Assembly: GCA_020725805.1 (NCBI GenBank)
Contig: DYEF01000072.1
Location: 148 to 64,147, forward strand
DNA from: Bdellovibrio sp.
GTDB lineage: Bacteria > Myxococcota > SpSt-1050
Reading direction: 5' to 3'
DNA: 64,000 nucleotides
Shown here in pieces: positions 1-64,000 of the stretch. Positions within the stretch are counted from its first letter, which is position 1; every line of letters starts with the position of its first letter. The notes below the pieces were generated by a model. It was not told the DNA's origin, did no database searches, and worked only from the letters and a program-made list of their open reading frames with translations. The position numbers and the translations under genes were made by a program.

Positions 1-44
1 AAAGCTCAAAATATTCTGACAAATTGCTACTGAGTATTATTTTA

Positions 45-73
45 TTGAAAAGGTAAGAACATTATTGTAGAAT
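45..73 (+). promoter_or_regulatory. Putative sigma70-type promoter for the ceramidase operon
   Basis: TTGAAA (45-50), 17-bp spacer, TAGAAT (68-73); GGAGG RBS at 92-96 before ATG 104. Confidence 0.5.
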
Positions 74-103
74 CACCTGCGTCTTTGACCGGGAGGTCTG
101 TTT

Positions 104-2731
104 ATGAAGAAAATTTCAGTCGTTTTTTTTATTATGATTTTTGTACTTATTGCCTGTAAGGATAATGAGATAATATATTCTGATGCCTCACAGGATGCGT
201 CATTAACCGATACTATGTCTGATATAGGAGAGGACGTTGATATTACGTCCGATGTGATTGAGAAATCCTGCAAATTTGTTGATGACTGTAACCAGAGACA
301 GGATTGCCGGGATTTCAAATGTGTTACTGCCGAGAAGTGCAGGTGTGAGAATATCGGTGATGATTTCTGCGGGTGTGCGTATAATAACGGTGAGGTCTGC
401 AGGCCGTTTCACATCTGCTACAAACAGAGATGGATAAGAATATGTGAGACCGATATGGATTGCAGCGAGGATGCACAGTGCCTTGACGGACTCTGTCAGC
501 CTTACAATTTCAGGATTGAGGTAAAATCCCCGTATCAGGACGGAGGCAAAAAGGGGAATCTCAAGGCCGGATACGGTTTTTCCTATGTGGATGTGCCTGT
601 GGGTGTCTCTATGGCGGGTTACGGTGCAAGAAAGGGTCCGAGGACTCCCTATAACAAGGAACTCGGAGGTACAACGGGATTCTGGGACAGGCCGACTGTC
701 AAGGCGATTGCCTTTGATAACGGAGCCGAAAGAATTGTATATGTAAGAAACGGTCTCGGCTGGTCACAGGATTATCTGATTTCGGGCATTGCAAAGGAAC
801 TTGAGAAGAGACTGGGCGAAAATTATATTGATAAGATTCTGATGAGTTCCTCGCACTCCCATTCCTATCCTGCGAGATTCTGGCATTTGCTACCGGATAT
901 GGGACTGGGCGTTCTGGGGCACGATAAATTCAATAAGGAGATATGGGAAAGGGTGGTAAAGTCCCACGCTGATGCAGTTGAGATGGCAGTTAAGAATTTG
1001 GTACCCGCCCGTATGGGTTATGTCCTCGATGACAATTTCGACCCGGATGATTATATCACCCACAACAGGCGTTCCGAATCGATGCCTTATAAGGATTTCA
1101 GGAGCGCAGTAATAAAGATAGAGTATGACGGCGGAGAGAAAGACGGAAAGACTCTGGCTGTTATTATGCGTTACGGTTCTCACGGGACACATATGCAGGA
1201 TACGCTTATGACCGGTGATGCACCTATTGCGGCGGAGATGATTTCGGAAGAGGTTCTGGGAGATAAGAACGGATATCATATTCCAGTGCTGTTTATGAAC
1301 GGAAATGCGGGGAATACATCTCCGGCAGGGGAGAAGAACCCCGACGGGAAAGGCGTAAACAGAAAGGATATTCATCAGATTCAGGCAATCGGATATTTTG
1401 TCTCGAAGTATCTTCTCGAGAAGCTTCCGCTCGTTACCACCAGCAACAATATAGAGCTTGAGATGATAACCAGAAGGATCCCGTTTGCCCGTAAATATAT
1501 CGGATACAGCGATAATGAGTTTTACAAGATTGAAAACGGCAAATCTGTCCCGTATTATCTCGGTGCTTTCCAGTGCTGTGTCGATTATAAGGAAAGCGGA
1601 TATAAAGACGGAGAACTTGGCTGCCTCCTCGAGACCACATTCCTGAATTACAACAGACCTGTCTATCAGTTTACGAAGACAAGACTTGCGGCTGTCAATC
1701 TCGGGGGTCTTAATCTCGTCTCTGTAAACGGTGAACCGTCTGCACAGTACGGGGAATATGTTATCTCCGAACTGAAGAAGAAGGGTATGAAGGACGTCCT
1801 GACAGTCGGTTATTCGATGGACCATCATTTATATGTGCTGCTGAGGGATGAATGGCTGCTCGGCGGCTATGAGTCAACAATGAGTATCTGGGGATTCAAG
1901 AACGGCGAATATATCGGCAGTCAGTCGATTGAACTTGCATCCCAGCTGTTAACGCCTGAGAAGGAAGACAACTCCAATAATGTTAAACCTGAATGGTGGG
2001 AGGAGGACGAAACACCAATTACACCGGTTGCCGCAAAGGAAAAACCGGGATTTTTTGTAAATCCGGAGGCGAATGTGCCGAGAACGGGTATTGTCCTTGT
2101 GAAATGGCACGGAGGTCATCCGGGAGTGGATAATCCGGTAATATACCTGCAGAAGAAAAACGGAAATTCGTTTGAAGATGTCAAATATGCCGGCGGAATA
2201 GATTATACGGATTACCGTTTTCATATGATTGTCGAGTTTCTGGGCAATTACAAGGATAATGCGGACTGGCAGGCGAGATGGGAGGAGAAGGTCAGCTTCA
2301 GTTCAGGTATATATCGCTTCAGGGTTAAGGGAAATTATATCGATAACGGGAAGAATACGTCCTATGAGATATATTCTCAGGAATTCAGTTATAATCCCCT
2401 CACGAATCTTATGATAGAGGATATTAAGGTCTCGGGTGGCAATATCTCATTTGCGGTCAGTTATCCGAAGCCGCAGGACGGAGGTACAAGGCTGCATTCA
2501 CTTTACACTGCCTACAACGAGCCTTACCCGCTTGAGTTCGACAAAAAGGTTATTGTGCGGGTCAAGAAGGATAACGGGGCAGAGGAGGATCTGAATGTTA
2601 CTCCTGTAAAGGGGACCTTCAGTAACAGAACGGCTTCCTATATTACGATTCCATATAAAGGTAGCGGGAATTATGAAATTGTGGTAGAAGACAGTTATGG
2701 AAATAAAGGGAGCCTTAAAAGCGACCTGTAA
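104..2731 (+). CDS. Neutral/alkaline ceramidase-family lipoprotein with N-terminal Cys-rich region
   Basis: Lipobox LIAC, Asp-rich linker, Cys-rich repeats; ceramidase-like motifs MAGYG, SHSHSYP, YGSHGT, GNAGNTSP, GEP, GGYE. Confidence 0.8.
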   Translation: MKKISVVFFIMIFVLIACKDNEIIYSDASQDASLTDTMSDIGEDVDITSDVIEKSCKFVDDCNQRQDCRDFKCVTAEKCRCENIGDDFCGCAYNNGEVCRPFHICYKQRWIRICETDMDCSEDAQCLDGLCQPYNFRIEVKSPYQDGGKKGNLKAGYGFSYVDVPVGVSMAGYGARKGPRTPYNKELGGTTGFWDRPTVKAIAFDNGAERIVYVRNGLGWSQDYLISGIAKELEKRLGENYIDKILMSSSHSHSYPARFWHLLPDMGLGVLGHDKFNKEIWERVVKSHADAVEMAVKNLVPARMGYVLDDNFDPDDYITHNRRSESMPYKDFRSAVIKIEYDGGEKDGKTLAVIMRYGSHGTHMQDTLMTGDAPIAAEMISEEVLGDKNGYHIPVLFMNGNAGNTSPAGEKNPDGKGVNRKDIHQIQAIGYFVSKYLLEKLPLVTTSNNIELEMITRRIPFARKYIGYSDNEFYKIENGKSVPYYLGAFQCCVDYKESGYKDGELGCLLETTFLNYNRPVYQFTKTRLAAVNLGGLNLVSVNGEPSAQYGEYVISELKKKGMKDVLTVGYSMDHHLYVLLRDEWLLGGYESTMSIWGFKNGEYIGSQSIELASQLLTPEKEDNSNNVKPEWWEEDETPITPVAAKEKPGFFVNPEANVPRTGIVLVKWHGGHPGVDNPVIYLQKKNGNSFEDVKYAGGIDYTDYRFHMIVEFLGNYKDNADWQARWEEKVSFSSGIYRFRVKGNYIDNGKNTSYEIYSQEFSYNPLTNLMIEDIKVSGGNISFAVSYPKPQDGGTRLHSLYTAYNEPYPLEFDKKVIVRVKKDNGAEEDLNVTPVKGTFSNRTASYITIPYKGSGNYEIVVEDSYGNKGSLKSDL

Positions 2732-2751
2732 ACTTTAATCCGGAGGATATA

Positions 2752-4980
2752 ATGAAAAAAATCATCATTATCTCTATCTCTATCTTTGCATCTCTTATGT
2801 TCTTTTCTGCCTGTACGGAAGATAAGAAGATTGAGTATGCTGACGGCGGTGCGGATACTGCACAGACAGAGGATGTAACTGTTACAGAAGATACGGGCGG
2901 CGGGGACACAGATGTTACGGAGGATACAGGACCGGTCACTAAGAGGCTCTTCAAGTACCGGGCATTCTCCGGAGTCTCGATGGGGGCATCGGGCGCCGGA
3001 ATGATAGGGCTCAAGCACGCAGATAAGTTCGATATTATCGGTGTAATCGGCGGATACATTGACTGGGTATATCTCCTGAACTATATGGAAAAGTACCATA
3101 TGGGCGGTTTCTGTCCGATTCAGCAGATACTGGATAATATCGCCGACATAAACGACCCGAACAAGAACCCCAATATTTACTGTGGCAAGAAGCCCCCCAT
3201 CAATCCTGTAGACAAAGTCTATCTCGAATGGGAGCAGGGTTTCAATCACTGGTATTTCTTTGATTCTGGTGGTGCATTTGACCGCGATGAGTATATCCAG
3301 TTGTTTCAGGATCTCTCTATGGCACTGGGTAATCCTGGATATTATAATGAAGATTCCCCGTATCTGCCGGCAGGTATATCTCCCGCAGAATATCTAAGCT
3401 GGATAAATTCTCCTGACAGATGCACAAAGCCGATAGTTATAGACAAGCCGCCATATAATTGTCACGCAGAATATAATCCTGAATGTAAATATCCTCTTAT
3501 ATCCTTTTGTGACGGTGAAGAGCCGATCGATAAAAAAGATCCGAAGTATTATGAGGAGGCAGGCAAGTATGACCCATATTACCCAAGTCATAAAAAGCCT
3601 TTCGTTGTGGTAATGGCAGTGGATTACAATCAGAACGGATTAAGGGATTACGGAGAACCTGTTATTTTTAATTCTCACGAAAGATTTAGAGATACAGGAC
3701 CAGATGGCTGTTTTGACGAAGATGAAGACGGAAACGGTGGTTGCTGTACAAACGACAGAACGAAATGCAAATACGACAAGGCAAATAATCCCGACCCGAA
3801 CAAGGATAACTACGATGTCTTAAATAACTTCAACGGGAAGGAGAAGAACGGATTTTATGATGAAGGTGAGCCGTATGATGATTACGGACTGGACGGAGTC
3901 AGGGCGGACAGCAATAAGGGGATTCCGGCTGACTACGGGGAAAACAACGGGAAATTCGACTATTCGCCGAATACAATGAATTTCTTTGCACACGACATGA
4001 GAATGCAGGTGTTGAAGATCGCAAGAGAGGATATAAATAAGCTTAAAAATCTGGATATATATATAGATGCCGGAATAAGGGATATATTTCTCTCAGCGGC
4101 AGATTCGATCGGGCCGATTGGGGCATTAAGGAATCTTGGACTTGATGCCCGGGTATATGATGATTTCTATGCAACTCCAAATGCCATCCTGCCAGGATTA
4201 ACCGAGACTGAGTATATGGATAGTATTCCTCAGATTGATTTTTCCCGCAAGAATTTTGGCAGATATGTTCTTGTCAGATATGGGAATCCGAATGCCACAC
4301 AGAAGCAGATTCTCGACGGGGACGGTGCACACGTGGGTACCGCCTCGCAGGTTATCAACAGATTTCTGACATTCCTTGCATTTACTTCGAAGAGATTCCC
4401 CAAATGGGATAAGAAGCCTGTGACCTCAGCACTTACAGGGCTGAATCAGAACAAATGGTTTTACAGCAAGTCTCTGGGTAGCTCACGGAGATATACAATA
4501 AGTCTGCCGCCGGGATATTACGATGAGGAGAACAAGGATAAGAGATATCCGGTTGTATATCTGATGCACGGATACGGAATGGAACCCGGGGATATGGGTG
4601 CCGCCGGAAGCATCTTTCAGACTTATATGGCTCAGGGTGCATTGCCTAAATTTATTATTGTATATCCGGACGGAAAGTGCTGCTACCGCAATATGAAGAC
4701 CGATGAGGTTGAGTGTGGCTGCACGGGTTCTCCCAATCACGGAATGCTGCTCTGTGTCGATAAGGATGGTAAGGAGAGAGATATCCCCGAGTCAGACCTT
4801 ACGAGGGAGTGCAACAGAGGTTCATTCTATACCAATGCGGTCTCGAATGTCTGGGCTCAGAGCAGAAAGGATGCTGACAAATTTATCGGCAGATATGAAG
4901 ATTCGCTGCTCGACCTGATAGAATATATCGACCAGACATACCGTACAAGGGCACCTGAAGAGGTAGAAGAGAAGTACTGA
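2752..4980 (+). CDS. Lipoprotein, esterase-family alpha/beta hydrolase, apparently circularly permuted
   Basis: Lipobox FSAC; GVSMGASGA at aa 74, IYIDAGIRD ~aa 436-444, GAH aa 525-527; LPPGY..KRYPVVYLMHG..FIIVYPDG..DLIEYIDQTYRT at the C-terminus. Confidence 0.75.
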   Translation: MKKIIIISISIFASLMFFSACTEDKKIEYADGGADTAQTEDVTVTEDTGGGDTDVTEDTGPVTKRLFKYRAFSGVSMGASGAGMIGLKHADKFDIIGVIGGYIDWVYLLNYMEKYHMGGFCPIQQILDNIADINDPNKNPNIYCGKKPPINPVDKVYLEWEQGFNHWYFFDSGGAFDRDEYIQLFQDLSMALGNPGYYNEDSPYLPAGISPAEYLSWINSPDRCTKPIVIDKPPYNCHAEYNPECKYPLISFCDGEEPIDKKDPKYYEEAGKYDPYYPSHKKPFVVVMAVDYNQNGLRDYGEPVIFNSHERFRDTGPDGCFDEDEDGNGGCCTNDRTKCKYDKANNPDPNKDNYDVLNNFNGKEKNGFYDEGEPYDDYGLDGVRADSNKGIPADYGENNGKFDYSPNTMNFFAHDMRMQVLKIAREDINKLKNLDIYIDAGIRDIFLSAADSIGPIGALRNLGLDARVYDDFYATPNAILPGLTETEYMDSIPQIDFSRKNFGRYVLVRYGNPNATQKQILDGDGAHVGTASQVINRFLTFLAFTSKRFPKWDKKPVTSALTGLNQNKWFYSKSLGSSRRYTISLPPGYYDEENKDKRYPVVYLMHGYGMEPGDMGAAGSIFQTYMAQGALPKFIIVYPDGKCCYRNMKTDEVECGCTGSPNHGMLLCVDKDGKERDIPESDLTRECNRGSFYTNAVSNVWAQSRKDADKFIGRYEDSLLDLIEYIDQTYRTRAPEEVEEKY

Positions 4981-4984
4981 GCCT

Positions 4985-5857
4985 ATGGAGTTCTTTTCCG
5001 AAATAAGAGACTCCATCGAACTTTTAGAAGAATTCAGAAAGGCCATTATAGAATCCGATACAGTCCTTGAGGAGGTCATCTCGGGGATTCACAGGAGCAG
5101 GAGTGGCGGGTATAATACCGAATTTCTGGATTACAGAAGTTATGTTTACGGGGATGACCTGAGATTTCTGGACTGGAAGGTCTTTCTGAAGAGCAACAGG
5201 TATTTTGTCAAAAGATTCGAGGATAACAAGAGAAATTCAGTATATCTCTACCTTGATAACTCATCATCTATGTTTCAGGGTAATAAATTTTTCAGGTCAT
5301 TACTGGTTTTGCTATCTGTTGCGAATATCTTTCTGAGGATGAAGGATGATGTCTTTGTAGTGGTTTCGCAGGAGAGAATCAGAATAAAGGAATCAGGACA
5401 GAATCAGCTTATAAATATCATAGGCGAGATTTATCAGAACAGAAAAGAAAGCAGGGGCGATTTTCTCGGACTTTACAACCGGATGCCGGAAATTGCGGAA
5501 AAGAATTCAGTCATCTGTCTCTTTTCGGACCTCTTTTCGGACCCGGATATGGTCAGAAGTTCGGTCAGTACGATATCGGGCACAGGAATTTATCAGTTCA
5601 TTTTCCATATCGTTACGAAAGAGGAAATGAATCCGTCAGGAAGAGGGCTTAAACTCTTTACAGACCCGGATTCCGATGAGACCCTTCTGATTCAGTGTGA
5701 TAATATATGGGATGAATACAGAAATGAGCTGCGGTTATATACCGGAGCACTGAATGACCTGCTTGTTGCAACCGGAAGAGGGAAGTACATCCTGTGCTCT
5801 GATGATATCGGGCTCAGGGATATCCTTCTGAAATTTTTCGAAAAAGAGCGTGACTGA
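4985..5857 (+). CDS. DUF58 domain-containing protein (vWA-like, MoxR-associated family)
   Basis: GIHRSRSGG..EFLDYRSYVYGDDLRFLDWK..VKRFE and LDNSSSM motifs. Confidence 0.88.
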   Translation: MEFFSEIRDSIELLEEFRKAIIESDTVLEEVISGIHRSRSGGYNTEFLDYRSYVYGDDLRFLDWKVFLKSNRYFVKRFEDNKRNSVYLYLDNSSSMFQGNKFFRSLLVLLSVANIFLRMKDDVFVVVSQERIRIKESGQNQLINIIGEIYQNRKESRGDFLGLYNRMPEIAEKNSVICLFSDLFSDPDMVRSSVSTISGTGIYQFIFHIVTKEEMNPSGRGLKLFTDPDSDETLLIQCDNIWDEYRNELRLYTGALNDLLVATGRGKYILCSDDIGLRDILLKFFEKERD

Positions 5858-7863
5858 TGGGTTTTACGAACAGTACATTTCTGTATGCACTCATACTTGC
5901 CGTAGTCCCTGTTATTATACACCTCTTCGGGATAAAACGTCCATCAAGAGAGGTCTTTTCCCCCCTTCCGGTACTTTTGAGAATCAGAAAGAAGATTATC
6001 CGGAAGAAGAAGATACATTCACTGATTCTCCTTCTGCTCAGGATTCTGCTCGTTGCCGGTTCAGTTATGTTCTTTGCCGGATTGTTTGTCAGTTATCCTT
6101 CTGCCTCATCTGATTTTAGTGACGGGTGTCTGATACTGATTGATAATTCTCCCTCCGTAACAGTGAATGCCGATGGCAGGTCTGTCCTCAGCAGAATAAT
6201 CTCATCGGTTACGGAATATGCCGCAAGAAAGAAGAATCAGTGCGTCAGTTATACAGTGATTACACTCTCCGACAGAAAGAGGTTTGATGTTTTGTCTGAT
6301 AATGTAAAGAGCGATATTTTGCGCGACAGGATATCGGCAGGGCCAAAGAGTGTGAATATCGAGAGGGATATACCCGAGGTACTTGCAACGGAGAAGGATA
6401 AGAGATATAGCAGTATTGTTCTCTTTTCGGATATGTATTCGCACTTCGTGAAAGAGATATCCGGCTCCCTCAGGATACTGAAGGACAACAATATAGAAAT
6501 CGAAGAGATTGGTATGCCGGCAGTCTCAAATGCGTTTATTGAGCATATAAGGGTAGAGCGTTCACAGGAGCAGAGAATAAACCTGATTGTTACTGTGGAA
6601 AACGGGGGAGAGTCTGTCTTTTACGGGAGCATAAAGCTGTTCGAGAATGAATCACTTCTCGACAAAACGACGGTCAGTCTGGCCCCGTCTGACAGGACAG
6701 AGGTATCTTTCGAGATACCGGACGGAAAAGAGAATATCAGGGAACGTTTTTTTGCCTTCAGAATTGAGGGAGATGACTTCGATTACGACAATACTGAATA
6801 TTTCTATTACAGGGAGGGCGGTAAAGGGAAGATTCTTCTTGTAAACGGCGAACCTTCTCCTGATGAGACGAAGAGTGAAATCTTCTTTCTGTCAAATGCA
6901 CTTAAAAGCTATTTCGGTGAATCTGTCAGGATCTATTCGGTTCTGGAGGATATGCTGCCGGAGACACCACAGTTGTATGATATAATTGCACTTGCAAATG
7001 TGAGCGGAATCGATGATATCAAGGCTGGTCTGCTTCTGTCCTATGTAAATGAGGGCGGAAAACTGTTCATATCACTCGGAAGCAGGATTAATATCAGGGA
7101 ATATAACAATCTCGATTTTTTGCCTGCGGATATTCTGGGTCTAACGGAGGCAGATAAGAATACGGGTATTGTTGCTGAGGATAGTCTCTTCTTCGAGTCT
7201 GTGCCTGACATTCTGCAGGGAATCAAAAGAGTAAAACTTAATAAGTTCTTTGAATCAAAAGTGAGAAAGGATGCGAAAGTCATATTGAAAACCGCCGGCG
7301 GAATGCCGCTTTTGGTAAGCAGAGGTTACGGCAAGGGTCTGGTGATGCTCTATACTACATCTGTTGATATGGATATGAACGACTTTCCGATAAGGAAGAA
7401 CTATCTTCCGTTCGTCTCTGTCTTGTTTGGCCGTATGCTTGAAGGTTCATCAGAGAGGAAGATTATTTATGCAAAGGGGAAAGAAGAGGTATCTGTAAGA
7501 GTGCAGGAGTGCAGAAACGGGAGTATAAATATTACGGGGAGAAAGTCTTCTGAAGTAAAGGTATTGTGCAAACAGGACCTCTCGCAGAGAATGATTATAA
7601 GTTTTACTGCCCCCTATGAAAACGGTTTTTACAAAATAACGGAAGATAATATCAATGCAATAATGATAGTCAATCCGGACAAGTCGGAATCCGTTCTTAA
7701 GAGAACCGATATCAGCGAAATAAAGAAGAATCTTAACAGGAATCAGAGCAGTATTGTATCTCCCAATATCATCAGGGACGGGAAGATGAGTCTGGTCGAG
7801 TTTTTATTGCTGCTCTGTGCAGTCGTGCTTCTCTCTGAGATGTTTGTTATGAACCGCAGATAG
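5857..7863 (+). CDS. BatA-domain (N-terminal double-transmembrane) vWA protein
   Basis: N-terminal PVIIHL..LLLLLR double TM, LIDNSPS, FSD, GATase-like region GGKLF, C-terminal NPDKSES plus TM; 1-bp overlap with the DUF58 gene. Confidence 0.8.
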   Translation: MGFTNSTFLYALILAVVPVIIHLFGIKRPSREVFSPLPVLLRIRKKIIRKKKIHSLILLLLRILLVAGSVMFFAGLFVSYPSASSDFSDGCLILIDNSPSVTVNADGRSVLSRIISSVTEYAARKKNQCVSYTVITLSDRKRFDVLSDNVKSDILRDRISAGPKSVNIERDIPEVLATEKDKRYSSIVLFSDMYSHFVKEISGSLRILKDNNIEIEEIGMPAVSNAFIEHIRVERSQEQRINLIVTVENGGESVFYGSIKLFENESLLDKTTVSLAPSDRTEVSFEIPDGKENIRERFFAFRIEGDDFDYDNTEYFYYREGGKGKILLVNGEPSPDETKSEIFFLSNALKSYFGESVRIYSVLEDMLPETPQLYDIIALANVSGIDDIKAGLLLSYVNEGGKLFISLGSRINIREYNNLDFLPADILGLTEADKNTGIVAEDSLFFESVPDILQGIKRVKLNKFFESKVRKDAKVILKTAGGMPLLVSRGYGKGLVMLYTTSVDMDMNDFPIRKNYLPFVSVLFGRMLEGSSERKIIYAKGKEEVSVRVQECRNGSINITGRKSSEVKVLCKQDLSQRMIISFTAPYENGFYKITEDNINAIMIVNPDKSESVLKRTDISEIKKNLNRNQSSIVSPNIIRDGKMSLVEFLLLLCAVVLLSEMFVMNRR

Positions 7864-7871
7864 GCTGTTAT

Positions 7872-8140
7872 AGTCCACAGTCCACGGTCCACAGACAACA
7901 GTTCTTAGAGCTGAAGGCTGAAGAGCTGAAGGCGATAGTACTATTAAGGTGGCTGAGTGGCTTTAGCGTATCGAAGCCACGGTAATATCAGGCGTTTCGA
8001 TATGCTCGCTTTGCTCACTACTCAACGCCCTTGTGCTTGAAAGGTCGCTGAGTAACAAAATGTATCGAAGCGACAGACCACATAGGAAGTCCACAGTCCA
8101 CAGTTATTTAGTGCTGAATAGCTGAAGGCGATAGTGCTGA
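7872..8140. repeat. Composite intergenic repeat: three REP-like hairpins bracketed by GTCCACA and GCTGAAG short-repeat blocks
   Basis: Units stem-TGAGT..TATCGAA-stem at 7949-7980 (+), 7991-8029 (-), 8044-8074 (+); GTCCACA tandems at ~7873-7893 and ~8089-8102; GCTGAAGGCGATAGT at 7925-7939 and 8121-8135. Confidence 0.75.
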
Positions 8141-8240
8141 AATTTAATATTGCTCCACAGACCATATTCGACAGAAGGATTCTTGCGATAATTAAATAAA
8201 AATATTTACAAGTAGGTTAAGTATGTGTTAATCTTCTGTT

Positions 8241-9770
8241 ATGAAGCGGTTTATCTGGATATCCGTATTTGTTCTGAATCTTTCTATATCTTATTCTCAG
8301 GGGTTACCGTCTTATATTCTTGATGGCTCTAATGTAATCTGGTTTGTGCAGATTACTGATACACACGTGGACTCTGATGCCCTGAAATATTACAAGGAAT
8401 ATCTACCATGGGTATTGAATGAAGCAGTGCCTCTTATAAATCCGTCGTTTGTTGTGGTAACCGGTGACCTGACTGATTCTACGAAACCGGCCATACCATA
8501 TTATGGCTCGGGTCCTCACGAATATGAGTGGCTGAAATATAAGGAAATTTATACGAATGCACTTATGACGCCGAGTTTCTACTATGACTGTCCGGGGAAT
8601 CACGATGCATACGGAGACGGACAACTTGCATACTATCTCAAATATTCTATGCAGGGTTCATTTACGAACAGCACACAGGCATCTTGGTACATCGATAACG
8701 GAAAGGGGATATACCACTTCTTCTATGCCGCAACAACGGCAAATGACGGGAAGCAGTGGCCCTCGGACAATCAGGAGCTTACTGATGATGAACTGATTCA
8801 GATCGACAGATTTCTAAAAGAAAATCCGAACGCCTCGATGAGAATCGCCTTTGCACACCACGACTATGAAAAAGAGGATGTAAAGAACAAGGAGAGATTT
8901 CTTGTACTCCTCAAACAGTACGGTATTCCGTTTTTCGGGCACGGCCACGAGCACGACATAGGATTCAGAAAGGGAGACGGGAATATAATCAAATTCAGAC
9001 TTGACTCTCTGGGACAGTCAGAGGGGAATAATGTGGCAATATGGGCAATCGATAATTACAATGTGACGATTAAGGTCTTTAAGGCTATGGCTGCCTTTCC
9101 GGCTGCAGTGATTACTGCACCGGCAGATGTGGTTTTGGACGACCCTAAGAACAAGGTTGAAAATCCGTATGTTCCGCCGGTATCAGTTTACTGCAAAAAC
9201 GCTCCGGTGCGGGCACTGGTATTTTCGAAGGCAAATAATCCTGATGTAACATTCAGAATCGATAACGGCAAAGAGACCGCTATGACAAAGAGAAAGAAGA
9301 ATCCTTATCAGTACAGAGGATATTTTGACGCAACTGCTCTTGGAACCGGTCTTCACACGATTACGGTTATTGTCAAGTCGGATATAACAAGGGAGACTAA
9401 AAACGAGTTTTATATCTCCGATATCCCCTGTGAATTAGGAGAAGAGGATAGTGATGAGATAATTACCGAAGATGCCGGTTATGAACTGCCCAAGGATTCT
9501 GCTCGGGATGATATCAGTATGTCAGATGATTTTGGATTAGATGATTATACTGAGGAGAATACAGATATTGTGGTCTATGAAGATATATTTGATGACGTTG
9601 CTGACGGTCAGGATGATACAGAAATATATGACATTGCAGATACTAATGTCATAAAAGACGCAGGTTCAAAAGACATCTATTCAGCCGATATAATTATAAA
9701 TAAACCAGACACCTCAGAAAAAGATTCTGACTCAGATTCCTCCGGCTGCAGCTGCAACTTTATTTACTGA
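8241..9770 (+). CDS. Exported calcineurin-like metallophosphoesterase with Asp-rich linker and GCSC C-terminus
   Basis: Signal peptide; DTH, TGDLTD, PGNHD, AHH, GHGHEH motifs; ends DSDSSGCSCNFIY. Confidence 0.85.
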   Translation: MKRFIWISVFVLNLSISYSQGLPSYILDGSNVIWFVQITDTHVDSDALKYYKEYLPWVLNEAVPLINPSFVVVTGDLTDSTKPAIPYYGSGPHEYEWLKYKEIYTNALMTPSFYYDCPGNHDAYGDGQLAYYLKYSMQGSFTNSTQASWYIDNGKGIYHFFYAATTANDGKQWPSDNQELTDDELIQIDRFLKENPNASMRIAFAHHDYEKEDVKNKERFLVLLKQYGIPFFGHGHEHDIGFRKGDGNIIKFRLDSLGQSEGNNVAIWAIDNYNVTIKVFKAMAAFPAAVITAPADVVLDDPKNKVENPYVPPVSVYCKNAPVRALVFSKANNPDVTFRIDNGKETAMTKRKKNPYQYRGYFDATALGTGLHTITVIVKSDITRETKNEFYISDIPCELGEEDSDEIITEDAGYELPKDSARDDISMSDDFGLDDYTEENTDIVVYEDIFDDVADGQDDTEIYDIADTNVIKDAGSKDIYSADIIINKPDTSEKDSDSDSSGCSCNFIY

Positions 9771-9889
9771 TTGGGTGGACTATTTTATTTTTAGAATCAA
9801 ATTAAAATTTAGATAAGATTTAATACCGAAGAGCTGAAGTTTTGATAATAACGGTTTTAAGCTATTTTTAGAATTTTGGGGTATTTCTG

Positions 9890-9950
9890 AGACCTGACTT
9901 CTATTGATTTAAGTAAAGTAGCTGCTATAATCAGGGATAATATGAATAAG
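9890..9950 (+). repeat. 61-bp direct repeat copy 1, contains a promoter
   Basis: AGACCTGACTTCTATTGATTTAAGTAAAGTAGCTGCTATAATCAGGGATAATATGAATAAG; 58/61 identical to 11279-11339; TTGATT, 16-bp spacer, TATAAT with extended -10 TG. Confidence 0.9.
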
Positions 9951-10220
9951 ACAATATATACATTTTCGGAGACGTATGAGAACAAGGTAACATTTACAGG
10001 TCTACCATTGAACAATAATGATTTTGGAGTAAAGATGGTATACCTTGATGTGAGAGGATTTAATTATTTTTACAATATGGCTCTTAATAATATTTGGCTG
10101 AAGATATTTCTCCCCAAAGAGGCAAAGAATCACCCATATCCATCTGGCTCACAGCCAAATACACCAAATTGGTATTATTACTGGCAAATTCCTATGTGCC
10201 TGACACTCGTATTCCCTTGA
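9942..10220 (+). pseudogene. Probable gene fragment (92 aa, PNWYYYW motif)
   Basis: ATG supplied by the repeat; no signal peptide; reads like an internal piece of a larger protein; AT-rich. Confidence 0.4.
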
Positions 10221-10234
10221 TTAGGAGGTATAGT

Positions 10235-11086
10235 TTGAATAGAATGATTTTTACTTTTTCTTTTTTAATCATCTTTACAATTAATGGTTATGGTAAATAT
10301 TGGAGGACAGATTCTTGTGAGGTTGAGACGGCAAGCGAGATAAATGCAGAGATAAGTGTGAATGTTGAATTGAAAGATGGTTGGTATGAATATACATACA
10401 ATGTAAAAAATCTATCAACAAGTAAGTGGAAGATATCATTTTTATGGCTTCATACAAAAGATATTTACAATCGCTGTGATTTCACCAATTTAAGTTATTA
10501 TTCAAGCCCAGATGAAGATTTGCCAATTGAACCTAAAAACGAAAATCTCCCCGATATAAGCACTACAGGAACAAAGGAATCAAAAGATATAGGATCTTCA
10601 ATCGGGTGGCTATTTAGAGATATTCTAAAACCCGGTTCAGATAAAGTTATTTTTGTAAAGACAAAGCTATTACCTACGATTAGTGATTATTATATTAGAG
10701 GACCTGCATATATAAGATGTGAATATGGAACAGCTGGGGGATTTTATGATGGATATGACAATGAAACTCCCTATGGACCCGGCGTTGTTGGGAAGACACT
10801 TGTGCCCGGAAAGTTCTCTGATAACAAATTTGCTCATATAAAGAAGCTAAAAGAGGAGTTAGAGAAGGCAGTAAAGATAAAATGGATTAAAGACAAAAGC
10901 AGTTATGAGGCATTGATAAAGGTATTAGATGAATTTGAGAATCTGATAAAGAGTGGGATTGGAGCAAGAGAGAAGGCAGAGGGATTAGTGGAGAGGGTAA
11001 AGGTATTGAGGGATAAGGGATTGATAAAAGATGAGGTATATCAGATGATGAAAGTGCACTTTCTTTATCTCTCAAAGAATAAGTAA
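10235..11086 (+). CDS. Exported hypothetical protein (beta-rich N-terminus, helical C-terminus)
   Basis: AGGAGG at 10223-10228 precedes in-frame TTG 10235 (or ATG 10244), giving a signal peptide; A-rich codon usage unlike neighbours. Confidence 0.7.
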   Translation: MNRMIFTFSFLIIFTINGYGKYWRTDSCEVETASEINAEISVNVELKDGWYEYTYNVKNLSTSKWKISFLWLHTKDIYNRCDFTNLSYYSSPDEDLPIEPKNENLPDISTTGTKESKDIGSSIGWLFRDILKPGSDKVIFVKTKLLPTISDYYIRGPAYIRCEYGTAGGFYDGYDNETPYGPGVVGKTLVPGKFSDNKFAHIKKLKEELEKAVKIKWIKDKSSYEALIKVLDEFENLIKSGIGAREKAEGLVERVKVLRDKGLIKDEVYQMMKVHFLYLSKNK

Positions 11087-11278
11087 AATGCTATATGTCT
11101 TTCCCAAAATACTTTGAAAGTACTCTGTACTTAACGCCAGAGATACGTTGCAAATTTAACAAGCTATGAGAACGAGTATTCATCCTCTGGTTGTAATTCA
11201 CACCTGAAATTGTAGTCTCAAATCCATCTGAAAATGATAACATCGAAAATCCACCAGTACAGCTACACAGAACAGCAC

Positions 11279-11339
11279 AGACCTGACTTCTATTGATTTA
11301 AGTAAAGTAACTGCTATAATCAGGGAAAATATTAATAAG
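11279..11339 (+). repeat. 61-bp direct repeat copy 2
   Basis: 3 mismatches to 9890-9950, one changing ATG to ATT. Confidence 0.9.
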
Positions 11340-11426
11340 TGATTTTTACTGCTCACATTGTAGAGTGGAGAGGAATAATTAATAGCAAATATTGAAAGTC
11401 TCAAGTACCAGACAGTTTTACTGACT

Positions 11427-13382
11427 TCAGTATATTTCCTTTATGTCAACTTTTATTTTTGCTCTGATATAATCGTTTTCAATACTAAATGTATAATCCC
11501 GTAGCTCTACATAATTTTCGAATGAAATCAGTTCCTGATGTATATCAAATGACCACTCCTTTATACCAAACCTCGGATAATAATCTACCTCCAGGAGCTT
11601 GAGCTTCAAATATAGTTTATCCATCTCATTGAAAACGGGACCATCAAATAATGTTATACCTGTTGTCTTTGTCTCGTCCTGATTCATAGTAAAGAGATCT
11701 GAACTTCTGTGCTCGACCGTTGCTATATGAACAGGCGCATCAATTTTGTACTGGTTTTTGATATACGGATTATATCTGACCTCTACCTGAGCAGATATCT
11801 CTGCCGGAGGAGAGCCGTGCTCACCGTCGAGCGGTTTGTGATTCTCCCTGTCCTTTTTCAGATACACTTCATCAAGAGTAACTATTACCTTCCTATTATG
11901 AAAGAGTGCAGCCGTTGCAAGAATGCCTGCCCCATCGGTCTCAGGAAGTGTCATATGGTCAACATAATTATAGGAGTGTGAGGCGGTAATCTTTTCATCC
12001 TCCTTTGTAAAGAATGCACCCGAATCCTTCTGGTTATGGAAATATTCGTCGAGTGTATACATAATTCCGTCATTCGGTTCATCACCGGGATTGTTCAGGT
12101 CCAGAAGTGCAATATTTAATGCCTCCTTGATCTTCGGGTCCGTTGCCGCATAGTGATTGATGTATATCCCCGACAGAAGCGGTGAATTCCCTTCGTATAA
12201 TTTGTGGTCCCATACTGCTGCATAATCCATAACAAAATCAGGATGCATAACGACAAAATCGGACAATTCCAGACCAATCAGTTTTGCAGTATCCTGTACC
12301 TTGGGGTTGTCATACAATCTCGCAAGTCTCGCCCCGGCAATCACTCCCGCACTTGTAAACCATTTCACTATTCTGTTGTCTGTTGCAAGATTCTCAATGT
12401 CGTTCTCAATCATATATCTTGAGATGAGACACCCCATCGAGTGACAGGCAAGATTTACATTTGTTGCTCCGGTCTGATTTAGCTTATACTTGATGAATTT
12501 TGCAACAATTAAGGCATATCTGTGAAGAGCTGTTTCTTTGTCGTACGGGTATTTTTCAATCTCGTCGATATCGCTCTGGGTCAGGTAATCAGCGGGGACT
12601 GCACCATAGTATTCAACGCTCGTCAGCTGAACAGGTGATACTTTCCCTTCCTGAGTATCACTGCAGGGTCTGTTTATTCCGAAAAACTGTAATTTTTCTT
12701 CTATGCCGGAACATCCCCGGTCTTTACCGTATACCATTGTTTTAATGTCTTCAGGTTTTTTATTATAAAATCCGTGGACCCATACCGTTATTGTATTCTC
12801 TCCATCATATCTTTTTGAGTTCTTGAATTCATACGGCTTACGGCAGTCGGCAGGACACTTTTTATCATCCTCGCATATAGAGCAGTAGCCATCTGCGCAT
12901 TCACTCCATCTGTCAGGGTCGAGAGTCGGTGCCACGCACTGGTTCAGGACACAAAGCCCGCCGGGACAGGTCTCGGGCTTTTTCGGGTCGCAGCTGTAAT
13001 CGAACTGTGTAGTCTCTTTACAGGATATATCCGTTATCGCATCGTCTGAGAAAAAAATATCTCCCGCTCCTGTATCCCGTATCTCTTCTGATGTATCGGC
13101 AGATATATCCGGTAATTCCACAAAGTCTATTGATATATCTCTTATCTCGTAAACGTCGCTCTCATTACTGATATCTTCGTAATCTGAATCAGAGATTGTG
13201 TCCTCTGCTATGTCTGTAATATCCGTTGTATCCTTTATAATTATGTCCTGAATACTGCTGTCCGGAATAATACTTGTATCAAATACCGGAATGTCCGGGG
13301 TCTGCTCCTGCGTATTCTCGCTGCAGTTTATAGATAAAAAGATGAAAAAGAGAGAAGACAGAATTATCCTTAGATTTTTCAT
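11427..13382 (-). CDS. Lipoprotein with lipase/esterase-type alpha/beta hydrolase domain
   Basis: Lipobox-like SINC, long Asp-rich linker, Cys-rich segment; VWVHGF, CHSMG nucleophile elbow, NDGIM, DH. Confidence 0.75.
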   Translation of the reverse strand: MKNLRIILSSLFFIFLSINCSENTQEQTPDIPVFDTSIIPDSSIQDIIIKDTTDITDIAEDTISDSDYEDISNESDVYEIRDISIDFVELPDISADTSEEIRDTGAGDIFFSDDAITDISCKETTQFDYSCDPKKPETCPGGLCVLNQCVAPTLDPDRWSECADGYCSICEDDKKCPADCRKPYEFKNSKRYDGENTITVWVHGFYNKKPEDIKTMVYGKDRGCSGIEEKLQFFGINRPCSDTQEGKVSPVQLTSVEYYGAVPADYLTQSDIDEIEKYPYDKETALHRYALIVAKFIKYKLNQTGATNVNLACHSMGCLISRYMIENDIENLATDNRIVKWFTSAGVIAGARLARLYDNPKVQDTAKLIGLELSDFVVMHPDFVMDYAAVWDHKLYEGNSPLLSGIYINHYAATDPKIKEALNIALLDLNNPGDEPNDGIMYTLDEYFHNQKDSGAFFTKEDEKITASHSYNYVDHMTLPETDGAGILATAALFHNRKVIVTLDEVYLKKDRENHKPLDGEHGSPPAEISAQVEVRYNPYIKNQYKIDAPVHIATVEHRSSDLFTMNQDETKTTGITLFDGPVFNEMDKLYLKLKLLEVDYYPRFGIKEWSFDIHQELISFENYVELRDYTFSIENDYIRAKIKVDIKEIY

Positions 13383-13449
13383 AATTTCACCTCGTTGTAA
13401 TATATTATAAGATATCAGTGTTGTTAATTCAAATGCAAAATGCCTTGCG

Positions 13450-13875
13450 CTATTTCTCCTGCGTGGCGATACCGATTTTCATAATCCCTGCCTGTCTAGC
13501 CATATCCATAAGCTCGACAACCTTGCCGTGCTGGGCGACTCTGTCCGCCTGAATTACGAGCATCAGGTCAGCAGATTTCTTTGACTCATTCTTAAAGTAT
13601 TCGAGCAGTTCATCGGATGAATATTTTTTATTCGAGATGCTGAATATCCCGTTTTTGTCGACCGAGACATTGATGGATTTCTTCTCCTGAGGAATCTCCC
13701 TCGCGGAAGCCTTAGGGAGGTCTACGTCGAATCCCGAATTGCTCTTAAGGGACGGGGCAAAGGAGGCAGAGAGGGTATAAAAGATTATCAGCATAAAGGC
13801 CACATCCACGAGGTTGGTTACATCGATTCTCGTCTCGTCCCTGAACTTTGAATTCCTGCCTGACCTGAAATTCAT
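13450..13875 (-). CDS. exbD: Biopolymer transport protein ExbD/TolR
   Basis: IDVTNLVDVAFMLIIF TM, VDLPKA, IQADR..HGKVVELMD. Confidence 0.92.
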   Translation of the reverse strand: MNFRSGRNSKFRDETRIDVTNLVDVAFMLIIFYTLSASFAPSLKSNSGFDVDLPKASAREIPQEKKSINVSVDKNGIFSISNKKYSSDELLEYFKNESKKSADLMLVIQADRVAQHGKVVELMDMARQAGIMKIGIATQEK

Positions 13876-13878
13876 TGC

Positions 13879-14496
13879 TCAACTCCTTTTGCGGGAAATA
13901 ATACTTTCCTTCAGTCTCTCCGATTCCTGTTCGAGTCTCAACGTCTTTCTGTCGACCCGTGATATCAGATACCTGTATCCTACGTATGATGGAACCGCAA
14001 CGATGAGACCGGCCGCCGTTGTAATGAGTGCCTCCCAGATACCTGCTGCCACAAATCTGTGGTCTCCGATACCCCTTATGGCAACCTGATGAAACATCCT
14101 TATCATTCCGGTTACGGTCCCCAGAAGTCCCAGAAGCGGGGATATCGTGGCAACGAGACCAAGAATCGATATATTCTTCTCCAGTTCGGCAATCTCGTTC
14201 TTACCCTGATTCTCAATATACTTTTCGAGGTTGGGATTATCTATGTGAGTCAGTGCGGCAACAGCTATATTGGCTATGGAACTTTTATTCTCCCTGCTCA
14301 TTGCCAGTGCCTCTTCTGTCTTATTCTCGTTTATCAGATTGAGGAGCTGATTGTAGAACTCTTCCGGCAGAACGTATTTATTTCTGGTTGACCAGAGCCT
14401 TTCCAGAAAAATTGCGAGTGAAAGGACCGAACATATCAGTATTGCAACGGTTACCCACCCGCCCTTTTCGTACATAAATATCAGTGATTCAAACAT
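13879..14496 (-). CDS. exbB: MotA/TolQ/ExbB proton channel protein
   Basis: SPLLGLLGTVTGMI, GIWEALITTAAGLIVAVP. Confidence 0.92.
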   Translation of the reverse strand: MFESLIFMYEKGGWVTVAILICSVLSLAIFLERLWSTRNKYVLPEEFYNQLLNLINENKTEEALAMSRENKSSIANIAVAALTHIDNPNLEKYIENQGKNEIAELEKNISILGLVATISPLLGLLGTVTGMIRMFHQVAIRGIGDHRFVAAGIWEALITTAAGLIVAVPSYVGYRYLISRVDRKTLRLEQESERLKESIISRKRS

Positions 14497-14508
14497 AAAT
14501 CCTCCGTT

Positions 14509-14991
14509 TTATCTGATCTGATTGATAATATCTTTGCTGATATTTCCGGTATGAATGAAGAACCTCTTTTCTCTTTTGTTTATCAGAACCGATGTAGGGA
14601 TGGTCGTAATTTTCCCGAGCGGCCAGTCCCCGTTGATTATGTCGTTACCTGCAACCATTACCGGAAAATCAATCCCGTTGTATTCGACGAATGGTTTCAG
14701 TGTAGTCTCTTTGTTGTAGTCCATTCCGACTCCTAAAATGATGATTCTCTTTTCCGAAAGAAGATTCCTGTTCTCCAAAAAGAAGTTTATGTCGGATATG
14801 CAGGTCAAACAGTATGAACTGAAAAAATAGATTATGTATATCTCTGCGTCGAATTCCGATACTGTGGAGTATCCTCCGCCGAGCCTCTGGAACCTGTAGG
14901 AGAGGATATCTTCTTTCAGCGGTTTCCCCCCCTTGACCATAAAACAGGAGAGAGAGAGTATCAGAAATGCAGAAATAAGGAATCTGTTCAT
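14509..14991 (-). CDS. TlpA-like thioredoxin-fold (redoxin) lipoprotein
   Basis: ATG 14991 overlaps the amidase stop (ATGA); lipobox SLSC; FFSSYCLTC, IPTSVLI. Confidence 0.75.
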   Translation of the reverse strand: MNRFLISAFLILSLSCFMVKGGKPLKEDILSYRFQRLGGGYSTVSEFDAEIYIIYFFSSYCLTCISDINFFLENRNLLSEKRIIILGVGMDYNKETTLKPFVEYNGIDFPVMVAGNDIINGDWPLGKITTIPTSVLINKREKRFFIHTGNISKDIINQIR

Positions 14992-17900
14992 CTCAGAACC
15001 GAGCACCCGCATCCTGATGAGTCTGATTCCACGACAACTCCGCTGTCCTCTGGCTGTCCTGCAACGCATATCCCCTTTATGCAGACAGTCCCTGTGCCGC
15101 AGACCGAACCGATATACCATTCATTTCTCACACAGACCCTTACATTATTTCCGTCACAGACACGTTCGCCGTTCTCGCATATCTTCGTGCCGGTATCCTT
15201 TGTCTTTGCATCTTCGCCTGCATCGGCAACTCCGGTATCCTGAATAATATCTTCTGCAATTACATCATCGCTCTTTGCATCGCCCTCTTGTGTATCATCG
15301 GTCCCTGCATCAGCATCAGGATTTATAACACATTTGCCGTCTTTGCATATTTTATCTGCATCGCAGCTCTTTGTCTCGGAGAAAGTACCAGATATGGAGC
15401 ACTGTTTGTATCTTTTACTGTCGAGGCATACGCTCTCTGACGGGTTACAGCAGGTGTATTCGATTTCACGGTCGGATTTTGGAATATCCCCTGCAAGAAA
15501 GCCCGCAATCCTTTTCATTACTTCATTTCTGGTGTTTTCAAGGTAGATGGATTCGAACGGGAAACCGAAGTAAATGATTTTGTATTCTTTTGTATATAGA
15601 ACTGCCGCTGTTCCCTTGTTCTGGTCGTAGAGCAGTTCGGATTTGGAGTTGTTGGCAGTATTTATGACATCAGCATATTTTACGGGATATGTACCTTTCG
15701 TCCCGTCGTCGAAGAGGATTTCATTTATACCGGTAAATATGCTCTCCTGAACCGGTACTACCTTATATACCCCTGATGAATCCGCGGAAAATGACGCCCT
15801 CAGCCAGTCATTGAAGAACTTCTTGTCCTCTGTATCTCCCCGGTAGTCAAGGTCCCACGCTATCTCAGAGCCGCTTACAAAGAGTGAGCCTCCTTTTGAG
15901 AGGAATTCGGTTATCTTTGTCTGCTCGGGGCGGCTGAATGTCTCGTCCTTTGTGGATTCGAGTCCGCATATCCAGTCTATCATTGCATAATGGTTTGTAT
16001 CTACATCCTTTACGAAGGCCTCGTTTGTGGCACTCTCGAAGAAGTATCCGTTGTTATATAATGCCTTTGCATGAGGAATAATCCAGTTCCCCCTGTTCAT
16101 CTCGATCTGTACCGAGGCATCGAGTCTGTCGAAGGCGTTTACAATAAGTATCGGCTTCCACCCCCTGATATCCTGAATCGTGACGGCGAGAATCTGGGAA
16201 TCGAGTGATTCACCTCCGTCATTTATGGCAGTTACTTTTACGAAAACGAGACCCGGAGAGAGACAGCTCTTTTCAAACGAATTTGTGGATACGGAGGTCC
16301 CGTTGTCGAATCCGTAACCATCCTTTGACAGGTAGACCCTGTATCCGGTTGCCCCGTCGACGGATTCCCAGCTGACCCTGAGAACCCCGACAACAGGTGA
16401 TTCCGCATATATACTCTGAGGCGGCTCCGGAAGAAACGGCTTTGTACCGTTTACGAACTTTGCAATGGCCCTGTAGACGGCTCTTCCCATAAGTTTCTTG
16501 AATTTTGTATCGTGCAAGTATTCGTTGTCCTTAACGTTCGTAATGCCGTCGTGAAATGCGAGTTCGGTCAGGGCAGAGGGCATCGTCGTGCACTCCCTGA
16601 GTTCTCCGAAATTTGCAGATTTTACACCCCTGTCGGTCCAGTTAGGGTCATATTCCTTTCTTATATCAGTCATAATCTGTGTCTGGATGAGAGAGGCGAG
16701 CTCATTGGAACCGGGATAAATCTGGCCGTTGTAATAATATGTCTCGGTCCCCGTTGAGGTATTGTTGAAGGCATTTGTATGAACCGAGACATAGAGGTCT
16801 CCCTTTGCCCAGTCCGCATATTTTGGTCTGGAAACCACATCGTCGTTGTTGTCAGTGGTCAGTGCATCATATACGGAGGAGGGTGCACCTGCAAATTGTG
16901 CAAAATACCTTGCCGCCTCCTGCCACCGTGGTTTTCCGCTCGTATTACCTCCCCTTGCAATACTTCCCATTCCTCCGCCGAGCCTTATGGCATCTGCAAT
17001 TATGTAATTGCCGTCTTTGGCAGAGAGGTTACTGATTTTCATAACAGCCTTTTCGGTAAAGTAAAACGAAGGGAGATAGAACCAGGTCGGTGTGCCTGTC
17101 TTCTGGTTGATGATAAATGTCGTTTCTCCGCCGGAGTGATATACTGCCAGAGGAGTATCTTCCGCACGGTTACTACCCGGGACCCACCATAGCGAGACCC
17201 GAAAAAAACTATCCGAAGGGAGATTGATTGTGTATTCAGCTATCGAGGAAGCAGATTGTGTGCTTGTCTCGGCGACCCTGTAATTGTCGGTATACCCGCC
17301 GGGGGAGTTACCGTCTGTGAAATTACCCGTCTCCTTGTAACCCTGAGGTGATGAATTGTCCATAATGTATTCTTCGGTGCTGAAATCCCTCTCTCTTACC
17401 GAAATGACGTGTGCACCGGCCCTCTCGAGATACGGGATAAGCCAGTTGTTGCATATATCTGCCGTGAGCAGGTCCTCTATCAGTCCGTTGATATTATCCC
17501 TTTGTGTAATCCAGCCCAGATTATCGTTGTAATAGTAGCCGTGTCCCGGAGAGATTACAATCCGTTTGCCGGACAATGTCCCGTTTGGTGCGTCCTTTGA
17601 GTTGAGTTTTATAATATTGCATCCGTCTGAATCCTTGATTTTGACCTTTCTTTCTGTCCTGACTGCCTCGTCGATGGTTATAATCCTGCCTTCGTAGTAA
17701 AATCTCAGGTCGTATTTTTCTATCCCTTTCAGATGGTCCGAGAGTGTATGTATTATCTGTTTCTGCATCTCATCATACTGAACTACTTCGGAGAAATGCG
17801 GGAGTTTATTGGTCTTTAGAACCACTGTTATTGTGTTGCCTTCCGTCTTTATGCTGTAAACGGTGGCATCATCCGGCAGATATGTCTTTACTTCCTTTAC

Positions 17901-18095
17901 CTCTTTTGCAGAAGTGAGCAGAAGATTCAGGATTTTTTCTGCCCTCTTACTGATATCCTGCGGGAGATCTATCTCCTTTCTGATAGTATATGTACTGTTG
18001 CCTTTGTAGTACATAAGACTTATCTCTTCGGAGAATAAAAGTCCGGGAAGCAGGATTACTGAAGTCAATAGAAATATTCTGTACATACTCTTCAT
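14988..18095 (-). CDS. Multidomain N-acetylmuramoyl-L-alanine amidase (Amidase_3 with inserted golvesin/CBM-like domain, FN3, GCGC C-terminus)
   Basis: Signal peptide; SPGHG, IEDL, VSVHTNA, LTELAFHD; ADAIRLGGG insert; FN3-like VSW..GYRVY..VTAINDGGES; ends ESDSSGCGCSVLR. Confidence 0.85.
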   Translation of the reverse strand: MKSMYRIFLLTSVILLPGLLFSEEISLMYYKGNSTYTIRKEIDLPQDISKRAEKILNLLLTSAKEVKEVKTYLPDDATVYSIKTEGNTITVVLKTNKLPHFSEVVQYDEMQKQIIHTLSDHLKGIEKYDLRFYYEGRIITIDEAVRTERKVKIKDSDGCNIIKLNSKDAPNGTLSGKRIVISPGHGYYYNDNLGWITQRDNINGLIEDLLTADICNNWLIPYLERAGAHVISVRERDFSTEEYIMDNSSPQGYKETGNFTDGNSPGGYTDNYRVAETSTQSASSIAEYTINLPSDSFFRVSLWWVPGSNRAEDTPLAVYHSGGETTFIINQKTGTPTWFYLPSFYFTEKAVMKISNLSAKDGNYIIADAIRLGGGMGSIARGGNTSGKPRWQEAARYFAQFAGAPSSVYDALTTDNNDDVVSRPKYADWAKGDLYVSVHTNAFNNTSTGTETYYYNGQIYPGSNELASLIQTQIMTDIRKEYDPNWTDRGVKSANFGELRECTTMPSALTELAFHDGITNVKDNEYLHDTKFKKLMGRAVYRAIAKFVNGTKPFLPEPPQSIYAESPVVGVLRVSWESVDGATGYRVYLSKDGYGFDNGTSVSTNSFEKSCLSPGLVFVKVTAINDGGESLDSQILAVTIQDIRGWKPILIVNAFDRLDASVQIEMNRGNWIIPHAKALYNNGYFFESATNEAFVKDVDTNHYAMIDWICGLESTKDETFSRPEQTKITEFLSKGGSLFVSGSEIAWDLDYRGDTEDKKFFNDWLRASFSADSSGVYKVVPVQESIFTGINEILFDDGTKGTYPVKYADVINTANNSKSELLYDQNKGTAAVLYTKEYKIIYFGFPFESIYLENTRNEVMKRIAGFLAGDIPKSDREIEYTCCNPSESVCLDSKRYKQCSISGTFSETKSCDADKICKDGKCVINPDADAGTDDTQEGDAKSDDVIAEDIIQDTGVADAGEDAKTKDTGTKICENGERVCDGNNVRVCVRNEWYIGSVCGTGTVCIKGICVAGQPEDSGVVVESDSSGCGCSVLR

Positions 18096-18490
18096 ATCTC
18101 CTCCTTATCGTCGTCGAATCTGAGATTTACTGTGCTTTTGACATTGCTTCTGTATTTTGATTTTTCGGCCGGAACGAGTCTTATCTCTGTTTTGACCTCG
18201 ATGACCATTTTGGAGAGTATCCTCTGGATTTCACTGCTGATATCTATGGCTGATATATATTTCCTGATTTCATCTTTTACTGATTCTGTAATACTCTTTC
18301 TGCCCGAGTTGATCTGCTGTATTATAAAATTGATGAACTCCACGGGGATATTCCTGTCCATCAGATACTTTCTGATGGCCTCATCGGGTAGTGAGAATGA
18401 ACTGATTACAGAGTTGATAACCTTCTTCTGTGTAATATCGGCTATCCTGCTTCTGGCTTTTCTGAGCCATCCTTTCTTCTCCTGTCTCAT
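18092..18490 (-). CDS. Hypothetical protein
   Basis: 132 aa, in operon between patatin and amidase genes; 4-bp overlap with the amidase start; helical, EVKTEIRL segment. Confidence 0.7.
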   Translation of the reverse strand: MRQEKKGWLRKARSRIADITQKKVINSVISSFSLPDEAIRKYLMDRNIPVEFINFIIQQINSGRKSITESVKDEIRKYISAIDISSEIQRILSKMVIEVKTEIRLVPAEKSKYRSNVKSTVNLRFDDDKEEI

Positions 18491-18492
18491 AT

Positions 18493-19566
18493 TTACCCCT
18501 TCCTTATGCCAAGTGTCTTGTAAAGATTTTTGCGGTTCTTTTCAAGAAAATTTATGGTATCTTCGTACGATATCCTCAGAATCTCCCTGCAGTTCTCGAA
18601 GGAGAGAGGATTGTAGATAAACATCTTGAGCTGGCTGTCCTGAGGCTCGAAGAGGGAAATCCTGAGGTCGCTGTATTTTAATGAGTGTTTCCTTATGGCC
18701 TGTCTGAGTCTGTAGGTGGTTGCCATACGGATTGACTGATTGTAGATATGAAACATACCCATTTCGCTTATATTTGCACAGGATATGCCGTCTGTAAAGA
18801 AACATACGTTTCTGCCGTCATTGATTATCGGGACTATCGGATTTACGATTATTACAGAGCGGCAGTTGTATCTGACTGCAAGTCCCAGATGAGCGACATT
18901 GGCGGTCCCGCCGTCTACAAAATCCCTGCCGTTGATTCTGACTGGTTTGAAGAATACCGGGATGGCAGACGAGGCAATTATGGCTTTTGAAATGGGAATA
19001 TTATTGTAAGGCTCTTCACCGAATACGACCCGTTCGGCGGTATCTATGTCGTTTGCGGTGATGAGGAGCTTCCTTTTTAGGTCGGAAAAGCTGTTCGAAA
19101 GATTGAGTTTCTCGAACGTCCCGGTCAGAAATTTTTCGTATGGTTCAAGTGTAAAGATACCTGACGGCAGAATATTTATCAGATTGCTTACTTCTTCGGA
19201 GATATCGATGTTTTTTATAAGATTGGTATATGCATACCAGTGTTTTCTTCTTATATCCTTGAGTTTCAGAATCGTCTTTGCCCAGCCCAGAAGGTCGAAT
19301 CTGTAGACCTTCTCCCTCTTTACGGGAAAGTACGGGTCATTCTCGTCTTCCAGTGCCGAATAGAGTCTTTCTGCCCTGATGCCCTGAGTAAGGAATGCGG
19401 CTATAGATGCCCCGGCGCTTGTCCCTATATAAAGGTCGAAGTCATTGATGCTCATCCCGGGTTCGATGAATTCCTCTATGGCTCTGAGGACGCCGACTTC
19501 GTAATATGCACCGGATATGCCGCCTCCGCATAAAATGAGTGCCTTCCTTTTGGTGGATTTTTTCAT
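18493..19566 (-). CDS. Patatin-like phospholipase
   Basis: GGGISG, GTSAG, DGG motifs; start at ATG 19566 overlapping the upstream stop (TGATG). Confidence 0.9.
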   Translation of the reverse strand: MKKSTKRKALILCGGGISGAYYEVGVLRAIEEFIEPGMSINDFDLYIGTSAGASIAAFLTQGIRAERLYSALEDENDPYFPVKREKVYRFDLLGWAKTILKLKDIRRKHWYAYTNLIKNIDISEEVSNLINILPSGIFTLEPYEKFLTGTFEKLNLSNSFSDLKRKLLITANDIDTAERVVFGEEPYNNIPISKAIIASSAIPVFFKPVRINGRDFVDGGTANVAHLGLAVRYNCRSVIIVNPIVPIINDGRNVCFFTDGISCANISEMGMFHIYNQSIRMATTYRLRQAIRKHSLKYSDLRISLFEPQDSQLKMFIYNPLSFENCREILRISYEDTINFLEKNRKNLYKTLGIRKG

Positions 19567-21287
19567 CAGTGGCAACCCCTTGACGGGACTTCGGACGGAG
19601 AAAAGAGAGTCTCTCTCTTTGTCTCGTACTTTTTCCCTACCGGCTCCCATCTTCCGCCCTTATATGTCATTACCTTGCATCTGCCCGTGCATTTGTAGGT
19701 GCCCGATGAATTGTACTCCCAGCCCAGATATTCTGATGAACCTGCACCGATCGTGGTTATCAGGAATCTGTTCTTGAGTCCTCCGAAATATTCTGCCTGC
19801 TTCTCCGGTTCCGGTTCATCTCCGCCGGACGGGTCGACTGGTATCCAGCCGTAGTTTGGCAGGTAGACCTCCACCCATCTGTGAAATACGTCATCGTAGG
19901 ATGCATCGTCACCTCTGATTACAACCGAACCGGCAAAGCGGGTAGGAATACCTGCTGCCCTGCACATTGCTATATAGACAAATGAATATTCGCTGCAGGA
20001 ACCCGAACCACGTTTGAGTACCGTCGGGGCAATATTCCATCCGCCGGAGAGTTCGTAGTGCATCTTCTCCTGAACATATTTGTAGATCTTTCTTGCGATC
20101 CAGTAGGGGTTCTTTTCATCACCCACAGCCTCTTTTACGGCATTCTGAATCACGGAGTCGTTTACTGAATATTTTATATCATCGGCGAGATACTTTTTTC
20201 TGATATCTTCGGGGACGAGCGAGAGAGGTCCTACTAATTCCGGGTCGATAAAGTATCTTATCTCATAGATATTTGCCCTGACCTTCATCTCGGCCTTTAC
20301 CTCCTCCCCGGGCTTTACATTTCTGAACGTAAAGTATGCAAAAATCTGGTCCCATTTGTCTTTTTTCATCTCGTATTTTGCAGGGGTGGTCTCTTTCGAA
20401 ATTATTTCCTGATTGGGCAGGTCGGAGGGGGAGGCGATAGCAATATTGATTTCGCTGATTGTGTCGGGACCGAAATTCTTGTACTTTTCCCTGTAAGTGA
20501 CTTCCTCGCTCTTGCCGTTTCTCCTGTATGCAGTCTTTTCGGCCTTAACGTTGATTTTTGCAATGACCTTTCTTTCGAGGTCTGCAACATATAGTTCATC
20601 CTTATAGAATGTAATCCCTGTCATAAAAGGGAGTTCGGGTATATTGTAGATGTTGACGACATCTCCGGTCTTCGGGTAAATCTGGTAGACTGTATCGGTA
20701 TTTCTGTCGGTTACGAAGATATATCCGTTTCTGTAGACCATTCCGTACTCTTCGGTTGCCCTCCCTTTGCCGGCAGTCGGCATCGGAAATGCGGATATAG
20801 TAGTCCCATCATCAGCCGAAATTTTATTTATTGTCTTCTTGCTCAGGTCGTTGATGTAAAGAAACCCGTCTCCGAAGGCAATTGCAAGCGGGGTATCTAC
20901 ATCGATTTCGAGCTTCTTTACCATCTCTTTTGAGGCAATTTCGATCTTGAATATGGCCTTGTCGTCATTATCCAGCACATAGAGGAATTTGCCATCTGAT
21001 GTCATAGAGGACGGATTTGTCCCGGGAGTAATGACGTATTCAGAGAGCTTCTTCTCTTTGATTCCGAACCTGTATATCCTTTCGGTTTCCTTGTCGATTA
21101 TATACAGGTCATTTTCATCGGATGTCAGTGCTACAGGCGATTTGATATTAAGCGGGATTATCTGTTCTACCTCTCCCGGATATCTGGTTTTTGAGACATT
21201 GACGGCAGGGTCGGGTTTCCCTTTGGTAGCATAGGAAGATACTGCAAATAAAAGAATTAATACAACAAGTAACAACTTTCTGGTCAT
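19566..21287 (-). CDS. Exported transglutaminase-like protein with N-terminal beta-propeller
   Basis: GGAGG RBS, signal peptide MTRKLLL; triad motifs GSCSEYS, FHRWVEVY, GWIPVDPS; repeated LYIID/LYVLD/LYVAD blades. Confidence 0.87.
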   Translation of the reverse strand: MTRKLLLVVLILLFAVSSYATKGKPDPAVNVSKTRYPGEVEQIIPLNIKSPVALTSDENDLYIIDKETERIYRFGIKEKKLSEYVITPGTNPSSMTSDGKFLYVLDNDDKAIFKIEIASKEMVKKLEIDVDTPLAIAFGDGFLYINDLSKKTINKISADDGTTISAFPMPTAGKGRATEEYGMVYRNGYIFVTDRNTDTVYQIYPKTGDVVNIYNIPELPFMTGITFYKDELYVADLERKVIAKINVKAEKTAYRRNGKSEEVTYREKYKNFGPDTISEINIAIASPSDLPNQEIISKETTPAKYEMKKDKWDQIFAYFTFRNVKPGEEVKAEMKVRANIYEIRYFIDPELVGPLSLVPEDIRKKYLADDIKYSVNDSVIQNAVKEAVGDEKNPYWIARKIYKYVQEKMHYELSGGWNIAPTVLKRGSGSCSEYSFVYIAMCRAAGIPTRFAGSVVIRGDDASYDDVFHRWVEVYLPNYGWIPVDPSGGDEPEPEKQAEYFGGLKNRFLITTIGAGSSEYLGWEYNSSGTYKCTGRCKVMTYKGGRWEPVGKKYETKRETLFSPSEVPSRGCH

Positions 21288-21450
21288 TCGTGGTACCTCC
21301 ATAAAGTCCATAGAGATAATATTTATAATGGTTTTTATACAAAAGGCAACAAGATTGCGAAATTTCCCTGATTAAAGGCGTGGTTTGGCTTGCTAAATCC
21401 CTAATATTATGATAGCAATCAGCAACTTTATGTGTGGAATCAGCCTGATT

Positions 21451-24045
21451 ATGAACAAGAAGAGTTTTGTATTTCTGTGCATCCTTCTGACTTTATCTCT
21501 TCCTCTCTTTGCTCAGGATAAGAAGGAGAATGAGAAACCTGCAGGTGTTCTCACACGTCCCCCCGAACTTAAGGAGTATAAGGAAGAGAACCTCTGGCCC
21601 GAGGGTGAGCCCGCTGAGAGGGGACCGGTTGAAGTTATGCTCGAAATCGAGATAGACGAAAAGGGTGATGTGGTCAGTGTAACGAGCAGTAGTCAGGAGA
21701 AGGAGGTATTCGTAAAAGCGGCAATCGAAAAGGCAAAGACTTTCAGATTCATTCCGGCAGAGATAGACAATAAACCCGCAAGAGTGAAAATAATCTACCG
21801 GTTTTACATATATCCTCCCGAAAAGCCCAAGGAGATTCCGAAGCAGGTTCTCAGGATAGGAGGAGTTGTTCTCGAGAGCGGCACCCGGGCGCCTGTCGGT
21901 TTTGCATCGGTGGTATGCAAGAATCTGGATGACAAGACGATTTCTTCCACAGAGACGGATGAGTCGGGCAGATTCGAATTCTTCAACCTAAAAGACGGTG
22001 TCTATAAGATTACAGTTCTGTCTGCCGGATATAAAAAATACGAGACGCAGGAGGTTTTGGAGAAGAGCCAGCAGCTGGAGGTGAAGTATTTTATACTCAG
22101 GACTTCGTATAACGAGTTCGAGACGATTGTGAGAGGCAAGAAGGAGAAGAAGGAGATTGTAAAGAGGACCATTGAGATAGAGGAGATATCGAAGATACCC
22201 GGCACAGGCGGAGATGCAATCAGGGTGATTCAGAATATGCCCGGCGTTGCAAGGACGATACTCAATACCGGAGGGCTGATTGTAAGAGGGTCGCGGCCTC
22301 AGGATACAAGGGTCTTTATCGACGGGATGCCGCTTCCGATACTCTTTCACTTCTACGGTCTTACCTCGACATACAACAGCGAGATGCTCTCGAGTATCGA
22401 TTTCTATCCGGGCGGATTCTCCCCGGAGTACGGGAATACGAGTGCAGGTATTGTGGAACTCAAGAGGAGAGAGCCCAAGACTGACAGGCTGCACGGCTAT
22501 CTGGATGTCAATATTGTCGAGGCCTCTGCAATGGCTGAGGGGCCGGTGAATGATAAACTCTCCTTTGCTGCGGCATTCAGGCGCTCATACGTCGATTATA
22601 TTATAAGTGCGATTGCCAGCAATGTGGATGCCTTCGACCTGACGGTTGCCCCGAAATATTATGACTATCAGGCCCAGCTGAATTACAGGCTGAATCCAAA
22701 AGATACCCTTGATGTAGGAATATTTGGCTCCCGTGACGCCTTCGAGATGATCTTCAAGGAGCCGGTTGCCGAGGCGGACCCCCTTGCAAGCGGGACCTTC
22801 AATGCGGGTACTATGTTTCATACAGGTCTTGTAAAATGGATACACAGGGAAGATGAGAGCAGACTCGAGTCGATGTTCGGAATCGGATATATAGGTTTTG
22901 ATTTCGGGATGTTCGAAAAACTCAGAATGTCAATGGACCAGTGGTATTTCGTCTCGAGGGAAAAATACGAGAAGAGACTCTCCGACAAACTGAATCTTAC
23001 AGTGGGCTGGGATATCCATCTGATATATGTCGGCGCAGATGTCGTGGCCCCTCAGATTCCGAAGAATATGGTAGATTCCTTCAAACCGCTTTCCAATTCG
23101 AGTTATACGAAGACTGATCAGGCCGAATGGACATTCATTCCTGCTTTTTTTACCGAGTTTGACATAAAGCCTGTAAAGGAGCTGAGATTACTTCCGGGAC
23201 TAAGGGCAGGATATATGGACCCGACCCGGGAACTAACAATTGAACCGAGAGTAAGGGCATTTTATGATATTACAGAAAAATTGCAGCTGAAACTTGCAAC
23301 AGGTCTATACAGACAATTGCCCGGTTCTTCTCATCTCTCGAGAGATTACGGTAATCCGAAACTGCATTCCCTTTATGCCGTTCAGAACGGTATAGGTGCG
23401 GAGTATAAATTTACAGAACTTGTCTCTCTGGATATCGAACTCTTCTACAAATATGCTTGGGATATGGCATATTCGAATCCGAATTCCTCTGAAAATAATG
23501 TCGATAAGGAGCCAAGATACCTGAACAGCGGGGGAGGGCGGGCATACGGAATGGAACTCTTTTTGAGACACAATCCCTCAAAGTGGTTTTCGGGGTGGGT
23601 CTCCTATACCCTGAGCAGGAGCGAATATTATGAACACAAGGGGATGGATTACAGGACAAGCCCGTGGGACCAGACGCATATCCTTACGCTCATTTCGCTT
23701 TTTAAACTTCCTAAGAACTGGGATATCGGATTCAGGTTCAGACTTGTTTCGGGCAATCCGACAACGATTCTTAAGGGCGGCGTCTATATGTCCGACTATA
23801 ATTCGTATATTCCTGTTTACGATAGTGTAAACGCTGACAGAATGCCGGTCTTTCATCAGCTGGACCTGAGGGTAGATAAGAAGTTTATCTTTGACAAATG
23901 GATACTTTCCGGATATATAGATATCCAAAATGTTTATAATCACCGCTCTATAGAAGGTGTGATATACAATTATGATTATACACAGAGACAATGGCTTGAA
24001 GGTCTGCCGGTTATTCCGAGTTTTGGTTTTAAGGCTGAGTTTTAG
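21451..24045 (+). CDS. TonB-dependent receptor with N-terminal TonB C-terminal domain and carboxypeptidase-regulatory-like domain
   Basis: Signal peptide; EIDEKGDV..FRFIPA..ARVKI TonB-C; plug IQNMPGV..LIVRGS..IDG..FYPGGFSPEYG; barrel ends FGFKAEF (track start 21409 also possible). Confidence 0.9.
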   Translation: MNKKSFVFLCILLTLSLPLFAQDKKENEKPAGVLTRPPELKEYKEENLWPEGEPAERGPVEVMLEIEIDEKGDVVSVTSSSQEKEVFVKAAIEKAKTFRFIPAEIDNKPARVKIIYRFYIYPPEKPKEIPKQVLRIGGVVLESGTRAPVGFASVVCKNLDDKTISSTETDESGRFEFFNLKDGVYKITVLSAGYKKYETQEVLEKSQQLEVKYFILRTSYNEFETIVRGKKEKKEIVKRTIEIEEISKIPGTGGDAIRVIQNMPGVARTILNTGGLIVRGSRPQDTRVFIDGMPLPILFHFYGLTSTYNSEMLSSIDFYPGGFSPEYGNTSAGIVELKRREPKTDRLHGYLDVNIVEASAMAEGPVNDKLSFAAAFRRSYVDYIISAIASNVDAFDLTVAPKYYDYQAQLNYRLNPKDTLDVGIFGSRDAFEMIFKEPVAEADPLASGTFNAGTMFHTGLVKWIHREDESRLESMFGIGYIGFDFGMFEKLRMSMDQWYFVSREKYEKRLSDKLNLTVGWDIHLIYVGADVVAPQIPKNMVDSFKPLSNSSYTKTDQAEWTFIPAFFTEFDIKPVKELRLLPGLRAGYMDPTRELTIEPRVRAFYDITEKLQLKLATGLYRQLPGSSHLSRDYGNPKLHSLYAVQNGIGAEYKFTELVSLDIELFYKYAWDMAYSNPNSSENNVDKEPRYLNSGGGRAYGMELFLRHNPSKWFSGWVSYTLSRSEYYEHKGMDYRTSPWDQTHILTLISLFKLPKNWDIGFRFRLVSGNPTTILKGGVYMSDYNSYIPVYDSVNADRMPVFHQLDLRVDKKFIFDKWILSGYIDIQNVYNHRSIEGVIYNYDYTQRQWLEGLPVIPSFGFKAEF

Positions 24046-24916
24046 TCTCTTTCTGCTCTTCTGCTTCTCCTGTCAGCCCGAACTCGAGCAGCCCTATGAG
24101 ATAAAAAAACTCAGGATTCTGGGAGTGAGGGCAAACCACCCTCAGATACAGGTGAGTTTTACAGATAATGTTCCGTCTTTTACTCCCGATAGTATAAAAT
24201 TTGATATACTTGCGGCAGACCCGGATTCTGCCTGCGGCAACGTAAAATTCTCTGTAAAATATTCCGTATGCATTCCGCAGCAATATAATGATGACTCTTC
24301 ATATTCTCTCGATTGTGAAGGGAAAAACGGTATACCGATAGAAGGTAATACACTCAATCCGCTTTCTTTCTTCCTTGAACTGATGAACAGATACAAGGAT
24401 ATAGGACAGGTAAATCTCCCTGTCGATGTCGTGATGAAAGGCGACAGATTCAGGATACCCATACCCGTAATGGCAAAGGTGTCGAACGGGAGGGAAGAGA
24501 TGTCGGCACTCAAATTCGTGGAATTTATCAATACCGGCAGAGACAATAAAAATCCTGCGATTTCGAAGATTCTCATTGATGAAACTGATGTAACCGCGAT
24601 AGATTACAGCTTTTCCCTCGTTGCAAACCGCAAGTATAAGATTAAACCCGTAGTAAACAAGGCAAGTCTGGACAAGATATATTACGAAGTTGATGATAAG
24701 TATGAAGACGAAGGAGTTCAGCTCTCCTTCTTTGCACAGAAGGGGGAGTTCGACAAGGTTGCAACCTCCGATAAGGCTCCGGATGTCGTCTATACCACAC
24801 CCGTTTCGGACAGAGAGGAATATACCTCGATATACATTGTGGCAAGGGATTTCAGGGGAGGGATTGACTGGATAACAATGAGCTGTATCAGAATTTTACC
24901 GGACAAGAAGGAGTAG
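24023..24916 (+). CDS. Lipoprotein partner of the TonB-dependent receptor
   Basis: Lipobox CFSC, LRILGVRA, NKNP, VARDFRGGIDW; overlaps the receptor 3' end; start uncertain (TTG 24023). Confidence 0.7.
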   Translation: MVLRLSFSLFLLFCFSCQPELEQPYEIKKLRILGVRANHPQIQVSFTDNVPSFTPDSIKFDILAADPDSACGNVKFSVKYSVCIPQQYNDDSSYSLDCEGKNGIPIEGNTLNPLSFFLELMNRYKDIGQVNLPVDVVMKGDRFRIPIPVMAKVSNGREEMSALKFVEFINTGRDNKNPAISKILIDETDVTAIDYSFSLVANRKYKIKPVVNKASLDKIYYEVDDKYEDEGVQLSFFAQKGEFDKVATSDKAPDVVYTTPVSDREEYTSIYIVARDFRGGIDWITMSCIRILPDKKE

Positions 24917-24922
24917 TAATAT

Positions 24923-25636
24923 ATGATAATTTCTTTTGCTCTTGAAAATGAATTTAAGGGAGTGAAAGAATATTATAATGCAGAACGAATTCAGGGTGCC
25001 CCCTTTAAGGCATACGCCTCACAGAAGGCAGAAGACGTAAAATTTATTATTTCAGGAGTCGGCATAAAGGCTGCTCAGGATATCATCTCGAAGGCGCTCA
25101 AATATTTCAATGATGATACACTGATAGTTTCGGGGACCTGCGGTGCACTGAAACCCGGACTGAACATAGGAGACATTGTAATCTACAAACAGGTCATTAT
25201 GGTCAGGGGTGAACGTTCGAACCGCTATCAGCTCGACAAGGAGATGATTAAGGTCTGTGCCGAGAGGCTGAAAAAGGCCGGTCTTGTCGTTCATACGGGG
25301 ACAGGTCTTACCACAGAAAAACCGCTCTATAGTCCGGCAGAAAAACAGTATTACGGTTCGAAATATAATGCGGATGTAGTCGATATGGAGAGCGGTATTA
25401 TATTCAGTTTTACCAGCAAGAAACAGAAGAAGATAATGATCGTCAGGTCCGTTCTCGACAGGGTCTTTGACTATCTTCCGGATGCCGATATAAATGCTCC
25501 GGTTCCTCAGGCACAGGGACTCGGTGCCCACTATTACAAGGCAGTCGAGTTCTCCGTCGAGTCAATCAAAAAGGCCGTAATTGAACTTATAAATCAGTGC
25601 AAAAACGTAAAGAATAATCTTCCCGCACAGGGTTAA
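24923..25636 (+). CDS. Nucleoside phosphorylase / MTA-SAH nucleosidase-like protein (PNP_UDP_1 family)
   Basis: SGVG, SGTCGALKPGLNIGD, VDMES, VRSVLD. Confidence 0.82.
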   Translation: MIISFALENEFKGVKEYYNAERIQGAPFKAYASQKAEDVKFIISGVGIKAAQDIISKALKYFNDDTLIVSGTCGALKPGLNIGDIVIYKQVIMVRGERSNRYQLDKEMIKVCAERLKKAGLVVHTGTGLTTEKPLYSPAEKQYYGSKYNADVVDMESGIIFSFTSKKQKKIMIVRSVLDRVFDYLPDADINAPVPQAQGLGAHYYKAVEFSVESIKKAVIELINQCKNVKNNLPAQG

Positions 25637-26454
25637 TGCTTTTTCAGCCAGCTGATCAGCTCCGAGATTGCCTCTTCCTTCTTTACCTCGTTGAATATCT
25701 CGTGATAGAATCCTTCGAAAATTCTGTGGATTTTCTCTTTTGAAGAGAGGTGTTCATAAAATCTCTTCTCTGCTTCGAGCGAGACGAGTTTGTCGTCGCC
25801 TGCGGAGAGTATCGCGACGGGAATCTCTATCTTCGATGCGATCTCTTCGATATCCTTCTGTGCCCTGATTATTTCGGTAAACCATCTCGCAGTTGCATAT
25901 TTGTTTATCATCGGGTCCGTGTCATAGGATTTTGCAATACTCTCATCGTGAGTGCAGTACTCCCCCTTTATACCGGCCGGCATCGAGAATGAGGGGAGCA
26001 GGGCGGATGCGATATTGCCGGCAAGCCTCTTTATCAGCGGGACCTCCATCGAAAGACCGAAGAACGGAGAGGAGAGAATGAGTGTCTTGATGTTGTTCTG
26101 ATATCTGGAGGTATATGTTGATGCAATAAGCCCTCCCATACTGTGTCCGAGTAATGTAATCTTATCCTGTTGTGAAATCTCCTTTACGAGGTCTGCAATT
26201 ATAGTCAGGTCGGCGATATAGTCTTCGAATCTCGAGACATAGGACCTTATTCCCTCGGATTTACCGTGACCTCTCAGGTCGAAGGCAAAGGTGGAGATGT
26301 TCTCCCGATTTAATCTTTCGAAGAGGGATTTATATCTCTCCGAATATTCACCGAACCCGTGGACAAGAAGGAGGGTATCAGACGGTTTTTCTGCAAGATT
26401 GTACCAGAAATACAGATTCTTTCCGTCAAATGTTGTGATATTTTTGCTCTCCAT
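25633..26454 (-). CDS. Lysophospholipase / monoacylglycerol lipase
   Basis: VHGFGEYSERY, DLRGHGKSEG, GHSMGG, GDDKLV, YHEIFNE; AGGAGG RBS before ATG 26454. Confidence 0.92.
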   Translation of the reverse strand: MESKNITTFDGKNLYFWYNLAEKPSDTLLLVHGFGEYSERYKSLFERLNRENISTFAFDLRGHGKSEGIRSYVSRFEDYIADLTIIADLVKEISQQDKITLLGHSMGGLIASTYTSRYQNNIKTLILSSPFFGLSMEVPLIKRLAGNIASALLPSFSMPAGIKGEYCTHDESIAKSYDTDPMINKYATARWFTEIIRAQKDIEEIASKIEIPVAILSAGDDKLVSLEAEKRFYEHLSSKEKIHRIFEGFYHEIFNEVKKEEAISELISWLKKH

Positions 26455-26544
26455 ACTCTTAACCTCCTTTGAGGTTCGGTTATTAGTATTACAAAACAGG
26501 AAATAAGGCAAGCAATAAAGGATTTTCTTAATGTCTTTCTCCGT

Positions 26545-28194
26545 TTATTTCAGTTTGTAAACGTTGAGGAGGGGTACACCTTCGACGGATATTTCGTACA
26601 GATTCGGGTAGTCTTTGTATTTATTATACAGTTCCGGATATTCCCTCCACCTCTCTTCGTGAGTCAGGACGAGGTATTCTGCAGTATTCAGGTCGACTAT
26701 CCTGATATCGTCTCTCAGAAGTTTATCATTTTTGTAGTAGGGTGCAGAGCGGATATATTCCTTGTTGTTGGGCAGAAAGGTTACCTTTGCATTCTTCGGG
26801 AGATTATTGTTGAACCATTTTACAAGGTCGGTATAGAAGATATCGTAGTACTGTCTCTCCATTCCGACCTTTAGTGCCCCCTTCGGTCCGCCGATGAATA
26901 TGTTGTAATAACTCAGATGATACGGATGAATCCTGAGTGTCGAATAGACCGCAGGTGCTAACGCAAGAATGATGAGGACTGGCGGTAGTGCAGTTTTCAG
27001 AAATCCGCCTTCTGTCCTTATCTTTTTGCGGATGAATTCGTATGCTCCCTGAATCCCGATTCCGCCAAGTATTGCAAAGAACGGAAAGAACGGCAGAAAT
27101 AGTTTGACTCCTCCGTATTTGGGGACATTCGGGAAGGCAACTGTGCCGATAGTAATGAATGCGTTTATAAGGAGAAGTTCGTAGAAGACCTGCTGAGGCT
27201 CATCGATTTTGATTCTCTTCCTGTAGATTTTGAGCAGGGTAAAAATAATCAGGGCAATTCCTGCAAGTCCGGCAATTATCGTAAGAGGCGGGGTAGTTAT
27301 GAGGGTCATTACAAATGATGAGTGCCACGGGGCAAACGGTTTTTCATAGATTGTCCCGAAGTAATAGAAGTAGATTCCGTAGTGCTTTATATGAAACCCC
27401 ATATATTCGTTGAGCCTTTTTAAGGTATCGTTCCATATCCACGGCCAGATCAGATAGAATACAATAAGCCCCAGCACAGGCATTGTAATGAGTGATAATT
27501 CCACCTTCGGGAATTTCAGCCCTGAGCCCCGGATGTATCTGAATTCATCGATATTCTTGACTCCCCAGTATGCCAGAATGGCTGCATAGAAGAACGGGGC
27601 ATTGAGCTTTGTCGAAAGGGCAAGCCCGAATACGAGTCCTGCAAGTATAGACCACCTGAGCGATTTTCTTGATGCCAGATATGCTGCAAAGGAGAAGAAG
27701 TATGTGGAGGCTACCGCGGCATCGAGGGTCTCGACGTGTGAATGGAAGAAGAATCGCGGCATAAATAGCAGGAGGAGCGAGGATGAGACTGCAGCGGTGA
27801 ATCCGACATATCTGTAGACCGTATAGCAGAGAACAAAACCGAGAACGGAGACGAGAATCATTATCCCGAGTCTGATTCCCATGATATTGTTTGCAATCTT
27901 TAACCATTTTGTAAATACCAGATGCGAAATCCCCATCATCAGTTTTGCAAAAGGCGGGTGCTCGCGATTGTAGTTCCAGTATGAATCTATTTCAGATTGC
28001 GTAAATCCTGTGAAATCCCCCTTTATGGCCTTCGAAAATGCGTTTGTAATCCATTCGGAGTATTTTATTGCCGCCTTCATATAAAAATCCACATCATCGG
28101 TCAGTCCGATTTCCTGTGCTGTAGGAATGAGGACAGCAAGGTAGATTATTGCAATTATCAGAGAGGTAAGAAGTATCTTTCTCTTATGCGGCAT
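26545..28194 (-). CDS. GT-C membrane glycosyltransferase (ArnT/PMT-like)
   Basis: Multi-TM; TDDVDFY, NREHPPFAKL, PRFFFHSH, LALSTK, HPYHLSYYN. Confidence 0.82.
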   Translation of the reverse strand: MPHKRKILLTSLIIAIIYLAVLIPTAQEIGLTDDVDFYMKAAIKYSEWITNAFSKAIKGDFTGFTQSEIDSYWNYNREHPPFAKLMMGISHLVFTKWLKIANNIMGIRLGIMILVSVLGFVLCYTVYRYVGFTAAVSSSLLLLFMPRFFFHSHVETLDAAVASTYFFSFAAYLASRKSLRWSILAGLVFGLALSTKLNAPFFYAAILAYWGVKNIDEFRYIRGSGLKFPKVELSLITMPVLGLIVFYLIWPWIWNDTLKRLNEYMGFHIKHYGIYFYYFGTIYEKPFAPWHSSFVMTLITTPPLTIIAGLAGIALIIFTLLKIYRKRIKIDEPQQVFYELLLINAFITIGTVAFPNVPKYGGVKLFLPFFPFFAILGGIGIQGAYEFIRKKIRTEGGFLKTALPPVLIILALAPAVYSTLRIHPYHLSYYNIFIGGPKGALKVGMERQYYDIFYTDLVKWFNNNLPKNAKVTFLPNNKEYIRSAPYYKNDKLLRDDIRIVDLNTAEYLVLTHEERWREYPELYNKYKDYPNLYEISVEGVPLLNVYKLK

Positions 28195-28196
28195 AT

Positions 28197-29879
28197 TTAC
28201 TTATTCGACCTGATATATGTCTGAACCATCGGTGCTTCGTCTATATAAGTGCCGTGTCTTGCAACTCTATTCCCAAAATATCGCCAGGTTTTATATAGAT
28301 CTTTCATATACCCCTTCTGGAAATGGAAGGTAGCGGCAGTGGCATTATCCGGTTCGTTGGCATAATTTATATCTTTTCTCAGAAATCCGTCGCGCTGATA
28401 CATCCTGTACGAGTCGTAGTTCGTCCTCTGGAAATAGACCGATGAGTTAGGGGGGAGATTTGTGTTCAGGTAGTCGAGTTCATAATATCCGGCAAATCCC
28501 CAGAATTTTCTCTGCATCTCGATATCTGCCGCACCCCTGACGCCTCTTACGAATTCATTGTAAAAGCCTGTTCCCACAGGATGGATATAGATTATCCCCA
28601 GTATCCCTGTGAGAATAATCAGTGAAACCGCACCGTACTGAATCTGCTTGCTGAATTTTATCAGTGAGGGCTTGTATGATATTGCAAACTTGAGAAGTGT
28701 CTCGAATTCGAGCGCACCAAGCAGGCAGAAGTATGGCATAGCATTGAACCAGTGTTTGACACCGCCGAATATCGGGACCGACGGCAGGGAGATGAGAAAT
28801 ATCGGAAAGAATGCGTTGAGCAATATAAGAAACATCAGAGCCCTGCTTTCGAGGGTTGAATAGATCTGCGGGGTCTTCTTTATCCACTGCACGATGAGCC
28901 AGAAGGTTGCTCTGAACGATCCCAGTGTCCCGAGTATCCAGATTACGGCAGGTACGGTAATCATAGTTTTGAAATAAGGATATGATACAGGCAGAGGTGG
29001 TCTGTCATAGGTTACATTGAAGTATGAGACAGGGTAATGCTCGTGATGCAGGTGAAAGTTGAAATATGTCCCGAGCCTTGCGAATACCTCGGGCCAGAGA
29101 TACGGCCAGTGACCTATCAGGATGAGCGGCCCGAAAATGAGCATGGAGAAGAAGGCGAGCGGGATAGTGGGGATTGAGAGTGAAACCCCTCCGTCCGGGT
29201 CTTTATGGAATTTCAGTTCGTTATGTCTGAGGTATATTATATAAATCAGCAGTAAAAATGGAATAAAGTATGCGTTGTGCTTCGTTGCAAGTGCAAAACC
29301 GAATATAATCCCTGCAAGGATTCCCCATTTGAAGGAGTAGAGTGATTTGACGAAAGCATAGACAGTGAAGAACCACATTGCTGTAATAGGGACGTCGAAG
29401 CAGGCGAGGTGAGAGTGAAACCAGAATCTGGGTATTACAGCCATCATCAGGGTAGAGAGGATTGCTACCCTCCTGTTGAAGAACTCGGCTGCAAAGAGAT
29501 ACATCAGAAAGAGCAGGAGTCCTGCAGAGAGCATACCGGGGATTCTGAATCCCGTTGAATTATTTGTAAGTTTCAGTTTGTTTGCAAAGAGCTGCCAGGA
29601 GAAGCCGAAGAGTTCCTTCATCAGAGCAGGGTGTTCGTGGTTGTAGGAGAAGTATCTGTCGATATTTGCCTTTGTAAATGAGGCGAGCGGTCTGCCTTTT
29701 TTGAGATTATCCCAGAGCTCCACAAACCATCCGTTGTACTGTTCTGCGGCCTTGAAGTAATAACCTTCATCCCTTACAAAACCGATATCCTTGCTCGTTG
29801 CCAGAAGTATAACGATATAAATAAGGGCGATTATGAGAGCAGTTATATAGTCCTTTTTAGTGAGAATATTTCTGTTCAT
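28197..29879 (-). CDS. GT-C membrane glycosyltransferase (ArnT/PMT-like), paralog of neighbour
   Basis: Multi-TM; RDEGYY, NHEHPALMK, PRFWFHSH, FALATK. Confidence 0.82.
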   Translation of the reverse strand: MNRNILTKKDYITALIIALIYIVILLATSKDIGFVRDEGYYFKAAEQYNGWFVELWDNLKKGRPLASFTKANIDRYFSYNHEHPALMKELFGFSWQLFANKLKLTNNSTGFRIPGMLSAGLLLFLMYLFAAEFFNRRVAILSTLMMAVIPRFWFHSHLACFDVPITAMWFFTVYAFVKSLYSFKWGILAGIIFGFALATKHNAYFIPFLLLIYIIYLRHNELKFHKDPDGGVSLSIPTIPLAFFSMLIFGPLILIGHWPYLWPEVFARLGTYFNFHLHHEHYPVSYFNVTYDRPPLPVSYPYFKTMITVPAVIWILGTLGSFRATFWLIVQWIKKTPQIYSTLESRALMFLILLNAFFPIFLISLPSVPIFGGVKHWFNAMPYFCLLGALEFETLLKFAISYKPSLIKFSKQIQYGAVSLIILTGILGIIYIHPVGTGFYNEFVRGVRGAADIEMQRKFWGFAGYYELDYLNTNLPPNSSVYFQRTNYDSYRMYQRDGFLRKDINYANEPDNATAATFHFQKGYMKDLYKTWRYFGNRVARHGTYIDEAPMVQTYIRSNK

Positions 29880-30784
29880 TGGGAGACCCTCGTATCGGCA
29901 TAAAAACAGAAGTGCCTGACACCATCAAGATGCGTACTCACCCTGAAGGTGACTTTGTGGGGAGTATTTTTCAGATTATCCATATCTATGCTGAACCTGT
30001 GAGCCCCGATCTTATTCGGGTTTGTGTGGTATAAGACCTCTTTGTCGTCTATTAAAACACTTAGAAATACCGGAGAGCCCTGAACGTATCTGACTGCTTC
30101 GTCTGTCAGTCCGCTAAATCCGGAAATTTTGTCTCCGAGTATAACATTCTCGAAGTTTATCTCGATTATGGAGTTAGTAACCGGATGAGACCAGAGGCAC
30201 TCTCTCCCTGTTCCGTCGATATCCAGTATCTCCTTGCCGATATACTGCCAGTCGGGTCCGCCGCAGGTCCACTTTTCGTTTCTGAAATCCTTGCACTCCT
30301 TTATTTCGTTACCTTTGAGAAGCCTTATTTTTGCATCCTTTATGCTGGCATAGAAATTATAGATGACTTTCTGTGGTTTTTCATTTTTGTAGTGATACAG
30401 AGAGAGTTTGCCGAAGTCTTTTGTGTCAATAAACCTGAATTTCTTTGAAAACCCTTCCTTTATCTTCTCCCCGTATCCGAAGACCGAAAAGACATAGATA
30501 TTTTCATAGACAGAAAAGTCCTCTTCGAGCGGGTATCTCGGATTTAAAAGATTTAATTCGCCTATATACTCCCTTGCGCGCTCTGCCCAGAAGGGCTGCA
30601 GAATGATAACATCTCTTGAATTGTCGAAATTCTGTTTGATATATTTTGAAATATTTTCATAATCTTTGAGTGACGGCCTCGAAAGAGGGCTATAGATATA
30701 CCAGCCAAAAGAGAATAAAAGGACACCGATAAAGATACACAATGAAGCAATGTTTACATATTTCATTATTCTCTGATACAGCAT
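29876..30784 (-). CDS. Membrane-anchored hypothetical protein with possible carbohydrate-binding C-terminal domain
   Basis: N-terminal TM; CLWSHP, GLTDEA, RHFCF; 4-bp overlap with the GT gene. Confidence 0.65.
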   Translation of the reverse strand: MLYQRIMKYVNIASLCIFIGVLLFSFGWYIYSPLSRPSLKDYENISKYIKQNFDNSRDVIILQPFWAERAREYIGELNLLNPRYPLEEDFSVYENIYVFSVFGYGEKIKEGFSKKFRFIDTKDFGKLSLYHYKNEKPQKVIYNFYASIKDAKIRLLKGNEIKECKDFRNEKWTCGGPDWQYIGKEILDIDGTGRECLWSHPVTNSIIEINFENVILGDKISGFSGLTDEAVRYVQGSPVFLSVLIDDKEVLYHTNPNKIGAHRFSIDMDNLKNTPHKVTFRVSTHLDGVRHFCFYADTRVSQ

Positions 30785-30967
30785 AACAGGCAGATTACCT
30801 ACCTTAAAATACAGGTTTTTTCAATAAGAAACGGATTTGGAAAGACAATTTCAGGGATTTTAGGATACCCATCTCTTTTGTTTACAAAAGTGAATTTTGA
30901 AATATAATATATACTCCGTAATTTCAGGTATTTCAGGAATCGTAAGGTTTATTTTATCCGGAAGTAT

Positions 30968-31621
30968 ATGGTAACGATCAAATCAAAGGACAGGGTCAGA
31001 GATTTCGGAGAGGTTCTTACTCCGGAAAAAATAGTCAATGATATGCTCGATCTTGTAAAGCGGGAGACTCTCAGAATTGATTCACGCTTTCTTGAGCCTG
31101 CCTGCGGTACCGGGAATTTTCTGATCGAGATACTCAGGAGGAAACTGGATGTCGTCGGGAAGAAGTATCGAAAAGAGCAGATTGAGTATGAGCGGTATTC
31201 AGTTCTCGCAGTATCTTCAATTTATGGGATAGATCTACTCGAGGACAATGTAATAGAGTGCAGAAGCCGTCTTTTTGAACTATATAAGGAGAAATACTCG
31301 AAACTCTACGGTCTTTTTATAAAGAAGAAACTTCTGGAGTCAGTTAGTTATATTCTTTCGAGGAATATCATCTGTGGTGATGCACTTACTCTTAAGACCG
31401 TAGGAGATAATCCGGAACCAATTATTTTTTCCGAGTGGTCTCTTTTCAACGGCAGTATGGTGATCAGGAGGGATTTTGCCTTTTATGAACTGATGGATGA
31501 CTGTCAGTATACTGAAAGACCACTTTTTTCGGATCTCGGGGAGAAGGTGTTTATTCCTAAGCCAAAGAAAGAGTATTCACCGGTTCATTTTATGGAGATA
31601 GCAAATGCCTATGATAAGTAA
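30968..31621 (+). CDS. Small SAM-binding DNA methyltransferase-like subunit
   Basis: RVRDFGEVLTP, FLEPACGTGNFL, IYGIDL, NIICGDAL; no NPPY-type catalytic motif. Confidence 0.85.
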   Translation: MVTIKSKDRVRDFGEVLTPEKIVNDMLDLVKRETLRIDSRFLEPACGTGNFLIEILRRKLDVVGKKYRKEQIEYERYSVLAVSSIYGIDLLEDNVIECRSRLFELYKEKYSKLYGLFIKKKLLESVSYILSRNIICGDALTLKTVGDNPEPIIFSEWSLFNGSMVIRRDFAFYELMDDCQYTERPLFSDLGEKVFIPKPKKEYSPVHFMEIANAYDK

Positions 31622-33179
31622 TTATAATCCTGATGTGCTCTCCTGTCTGGCAAATCTTTCGAGCGACGAGGTTTTCACACCGCCCGGGCTTGCCAATCAG
31701 ATGCTCGATTTGCTGCCGCAGCAGCTATGGAACAATCCCGATATCCGTTTTCTCGACCCCTGCTGCAAGTCAGGTGTCTTCCTGCGCGAGATAGCGAAGA
31801 GACTCGATAAGGGACTTGAAAATAAGATTCCTGACCGGCAGGAACGTATCAATCATATTATGAAGAATCAGCTCTTTGGCATTGCCATTACCGAACTGAC
31901 CGGGCTGATATCGAGACGCTCACTGTATTGCTCTAAAACTGCAAACGGGAAATATTCTGTATGTACTGTCTTTAATGACCCTTACGGCAATATCCGTTTC
32001 AGGAGGATTAAGCACGAATGGAAGGATGGACGTTGTGTTTTTTGCGGTGCAAGTCAGGAAAACTATGACCGTGGGCCGGACCTCGAGAGCCACGCATACG
32101 AGTTTATCCATACCGAAAAACCGGAGGAGATATTTAATATGAAGTTTGATGTAATCATCGGCAACCCGCCGTATCAGCTCAGTGATGGTGGAGGAGAGGG
32201 TTATAGTGCGGTTCCAATCTACAATTATTTTGTTGAGAATGCTATTAAGATTAGACCTAGATACTTGTTGATGATTATTCCTGCTCGGTGGTATTCTGGT
32301 GGTAAAGGTCTGGATGATTTCAGGAAAATGATATTGAGTGATAATCGGTTCAAGGAGCTTCATGATTTTCCTGAGACTTCTGACTGTTTTCCTGGATTAA
32401 ATATCAGAGGAGGAGTTTGCTATTTTCTATGGTCAAGCGATTATATTGGTGATTGCAAGGTAGTTAATCATATAGGGAAGAGTTTTAATTCGATGGTTAG
32501 GTCTTTAACTGAGCCAAATATTGAAATTTTTATTAGGTATAACAAAGCAATAAGTATTGTTAGAAAAGTTCGTTCTTTCAATGAGCCTACTTATGATAAT
32601 CTTGTTATGTCAAGGAACGTATTTGGTATACCATCGAATTTCAATCTTTACTCAAAAAATCCAAAAGAAAATTTTAATATTAAACTATATAGGAGTGATA
32701 GGTCTTGTAGAGATATTTCGGACAGAGTTGTTTATGTATCAAGTAAACATATAAAAAGAAATATTCACCTAGTTAACAAGATAAAGGTGATAGTCTCTAA
32801 GGCAAGTCCAGGTGGAGATGAATATCCTCATTCTATAATTACTACACCTATAATAGCAGGGAAGAAATCCGTATGTACAGAAACATATCTTGTTATATCT
32901 GTTTTTAATTCAATGAAAGAAGCTAAGAATTTGTTATGTTATATGTCTACAAAATTTTTTAGGTTTATGCTAGCTCTAGTTAAAAATACTCAGAATATAT
33001 CTAGGGATTGCTTCTCACTTGTTCCAGTTGTTAATCTAGATAATGTTTGGACTGACGAGAACCTATATAAAAAATATGGTCTTACTAAGGAGGAGATTGA
33101 TTTTATAGAGTCTATGATTCGTCCTATGCCTCTTAATGGAGGAGATGAGATAGTCACCGATGAAGGGGATGATGAGTGA
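31605..33179 (+). CDS. Eco57I-domain DNA adenine methyltransferase with C-terminal target recognition region
   Basis: DEVFTP, FLDPCCKSGVFL, FDVIIGNPPY, MIIPARW, GGVCYF. Confidence 0.9.
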   Translation: MPMISNYNPDVLSCLANLSSDEVFTPPGLANQMLDLLPQQLWNNPDIRFLDPCCKSGVFLREIAKRLDKGLENKIPDRQERINHIMKNQLFGIAITELTGLISRRSLYCSKTANGKYSVCTVFNDPYGNIRFRRIKHEWKDGRCVFCGASQENYDRGPDLESHAYEFIHTEKPEEIFNMKFDVIIGNPPYQLSDGGGEGYSAVPIYNYFVENAIKIRPRYLLMIIPARWYSGGKGLDDFRKMILSDNRFKELHDFPETSDCFPGLNIRGGVCYFLWSSDYIGDCKVVNHIGKSFNSMVRSLTEPNIEIFIRYNKAISIVRKVRSFNEPTYDNLVMSRNVFGIPSNFNLYSKNPKENFNIKLYRSDRSCRDISDRVVYVSSKHIKRNIHLVNKIKVIVSKASPGGDEYPHSIITTPIIAGKKSVCTETYLVISVFNSMKEAKNLLCYMSTKFFRFMLALVKNTQNISRDCFSLVPVVNLDNVWTDENLYKKYGLTKEEIDFIESMIRPMPLNGGDEIVTDEGDDE

Positions 33180-33232
33180 TAGACAACAAACTTTTTAGCT
33201 CCAATGATGAGGAATAGCGGAGGACCAATATA

Positions 33233-35746
33233 ATGGCAGTCAACTATGATTTTTTCCCCCAACGTCCTAAAGTAGAGCCGAAGATTTATGCCTATGAGGA
33301 GACCAATCCGCAGTATGCCGGATTACTAAAAATCGGCTACACCACACGGAGTGTTCAGGAAAGGGTAGCAGAGCAGTTTCCTACACTGCGTCCGGGTCCG
33401 AAGCCATACAGGATTGTCCTCGAAGAGACAGCTGTAAGAAATGACGGGACTTCATTTACTGACCATGATGTGCACAGAATGCTTCGTATAAACGGTATCC
33501 AGAAGGCAGGCGGTGAATGGTATCGCTGCAGTGTCGAACAGCTGAAATCCGCAATCAATGCAGTTAAGGAAGGCCAGCTTTTCGAGGAACAACGTTCACA
33601 GAATTTCAGAATGAGACCCGAACAGGAGGCGGCAGTCGAAAAGACTATTGCATATTTCAAAAACTATAGCAGAGAGAATAAAAAACCACCTCATTTTCTC
33701 TGGAACTGTAAAATGCGTTTTGGAAAGACATTTGCTGCCTATCAGCTCGCAAAAAGGATGAACTGGAAGAGGGTACTAGTTCTGACCTTCAAACCGGCGG
33801 TTCAGAGTGCATGGGAGGAAGATTTAAGATGTCATATTGATTTTGCAGGCTGGCAGTTTATCAAACCCGGTGGGCTGACCTACGAACAGGCTGATAAAAA
33901 GAAGCCTATCGTATGTTTCGGTTCATTTCAGGATTATCTGGGACGCAATCCCAATACAGGAGGTATAAAGACAAAAAATGAGTGGGTTCATACGATAAAC
34001 TGGGATTGTGTCATATTAGATGAATATCATTACGGTGCATGGAGAGAGAATGCTAAGGATCTCTTCGAGTCAGAAGATGAGGATGAAAAGAGGGCTGCAA
34101 CGGGTGAAGGTATCGAATATTTTGATGAAGATATGATGCCTATTACCTCCAATCATTATCTTTATCTCTCTGGTACCCCTTTTCGTGCAATTGCAACCGG
34201 TGAGTTCATTGAAGAACAGATATATAACTGGACATATTCGGATGAACAGAGAGCAAAACAGGAGTGGAAAGGAGAGAACAATCCGTATTTATCACTTCCC
34301 AGAATGGTACTCCTAACCTACCAGCTACCGGATGCAATAAGGGAGGTAGCTCTTATGGGAGAGTTCAATGAGTTTGACCTGAATACCTTCTTCTCTGCGG
34401 AAGGGATTGGTGATAATGCAAAGTTTGTTTATGAGAATGAGGTGCAGAAATGGCTCGACCTTATAAGAGGAGAATATCTGCCGGCAAATATCGACAATCT
34501 TAAACTCGGTGCCCAGAGACCTCCTCTTCCTTTCTCCGATGTAAGACTATTGAATGTCCTGACTCATACATTGTGGTTTCTTCCAAGTGTCGCAGCCTGC
34601 TACGCAATGAGAAACCTGCTCAGAAAAAGGCAGAACAAGTTCTATCAGGATTATATAATAATCGTTGCAGCAGGTGCAGCAGCCGGGATTGGAGTAGAGG
34701 CACTAAAACCTGTACTCGAGGCGATGGATGACCCTCTTAAAACAAAGACGATTACACTTACCTGTGGAAAACTGACGACCGGTGTGACCGTAAGACCTTG
34801 GACGGGTATATTTATGCTTAGAAACTGTCAGAGCCCCGAGACATATTTTCAGGCGGCATTCCGTGTTCAGAATCCCTGGACTATCAAAAACCCCGACGGA
34901 ACGTCTCCAAATAAAGAGCTGATACTTAAAGAGGAATGTTATGTCTTCGATTTTGCACCGGACCGTGCACTAATACAGATTGCTGATTACAGTTGCAGGC
35001 TCAACCTTAATGAAAGCGACCCTGAAAAGAAAGTGGAGGAGTTTATAAGATTCCTTCCGGTTCTTGCATATGACGGAAGTTCTATGAAACAGATAGATGC
35101 CGCCGGAGTACTGGATATGGCAATGAGCGGGACGACGGCTACATTACTTGCGCGTCGCTGGGAGAGTGCATTATTGGTTAATGTAGATAACGATACCTTA
35201 AAGCGTCTTCTAAACGAAGAGGCTGCTATGAAGGCTCTGATGTCTATCGAAGGATTCAGGAGCCTGAACAAAGATATCGAAACGATTATTAATAAATCTG
35301 AAGCAGTGAAGAAACTAAGCAGAGAGGCAAATGAGAGAAATCTAACAAAAAGCGAAAAGAAACAGCTTACAGAAGAGGAGAAGGAATATAAAAGTCTAAG
35401 GAAAGAGATTCAGGACAAACTAATTAAATTTGCAACAAGAATACCGGTTTTTATGTATTTAACGGATTATCGCGAAAGGACGCTCAGGGATGTAATTACC
35501 CAGCTGGAACCGGGATTGTTCAAAAAAGTAACAGGATTAACCATAAAAGACTTCGAACTGCTGGTCAGTCTGGGCTTATTTAACAGCGCATTGATGAACG
35601 ATGCTGTATATAAGTTCAAAAGATATGAGGACCCGAGTCTTGTATATACAGGTATCAACAGGCATGAAGAAGGAGATTATGGTCTCTATGACACCGTTAT
35701 AAAGAAAAGGGATAGTGATACAATTCTGTTGAATAAAGATAAATAG
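33233..35746 (+). CDS. Restriction endonuclease-like protein: T5orf172/GIY-YIG-like nuclease plus SF2 (ResIII-like) helicase
   Basis: IYAY..LKIGYTTR..ER..GEWY; MRFGKT, ILDEYH, LSGTPF, QAAFRVQ, VFDFAP. Confidence 0.88.
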   Translation: MAVNYDFFPQRPKVEPKIYAYEETNPQYAGLLKIGYTTRSVQERVAEQFPTLRPGPKPYRIVLEETAVRNDGTSFTDHDVHRMLRINGIQKAGGEWYRCSVEQLKSAINAVKEGQLFEEQRSQNFRMRPEQEAAVEKTIAYFKNYSRENKKPPHFLWNCKMRFGKTFAAYQLAKRMNWKRVLVLTFKPAVQSAWEEDLRCHIDFAGWQFIKPGGLTYEQADKKKPIVCFGSFQDYLGRNPNTGGIKTKNEWVHTINWDCVILDEYHYGAWRENAKDLFESEDEDEKRAATGEGIEYFDEDMMPITSNHYLYLSGTPFRAIATGEFIEEQIYNWTYSDEQRAKQEWKGENNPYLSLPRMVLLTYQLPDAIREVALMGEFNEFDLNTFFSAEGIGDNAKFVYENEVQKWLDLIRGEYLPANIDNLKLGAQRPPLPFSDVRLLNVLTHTLWFLPSVAACYAMRNLLRKRQNKFYQDYIIIVAAGAAAGIGVEALKPVLEAMDDPLKTKTITLTCGKLTTGVTVRPWTGIFMLRNCQSPETYFQAAFRVQNPWTIKNPDGTSPNKELILKEECYVFDFAPDRALIQIADYSCRLNLNESDPEKKVEEFIRFLPVLAYDGSSMKQIDAAGVLDMAMSGTTATLLARRWESALLVNVDNDTLKRLLNEEAAMKALMSIEGFRSLNKDIETIINKSEAVKKLSREANERNLTKSEKKQLTEEEKEYKSLRKEIQDKLIKFATRIPVFMYLTDYRERTLRDVITQLEPGLFKKVTGLTIKDFELLVSLGLFNSALMNDAVYKFKRYEDPSLVYTGINRHEEGDYGLYDTVIKKRDSDTILLNKDK

Positions 35747-35914
35747 ACAACCGGTTTTAGTATAACTAGAAAGATTCGAAGCTTCTGACCCAGATTCGGG
35801 GCTTTGTTTTTATACCTGGCACTTTGGGTGTACAAAAAATAAAGAAAATCACAAAGAAATATCTTTTTATGATAATTCGCAAATATCTATAATCAAAATT
35901 TTAGGGATAAAGTA

Positions 35915-36013
35915 AAATAGGTAGATAGGTGTGGAGCCGTGCACTCTCCACTGCCTCATCATTTTATGCTTTTTAAGCATAAAATGGGCAGGTCAGCCTT
36001 AACCACCTATCTA
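35915..36013 (-). ncRNA. Candidate structured ncRNA (three-way junction), family unknown
   Basis: Outer helix 35922-35931/36004-36013; hairpin GTGGAG/CTCCAC; helix TGCC/GGCA enclosing a perfect 12-bp hairpin 35960-35986; promoter immediately upstream on the minus strand. Confidence 0.55.
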
Positions 36014-36018
36014 TTTAT

Positions 36019-36047
36019 ATAATACTATAAGAGATTCGAATAAGCAA
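36019..36047 (-). promoter_or_regulatory. Putative sigma70 promoter of the ncRNA candidate
   Basis: Minus strand TTGCTT (36047-36042), 17-bp spacer, TATTAT (36024-36019); predicted start ~36012 coincides with the 5' end of the outer helix. Confidence 0.5.
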
Positions 36048-36333
36048 AGATTATGATTAAAATTACTATCGACTCCAGAGAATTAGTTTAATACCTACAA
36101 TACCTAAAAAACTAAAACTCCGAATATATAAATTTAATCAACCATTATGACAAAAATCTCTGGATAGAGCTATCACCAGTAGTACCTCACATTTTTTGGA
36201 TTTTTTTACAAACTAATTTTTGGTATTTTTGGGTATTGATACCTGAAATCTTGGGTGAAAGATATAGAAATATGTCAATAATATCAATGGATTAAATTGT
36301 ACCTGACACCTTTCAGAGCCATTTTTTTAGGGC

Positions 36334-37278
36334 TTAGAATCTTTTCTTGTATATGTGGCAGTATGGTTCTTTTTTGTGTTTTGTGTAGTAATCCTGATGG
36401 TATTCTTCGGCCTTATAGAATTCCGATGCAGGTATTAGTTCGGTCACAACTTTGTATCCCTTCTTCTTCAGAACATCTATTAGTTTTCCGGCTATCTTTT
36501 TCTCTTCTTCATTGTTGTAAAAGATAGCAGACTTATATTGTTCACCAATGTCCGGACCCTGTCCGTCTGCCTGAGTGGGGTCGTGGATCTCGAAGAAGTA
36601 TTTTGTGAGCTCTTCATAGCTGATCTCTTCGGGATTATAGGTAACTTCCACTACCTCCCTGTGCCCGGTTGTGTGCGAGCAAACCTCTTCATAGGTCGGA
36701 TTCTTCTTGTGTCCGCCCATATACCCCGAGACTGCGTCGATTACACCCTTCTTCTTCTCAAAGAGATATTCTACTCCCCAGAAACACCCGCCGGCGTAAT
36801 ATGCCTTTTTCATACTTCTGTCCTCCTTTGATGGTGAAAAGGTCAGCGATACCGAGTTTACACAATGTCTTACATCTTTGGGCGTAAATCCTTCGCCCTC
36901 AAAAATATGTCCGAGGTGTGCCCCGCATTTTGCACATAATATCTCGGTTCTTATACCATCTGCATCCTTCTGTCTCTTGACTGCCTCGGGAATTTCATCG
37001 TCGAATGATGGCCAGCCGCAGCCGGAGTCGAATTTGTCTTCTGACCTGTAGAGCGGTGCCCCGCATCTTTTGCAGTGATATGTCCCTTTTTCGCTGAATT
37101 TGTAGTATTTGCCGGAAAACGGCTTTTCGGTCCCTTTATGAATTATAACATATTCCTCTTCGGGGGTAAGTTTGTTATATTTATTCTCTGCCATAATAAT
37201 GCCTCCGCTTAACGCACCTGCTATAATGATAAAGAACGCTGTATATACTGCATATTTTATATTCCTTAGGAAAACCAT
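36334..37278 (-). CDS. msrAB: Bifunctional methionine sulfoxide reductase MsrB-MsrA
   Basis: GTEKPF, CKRC, SGCGWPSF, HLGHIF, RHCVNS (MsrB); GGCFWG, AEEYHQDYY, PYC (MsrA); N-terminal hydrophobic segment; start uncertain. Confidence 0.93.
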   Translation of the reverse strand: MVFLRNIKYAVYTAFFIIIAGALSGGIIMAENKYNKLTPEEEYVIIHKGTEKPFSGKYYKFSEKGTYHCKRCGAPLYRSEDKFDSGCGWPSFDDEIPEAVKRQKDADGIRTEILCAKCGAHLGHIFEGEGFTPKDVRHCVNSVSLTFSPSKEDRSMKKAYYAGGCFWGVEYLFEKKKGVIDAVSGYMGGHKKNPTYEEVCSHTTGHREVVEVTYNPEEISYEELTKYFFEIHDPTQADGQGPDIGEQYKSAIFYNNEEEKKIAGKLIDVLKKKGYKVVTELIPASEFYKAEEYHQDYYTKHKKEPYCHIYKKRF

Positions 37279-37399
37279 ATCGCCACCTTCCCTGAATCTT
37301 AAGGTATTCATTTTATTTATTTAGTCAATTATTGTGTTGATTTTATGGAAGCAAATTGGTATATTGTCCCTGCCTTTAAGGTTTAACCCGTTTAATTTA

Positions 37400-37442
37400 T
37401 TGACAATTAAATATAATTATGCAAAATTGTCAAAAATTTGAC
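37400..37442. promoter_or_regulatory. Promoter/operator region upstream of HTH-pilM
   Basis: TTGACAATT (37400-37408) / AATTGTCAA (37425-37433) inverted repeat, plus GTCAAA-AA-TTTGAC (37429-37442). Confidence 0.4.
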
Positions 37443-37496
37443 GAGTGAGGAAAATCGTTTTATAAAGTAACCTGTATGATAAGAGGTAAGGTACCT

Positions 37497-37751
37497 ATGA
37501 AGACCAAAAAGAACAACCTGACGAAAATCCGAGAAGAGATGATGATAAGTAAATCCGAACTGGCGAGAAGAGCAGGTGTATCGCCTATAACAATCGACAG
37601 GATAGAGAACGGTATGGAGTGCAGAGTTGATACAAAAAGAAAGATTATTCTTGCATTAGGCCTTAAATTGTCGGATAGAGATAAGGTATTTGGTTCGGAG
37701 CGTGCGGAGGAAGAGGAGCCGCAGGATGACGGAGAAAATTTAAATAAGTGA
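37497..37751 (+). CDS. XRE-family helix-turn-helix protein
   Basis: LTKIREEMMISKSELARRAGVSPITIDRIENG; directly upstream of pilM. Confidence 0.88.
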   Translation: MKTKKNNLTKIREEMMISKSELARRAGVSPITIDRIENGMECRVDTKRKIILALGLKLSDRDKVFGSERAEEEEPQDDGENLNK

Positions 37752-37758
37752 GGAGAAA

Positions 37759-38829
37759 ATGTTATTCGGAAAATCAAAAGATGTAATAGGTCTGGATATC
37801 GGCAGTTCTTCTGTAAAGATAATACAGCTCAAGGAAGGGAAGCACGGTTATACGCTGGTAAATTTCGGTATGATAGCACTCCCGCCCGAGACCATTGTGG
37901 ATAACGCGATAATGAATTCTGCCGCCGTGGTAGAGGTGGTAAAGGAACTTCTCAACTCCACAAAAATCAAGGAAAGGAATGTCGTTATGGGTCTTTCCGG
38001 ACATTCCGTTATCATCAAAAAAATCACTCTTCCTACGATGTCACAGGAACAGCTCGAGGAGGCGATTCACTGGGAGGCTGAGCAGTATATACCCTTCGAT
38101 ATCAACGATGTAAATATGGATGTTACAATCCTCAATCCCAATTCGACCGTTGCGGGTCAGATGGATGTCCTGCTTGTTGCAGCTAAGAAGGAGATGGTGC
38201 AGGATTACGTCTCGATAGCGGCAGAGGCCGGCCTTACACCCACAGTAATAGATGTAGATGTCTTTGCATTACAGAATATGTTCGAGATTAATTATGAGAT
38301 GAATCCGGGAGAGACGATAGTTCTCTGCAATATCGGTGCAGCAAATACCAACCTCAATATCATAAATAACGGCATCTCACTCTTTACCCGAGACCTTACG
38401 GTCGGCGGCAATATGATAACCGAAGAGATTATGAAGGGTCTAAATATCTCTTTCGATGAGGCGGAGGCCCTCAAGATAGGCGGGCAGAGTACCGCTGACG
38501 GGGATTCGGTAATACCTCAGGAAGTCGACAAGATTATTCAGTCTGTCTCCGATATGATTGCAAATGAGATTCAGCGTTCCATAGACTTCTATACTGCCAC
38601 CACTGCAGACTCCTCGATAGGCAGAATCTATCTGTGCGGCGGCTGTGCAAAGATAGCCTCCATACTCAGGATACTCGAGGCAAGGCTGAATATACCGGTC
38701 GAACTGGTAAATCCATTCAGGAATATAGAGATAGACGAGAGGAGATTCGATACGGAATATATTCAGAATATCGCACCTCTGGCGTCGATATCGGTAGGAC
38801 TGGGAATAAGAAGACCTTATGATAAGTAG
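37759..38829 (+). CDS. pilM: Type IV pilus assembly protein PilM
   Basis: IGLDIGSSSVK, EAEQYIPF, VLLVAAKK, LCGGCA; operon context. Confidence 0.95.
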   Translation: MLFGKSKDVIGLDIGSSSVKIIQLKEGKHGYTLVNFGMIALPPETIVDNAIMNSAAVVEVVKELLNSTKIKERNVVMGLSGHSVIIKKITLPTMSQEQLEEAIHWEAEQYIPFDINDVNMDVTILNPNSTVAGQMDVLLVAAKKEMVQDYVSIAAEAGLTPTVIDVDVFALQNMFEINYEMNPGETIVLCNIGAANTNLNIINNGISLFTRDLTVGGNMITEEIMKGLNISFDEAEALKIGGQSTADGDSVIPQEVDKIIQSVSDMIANEIQRSIDFYTATTADSSIGRIYLCGGCAKIASILRILEARLNIPVELVNPFRNIEIDERRFDTEYIQNIAPLASISVGLGIRRPYDK

Positions 38830-38847
38830 TTTTTAAGGAGCGAGTCA

Positions 38848-39393
38848 ATGATTAGAATAAATTTATTACAGGTTAAGGCAGAGAAGAAGAAGCAGACGGG
38901 TCAGCAGCAGATTATCCTCTTTGGTCTTGTTCTCGCAGTCGAGATAGTGATTCTTATAATACTCTTCGGCTCTGTCTCTGCGGCAAAGAAATCGCTTGTT
39001 CAGAAGGTCGCTTATTACAATGCTGAGATTCAGAAACTCGACCAGATTATAGGAGAGGTCAATCAGTATAAGGAGACAAAGGCTACGCTCGAGGCAAAGC
39101 TCAAGGTAATCGATGACCTGAAAAAGGGTAGAAGCGGTCCCATAAAGGTGCTGGACGAAATTGCTCAGAAAACCCCCAAGAAACTCTGGCTGATGAAATT
39201 CGAGGAGAAGGGTAGAAGCACGGTTATATCGGGAGAGGCATCAAGTGACGAGGATATAGCGGCGTTTTTGTCTGACCTTGAGAGATCCCAGTATTTCTCT
39301 CAGGTCCGTCTGAAATTTACAAAGGCGGCGGAGAGGGAAGGGAATCAGGTAAAACAATTTGAAATAGAATGTGTGGTGAACTATGCAATTTAA
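38848..39393 (+). CDS. pilN: Type IV pilus assembly protein PilN
   Basis: MIRINLL motif, TM, coiled coil, PKKLWL. Confidence 0.93.
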   Translation: MIRINLLQVKAEKKKQTGQQQIILFGLVLAVEIVILIILFGSVSAAKKSLVQKVAYYNAEIQKLDQIIGEVNQYKETKATLEAKLKVIDDLKKGRSGPIKVLDEIAQKTPKKLWLMKFEEKGRSTVISGEASSDEDIAAFLSDLERSQYFSQVRLKFTKAAEREGNQVKQFEIECVVNYAI

Positions 39394-40024
39394 GAATTTA
39401 GACAAGGAAAAGATTCTTGAGCTGATTATCAATACCCCGTGGCAGAAGAAGCTTCTGGTAATCGCCGGTGTAGTGGTTGCAATAGGCGTCCTCTTCTATT
39501 TTCTTGTAATCAGTCCCGCACTCAAGGATATCAACAAGCTCAAAAATCAGATCAAGGCTCTGGAAGCCACCTATGCCGAGAAACAGGGTATTGCCAATAA
39601 CCTTGCATCATTCAGGAGAGAGGTCGAGAAACTCAATCAGGACCTGAAGGATGCATTGACACTATTGCCCAATTCCGCAGAGATTCCCGAACTGCTCTCG
39701 AGACTCTCGGAAGTGCTCGAGAAGTCCGGACTCAAGATGGAGGTCTTCGAACTCGGTATGGAGTCACCTGCCGGATTCTATGCAAGGGTACCTATCAAGA
39801 TAGAGGTCTCCGGTTCTTTTCACGAGATTCTGGTCTTCTTTGACAAGGTCTCGAAACTCCCCAGAATAATCAATATTTCGGACATTACATTCAAGGACCC
39901 GACATTCAAGAATCAGAAGATGGTTCTGAAGGCTGAATTTCTGGCAACAACCTTCAGATTCATTGAAGGCCAGCAGCAGCAGACAGGTCAGGGTGGTGCT
40001 GCTCCGGTTATAATCAATAAGTAG
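39383..40024 (+). CDS. pilO: Type IV pilus assembly protein PilO
   Basis: TM, LPNSAEIPELL, FYARVPI, GSFH, LPRIIN. Confidence 0.93.
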   Translation: MQFKNLDKEKILELIINTPWQKKLLVIAGVVVAIGVLFYFLVISPALKDINKLKNQIKALEATYAEKQGIANNLASFRREVEKLNQDLKDALTLLPNSAEIPELLSRLSEVLEKSGLKMEVFELGMESPAGFYARVPIKIEVSGSFHEILVFFDKVSKLPRIINISDITFKDPTFKNQKMVLKAEFLATTFRFIEGQQQQTGQGGAAPVIINK

Positions 40025-40035
40025 AGGTTTATATA

Positions 40036-40545
40036 ATGAGAAGCTTATTTTTAATTATTTTGGTCTTACTGGTGGCTGCTCTTACCGGATGCTCTGGTAA
40101 GAGCGGAGGTGGTCCGGTTGTTCCGCAGCCTCAGGCTCAGGTCGAGGTAGATGCCGGTGTACAGGATGCACAGGTTGAAGAGGAAAACTATGTATATACT
40201 CCTGTCGGTAAAAGGGACCCTTTCAGGCCGTTCTTTCTGGATATAAAGGCTGTCAAGAAGGAGGACAGGGGGACACCTCTGACCGAACTTGAAACCTTTG
40301 ATATCGAACAGCTGAGGCTCACCTCCATAATCAGCGGTATCGAGCAACCTATGGCAATGGTGGAAGACCCTACAGGGAAGGGCCATACACTCATTGTTGG
40401 CACACCTGTTGGCAAAAACGGCGGCAGGGTAGCGAGGATCAAGAGAGATGAGGTAATTATTGAGGAAGAGTTCATAGATAGTGAAGGGAAGAGGATTGTA
40501 TCGAAGGTGGTTATGAGAATACCGGAAGAAAAGATTAACCCATAG
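40036..40545 (+). CDS. pilP: Type IV pilus lipoprotein PilP
   Basis: Lipobox LTGC, GKRDPF, LETFDIEQLRL, VGKNGG. Confidence 0.93.
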   Translation: MRSLFLIILVLLVAALTGCSGKSGGGPVVPQPQAQVEVDAGVQDAQVEEENYVYTPVGKRDPFRPFFLDIKAVKKEDRGTPLTELETFDIEQLRLTSIISGIEQPMAMVEDPTGKGHTLIVGTPVGKNGGRVARIKRDEVIIEEEFIDSEGKRIVSKVVMRIPEEKINP

Positions 40546-40559
40546 AAGGAGACTAAGTT

Positions 40560-42956
40560 ATGTATAAAAGCAGTTTAATTAAATCAGTTGTTTTTATCCT
40601 TGTTGTCCTTGCAGGCATGCTGGTTTATGCCGAATCGAGTCCGCCGGAGGATGCATCTCCCGGGATTTTGCTCAAGGACGTAAATCTAAAGAAGGACGGA
40701 GCCGCTCTCAGAATACTTATCAATACTGGCGCTGTTGTCCCCTATTATGTGACAATGGTGAATAATCCGCCCAGACTGGTGGTGGACCTCGAGAGGGTAA
40801 GAACGGAGAGAGGTCTCAAGGAGAAGAAGTTTTCGAGAATGCCTGTCGAAAAGATGAGAGTCGGTAAACATCAGGCATTTACGAGGCTCGTGTTCGACCT
40901 TGCAAAGGATACCGGTTATACCGATTTCTCAACCGCAATTGACAGCGGAAATATTGTAATCTCCGTTTATCCAAAAGCAGAACAGGAAATAAAAATAGAG
41001 CCGGTTACCAATGTGCTTGCTGCAAAACAGGAAAAGAAGGATATCGTTCAGGCAGATACAAAGTCTGTTCCTGAGGTCAAAAACGCCGAGGCAAAACCTT
41101 CTGTTAAGGAAGAACCGGTAGTTCAGCCGGAAAAGCCTCTAACACCCAAGACCACGGTAAAGAACGAGGAGAAGAAGAAAGAAGAGAAGGCTCCTGTGGC
41201 TGAGGAGAAATCGGCCAGTGAACAGGATAAGAAGATACAGCTTTCCGATATCAGCATCAAGCAGTTTAACGGCTATTCGAGGCTTATGATATCTTTTGAC
41301 AGCGAAAATATCGAGCATTCCATCATCAAGGAGACAGACAGGGAGATTCAGATAAAATTCAGTAAATGCAGGGTATCGGATGATGTCCCGTCAGTAATCA
41401 ATAAAGTTGAAAAATCAGGGCCTGTATCGGTTATTCAGCTCTCGAAGGATAAGAAGGCAGACGGCTCCTGTCTGGTATCGGTATATATGAAGGAGAAGGT
41501 ACCGCATCACCTTGTAAGGGAGAATAAGAATATCAACTGGGATTTCTATTATTCTGATAAGCCTCAGCAGATAAAATTTTCAGAGGAGATGGTTGCAGGC
41601 GACGAGAAAGGCGAGGCTCAGGAAAAATCTGATGACTCCTCCGATACAAAGAAGGTCTACAAAGGCAAGAGAATCAGTATGGATTTCAAGGATGCGAACA
41701 TACACAATATTCTGAGACTGATATCGGATGTTGCTAAGATAAATATTATTACAAGCGATGATGTCAAGGGTAATGTGACCGTTACTCTCAGGAATGTCCC
41801 GTGGGACCAGGCTCTTGAAATAATTCTCAAGACAAAGGGTCTCGGGATGAAGAAGACAGGCAATATTATCAGGGTAGCGCCTCTCGAGGTATTCCAGAAA
41901 GAGGCAGAGGCGGAGATGGCAAAGAAGAAGGCGCTCGATGCACTTGAACCCCTGAAGGTAAGACTGATTCCGGTCAATTACGGATATGCAAAAGACATAG
42001 TATCACAGGTAAAAGATGTGCTTTCTGACAGAGGAACGATCAATATCGACGACAGAACGAATGTGATTATTATTAAGGATAAAATTGAAAATATCATCAA
42101 GGCCGAAGGACTCATCAGAAGTCTGGATACACAGACTCCGCAGGTGCTCATCGAGGCCAGAATTGTGGAGGCAAATACCTCATTTATCAGAGATATCGGT
42201 ATTCAGTGGGGAGGCAATATGGTCTTTGCTCCCCAGTATGGTAATCCCACCGGACTTGCATTCCCGAATGTGGTTGGAATCAACGGTGGTGCTGATGATG
42301 CAAGGACGATGAACCAGCTGAGCGGTGTTCAGAATCCCGCAGGGTTTGCGGTAAATATGCCGGCGCCGGTCGGTGCAGGGGCAGGTGGTGCCATCGGATT
42401 CATACTCGGGAATGCGAGCGGTTCGGCAAACCTTAACCTGAGACTTTCGGCGCTCGAGAATACAGGTCATGTCAAGATACTTAGCGCTCCGCGTGTTACA
42501 ACGCTGGACAACAAAGAGGCCAAGATTTCATCCGGTGTGTCGATCCCGATATCACAGGTCTCTGCGGCAGGTGTTATGACGGTCTTTATAGATGCAAAAC
42601 TTGAACTTGCAGTGACTCCTCACGTTACTCAGGACGGGTCGATTATGCTCAAGATTGTCACGACAAAGAACGAGCCCGATTTCTCGCGAACCGGTGCACA
42701 GGGCGACCCGACAATTCTGAAGAAAGAGGCTTTCACTCAGGTTCTGGTCAAGGACGGAGATACAACTGTAATAGGCGGTATCTATACGAGGAGACAGGCT
42801 GAAGAGTATGCAAAGGTTCCTCTCTTATCGAATATTCCTGTTCTGGGCTGGTTGTTCAAGAAGAAGAAGAGTTCTGACGAGAGAACAGAGCTTCTGATAT
42901 TCATTACGCCGCGTATAGTCAACAGAGCAGAAGCCATTATGCAGCAGAAGGGTTAA
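40560..42956 (+). CDS. pilQ: Type IV pilus secretin PilQ with AMIN domains
   Basis: NPPRLVVDL AMIN, ISMDFKDA, VPWDQAL, QVLIEARIVE, IPVLGWLFK, ELLIFITPRI. Confidence 0.95.
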   Translation: MYKSSLIKSVVFILVVLAGMLVYAESSPPEDASPGILLKDVNLKKDGAALRILINTGAVVPYYVTMVNNPPRLVVDLERVRTERGLKEKKFSRMPVEKMRVGKHQAFTRLVFDLAKDTGYTDFSTAIDSGNIVISVYPKAEQEIKIEPVTNVLAAKQEKKDIVQADTKSVPEVKNAEAKPSVKEEPVVQPEKPLTPKTTVKNEEKKKEEKAPVAEEKSASEQDKKIQLSDISIKQFNGYSRLMISFDSENIEHSIIKETDREIQIKFSKCRVSDDVPSVINKVEKSGPVSVIQLSKDKKADGSCLVSVYMKEKVPHHLVRENKNINWDFYYSDKPQQIKFSEEMVAGDEKGEAQEKSDDSSDTKKVYKGKRISMDFKDANIHNILRLISDVAKINIITSDDVKGNVTVTLRNVPWDQALEIILKTKGLGMKKTGNIIRVAPLEVFQKEAEAEMAKKKALDALEPLKVRLIPVNYGYAKDIVSQVKDVLSDRGTINIDDRTNVIIIKDKIENIIKAEGLIRSLDTQTPQVLIEARIVEANTSFIRDIGIQWGGNMVFAPQYGNPTGLAFPNVVGINGGADDARTMNQLSGVQNPAGFAVNMPAPVGAGAGGAIGFILGNASGSANLNLRLSALENTGHVKILSAPRVTTLDNKEAKISSGVSIPISQVSAAGVMTVFIDAKLELAVTPHVTQDGSIMLKIVTTKNEPDFSRTGAQGDPTILKKEAFTQVLVKDGDTTVIGGIYTRRQAEEYAKVPLLSNIPVLGWLFKKKKSSDERTELLIFITPRIVNRAEAIMQQKG

Positions 42957-42976
42957 ATTTTTAGGAGGATTTACAT

Positions 42977-43732
42977 ATGAAAAAGTATATTTATATTCTT
43001 AGTCTCTTGGTGATTTCAGTTGCATCGTCAACCTGCGGACCGGAAGATTTCTATATTACGATTGCCGGTGTAAGACCGCCCGAGTCAGATTGCACTTATA
43101 AACCCGGAGAGGTCTTTCTTGCGTGGGGGACCGCTGATGCGACCCTTATTACCACAATCCATAATTACGGTTATGTGGCTGCTCTGCAGATTGAAAACAG
43201 ACTTCTGAATACAAAGGATGTCACCAAAAAGCCCGGTTCGATGGAAGACCTGCCTATGAGAACCGATACCAATATCGTAGTACTTAAAAAGGCAGTAGTA
43301 AATCTCAGAGGAGTTGTTGCGAGTGCCAACACTATGACGACCACCAAATACAAGAGCACCTATAATATGGAGATTTCTGAGACGGTAATCCCGTCTGCCG
43401 GTGATGACAAGACTCCGGGTAAGGCAATAGTGTTGCTCTCACTCGTCCCGAAGGAGAAACTGATTCAGCTGGAAGATTCACTTGGTGAATGGCCTACCGA
43501 CCCGTCTACCTATGTGGATATGATTGCTGAGGTTAATCTTGAGGGAGAGACCCTTGGCGGTGTTCCGGTCAAGACAAACAAGTTCAACTTCTATGTCAGA
43601 ATCTGTTACGGATGTCTGAATTATCTTGGCAATAAGACCCTTGGCGAATGTATGATGGATTCAAACTGCTCACTTGAGGGGAATGCCTGTATCCCCGGGC
43701 AGGATGGTTACATTAAGTGTTCGTGCAAATAA
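42977..43732 (+). CDS. Cys-rich putative lipoprotein downstream of pilQ
   Basis: AGGAGG RBS, signal peptide ending SSTC; C-terminal ICYGCL..C..C..CIPGQD..CSCK. Confidence 0.7.
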   Translation: MKKYIYILSLLVISVASSTCGPEDFYITIAGVRPPESDCTYKPGEVFLAWGTADATLITTIHNYGYVAALQIENRLLNTKDVTKKPGSMEDLPMRTDTNIVVLKKAVVNLRGVVASANTMTTTKYKSTYNMEISETVIPSAGDDKTPGKAIVLLSLVPKEKLIQLEDSLGEWPTDPSTYVDMIAEVNLEGETLGGVPVKTNKFNFYVRICYGCLNYLGNKTLGECMMDSNCSLEGNACIPGQDGYIKCSCK

Positions 43733-43738
43733 GTAAAG

Positions 43739-44287
43739 ATGCCTGACAATGAAGATAAAAAGACTCTCTCATCTATAGGTGTAATAAAGAAGACAGAAAA
43801 GATTATTCAGAAGGAAGAAGAACAGATCGGGGTTGAGGCTGATATACCGGTCGATGGTGACGAAATAACAAATTCGGATAGTCTTGCAGAAGGTTTGAAA
43901 TTAAACGAAAATATTTCTGCTGCCAGAACAGAGGAGAAAGAACCTGAAATAGAGATAAAGCCCAAAGAGAGCAAGGTACAGGTTTTTAATATATCCTCCG
44001 GGAAAATTATACAGAAAAATATAATTGATGATGAAAAACCTGCTGAGACAGTTATTAATGATAATGAGCAGAAGGCAAAGCCCGACCTGAGTTCTCTACC
44101 TTCTGTAAAAAAGACCAGACCGGCATTTGAATCTAACGATAAAAAATCTATCAATAAAAATTTTATGATTATAGTTGGTGTAATACTGGTAATTCTCGTC
44201 TTTCTGCTTATCTTCGTTTTTAAGGGCTTTTCTTCGAATCAGAAGAAGGAAGAGATTCAGTCTCCTGCCATCAATCTCTCCAAATGA
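43739..44287 (+). CDS. Hypothetical protein, charged low-complexity region with C-terminal TM
   Basis: 6 bp after the previous gene; single TM near the C-terminus. Confidence 0.6.
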   Translation: MPDNEDKKTLSSIGVIKKTEKIIQKEEEQIGVEADIPVDGDEITNSDSLAEGLKLNENISAARTEEKEPEIEIKPKESKVQVFNISSGKIIQKNIIDDEKPAETVINDNEQKAKPDLSSLPSVKKTRPAFESNDKKSINKNFMIIVGVILVILVFLLIFVFKGFSSNQKKEEIQSPAINLSK

Positions 44288-44328
44288 GTCATCAGACATA
44301 AAGAATAACTATTTCGGAGATAAACGAA

Positions 44329-45930
44329 TTACCTCGTGATAATATAATTGAACTTTTTTGGGGGAGATATAGTCTTTTTCTTCCTCAGATAGTTCTCAAA
44401 GAGGTCCCTTACAAGTGTCTGTGAAACGACCACATTCTCTCCGTTCTTGAATGTATCGAACCCGTCTCCGCCCGCATAAAGAAAATCATTGGTCAGAACA
44501 ACGAACTTATCGCTGCTTTTGATATCTTTTCCGTTTCTTGTAATTCTGGTAATCCTTTTCCCGACTTCCTTTGAATAATTGACATAGACAGTCAGTCCGC
44601 TAATCCCGAGAAGGTCGTCTGTCTCACCCGATGATGCACTCATCTCAAGAATATCCTTTATCTGCGAGCCTGTGAGCGTGAGCGAGACAATTGTATTGTC
44701 AAAAGGTATAATCTCATATACTTTTCCGTAGGTTACAGCCCCCTTCTTTATTCCGGACCTTATTCCGCCGGTGTTGTAAATGGCAATATCTGCATTGGTC
44801 CCCGGATATGTAAGCATAGCCTCTGTAATGATCTGTCCGAGGGGCAGTGTGTCTCCTGATGCTATTTCTATATCTTCCGTGGCATTGCAGATAATGTCTT
44901 TTTTGATTCTTTCGACAGAGATGATATAAGGCGCCAGCAGTTTTGCTACTTCCCTGTCCGGTTTCAGGCTCATCAGTTCATTGTTAAGAGTTGTTGTCTC
45001 CGTAAAGTAGACCGGGGAGACGGCCTTCGTCTTTTCGCTGATAAGTTTGCCGTCTTTTTCATTAAAGAAGAGGTCTATCCTTCCGTAGGATTTTCCGTAA
45101 GACCCCGGCTGAACAATCTGAATCCCGTTAACGGTAGCAGTCAGCGGATTATGTGTATGTCCGCCGAATATTGCGGCGATATCCTGAGGATTGAGTTCCT
45201 TTGCCATATCAAATATCTCACCGCTACATTCATTCTTTTCGCTGCACTTTCCGCCGGTATGGGAAAGAACGATGATCGTATTGACCTTCCTCTCCTTTAG
45301 CTCCGGAATAAGACCCTTTATCTCCTTTGCGGGTTCTGAAAAGTATAATCCCTTGATATTGTTGGGGTGTGTGGTTATAGGGGTAGATGTTGTGGTTACC
45401 CCGATTATTCCTATTCTGAGTCCCTTTCTTTCGACAATGGTATAAGGTCGCAGATTGGTCAGTCCGAACTGCTTATTGTTCTCCGAATAATATATATTGG
45501 CTGCTACAAAAGGGAAATTGGCACCGAGAATCCTTCTTTTCAGTGTCCCCTGAGGGTCTTTCGTAATATCGTCATATCCGAAATCCCATTCGTGATTCCC
45601 GATTGTGGCTGCATCGTAGTTGAGATAGTTGTAAAATTCAATCACGGCCTTCCCCTTTGAAAGGTTTGAGATGATCGAACCCTGCATCATATCCCCGCCG
45701 TCCAGAAGAATCAGGTTATCCGGATAATTCTCCCTTAAAAATTTTATGTGTGCTGCAATGATATCTATACCGCCAGCCGGCTGATTATTTATCTCTTTCG
45801 CTGGTCTCGGTTCGAATGAGCCATGGAAGTCAGATGTCTCTACAATGACTATATGCTGTGAAAAGGTTACGGATGTGCTTGCAATCAGAAGAAAGAATAT
45901 ATAGAATATATTTGCCGTAATTCTCTTCAT
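44329..45930 (-). CDS. Bifunctional metallophosphatase / 5'-nucleotidase
   Basis: Signal peptide; TSDFHG, LDGGD, GNHEWD, LSH, GGHTH, NTGGIR, PFDN, GGDGF. Confidence 0.92.
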   Translation of the reverse strand: MKRITANIFYIFFLLIASTSVTFSQHIVIVETSDFHGSFEPRPAKEINNQPAGGIDIIAAHIKFLRENYPDNLILLDGGDMMQGSIISNLSKGKAVIEFYNYLNYDAATIGNHEWDFGYDDITKDPQGTLKRRILGANFPFVAANIYYSENNKQFGLTNLRPYTIVERKGLRIGIIGVTTTSTPITTHPNNIKGLYFSEPAKEIKGLIPELKERKVNTIIVLSHTGGKCSEKNECSGEIFDMAKELNPQDIAAIFGGHTHNPLTATVNGIQIVQPGSYGKSYGRIDLFFNEKDGKLISEKTKAVSPVYFTETTTLNNELMSLKPDREVAKLLAPYIISVERIKKDIICNATEDIEIASGDTLPLGQIITEAMLTYPGTNADIAIYNTGGIRSGIKKGAVTYGKVYEIIPFDNTIVSLTLTGSQIKDILEMSASSGETDDLLGISGLTVYVNYSKEVGKRITRITRNGKDIKSSDKFVVLTNDFLYAGGDGFDTFKNGENVVVSQTLVRDLFENYLRKKKTISPPKKFNYIITR

Positions 45931-45949
45931 TGATAGGTGAGGATATCAC

Positions 45950-47083
45950 ATGAAAAGATTAAATAGAAGAAAATTTTTACAGTATTCAGCATTTTTTGCA
46001 GGCGGAATCATCTGTTCGAGATTTCTGAATGTCCCGCTTGTAAAGGAAGTATATGCTCAGGAGTTCGAAGCCAGTCTCTATGAGGCATCTTATTATCAGA
46101 AGACCGGAAAGAATATTGTCAGGTGCGGGATTTGTCCTCAGGAGTGTGAGGTTAATCCGGGAGGAAGGGGGTTCTGCGGAGTAAGGGAGAACAGGGGCGG
46201 AAAATATTATCTCATAGTTCATTCGAGACCCTGCTCGATGAATATTGACCCCATTGAAAAGAAGCCGCTATTTCACTACCTGCCCGGGGAGAAGGCATTT
46301 TCGGTTGCAACGGCCGGCTGCAATATTGCCTGTAAGTTCTGTCAGAACTGGGAGATATCGCAGTACAGACCCGAGAAGGTGCCATATATAAAGGCTTCTC
46401 CGTCAGAGATCGCGACTATGGCTTACGAAAAAGGTTGCAGGACAATTGCATATACATACTCCGAGCCTGTTGTATTCTTTGAATTTATGAGAGATACGGC
46501 AATTGAGGGAAATAAAAAAGGGATTAAGAGCGTGGTAATTACCAACGCTTATATAAATGAGAAGCCGCTTCTGGAACTTACAAAGATAGTTGGTGCGATA
46601 AAAGTGGATTTTAAGGCATTTAGGGATGATTTCTACAAAAATATATGCAGCGGTCAGCTCAGACCGGTTCTCAGGTCAATGGAACTCATAAAAAAGCAGG
46701 GCGTGCATCTGGAGATAGTTCATCTCACTATCCCGACCCTAAATGACTCCGAAAAGGAGATAAAAGAGATGTCAAGGTGGATAAAACAGAATCTTGGTGA
46801 ATTTGTACCTCTTCATTTCACAAGATTTCATCCTACATACAAGCTAAAAAATCTGCCTCCGACTCCTTCAGAGACACTTGTTAAGGCAAGGGAGATCGCA
46901 GTCTCAGAGGGATTGAAATATGTCTATACCGGTAATCTTCCCGGCAATGACGGAGAAAATACATATTGTCACAAGTGCGGTAAACTGCTGATAAGAAGAC
47001 TCGGTTTTTATATCAAGGAAAACAGGATAAAAAACGGTAAATGTCCGTTCTGCGGTGCGGATATCCCCGGTCTTTTTACCTGA
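45950..47083 (+). CDS. amrS: AmmeMemoRadiSam system radical SAM enzyme with Tat-like leader
   Basis: CGICPQEC..GFCGVR, DPIEKKPLFH, GCNIACKFCQNWEISQ, AYTYSEP, PLHFTRFHP; N-terminal NRRKFL. Confidence 0.9.
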   Translation: MKRLNRRKFLQYSAFFAGGIICSRFLNVPLVKEVYAQEFEASLYEASYYQKTGKNIVRCGICPQECEVNPGGRGFCGVRENRGGKYYLIVHSRPCSMNIDPIEKKPLFHYLPGEKAFSVATAGCNIACKFCQNWEISQYRPEKVPYIKASPSEIATMAYEKGCRTIAYTYSEPVVFFEFMRDTAIEGNKKGIKSVVITNAYINEKPLLELTKIVGAIKVDFKAFRDDFYKNICSGQLRPVLRSMELIKKQGVHLEIVHLTIPTLNDSEKEIKEMSRWIKQNLGEFVPLHFTRFHPTYKLKNLPPTPSETLVKAREIAVSEGLKYVYTGNLPGNDGENTYCHKCGKLLIRRLGFYIKENRIKNGKCPFCGADIPGLFT

Positions 47084-47294
47084 TATTTTACAGAAATGTA
47101 ATGTTACGAAGTCCTGTTTTTGCTGCCGGTTGCTTTTATAACTTATTGATATTATTGGTAAAATTAGCATAAGTTGTTTATAGGTGCCAGGCAGACTTTT
47201 TATATGCCGGGGTACTTTATTAAATTACGTGTAATATGATTGAATTTTGGTCAAAGATATGTATAAAGTCCATTAACCTTTATCGGAGGTTTTT

Positions 47295-48608
47295 ATGAAG
47301 GAGATATTAAAGAAGCTAAACGACAAATCTCTTGTAGTCGGAGTTGTGGGGCTTGGCTATGTGGGACTTCCGCTGTGTGATGTCTTTCTGAAAAATGGCC
47401 TGAGGGTGGTTGGTTTCGATATAGATAAAGAGAAGATCGGGATGCTCAGAAAAGGCAAGGTCTATATAAAACATCTCAGGAATCTCGATATAAAAAGTTA
47501 TGTGGATACGAAGAGGTTCATCCCCACAGATGATTTTTCCAGAGTAAAGATGACAGACCACATCTCTATATGTGTTCCTACGCCTCTCAATAAGAACAGA
47601 GAACCAGATATTTCATTTATTAAGGAGACCGTAAAGAGCATATTTCCGTATATTCATAAAAATATGTGTATTTCGCTAGAAAGTACTACATATCCGGGGA
47701 CCACCATCGAAGAGATTGTGATTCCCCTTGAAAAGGCTGGTTATAAAGTAGGGCGGGATATCTTTGTGGCATTCTCTCCGGAGAGAGAGGACCCCGGCAA
47801 CAAGAAGTTCCATACCGCAATTATTCCCAAGGTTGTAGGCGGACATACCAAAAACTGCACAGAAGTGGCGTCAAAAATATACAGTGTAGGTTTTTCGAAA
47901 GTGGTTAGCGTCTCCGATACGAGGGTTGCGGAGATGACCAAGATACTGGAGAATACCTACAGGGGAGTGAATATAGCTCTTGTAAACGAGCTGAAGATTG
48001 TCTGTCAGAAGATGGGGATTGATATATGGGAAGTTATCAGGGCTGCCTCGACAAAACCTTTCGGATTTCAGGCCTTCTATCCGGGTCCCGGACTCGGCGG
48101 ACACTGTATCCCGATAGACCCGTTTTATCTTACCTGGAAGGCACGGGAATTCGAGGTGGCTACCAGATTCATTGAACTCTCGGGTGAGATAAATACATCG
48201 ATGCCGTATTATGTGGTTGAGAAGACCGCAGAGGTCCTGAATATGCATAAAAAACCGCTTAAGGGGAGCAGAATTCTGATACTCGGAGTAGCATATAAGA
48301 AGGATATCGATGATATGAGGGAATCGCCTGCCATAAGGGTAATAGAAATTCTGAAAGAGAAGGGTGCGGAGGTCTTTTATCATGACGATTTCTTCCCGAA
48401 ATTTCCGAAACTCAGAGCTCACAAAATAAATATGAAGTCAAGCCGTCTTACAGCTGAATTTCTCAAAACCATTGATGCGGCAATTATCACAACTGACCAT
48501 TCTCACGTGGACTATGAATTCATTGCAAAGAATGTCGCGGTCCTTGTTGATACCAGGAACGCGACCGAAAAATTCAGGCACAGATACAGGAATATTTTTA
48601 TGGCATAA
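47295..48608 (+). CDS. Nucleotide-sugar dehydrogenase (UDP-N-acetyl-hexosamine 6-dehydrogenase, WbpA/WecC-like)
   Basis: GLGYVGLP, CVPTP, ESTTYPGTT, SPEREDPGN, GPGLGGHCIPIDP, DMRESPA. Confidence 0.93.
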   Translation: MKEILKKLNDKSLVVGVVGLGYVGLPLCDVFLKNGLRVVGFDIDKEKIGMLRKGKVYIKHLRNLDIKSYVDTKRFIPTDDFSRVKMTDHISICVPTPLNKNREPDISFIKETVKSIFPYIHKNMCISLESTTYPGTTIEEIVIPLEKAGYKVGRDIFVAFSPEREDPGNKKFHTAIIPKVVGGHTKNCTEVASKIYSVGFSKVVSVSDTRVAEMTKILENTYRGVNIALVNELKIVCQKMGIDIWEVIRAASTKPFGFQAFYPGPGLGGHCIPIDPFYLTWKAREFEVATRFIELSGEINTSMPYYVVEKTAEVLNMHKKPLKGSRILILGVAYKKDIDDMRESPAIRVIEILKEKGAEVFYHDDFFPKFPKLRAHKINMKSSRLTAEFLKTIDAAIITTDHSHVDYEFIAKNVAVLVDTRNATEKFRHRYRNIFMA

Positions 48609-48629
48609 CAGTTAATCGGGAGTATTGGT

Positions 48630-48974
48630 ATGAAGACTAAAGCAGTTCATTATTCCGAAATAAGCGAGAGCAGGGTTGAGATGGAGGATGCAAAGGATGT
48701 ATTCATAAGATGGCTTGTCTCGAAAGAGGATGATGCACCGAATTTTTATATGAGGCTTTTTACAATAAAGCCGGGAGGGCATACACCGCATCACAGCCAT
48801 AACTATGAACACGAGGTCTTTGTGCTCGAAGGAGAAGGCATTGTAAGAATCGATGGCAGCGAATATGTCCTGAGAAAAGGATTCACGGTAACTGTCCCGC
48901 CGGATCTTATGCACCAGTTCAGAAACAGTTCTGACTCAGACTTCAGTTTTCTGTGTATCATTCCCAAAGTCTGA
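48630..48974 (+). CDS. Cupin domain protein
   Basis: PGGHTPHHSHNYEHEVFVLEG..HQFRN. Confidence 0.9.
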   Translation: MKTKAVHYSEISESRVEMEDAKDVFIRWLVSKEDDAPNFYMRLFTIKPGGHTPHHSHNYEHEVFVLEGEGIVRIDGSEYVLRKGFTVTVPPDLMHQFRNSSDSDFSFLCIIPKV

Positions 48975-48997
48975 ATCCGTAGAAAAGGCAGGAGATT

Positions 48998-50314
48998 ATG
49001 AGAATACTGACTATATCTGTTATGTTTCTGATTTTTACTCAGTCCTGTATCTTTTCGCCTTCTGCCGACAGAATCTGCCCGTTTGGCGAACATAGTGTAC
49101 AGATATTCCCGGTCAGAAACGGCTTTTTCGCCTTAAGTGTGAAGGAGTATAAGAACAGAGAGGAGAGACTCTCGTATAGATTTTTCGATGAGAGCGGCAG
49201 ACAGGTCTGTATGAATGAAACCGATTATCCGTTTTCGTTCTATAATTTTCTTGTTAGGGAGAAGAATTCAGAAAGCATATTTCTTGTCTCACAGAACCGT
49301 ATGAGCGGGAAAGAGAATCTGGTGCTCGAAATATCAAGGGATTGTCAGAGTAAGGGTAAATACACCCTTGATTCAAAGAATTACGAGACCATTTCCGATA
49401 TCCTTGTAGACGGCGGCAATATCTATACCTGCGGCTGGGCCGAGAGCAGTAACAGGGATATACTGCCTGATCCGGCGAAGCCAAAAGGTCAGATGAATAA
49501 AGTCGTGGTTGAACACGATATGATGATGACAATATATGACCCTGGTTTTGCCGAAAAGAAGAAGATTATAAGAGGGGGAAGTGATGCCGATTACATTTTC
49601 TCGGTGACGAAGACTTCTGATAACAGAATCTTTTATACTGGTTCTGTCATGAAATTCGAGATAGATTCCGGCAAAAACAGAATCCTCAAATCCACGGCAC
49701 TCTTTGTCAATGAAGTTATCCCATTTTCGGAGGTGTCATCAGAAAGTGGTGCTGGTTCTGCGGATTTGATAAAAAGAGGTGTTGACTATCCGTCGGATAG
49801 GAATTTTATGCCTTTTTTCATCAGCGAATATAATAAAGAGAATCTTCTTCTGATTACTATGGTCAGAATTGACGGGAACGATTTTATAGGGGTTTCGAAA
49901 GGGGAGAAAGAGAAACTGGTCTTTGATACCGCAATTTATCCCGTCCGGAAGGTTTATCTCCCGTCCTATCCTGTTCAGGTCAGGGAAGATATGATCTTTA
50001 TCAGGTTTATGAATATTCAGAGCGGGGTTATGGACCGGCTCTACATTCTGGATATGAAATCGAAGGAGGCAGCCGATGTGTGGATAAAGGGGGCAAACCG
50101 GATTGCCGTTGGTCTGAACGGTGAGGAAATACTCCTTTATTACTCGGTTGTGATGAAACCCTGCGGGGAATCTATCTTTCGTACGGATAGACTCAGGGTA
50201 AATGAAATCTTCTCAAATAAGACCCTGAAACCCGAAATGACCGAAGGAATTTTTATAAATAAGATAAAATCTGTAATGAATCTCAAAAATTTCTGCTGGG
50301 ATTGTAAAGATTAA
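48998..50314 (+). CDS. Hypothetical lipoprotein
   Basis: AGGAG RBS, lipobox-like TQSC, beta-rich 438 aa. Confidence 0.6.
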   Translation: MRILTISVMFLIFTQSCIFSPSADRICPFGEHSVQIFPVRNGFFALSVKEYKNREERLSYRFFDESGRQVCMNETDYPFSFYNFLVREKNSESIFLVSQNRMSGKENLVLEISRDCQSKGKYTLDSKNYETISDILVDGGNIYTCGWAESSNRDILPDPAKPKGQMNKVVVEHDMMMTIYDPGFAEKKKIIRGGSDADYIFSVTKTSDNRIFYTGSVMKFEIDSGKNRILKSTALFVNEVIPFSEVSSESGAGSADLIKRGVDYPSDRNFMPFFISEYNKENLLLITMVRIDGNDFIGVSKGEKEKLVFDTAIYPVRKVYLPSYPVQVREDMIFIRFMNIQSGVMDRLYILDMKSKEAADVWIKGANRIAVGLNGEEILLYYSVVMKPCGESIFRTDRLRVNEIFSNKTLKPEMTEGIFINKIKSVMNLKNFCWDCKD

Positions 50315-51041
50315 GCTTTCTCGTCAACCCCCAGAGATATTTCAGGAATACTTCCTTTGTACTGTACAGGGCAAGATAAAATCCGATCTTTTTCTCTCTG
50401 AATCCGAGAAGAAGAATATATTCCTTGAAAAACCTGAATCCCGGATTTAACAGAAGAGAAAAAAGAAGAATCAGTATATTCTGTTTTGCCTTATCTTCCG
50501 ATGAAAGTTCTGCATTTCTTGTTGCCCTCTTTCTTATATCTTCGATACTTTCATAAGGGGTATGTATTATGCAGTTTTTCAATCTGCCCGTTCTTTGGGA
50601 ATCAGTAATCCTTTCGTGGACTGATTCGCTCCCGTAGCTTAAATTCTTTCTGAAAAGCCTTATATGGTATTCGTTTCGGTGTCTCCCGCATTTAATCTCT
50701 TCTTTGAGAAAGTATGTTCTGAACGGAATCAGGTAGGCATCGAATTTTTCGCTTTTTACGGCATTTTTTATCTCATCTGCCGTTTCAGGAGGTATGTATT
50801 CATCGGCATCGATATTGAGTATCCATTCGTTGCTGCACTGGTTCTTTGCAAAATTCTTCTTTTCCGAGAAGTTTGTAAACTCTCTCTCGATAATCCTTGC
50901 CCCGCATTCCTTTGCTATCTCAAGAGTCCTGTCCGTGCTTTTTGAATCCACAACGAGGATTTCATCTGCAAATGATAGCGATTCAAGGCACCTTCTGAGA
51001 TATTTTTCGGAGTTATATGTGATTACAAAGGCGGATATCAT
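50283..51041 (-). CDS. GT2 glycosyltransferase (WaaE/KdtX-like)
   Basis: ITYNSE..CLESL..DEILVVDSKSTDRT, WILNIDADE, VHE. Confidence 0.88.
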   Translation of the reverse strand: MISAFVITYNSEKYLRRCLESLSFADEILVVDSKSTDRTLEIAKECGARIIEREFTNFSEKKNFAKNQCSNEWILNIDADEYIPPETADEIKNAVKSEKFDAYLIPFRTYFLKEEIKCGRHRNEYHIRLFRKNLSYGSESVHERITDSQRTGRLKNCIIHTPYESIEDIRKRATRNAELSSEDKAKQNILILLFSLLLNPGFRFFKEYILLLGFREKKIGFYLALYSTKEVFLKYLWGLTRKLNLYNPSRNF

Positions 51042-51511
51042 AAGCCTTTAATCTTCTTGATTATATCGGTAGTCGAATTTATCTTTCTCTCTCCGATAAG
51101 AATGGTTCTGATGCCGTATTTTTCAGTAAGGCTCTTCTCAGGCAGTATCTTACCCCTGTATTCCCCGCCTTTAATATGAAAATCGGGTCTGATTATTCTC
51201 AGCGTTCTGGATGCAGTAGTCTCATCGAATACGGTAACGAAGTCCACATCCTCAATGGCCGATATAATCCTGATTCTCTCCTGCTGGCTGAGTACAGGTC
51301 TGCCTTCTCCCTTCAGTCTTGATGCCGAATTGTCGGAATTGATGGCAACAATGAGAATGTCGCAGAATTTTTTTGCCTCCTCGATTATCTGAATATGTCC
51401 TGCGTGAATAAGGTCGAAGACCCCGTTAATAAGCCCGGATGTATATCCTTTTTTTCTCAGCAGACTGATTATCTGTGCGAGCCTCTCTCTTCTTCTAAAC
51501 TTTTTTTCCAT
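51038..51511 (-). CDS. rfaE2: D-glycero-beta-D-manno-heptose 1-phosphate adenylyltransferase
   Basis: NGVFDLIHAGH, AINSD, KGEGRP, KGGEY, STT; follows the heptose kinase. Confidence 0.85.
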   Translation of the reverse strand: MEKKFRRRERLAQIISLLRKKGYTSGLINGVFDLIHAGHIQIIEEAKKFCDILIVAINSDNSASRLKGEGRPVLSQQERIRIISAIEDVDFVTVFDETTASRTLRIIRPDFHIKGGEYRGKILPEKSLTEKYGIRTILIGERKINSTTDIIKKIKGL

Positions 51512-52490
51512 TTACCGCTCTCAGGATATCTGTACTGTTTACCGGAACAGTACCTCTTTTCTGTACTTTTATTCCTCCGGCAATATTTGCAAGGCAGGCA
51601 GCCTTTTCCGGTCTTATTCCTGCCGAGATTGCAAGGGAGAATGCAGCAAGAACGGTATCTCCCGCCCCTGTAACATCTGCAACCTCCGTATTCCCGAAGG
51701 CAGAGAACGAGGTCAGTTTGGCATTCTCTTTGAGTATTGCGATGCCGTTTCTCCCCTTTTTGAGGAGAACATATCTGGCACCGGTAATTTTTCTGAGTTT
51801 TAAGGCAGCCTTTCTGAGTTCCTCATCCGTCTGTATATATCGGCCGTATATCTGTGAGATTTCGTTCATATTCGGAGTGAGTGCTGTAACCTTTCTGTAA
51901 CTTTTGAAACTGAACCTTGAATCTGCAATGACCTTCATCCCGGATGCGGTTTTCAGTATCCATCTGATGAATTCTTCCGAAAAGAGACCTTCTCCGTAGT
52001 CAGAGAGGACGACCGCATCAAAATTTCTTATCTGTCCCTTTATACGGTTTTTCAGGAATGTATATACATCTTCCGGATATCCGCCGCTTATCCCCCTGTC
52101 AAGTCTGAAAATCTGCTGCATCGCTGTATTGATATCACCTGCCAGAACCCTCGTTTTTATGATTGTCCTGAGACTGTTGGTGCAGAGCATCTCGGTTGAG
52201 ACCGAATTTCTCTTGAATATATTCAGAAGTTCTCTGCCGTACGGGTCATTACCAAGGATACCTGCTATCGATACAGACCCTCCCATTGCAGCGACGTTCA
52301 TAGCCACATTTCCTGCGCCGCCGGGCTTGATTTCGGATGACTGGAATCTGATTATCGGTATCGGTGCCTCTCTCGAGAGTCTGTAAGTATTACCGAAGAT
52401 ATATTCATCGGCGATAATATCCCCGACCACCAGTATTCTTCTGCCCGAGATCTTTTTCAGGATTGAAAGGATATCCTTTTTATCTACCAT
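51495..52490 (-). CDS. rfaE1: D-glycero-beta-D-manno-heptose-7-phosphate kinase (PfkB family)
   Basis: VGDIIADEY, RLSREAPIP, GGAGNVA, LSDYG, TPN, DVTGAGDTV. Confidence 0.87.
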   Translation of the reverse strand: MVDKKDILSILKKISGRRILVVGDIIADEYIFGNTYRLSREAPIPIIRFQSSEIKPGGAGNVAMNVAAMGGSVSIAGILGNDPYGRELLNIFKRNSVSTEMLCTNSLRTIIKTRVLAGDINTAMQQIFRLDRGISGGYPEDVYTFLKNRIKGQIRNFDAVVLSDYGEGLFSEEFIRWILKTASGMKVIADSRFSFKSYRKVTALTPNMNEISQIYGRYIQTDEELRKAALKLRKITGARYVLLKKGRNGIAILKENAKLTSFSAFGNTEVADVTGAGDTVLAAFSLAISAGIRPEKAACLANIAGGIKVQKRGTVPVNSTDILRAVNGKKV

Positions 52491-53383
52491 ATTCTGAGTT
52501 CCCTGATATCCGGGATGTTATTCTTTTCACAATATTCCGAAAGGTCCCTGAGAATCTCATAGGCTGAAAGCGGGTTTGCAAAATTTGCGGTCCCTATCTG
52601 AACTGCAGATGCACCGGCCATAAAGAACTCGAGCGCATCCCTGTAATTCATAATTCCGCCGCATCCTATTACCGGGATTCCTACCTCCTTCTGGACCTGA
52701 TATACAACTCTTAATGCAACCGGCTTTATTGCCGGGCCGGATAACCCGCCGTAGATATTGTTGAAGCGGAATGCCTTTTTATCCACATCTATCAGCAGTG
52801 ACTGAACGGTATTGATACAGGTGAGGGCATCTATCCCCTCGTCGCGGCATATTCTGGCAATCTCGAGATACGGTATATCTGCCGAGACCTTGAAAATAAG
52901 AGGTCTTGGGAATATCTCTCTCAGTTTCCTTGCAAGCTCCCTTGTGAGGTTAAGGTCTTTACCGAAACTTATCCCTCCCGACTTTACATTGGGACAGGAG
53001 ATATTGACCTCGATTGCATCTGCCCTTTTCAGGCCGGAGAGTCTTTCGGCAATATAAAGGTACTCTTCGATATCTGAACCTAAAATATTCACGATGTATG
53101 TTGTATTTATCTTTTCGGCCTCCGGGATGATTTTGTCGATAAAGTCAGTAAGACCCGGATTTTCGAGACCAACCGAATTGATAAGTCCGCCGTTGATTTC
53201 GGCAAGCCTGTGTCCGCGGTTACCCTCTCTGGGATTTCTGGATATCCCCTTGCATACTATTGCGCCCAGAAGAGATGTGTCATAAAAATTCATAAACTCA
53301 AAACCAAATCCGAATGTCCCCGATGCGGTCATAACAGGGTTTTTCAGGTTCAGATTTGAGAGACTTGTTGTTAATTCCTTCAT
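52484..53383 (-). CDS. pyrD: Dihydroorotate dehydrogenase B, catalytic subunit
   Basis: NPVMTASGTFG, NSVGLENPG, NISCPN, GGLSGPAIKPVA, GASAVQIGTA; ATG 53383 overlaps the pyrK stop. Confidence 0.95.
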   Translation of the reverse strand: MKELTTSLSNLNLKNPVMTASGTFGFGFEFMNFYDTSLLGAIVCKGISRNPREGNRGHRLAEINGGLINSVGLENPGLTDFIDKIIPEAEKINTTYIVNILGSDIEEYLYIAERLSGLKRADAIEVNISCPNVKSGGISFGKDLNLTRELARKLREIFPRPLIFKVSADIPYLEIARICRDEGIDALTCINTVQSLLIDVDKKAFRFNNIYGGLSGPAIKPVALRVVYQVQKEVGIPVIGCGGIMNYRDALEFFMAGASAVQIGTANFANPLSAYEILRDLSEYCEKNNIPDIRELRIW

Positions 53384-54201
53384 TTGCAGTAAAACTCCTC
53401 TGCGTCGAATACAGGGCCCTCTTTGCATATGTGGAGCAGCCTGCCTCCTCTGGTCTCCACCGTACAGCCCAGACATACTCCGGTCCCGCAGGCCAGATGC
53501 GATTCAAGACTGATATATGTCTTTATTCTGCCTGTCAGTGATATATCACAGACCTTTTCGATCATTATATCGGGTCCGCAGACGTAGCAGACAGGACTCT
53601 TCTTCCCTTCATAATCGAAGAGGAGGTTTTCCTTGACCTGACTCGAATAGTTACCGACTGCATCCTGAAACAGGTTTGTTACAAAACCCTTTTTACCCTT
53701 TTTGCCGTCTTCGGTTGAGATATACAGTTTTGTGCTGAGATTCTTTATCCTGAGAAGATGGATAAGTTCATCTGAGTTCTTTACTCCGTAAAAGAAGTGA
53801 ATCTCGTATTTTTTTTCGAAGAGTCTGGTTGCCAGAAAGAAGAGCGGGGCAATACCCCTGCCCCCGGCGATCAGAACGGCCGTCCTCTTATCTTCGGGTA
53901 TTGGAAAAGAATTGCCGATAGGCCCCCAGACCGGAAGCATATCCCCTTTTTTCATGTCCGAAAGTTCTTCTGTTCCTCTCCCAACAACCTTGAAGAGAAA
54001 TTCGATATAATTTTTTTTAAGGACGCTGAAGAAATTGTGTACGGATATGGGTCTTGCAATGATGGTATTGCGTGGCTTTAGCATAAAGAACTGGCCGGGT
54101 TGAGGAGGTGTCATCTGATTGTCGTATAAAAGTGTAAGAAGTACATATCCTGCCTTCAGGTGTCTGATATGTGCGACTTTGAGCCGGCTGTAAGTAATCA
54201 T
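53380..54201 (-). CDS. pyrK: Dihydroorotate dehydrogenase electron transfer subunit
   Basis: PGQF, RPIS, GPIGNSF, GGRGIAP, CGP, ACGTGVCLGC..CKEGPVF. Confidence 0.93.
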   Translation of the reverse strand: MITYSRLKVAHIRHLKAGYVLLTLLYDNQMTPPQPGQFFMLKPRNTIIARPISVHNFFSVLKKNYIEFLFKVVGRGTEELSDMKKGDMLPVWGPIGNSFPIPEDKRTAVLIAGGRGIAPLFFLATRLFEKKYEIHFFYGVKNSDELIHLLRIKNLSTKLYISTEDGKKGKKGFVTNLFQDAVGNYSSQVKENLLFDYEGKKSPVCYVCGPDIMIEKVCDISLTGRIKTYISLESHLACGTGVCLGCTVETRGGRLLHICKEGPVFDAEEFYCK

Positions 54202-54656
54202 ATATAACGCTCCATTACAATAGCATCCTCATCATTGTCAACATAATATTTCTCTCTTATATAAACCTCCCGGAATCCGAATTTTCTGTAAAAAGTTATT
54301 GCACCTTTGTTCGAAACCCTGACCTCGAGCGTAATCAGCTGTTTGGAATTCATCTCGGCGTAGTTTATCATTTCACCCAGAAGCATCGCCCCGGTCCCCA
54401 TTCTCCTGTATTTCGGTCTTACGGCAATGTTAATCAGGTGAATCTCGTATGGAATATCCCAGTAGATAATAAAACCTGCCGGGTCTTTATTTTTACGTGC
54501 AATAAAGAATCTCGAAAAGGTATTGGTGAGTTCCGATTCGAAAGTCTCTCTCTTCCATGGATACTGAAAGGATTCATTTTCGATTATTACAATATCATCT
54601 ATGTCCTTTTCGGTGACTTTGGTGAAGATTATGGGAAAATTCTCTTCCTTTATCAT
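54198..54656 (-). CDS. rimI: Ribosomal protein S18 alanine N-acetyltransferase
   Basis: ESFQYPW, HLINIAV, RRMGTG, LEVRVSN, YY..NDEDA. Confidence 0.92.
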   Translation of the reverse strand: MIKEENFPIIFTKVTEKDIDDIVIIENESFQYPWKRETFESELTNTFSRFFIARKNKDPAGFIIYWDIPYEIHLINIAVRPKYRRMGTGAMLLGEMINYAEMNSKQLITLEVRVSNKGAITFYRKFGFREVYIREKYYVDNDEDAIVMERYI

Positions 54657-55297
54657 TTTGGTATATACAGATATCTTATCCTGTAACGGTTTTTGAGTTC
54701 CTCGAGATAGACTGATGCAAAATTCTTCTTCTTTTCTGTCCTGAGTTCGTTTTTGTATCTGTTTAGTGTCTCGGTGTCCGGCGGGGTAATGGTGCCTTTG
54801 GCCTGTATATATTTATTCAGTTCATCTTCATCGACCTTTATCTTCTCTTCTGCCATTTTGTTTATAAAATCGTCTATCATAATGTAAACGGCAAGGGTCC
54901 TTCTGAATTCGGTCTCACTCATATTGATGTCGGTAAGAAATTTTTCGAACTCCTGAGGACTGCCGAACTTTGTCTTTGTCTTTGAAAGCAGATTCTCGGC
55001 CTCCTTCGTAAAGAGATTCGGTTTGTATTTCTTCTCTTTCCTGAGTTCGAGAGAGACAAGTTCACGGTTGATCATAAGATTAATCATAGCATTGATGAAT
55101 CCGGAATCACCGATCTTGTAGAGTGAGGAAGGTCCCTCGGAAATTACAATCTGGATTTTCGAATGTGCATCAAGGTCGAGCAGGGTAATCGCCTCCTTTT
55201 CAACCTCAACTATAGTCTTGTCAATGAGAATCTCCTGTGAATTGTTCGGAATCGAAAGGACATGAATGATTATTGTAAAAGCAATCAGGTGATTCAT
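54653..55297 (-). CDS. SurA N-terminal-domain-like exported protein
   Basis: IDKTIVEVEKEAITL, LMINREL, KFGSPQEFEKFL, YLEELK..I pattern; no PPIase domain. Confidence 0.55.
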   Translation of the reverse strand: MNHLIAFTIIIHVLSIPNNSQEILIDKTIVEVEKEAITLLDLDAHSKIQIVISEGPSSLYKIGDSGFINAMINLMINRELVSLELRKEKKYKPNLFTKEAENLLSKTKTKFGSPQEFEKFLTDINMSETEFRRTLAVYIMIDDFINKMAEEKIKVDEDELNKYIQAKGTITPPDTETLNRYKNELRTEKKKNFASVYLEELKNRYRIRYLYIPK

Positions 55298-55351
55298 TAT
55301 CTGATTCCGGGTTTCATTTGATATATGTCTGTTATCATTGGAAATCCAAAA

Positions 55352-55424
55352 TGGGCGCTACAGGAATTGAACCTGTGACTTCCACCGTGTGAGGATGGCA
55401 CTCTGACCGCTGAGTTAAGCGCCC
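55352..55424 (-). tRNA. tRNA-Val (anticodon CAC)
   Basis: GGGCGCTTAACTCAGCGGTCAGAGTGCCATC-CTCACAC-GGTGGAAGTCACAGGTTCAATTCCTGTAGCGCCCA cloverleaf; CCA not encoded. Confidence 0.95.
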
Positions 55425-55609
55425 ATTAATCCGTACTTTATGCCACTTGATAAATCAGTTGTCAAATGTTTATAGAGGAAGAACATAATTTTATAAAGCT
55501 TTCTGCATTATAAAAAGCCATTGCGGACTGATTGGTTTACTTATCTTTCTGACTGGTGCCTGTTTTTTATATGAAATATAAGCCGGTGATACTGTGTTAA
55601 AAATTAAAT

Positions 55610-55637
55610 TTGACTTTATACTGTGTTTACCTATACT
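55610..55637 (+). promoter_or_regulatory. Putative sigma70 promoter
   Basis: TTGACT, 16-bp spacer, TATACT; GGAGG RBS before ATG 55661. Confidence 0.45.
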
Positions 55638-55660
55638 AAAATATAACGGAGGTTTTAGTA

Positions 55661-57109
55661 ATGAAAAAACAATTATCTGTCGTCGTCTCTCTGCTAATTC
55701 TTATTTCCTGTTCTGATTCCTCTTCGTCAAAAGATGTCTTCTTGTCTGATGCAACCGGGGATGTTTCGGCCGCTGATGTCGTTGCGGATACAGGTGAGAC
55801 CACCGATAATTCTGTTACGATGCTGACAGAATGGGACCCGGCACTCCCGGGTACTGAGAATCTGGAGAAGACGAGGGATTATCTGGTCGCAAGGGCGATT
55901 ATTCATGCACACTCTATATATTCTCACGACGGGTGTGACGGCAATTCTGTTGAAAACGGCAACCCTGAGGAGAATTGCGTATTGCAGCTCAGGGATGCAA
56001 TATGTAAGCTAAATCTAAATGCCCTTTTTATGACAGACCACGCGGGTTCACTTGCAGATGAGGAGGATTTCCCAAAACTCTATTATCCGAGGGAGGGAGA
56101 TACTCCGATTATTGAAAACGAGATTCAGACAGGCAATAAGCTAAATTGTTCAAATGGTGCCAGACCGATTATTATGGTCGGTTCGGAAAATGACATTATG
56201 CCAATCGGGATAACAGCACATCCTTCACAGGATATTACAGAGAGAAAGAAGATTTACGATAGTGTGGACGAGTCGGCAATTGAGGCTTTCAGAAAGGTCA
56301 ACGGCGTAGTGTGTACTGCTCACTCCGAGGGGAAGGAAGATGATTACCTTATTAATTCTACTCTTGATTGTATAGAAATATATAACTTTCATGTAAGTAT
56401 TCTGTCTTCCAGTGGTCTTGTAGTGCTGACGGATTATATGAATCAGCCCGAGAAGATGCCGCATCCGGACCTCTCTTTTCTGGCATTTTATGAACCATTG
56501 AAATCCCAGCTGACCAAATGGTATGCGGCTGTTGAAAAGAGAGATGTCTCTGCTTTTGTCGGCACCGATATTCACAGAAATGTGGTAACAAAGATAGTTG
56601 GTGATGGGGAGAGACTTGATTCGTACAGAAGATTTATGAGATGGTTCAGTAACTTCCTGCTGGTAAAGGAGCATAAGCCCACCGAATATAAGTCTGCTGT
56701 AAAGGATGGAAGGCTATATGTTGTTGCAGAGGGACTCGGGACACCGTCCGGCTTTGATTTTTATGCCGAGACAAAAAGCGGAATCGTTGAGATGGGGAAG
56801 AGAGTCAAGAAGGCAGATTTTAATAAATTTGTAATCAAACTTCCGGAGGTTTACGGAATAAAGAATGCTGATACTTATATTAAGGCCAGACTGTTTAAGA
56901 TTCAGGGAAAGAGCGAAACAGAGATTTTGAGCCCTGTTGCAAGATCCGATAAAAAGATTATCGAGGTGTCCGATGGTATTGATGAAGGGGTTTACGCAGT
57001 TCAGATTCTTCTGACTCCGATGCATCTGAAAAGGGTTTGCAAGCGATATGCATCCGATTATATCAAGGAATTTGTCTGGATTTACTCAAATGCTATAAGG
57101 GTCGAATAG
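55661..57109 (+). CDS. PHP-domain metallohydrolase lipoprotein
   Basis: Lipobox LISC, Asp-rich linker; IHAHSIYSHD, MTDH, GSE, AH, IEIYN, GTDIH. Confidence 0.78.
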   Translation: MKKQLSVVVSLLILISCSDSSSSKDVFLSDATGDVSAADVVADTGETTDNSVTMLTEWDPALPGTENLEKTRDYLVARAIIHAHSIYSHDGCDGNSVENGNPEENCVLQLRDAICKLNLNALFMTDHAGSLADEEDFPKLYYPREGDTPIIENEIQTGNKLNCSNGARPIIMVGSENDIMPIGITAHPSQDITERKKIYDSVDESAIEAFRKVNGVVCTAHSEGKEDDYLINSTLDCIEIYNFHVSILSSSGLVVLTDYMNQPEKMPHPDLSFLAFYEPLKSQLTKWYAAVEKRDVSAFVGTDIHRNVVTKIVGDGERLDSYRRFMRWFSNFLLVKEHKPTEYKSAVKDGRLYVVAEGLGTPSGFDFYAETKSGIVEMGKRVKKADFNKFVIKLPEVYGIKNADTYIKARLFKIQGKSETEILSPVARSDKKIIEVSDGIDEGVYAVQILLTPMHLKRVCKRYASDYIKEFVWIYSNAIRVE

Positions 57110-57384
57110 ATATACGATATATTAAAATTTCCATTTTTTGGTTTTGATTAAAATAATAAAAGTTACTAATTAGTGTCAGGCAGACTTTTCGGTTCTGTGT
57201 TTTAATTTGTTGGTTTTATTGCTGATTTTCACACAGGTGCCAGGTAGATATATCTTCGATATATCTTCCGGATATTTCTGTCAACAGGTGTTGCTTTTGT
57301 GTATTTTGAAAAATCTGATTGCTATTATTCCCTTGAAATAAGTTTATCCTGAGTGTATAAGGAGGGGAAATTCAGGAGGTTTTA

Positions 57385-60300
57385 ATGAAAAGAATATCCT
57401 TAGTGCTGTTTGCTGGTCTGATTGCTTTATCTCTTTCGTTTACCTGTGGCGGGAACAATACAGATGCAAGCACTGGCCTTAATGCAACGGAGGCCAAAAA
57501 AGGTCCTGAAAAGTCTGTTTCCGAAAATGATATGAAACAGATTGTGGCTGAGTACAAACCCGAAAAGATATACAAAAAGGAGAAGTGGGAAAATATAAGT
57601 GAACCCAATGTTGCCGAGTGGGATAAGGTCAAAAAACTGATGAATGAACAGAAGTATGAAGCTGCCTACTCGGAACTCGAAAAAATTCTGAAAAAGTTCA
57701 GGGAGTCAAATGATAATGAGAGGGTTACACACACCCTTATGAAGATGGTTCAGCTCAGGATGTCCCTGCACGGATATGAGACAGCAGTAAAATTCTTAAA
57801 GAGCGAAGAATGGCCGGACGGATTATATTCACAGATGGTTCTCAATCTGTATTATGCCTACTCCCTCGTAAACTATTACAATGCCTATAGCTGGGAAATA
57901 AACCAGAGGGAGAAAGTGGAGACAGGAAAGGAGATTGACCTTAAGAAATTTACAAAGGATGATATCTATTATGAGGCACAGAAGGCATATCTGAATGTGT
58001 TCGGGAGCAGGGAAGAGCTATCGGGTGTCAAGGTAAAAACATTTTCAAACTATATTACTCCCAATTCATATCCTGAAAGGATAAGGGGTACATTGAGGGA
58101 TGCTGTTTCATATCTTTATACAGATCTTCTGAACAATACCAGCCTGTGGAGGCCAGAGGAATTAAACGAAGTCTATGCCCTGCCTCTGGGTGATATGATT
58201 TCGGTAAAAAAGATTCTGGTTAATCTGAATGACAGAGATACACATCCTCTGCTGAAGATTGTTTACATACTTGATGACCTGTATGAGTGGCACAGGTCGA
58301 AAGGTGAGGAGGAGGCCGCTTTTGAGGCTTTTCTTACGAAGATTGAGATTCTCAACAACAGATTCACCTCACTGGAGGATAAGGCAAGGATTAAGGAGTC
58401 TCTGGAAAATAATCTTAAGAAGATCGAACACCTTGAGTGGTGGTCTGTGGGTATGGCAAAACTTGCGGATTTCTATATGTTGGAGAACAGACCGGACTCT
58501 CTGATAAAGGCACATAAGGTCACGGTTGACTGTCAGAAGAGATTTTCATCTTCGATCGGGGCAAAGATGTGTCTGAGCAAACAGAAGAGCATTGAGTCAC
58601 CTTCTCTGGAAATTTCAGGTATGTCTGTGGACAAGACAGATAAACGGTCTGTAATGATATCGTACAAAAATCTTACAAATGCATATTTCAGGGCGTTCAA
58701 ACTGGATTTCTTCTCTCTTCTGAATAAGGCTTACGATTATTATCTTTATCCTCAGTATAAACAGCTGGATGATATCGTATTTGGCAACAAACCGGATTTT
58801 GAATGGTCTGTCGAACTGGAACAGACCAAAGATTTCCAGATCCACAAAAAATATATTACGCCGCCTTTTAAGGAGAAGGGTCTGTATCTGATAGCTGTAT
58901 CTGCCAGAAAGAATTTTTCCAAATCCGATAATGTAATCAAAGGTGTCTATATGGTTATATCGGATATGGTTATTGAATCGCGAAATGATTATGACAGTCT
59001 GCTCAAAATCAGGGTAATTGACGGGGAGAGCGGAAGTCCGGTAAAAGACGCTGAGGTCTGTCTTTACAGATATGACTGGCAGGGCGGTCACAAGAAGCAT
59101 CAGTGTAACAAATCAGATTCTTTTGGGAGTGCAAAGTTTTCCGAATCTTATCAGAGCAGTTCGTATTTTACGGTTGTAAAAAAGGGGAATGATTTTACTA
59201 CCGATATGCAGTACAGTTATTTCTATAAGCCGGGGACTCCTTATCCTTCTGAAAGGACTCTGGTCTTTACCGACCGTTCCATCTACAGACCACTCCAGAA
59301 GATAAAGTGGAAGATTATTCAGTTTTACGGTGATTATACAAAGGGTGATTATAAAATTATGCCGGACAGAAAACTGGAGGTCTTCCTTTATGATTATAAC
59401 TCTCAGGTTGTAGAGAAGAAGGAGGTAACAACCAATGAATTCGGTACTGCCTCAGGTGAGTTTAATATCCCCAAAGGCAGGATTCTCGGAAGCTGGCGTA
59501 TAGGCACCGCCTGGGGGGCTCAGTATATAAAGGTTGAAGAATATAAGAGACCAACTTTTGAGGTTACTCTTAAAAAACCCGAAAGCCCTCTGAGACTTAA
59601 TAAGGAGGCCGAGATAACAGGAGAAGTCAAATATTATTTCGGACTGCCGGTAGCGACAGGGAAGGTAAAGTATGTTATTACCCGTCAGGCAGAATTTCCT
59701 TTCTGGTGGGGATATTATATCTACTATTATTCCTATTATGGTTTTTACGGGTACAATCAGAATCCGCAGACTATAGCAACCGGGGATGCCGTTCTGGATA
59801 AAGATGGGAAATTCAGGATAAAATTCGTACCGGTTGCAGACGAAAGGCTCTCGAAAACCAGTAAAGGCACATCTTACAGGTACAGGATAAATGTGGATGT
59901 AACCGACGAGGGGGGTGAAACAAGGTCTGCTGAACAGTCATACAGAGTAGGTTTTTCTTCAGTTGAGGCAAAGATATTATCGGATATGAAATTTTTTGTC
60001 TCGGGTGAGAAGGACAACAAACTGAAAATATTGCGAACAGGATTAAATGACGAACCCAAATCAGGTAATGGTAAATATCGTATTGTTCGTCTGAAAGAGC
60101 CGGACAAGACAGTAATGCCTGCCGAAATGCCCAGTGAATTGCCTGATTTTCTGAAAGGGCAGGGATTCGAACAGTATATGCATAAAGACGACAGTATCAA
60201 GGCGAGATGGGAGCGCGATTATCTGGTTGACAGAATTATTTTCGGTCTTAAGGATGACATTCAGGTATCTGCAGGTGAAACAGTCCATAAGGAAGACGGG

Positions 60301-63300
60301 GAATTCTCTGTTGATATATCTGTATTGAAGGCAGGACTCTATAAAATCTATTATGAAACTACCGATGATTTCGGTGAAAAATACGAAACCTTTAAAACCT
60401 TTATAGTTGCTGATTCTGTGACCAGATTCAATCTTCCTCTTGTCTTTTATGCACAGAAGAATTCGTATAAAGTAGGAGAGAAGGCGAGATTTCTGATAAA
60501 TTCCGGGCTGAAAGCACAGGATATCTATTTATACCAGTATCAGTCCGGCAAGACAGAGAAAGAAGAGATACTCAATTCCGGAAAAGATTCCCCGTTATAT
60601 GAACTAAATGTTGAAGAGAGAATGCGCGGGGGATTTGTACTTTATTCTTCTGTCTACAATGACTATCAGACAATACAGATGTATGAGTATATCACAGTAC
60701 CGTGGGACAACAAGGAATTAAAGATCGAATTTGTTACTTTCAGGGATACAGTCAGGCCCGGCTCGAAGGAGACATTTAAGATTAAGGTAAGTGCGCCTGA
60801 CGGCGTTAGGAATCTGAACAAGATTACTGAATTGTTGTCATATATGTACGACAGGTCACTGGATTACTTTACTCCTCACACATATACCTCGGTGCTGAGT
60901 CTGTATCCTAATAAGATATCTCACGGATATGTGAGGAGCAATCTAATGCAGACCCATCCTTACTGGGTAAGTGCCAACGGTTTTAATCCCATTCCGGCAA
61001 TGCTTTATCTCACGCCTGACTACCTTAAGTATATCTCCGGTTACGGAATCGGTGGTCCGGGTTACAGACGCAGAGGTAAGATAATGTTTGATAGTGTGGA
61101 TTACGAAGGCAAATTGATGGGAGCCTCCGATACTGCAAAACCGATGAGAAAAATGGCAAAGACGGCTGTGGAGAGTGTAGCACCGGCGGCAGAGGAGAAA
61201 CCGGCTTCGGGAGGCGGGGGAGCACCGAAGCAGGCTCTGGCATCGAGAGGGGCAGCGGGTTTGAAAGAAGAGACTCAGACAAAAGAGGCGGATAAGAATA
61301 TGGAAGACGCAAGAGATGGTAAAGAAAAGGCTGTTGAACTTCGCTCTGATTTCGCCGAAACTGCATTCTTTTTGCCTCATCTTCTATTAGAATCGGACAA
61401 TACTGCGTCGATTGAATTTAAGGTCCCTGATTCGGTAACTTCGTATAATCTCTTTGTTCACGCGATAACCAAAGACCTTATGGGTGGTTCGGTTAATAAA
61501 GAAGTCAAGGCGGTAAAGGAGATTATGGTGAGGCCTTATGTCCCGAGATTCTTACGCGAGGGTGATGAGGCAGAGATCAAGGTTGTAATCAATAATGCGT
61601 CTGACAAGGAATTGTCAGGTGAGTTGAAGTTCGAGATACTTGAAATAGGCACAGAAAAGAGTCTGGTATCCGAATTCGGACTTTTGGAAAAGGATACTCT
61701 TAGGAACTTTACAGTTAAGCCAAAGGGTTCGGAAAATTTTGCTTTCGGACTTAAGGTTCCGGTCAAGATTGACCTTGTAAATTTTAAGGTCACCGCACGT
61801 ACAAAGGATTTCTCGGACGGCGAACTCAGGCCAATACCTGTATTGCCGGGCAGGATGCATCTTATTCAGAGTAAATTTGTAGTCTTAAAGGATAAATCGA
61901 GTAAGACGATAAAATTCGATGACCTCGCCAGAAAGGATGACCCCACACTCATTAATGACCAGATGGTAATTACTGTTGATGCACAACTCTTCTTTACAGT
62001 TCTTCAGTCTCTGCCTTATCTGGTAAATTATCCTTATGAATGCACGGAGCAGACACTCAACAGATTCGTCTCTTCTGGCATAGTAAGTTCGGTTTACAGT
62101 ACGCATCCGGCGATTGCGAAGATGGCTGAGACATTTTCAAAGGAACGCGATACCAGATTCGAAAAATGGGATGCACCTGACCCGAACCGCAAAATGATGC
62201 TCGAGGAGACCCCATGGCTGAATATGGCAAAAGGAGGCTTCGAAGCGAAGGAGGACCTTGTAAATATTCTGAACCCTGAGATTGCAAAAATAGAGAGAGA
62301 TATTTCATTGAATAAACTCAGGAAGGCCCAGACCGCAATCGGAGGATTCCCCTGGTTCCCGGGAGGACCACCGTCACCTTATATTACACTTTATATTTTG
62401 TATGGCTTTTCAAAGGCACTTGAGTTTAAGGTAGATGTCCCGAAGGATATAATCTTACGGGGATGGCAGTATCTGCATCAGCATTACATTACGGAAATAT
62501 GGCCTTATGCAAAGGCTCACGACTGCTGCTGGGAGACAATAACTTTCCTGAATTATGTCCTTTCAAACTATCCGAATAGTTCTTATTACGGAGGAATATT
62601 TACAGCCGCTGAAAGGGAAGAGATGCTGGATTTCAGTTTCAGACACTGGAAGCGGCATTCACCATATCTCAAGGGCTATCTGGCACTAACGCTTGAAAGG
62701 ATGAACAGACATAAGGATGCGGTTCTGGTCTTCGAAAATGTTATGGATTCAGCAAAATATTCTGAAGAGGAAGGCACTCACTGGGCTCCTGAAGACAGAG
62801 GCTGGCTCTGGTACAATGATTCCATTGAGACACATGCATTTGCAATCAGAACCTTACTTGAGGTGATGCCAAAAGAGAAGAAACTGGACGGGCTCGTACA
62901 GTGGATTCTTATGAATAAAAAACTCAATCACTGGAAATCCACAAGAGCTACTGCTGAAGTAATTTATTCACTTATTAAGTATATGGAGGCAAATAAGACG
63001 CTCGGGATTAAAGAGGAAGCAAAGGTCCTGATAGGTAAGGACGAGTACAGATTCATCTTCGAACCCGATAGGTATACAGGGAAGAAGAATCAGATAGTAA
63101 TTCCTAAAGAAAAGATAGACCCGGATACGACATCGAAGATTACAATTGATAAAGTTACAAAAGGGTTTATGTTTGCCTCTGCTACCTGGCACTTCTCAAC
63201 AGAGAAGCTGCCGGATGCCGAGCGTGGAGACCTGTTTTTTATTTCACGTAAATATTTTAAGAGAGAACCGTCACCGAAGGGGTTTATATTAAAACCGCTT

Positions 63301-63663
63301 GAAGATAGTACAAAGATTGCGGTAGGAGACCAGATTGAGGTGCAGATTTCAATTAAATCAAAACACCCTGCTGAATATGTACACTTAAAGGATCCGAGAC
63401 CGTCCGGATGTGAACCGGAGAGCACGGTCTCACGTCACAAATGGGATCTTGGTATTTATTGGTATGAAGAGGTTAGAGACTCCGCTCAGAACTTTTTCTT
63501 TGAACATTTGCCTCAGGGAGAATATACATTCAGATACAGGATCAGGGCAAATATGGCAGGACAGTTTAAGGTTGCACCTGCCACCATTCAGTCAATGTAT
63601 GCCCCTGAGTTCAACGCATATTCAACCGGAGAAACGATAAAGATATTAAGTAGTGAAAAATAG
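57385..63663 (+). CDS. Alpha-2-macroglobulin family protein
   Basis: FTDRSIYRP, VEEYKRPTFEV, LRSDFAETAFF, PRFLREGD, thioester motif YPYECTEQT, YRIRA..G.F..APA..QSMYAPEF. Confidence 0.93.
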   Translation: MKRISLVLFAGLIALSLSFTCGGNNTDASTGLNATEAKKGPEKSVSENDMKQIVAEYKPEKIYKKEKWENISEPNVAEWDKVKKLMNEQKYEAAYSELEKILKKFRESNDNERVTHTLMKMVQLRMSLHGYETAVKFLKSEEWPDGLYSQMVLNLYYAYSLVNYYNAYSWEINQREKVETGKEIDLKKFTKDDIYYEAQKAYLNVFGSREELSGVKVKTFSNYITPNSYPERIRGTLRDAVSYLYTDLLNNTSLWRPEELNEVYALPLGDMISVKKILVNLNDRDTHPLLKIVYILDDLYEWHRSKGEEEAAFEAFLTKIEILNNRFTSLEDKARIKESLENNLKKIEHLEWWSVGMAKLADFYMLENRPDSLIKAHKVTVDCQKRFSSSIGAKMCLSKQKSIESPSLEISGMSVDKTDKRSVMISYKNLTNAYFRAFKLDFFSLLNKAYDYYLYPQYKQLDDIVFGNKPDFEWSVELEQTKDFQIHKKYITPPFKEKGLYLIAVSARKNFSKSDNVIKGVYMVISDMVIESRNDYDSLLKIRVIDGESGSPVKDAEVCLYRYDWQGGHKKHQCNKSDSFGSAKFSESYQSSSYFTVVKKGNDFTTDMQYSYFYKPGTPYPSERTLVFTDRSIYRPLQKIKWKIIQFYGDYTKGDYKIMPDRKLEVFLYDYNSQVVEKKEVTTNEFGTASGEFNIPKGRILGSWRIGTAWGAQYIKVEEYKRPTFEVTLKKPESPLRLNKEAEITGEVKYYFGLPVATGKVKYVITRQAEFPFWWGYYIYYYSYYGFYGYNQNPQTIATGDAVLDKDGKFRIKFVPVADERLSKTSKGTSYRYRINVDVTDEGGETRSAEQSYRVGFSSVEAKILSDMKFFVSGEKDNKLKILRTGLNDEPKSGNGKYRIVRLKEPDKTVMPAEMPSELPDFLKGQGFEQYMHKDDSIKARWERDYLVDRIIFGLKDDIQVSAGETVHKEDGEFSVDISVLKAGLYKIYYETTDDFGEKYETFKTFIVADSVTRFNLPLVFYAQKNSYKVGEKARFLINSGLKAQDIYLYQYQSGKTEKEEILNSGKDSPLYELNVEERMRGGFVLYSSVYNDYQTIQMYEYITVPWDNKELKIEFVTFRDTVRPGSKETFKIKVSAPDGVRNLNKITELLSYMYDRSLDYFTPHTYTSVLSLYPNKISHGYVRSNLMQTHPYWVSANGFNPIPAMLYLTPDYLKYISGYGIGGPGYRRRGKIMFDSVDYEGKLMGASDTAKPMRKMAKTAVESVAPAAEEKPASGGGGAPKQALASRGAAGLKEETQTKEADKNMEDARDGKEKAVELRSDFAETAFFLPHLLLESDNTASIEFKVPDSVTSYNLFVHAITKDLMGGSVNKEVKAVKEIMVRPYVPRFLREGDEAEIKVVINNASDKELSGELKFEILEIGTEKSLVSEFGLLEKDTLRNFTVKPKGSENFAFGLKVPVKIDLVNFKVTARTKDFSDGELRPIPVLPGRMHLIQSKFVVLKDKSSKTIKFDDLARKDDPTLINDQMVITVDAQLFFTVLQSLPYLVNYPYECTEQTLNRFVSSGIVSSVYSTHPAIAKMAETFSKERDTRFEKWDAPDPNRKMMLEETPWLNMAKGGFEAKEDLVNILNPEIAKIERDISLNKLRKAQTAIGGFPWFPGGPPSPYITLYILYGFSKALEFKVDVPKDIILRGWQYLHQHYITEIWPYAKAHDCCWETITFLNYVLSNYPNSSYYGGIFTAAEREEMLDFSFRHWKRHSPYLKGYLALTLERMNRHKDAVLVFENVMDSAKYSEEEGTHWAPEDRGWLWYNDSIETHAFAIRTLLEVMPKEKKLDGLVQWILMNKKLNHWKSTRATAEVIYSLIKYMEANKTLGIKEEAKVLIGKDEYRFIFEPDRYTGKKNQIVIPKEKIDPDTTSKITIDKVTKGFMFASATWHFSTEKLPDAERGDLFFISRKYFKREPSPKGFILKPLEDSTKIAVGDQIEVQISIKSKHPAEYVHLKDPRPSGCEPESTVSRHKWDLGIYWYEEVRDSAQNFFFEHLPQGEYTFRYRIRANMAGQFKVAPATIQSMYAPEFNAYSTGETIKILSSEK

Positions 63664-63664
63664 C

Positions 63665-63790
63665 AATTCCTATAATTCTCTGGTAATTCTCTAATTCTCC
63701 TCTAATTCTCAATTCTCTAGTGCCAGGCATCGGGTGGCTGGTGTTGTGTCTGGTGCCAGGCATAATGGGTAGTTATGGGTAGTTTTGGTA
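63665..63790 (+). repeat. Low-complexity short repeats after the A2M gene
   Basis: Five to six AATTCTC-like units (63665-63718), two GTGCCAGGCAT (63720, 63753), ATGGGTAGTT tandem (63765-63784). Confidence 0.65.
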
Positions 63791-64000
63791 TGTTTTCGGT
63801 CTTTTTCAGCCTCATCCAATATAGGTTTTCCTGAATCCCGGCCTTAAGATTATCTCCTTATAACCTTTTATCCGGTCTTTTCTCTATCCTGTATGAATTA
63901 TTTTATACTTCTCCCCATAATATCCCGGAAATTTCCCTCTTCTGATTACACCTCCCCCCAAAGTTTACTTCTTTTCTGTATTTTTCTGTATATTAGATCT

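Follow-up and report, generated by a model that had tools for sequence, protein, structure and literature searches.

A helix-less cysteine tail of CaaX length on predicted exported proteins of a Myxococcota lineage, apparently derived from the MYXO-CTERM sorting signal

Bacterial C-terminal sorting tags are shared by many exported proteins and served by one membrane protease. According to 10.1101/2023.06.07.544157, every described signal of this class is tripartite, a signature motif being followed by a helix and a basic cluster; all of the tags retain the latter two elements, none is described there as working otherwise, and three share an invariant cysteine and a CPBP enzyme. The closest system to the one reported here is MYXO-CTERM (TIGR03901; myxosortases MrtX, MrtC and MrtP; core model NF040914) of Myxococcota and Bradymonadales, which in each genome is found C-terminally on dozens of hydrolases and adhesins that are exported by Sec and otherwise unrelated, with a G-C-[G/S]-C signature placed after a low-complexity linker. 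According to PMC11980579, MYXO-CTERM is cleaved by MrtX and its cysteines are needed for cleavage; there, cysteine-dependent myxosortase cleavage and surface anchoring are demonstrated only for TraA of Myxococcus xanthus, lipidation ahead of cleavage is a proposal of the authors, and Lgt is proposed as the lipid transferase. Full-text literature searches brought up no description of a form lacking the helix, although table S1 of 10.1101/2023.06.07.544157, a list of MYXO-CTERM proteins, might include short forms.

Two further pathways invite comparison. In the N-terminal lipoprotein pathway (lipobox, Lgt, LspA), the anchor is a cysteine beside small and hydrophobic residues. The CaaX box has one cysteine at position -4, which is prenylated in the cytosol by soluble transferases.

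The window, that is, the whole stretch of 64,000 nt that was analysed, encodes two unrelated predicted exported enzymes that end alike. The features concerned are the following (contig C68 positions minus an offset of 147 give those of the window).

8241..9770, + strand: predicted exported metallophosphoesterase (cargo 1), an open frame of 509 aa plus stop
8241..8300, + strand: N-terminal signal-peptide-like segment MKRFIWISVFVLNLSISYSQ of cargo 1, which passes a rule-based signal-peptide test
9432..9743, + strand: acidic, Asp-rich linker of cargo 1, about aa 398-501, from the translated sequence
9744..9755, + strand: signature G-C-S-C of cargo 1 (G502, C503, S504, C505), from translation
9756..9770, + strand: four-residue extension N-F-I-Y of cargo 1 and TGA stop, from translation
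14988..18095, - strand: predicted exported N-acetylmuramoyl-L-alanine amidase (cargo 2), 1035 aa plus stop (C68:15138-18242)
14988..15014, - strand: tail G-C-G-C-S-V-L-R of cargo 2 and TGA stop, from translation and stop codon

The metallophosphoesterase (Pfam Metallophos, aa 34-238, E 3.5e-12) ends in DSDSSGCSCNFIY-stop (9729-9770, +), and the amidase (Pfam Amidase_3 and Golvesin_C) in EDSGVVVESDSSGCGCSVLR-stop (window 14988-15050, -). An initial annotation, made from the letters of the window, had pointed out the shared core and the four residues past the last cysteine in both; re-translation of the two ends confirmed it. No sorting-signal model of NCBIfam matched the metallophosphoesterase or its last 100 residues.

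The tail is a genome-wide family. A survey of the 2419 stop-to-stop frames of at least 200 aa in the genome gave 95 occurrences of GC.C, of which 44 lie exactly four residues from the end. When three to five residues were allowed after the motif, 47 frames ended in GC.C, 44 of them with exactly four residues, and 53 ended in [GSA]-C-x-C, 50 of them with exactly four; as a DNA pattern, the tail had 34 matches in this genome versus none for the reversed control. The 50 four-residue tails have G (44), S (4) or A (2) in the first column, C in all 50, S (33) or G (13) in the third column and again C in all 50, followed by an extension with the consensus [S/N/A/T]-[L/F/I/V]-[L/I/V]-[E/F/D/Y/N]. The last residue is E in 22, F in eight, D in six, Y and N in five each, and K and R in two each; there is no terminal Arg-rich cluster. 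Both cysteines are present together in every tail of this genus, at -5 and -7 from the C-terminus. At least one of the 53 frames, of 660 aa on contig C75 and devoid of an acidic linker, resembles a chance match.

The proteins that bear the tail are diverse. Pfam matches, obtained for 42 of the 53, are spread across many unrelated families: proteases, glycosidases, an amidase, phosphoesterases, a lyase, VWA and FG-GAP adhesins, and propellers. Signal-peptide-like N-termini are found in 47 of the 53, as compared to 534 of 1523 background frames (Fisher p 2e-15); the rule used passes 35% of background frames and thus shows enrichment rather than proof for each protein, and it was preferred for this figure to a looser rule, which passed 985 of 1575 background frames. 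In the 60 aa preceding the motif of the 53 cargo proteins, Asp makes up 17.2% (2.9 times background) and the median net charge is -12. The initial annotation had proposed a proteome-wide motif search and had expected signal peptides and acidic linkers to accompany the tail; the search returned about 53 proteins instead of two, and both companions are indeed enriched. Its parallel with N-terminal lipoproteins holds as well, an Asp-rich tether of the same kind following the lipobox cysteine in 17 of the 102 lipoprotein-like N-termini of the organism. In contrast to the lipobox, however, the tail is C-terminal, its cysteines have no signal-peptide helix next to them and it does not conform to the lipobox consensus; the use of Lgt would be putative.

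Within the metallophosphoesterase family, the four G-C-S-C columns are invariant across eight orthologues (65-84% identity) while the linker is variable among them. The tail signal is real, far beyond chance, and under selection.

At the level of the genus, matches to the short-tail pattern number 34, 21, 22 and 31 in the four genomes of the genus versus none in the controls. Short tails are present in all five genomes of the order, with four residues after the signature in this genus and five in the sister family, where the cysteines lie at -6 and -8 (as in G004, which has 34 short-pattern matches and two canonical TIGR03901 matches); the other 396 genomes sampled from the phylum showed none. 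With unspecific five-residue and CxC patterns the counts were the same as in the controls and only the matched sequences were informative, hence the use of more specific patterns. A separate group of three genomes (G401, G402, G403) bears both forms, with 16, 6 and 9 canonical TIGR03901 matches and 23, 12 and 28 short-pattern matches, respectively. A search of genome contigs with P0018 for the genome of the second short-tail clade yielded no close relative (best identity 44%); the scan with P0018 led to G401. TIGR03901 is matched in none of the four genomes of the genus versus 50 of 57 other relatives; in the genome of the window it gives no match (cut-off 20 bits) at E values up to 10, and a direct scan of that genome for a Cys-helix-basic family found none. 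This distribution points to replacement of the canonical form by the short one.

Among 44 homologues of the metallophosphoesterase, the nearest (73-87% identical) have the same type of tail; altogether about 17 end in a full GCGC-helix-RRR signal and 18 in short cysteine tails, and the tree unites the 14 short-tailed sequences closest to the query in a single clade (SH-aLRT 99), which is nested within sequences that have canonical tails. In G004 and G401, full-length signals start with GCGC-ASVGA... and GCGC-SLAG/TLAG/RVAG..., and the residues of short tails such as GCGC-ATVGL, GCSC-AAVGI and GCGC-SLVS match the start of the full-length signals of the same genomes; the end of L086, VCGC-VLAG, likewise matches their opening residues. 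Judged by these comparisons and the tree, the tail is a derived, helix-less form of MYXO-CTERM, namely its signature part alone, and not an unrelated new signal. Thus, the initial annotation was correct in linking its candidate signal to MYXO-CTERM, while the homologous tails and the tree speak against the signal being a separate one. It had also named orthologues with a full tail as a sign of truncation or assembly error; such orthologues exist in other lineages and reflect evolution rather than error, given that eight genomes show the short form systematically.

The likeness to MYXO-CTERM extends to the phylum, to the orthologous proteins that bear either form, and to the equipment of the genome, which has a myxosortase-core protease and a type II secretion system (GspD secretin, 588 bits versus a cut-off of 351). 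It ends with the short tail itself, which has neither transmembrane helix nor arginine cluster, meets its stop four or five residues past the second cysteine, needs both cysteines at a fixed C-terminal distance and is missed by TIGR03901 throughout the genus. The initial annotation had suggested looking for a myxosortase or other CPBP protease, and there is exactly one match to PF02517 (CPBP) in the genome, belonging to the myxosortase family:

G000:C2:42719-43027: myxosortase-family gene (mrt), Mrt_core NF040914, 119.3 and 117.9 bits (cut-off 100)

The cut-off of that model was passed in 0 of 14 control genomes. The deduced enzyme is a compact form of 218 aa in which the invariant catalytic columns are retained (E127, E128, R132, F163, H167, H203 and N207, leaving EExxxR, FxxxH and HxxxN intact), and it remains below the cut-off of every named subtype (MrtP 160/250, MrtC 135.7/195, MrtX 83.3/180, MrtZ 66.6/325). 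Its structure model (mean pLDDT 91.7) has seven long helices; the top Foldseek matches are Rce1 (4CAD; E 9e-3, TM 0.55) and SpdC (6U0O; TM 0.67), none reaching an E of 0.001, and a profile search of PDB sequences found nothing. Prediction of a complex between Mrt and the last 40 residues of the phosphoesterase scored 0.00 versus a mark of 0.32, which speaks neither for nor against binding. The myxosortase was found in three of the four genomes of the genus; the fourth, G003 (85% complete), gave no match and has 31 short-tail pattern matches. The cut-off is passed in 51 of 61 relatives, and the enzyme is not specific to short-tailed genomes; its presence therefore says little about its coupling to the tails.

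No modifying enzyme specific to the order was found. Two Lgt genes adjoin lspA in the row ileS-lspA-lgt-lgt, with no cargo gene alongside; the second was considered as a dedicated transferase and set aside, multiple Lgt copies being phylum-wide (one to six matches in 31 of 31 genomes) and the two here having no cargo neighbour. In each of the four genomes of the order that bear Mrt, mrt is adjoined by DUF3108. This was rejected as a partner of the short tail because family f6 has five canonical-signal genomes with the same neighbourhood and because DUF3108 occurs in 44 of 61 relatives. An ICMT-like methyltransferase candidate, a weak match (31 bits) to a 129-aa frame at a contig end, was dropped since an enzyme that depends on SAM faces the cytoplasm.

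Taken together, the tail is probably, at roughly 55%, a helix-less variant of the MYXO-CTERM/myxosortase pathway, of CaaX length, in which the place of the helix is taken by a set distance from the end of the protein. The cargo would be exported by Sec via N-terminal signal peptides; the signal would be the last eight or nine residues, [G/S/A]-C-[S/G/A]-C plus four (in the genus, x-hydrophobic-hydrophobic-x) or five (in the sister family), which correspond to the signature motif and the first residues of the canonical signal after loss of spacer, helix and arginine cluster. We infer that the cysteines are modified, the last residues cleaved off and the cargo anchored at the surface. The proposed steps are those of Myxococcus. 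First, a cysteine would receive a modification, most likely a lipid, on the periplasmic side of the inner membrane; any modification of the cargo should be extracytoplasmic because these proteins carry export signals. Then the single retained myxosortase-family CPBP protease might remove the few residues distal to the cysteines, the long acidic linker may serve as a stalk, and the type II secretion system might take the anchored protein to the cell surface. It would be the fixed distance to the free C-terminus, and not a helix, that positions the cysteine for recognition. Counting against this reading, there is no known way in which a substrate without the helix could stay at the membrane or reach the active site of an intramembrane protease.

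It is conceivable that the tail is an anchor sufficient in itself, its cysteine lipidated (by an Lgt paralogue, for example), its terminal residues kept or trimmed otherwise, and Mrt having another job. No helix is available to place the tail in an intramembrane active site, Mrt is present phylum-wide and non-specifically, G003 combines 31 tails with no Mrt match, and two Lgt genes lie beside lspA, all of which would fit. However, G003 is only 85% complete, the terminal four or five residues are fixed in length and conserved in type, as expected if they are read and removed, and Mrt, the sole CPBP gene, has kept all catalytic residues although no canonical substrate is left; a myxosortase-independent anchor is thus considered unlikely.

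When TraA of M. xanthus lacks MYXO-CTERM, the type II secretion system releases it into the medium, as stated in PMC11980579, and the cargo here consists mostly of hydrolases that could act free. Proteins that were once anchored might accordingly, on losing the helix, have become type II secretion substrates that are set free, leaving GCxC with no role in sorting. Decay of the tail would then be expected, yet of 50 tails 44 retain the G and all 50 retain each of the two cysteines, the length is exact, the motif is invariant among orthologues while the adjacent linker varies freely, and some 50 unrelated genes, as well as eight genomes, share one register; a functionless leftover is improbable.

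The periplasm is oxidising, and the two cysteines always occur together in this genus while canonical signals often have a single one (P0017, P0020, P0021, P0029-31). Both points would suit thiol chemistry of the CxC pair instead of a lipid, that is, a disulfide to an envelope partner, metal binding or a thioether to a polymer, with the tail left uncleaved. Such chemistry is rated as very improbable given that no partner gene was found, that, in the signal with which the tail shares its origin, both cleavage by MrtX and anchoring at the surface require the cysteines (PMC11980579) and that a GCGC pair is common in canonical signals (10.1101/2023.06.07.544157).

An assembly truncation, stop read-through or unusual genetic code that hides a normal helix, raised only because orthologues elsewhere have full tails and having found no support, can practically be dismissed, since all three stop codons are used (TGA 22, TAA 15 and TAG 10 among the 47 GC.C tails), since a helix-plus-basic stretch within 150 nt downstream, in any frame and with stops read through, exists for only three of the 53 tail genes and is lacking for the other 50, and since the tails are located in the interior of contigs and are seen again in independent assemblies and metagenome proteins.

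In the helix-less MYXO-CTERM variant favoured here, the resemblance to the CaaX box of eukaryotes and archaea, to which the initial annotation had likened the tail, deserves a word of its own. Both tails are very short, have aliphatic residues after a cysteine whose distance from the C-terminus is fixed, would share a cognate protease family (CPBP/Rce1; MmRce1, PDB 4CAD) and suggest a logic of modifying first and clipping afterwards. The comparison holds for length and logic and is limited to these because the cysteines are two and lie at -5 and -7 (-6 and -8 in the sister family), not at -4. The proteins carrying them are, by their signal peptides, destined for the periplasm. The likeness has arisen by convergence, through shortening of a bacterial signal, and the tail does not descend from CaaX. 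It is possible, and put forward only tentatively, that the tail represents the first extracytoplasmic bacterial counterpart of CaaX, in which the cysteine of an exported protein, set at a constant distance from the free end, is recognised by a transferase and by a CPBP protease with no membrane helix involved. If so, the helix and arginine cluster of MYXO-CTERM, and perhaps of other cysteine-type tripartite signals, would be dispensable tethers, the whole sorting information would reside within about eight residues, and the mixed genomes G401-G403 would display a transition in progress, with one enzyme serving both forms.

There is a consequence for the annotation of these organisms: search methods, the curated model included, depend on all three parts of the signal, and therefore the genomes look as if they had a sorting enzyme without substrates, while the annotation of some 50 presumed surface proteins in each genome lacks the anchor. 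For the family, the short form is a natural deletion experiment on what the lipid transferase and the myxosortase recognise, which is an open question in Myxococcus; on this evidence recognition may need no more than the signature and the four or five residues after it. The proposed reading also connects the long signals of bacteria with the short CaaX box of eukaryotes, which the same protease family handles, and offers a very small tag for surface display.

Both copies of the C-terminal cysteine signal named in the initial annotation, one on a metallophosphoesterase and one on an amidase, are borne out by the translated ends of the frames. The window holds the following genes of relevance:

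Window 8241–9770, + strand: metallophosphoesterase, open frame of 509 aa, closed by the tail at 9729–9770
Window 9729–9770, + strand: short tail DSDSSGCSCNFIY, then TGA (translation)
Window 11427–13382, − strand: lipoprotein gene(s) with acidic linker, one of 17 such sites genome-wide (16 other genes)
Window 14988–18095, − strand: N-acetylmuramoyl-L-alanine amidase, 1035 aa, ending GCGCSVLR, then TGA (translation and Pfam)

The phosphoesterase begins with a segment resembling a signal peptide, which is followed by a calcineurin-type phosphoesterase domain (residues 34–238, E 3.5e-12) and then by an acidic linker roughly 100 residues long. The motif is not limited to these two copies. In the source genome (G000; 3.29 Mb on 115 contigs, 43% G+C, 97.9% complete), the 2419 stop-to-stop frames that reach 200 aa contain GC.C 95 times: in 44 cases it is separated from the end by precisely four residues, in two cases by three, in one by five and in one by two, and the remaining 47 sit more than 12 residues away. 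GC.C plus three to five residues ends 47 frames, and with six further frames in which S or A replaces the glycine the total is 53, exactly four residues following CxC in 50 of them; one of the 53, on contig C75 and lacking an acidic linker, probably matches by chance. The 50 tails give the logo S/D/E-S-[G44 S4 A2]-C-[S33 G13]-C-[S32 N6 A4 T4]-[L25 F7 I5 V5]-[L23 I19 V5]-[E22 F8 D6 Y5 N5], and the expected acidic linker is there as well: 17% of the 60 residues preceding the motif are Asp, a 2.9-fold excess over background, and the median net charge of this stretch is −12. Tail length can move by one within the genus, as orthologous proteins of 292–294 aa carry five residues after GCSC in one species (G001, locus L022) and four in the other (G000, C66:84929-85804).

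The short ends are genuine. They are followed by TGA (22), TAA (15) and TAG (10), and since all three stop codons are in use, one reassigned codon cannot conceal a continuation; when stops were read through in three frames, a helix-plus-basic stretch appeared within 150 nt downstream of just three of the 53 genes. The tails also recur in three more assemblies of the genus, in the sister family, in a separate genome group and in metagenome proteins.

Enrichment for export signals among the tailed proteins was likewise upheld: a crude rule-based test finds a signal-peptide-like N-terminus in 47 of the 53, whereas 534 of the 1523 long frames used as background pass it (Fisher p 2e-15), and in the six that fail the rule such a segment is present behind a non-ATG start. 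Pfam families could be assigned to 42 of the 53, among them proteases (papain-type (3), matrixin (3), M36, M4, S8, S15 and M64 peptidases), glycan-active enzymes (GH25, GH15 and GH123 glycosidases, a polysaccharide lyase, a phosphodiester glycosidase), other enzymes (the amidase, a peptidyl-arginine deiminase, three phosphoesterases), adhesin-like proteins (VWA (3), FG-GAP/disintegrin) and several beta-propeller proteins. Surface adhesins and hydrolases are also the cargo reported for MYXO-CTERM in PMC11980579, so the short-tail cargo is of the same kind. Eight otherwise unrelated cargo proteins (e.g., L035, L041, L046, L080, L083) contain divergent InlB B-repeat domains (Flg_new_2) between catalytic domain and acidic linker. 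A small Cys-rich module, C-x-C-D-x-T-Y-x-C-D-P-D-C-E-C-D-P-x-C, which has no assigned family, immediately precedes the tail in several differing proteins of three lineages (G000 contigs C24, 558 aa, C40, 899 aa, and C84, 765 aa; G004 L027; G401 L111). The parallel drawn to N-terminal lipoproteins also holds, as 17 of 102 lipobox-like N-termini in G000 carry a long Asp/Thr/Ser-rich acidic linker after the lipobox cysteine; an Asp-rich tether at both places fits an anchor-proximal stalk at either protein end.

The initial annotation had proposed a candidate new signal, compared with MYXO-CTERM and likened to a CaaX-style tail; the absence of helix and basic tail stands, while the orthologues and their tree mark the short tail as a derivative of MYXO-CTERM rather than a new signal. 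Among 44 phosphoesterase homologues, eight (73–100% identity) end in GCSC plus four residues, five (46–50%) in GCSC plus five, three in GC.C plus three or four (GCACRVR, GCGCRTVS, GCSCKVSR) and two in a single Cys without a helix; about 17 bear the full GCGC-helix-RRR signal, and the most distant nine are without such an end. Orthologues with a full transmembrane tail thus exist, but truncation or assembly error is not the reason for the short ends, which recur across assemblies. The two single-Cys ends, GGCSVGSFRRR-stop (P0026; basic cluster retained, helix absent) and GGCGLIIL-stop (P0035), may represent other routes of signal shortening, or broken genes. A quick IQ-TREE analysis, run on the first 400 residues with all 44 rows retained, unites the 14 short-tailed rows closest to the query in a single clade (SH-aLRT 99) that is nested among canonical-tailed rows; a second short-tailed pair is placed elsewhere (support 100), and the tree requires a minimum of four switches between the short and the canonical form.

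Canonical and short tails of the same genome share their opening residues. In the sister-family genome G004, one canonical signal is GCGC-ASVGA-GDDAG-helix-RRRR and the short tails are GCGC-ATVGL, GCSC-AAVGI and GCGC-AQVGT; in G401, of the separate group, GCGC-SLAG..., GCGC-TLAG... and GCGC-RVAG... stand beside GCGC-SLVS and GCGC-SLIR, and the L086 protein ends VCGC-VLAG. The short tail therefore consists of the signature and the first residues of the long signal, halted at a lineage-specific register. A TIGR03901 search of G000 gave no matches, nor did our own scan of this genome for Cys-helix-basic ends find any. According to the literature, GCGC is frequent in MYXO-CTERM (10.1101/2023.06.07.544157), whose cleavage by MrtX depends on cysteine, with lipidation preceding cleavage as a proposal (PMC11980579).

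Several observations suggest that G000 belongs to Myxococcota: the closest phosphoesterase orthologues come from MAGs labelled Deltaproteobacteria, Myxococcota or Bradymonadales bacterium, MYXO-CTERM is carried by 50 of 57 other genomes of its phylum, and a myxosortase core is widespread there (counts below). The four-residue pattern G-C-[S/G/A]-C-x-h-h-x-stop, searched on DNA, matches the genomes of this genus 34, 21, 22 and 31 times (controls 0) and each of the other 397 sampled genomes of the phylum at most eight times; in the genome with eight, most are TGG, not stops. G004, the sole other genome of the order (GC-rich, 6.3 Mb), has 34 matches to the five-residue pattern (control 0; at most four in all other sampled genomes), so all five genomes of the order bear short tails; the pattern search did not find them in the 396 other sampled genomes. 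G401, reached via a homologue's locus, has 23 matches to C-G-C-x-h-h-x-stop (control 2), its two closest relatives 12 and 28, and the other 38 relatives 0–5. Canonical hits form a gradient, from G405 (50, with no short-pattern match) over G401, G402 and G403 (16, 6 and 9, each alongside short tails) and G004 (2) to the genus of G000 (0). Coexistence of both forms in G401–G403 argues that one pathway serves both; G401 has one myxosortase-core match above cut-off. Seven further genomes of the phylum without a TIGR03901 match are not enriched in either short-tail pattern used and may hold other, unmodelled signal variants; the myxosortase-core match is over cut-off in G005, G015 and G059 and under it in G011, G047, G053 and G058.

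The suggested search for a myxosortase or CPBP protease was successful in G000, where the genes of interest outside the window are:

C2:42719-43027: Mrt, myxosortase-family CPBP protease, 218 aa, sole PF02517 match of the genome
C105:9835-14919: row ileS, lspA, lgt, lgt

On Mrt_core (NF040914; cut-off 100, reached by none of 14 control genomes), Mrt obtains 119.3 and 117.9 bits; it stays under the cut-offs of the MrtX, MrtC, MrtP and MrtZ models. Nine aligned myxosortase-core proteins show no variation at the CPBP motif residues, namely the glutamate pair, arginine, histidines and asparagine; the predicted structure of Mrt has seven long helices (mean pLDDT 91.7) and is best matched by Rce1 (4CAD; TM 0.55, E 9e-3) and SpdC (6U0O; TM 0.67), neither at E 0.001. 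Two other genomes of the genus encode Mrt (117 and 110.7 bits), the fourth, 85% complete, gave no match, and 51 of 61 genomes searched, the genus included, exceed the cut-off. In G000 mrt is flanked by an ispD-ispF fusion and, on the opposite side, by a DUF3108 gene (PF11306; locus L002, C2:41219-44527, outside the window), which also adjoins it in G001, G002 and G004 (loci L013, L031, L032) and, by coordinates, in five canonical-signal genomes of family f6 (G008, G017, G026, G040, G046). The adjacency is seen in nine of 61 genomes, and DUF3108 itself is in 44 of them. DUF3108 may be a general myxosortase partner. The T2SS secretin is present (588 bits, cut-off 351; GspD on contig C16); a distinct 799-aa secretin-family frame in the window (about 41682–42935, +; C68:41829-43082) reaches 184 bits on the GspD model, under cut-off. 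One Lgt of the C105 row is divergent (320-aa frame, 156 bits), the other standard (270 aa, 219 bits). Such paralogues are candidates for the enzyme that would lipidate the C-terminal cysteine, although short-tail genomes are not alone in having them: Lgt matches (1–6) occur in all 31 relatives searched.

Rce1 clips aaX after prenylation. In the proposed mechanism, a cysteine of the tail would be modified at the periplasmic face, whereupon Mrt, by analogy with Rce1, would clip the last four or five residues and, after T2SS transport, the protein would be displayed on its acidic stalk. The exact tail length (four in 50 of 53 here, five in G004) is the strongest hint on recognition: it points to the free carboxyl terminus as the reference that is read, a function that the helix has when the signal is long. 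There are weak points to this mechanism: no route is known by which a tail lacking a helix would be presented to an intramembrane protease, Mrt occurs beyond short-tail genomes, and no transferase for the tail cysteine was pinpointed in G000, because Lgt paralogues are found phylum-wide.

A full-text literature search, which did not extend to table S1 of 10.1101/2023.06.07.544157, returned no description of the helix-less form; that preprint, by Haft, takes the tripartite layout as defining, and remarks only that one protease superfamily handles long signals (MYXO-CTERM) and short ones (CAAX). The tail of G000 differs in that it stops four residues (five in G004) past the second cysteine, without helix and basic cluster. 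It is a variant of the known MYXO-CTERM signal, maintained by selection at the C-terminus of exported proteins whose genomes retain an intact myxosortase.
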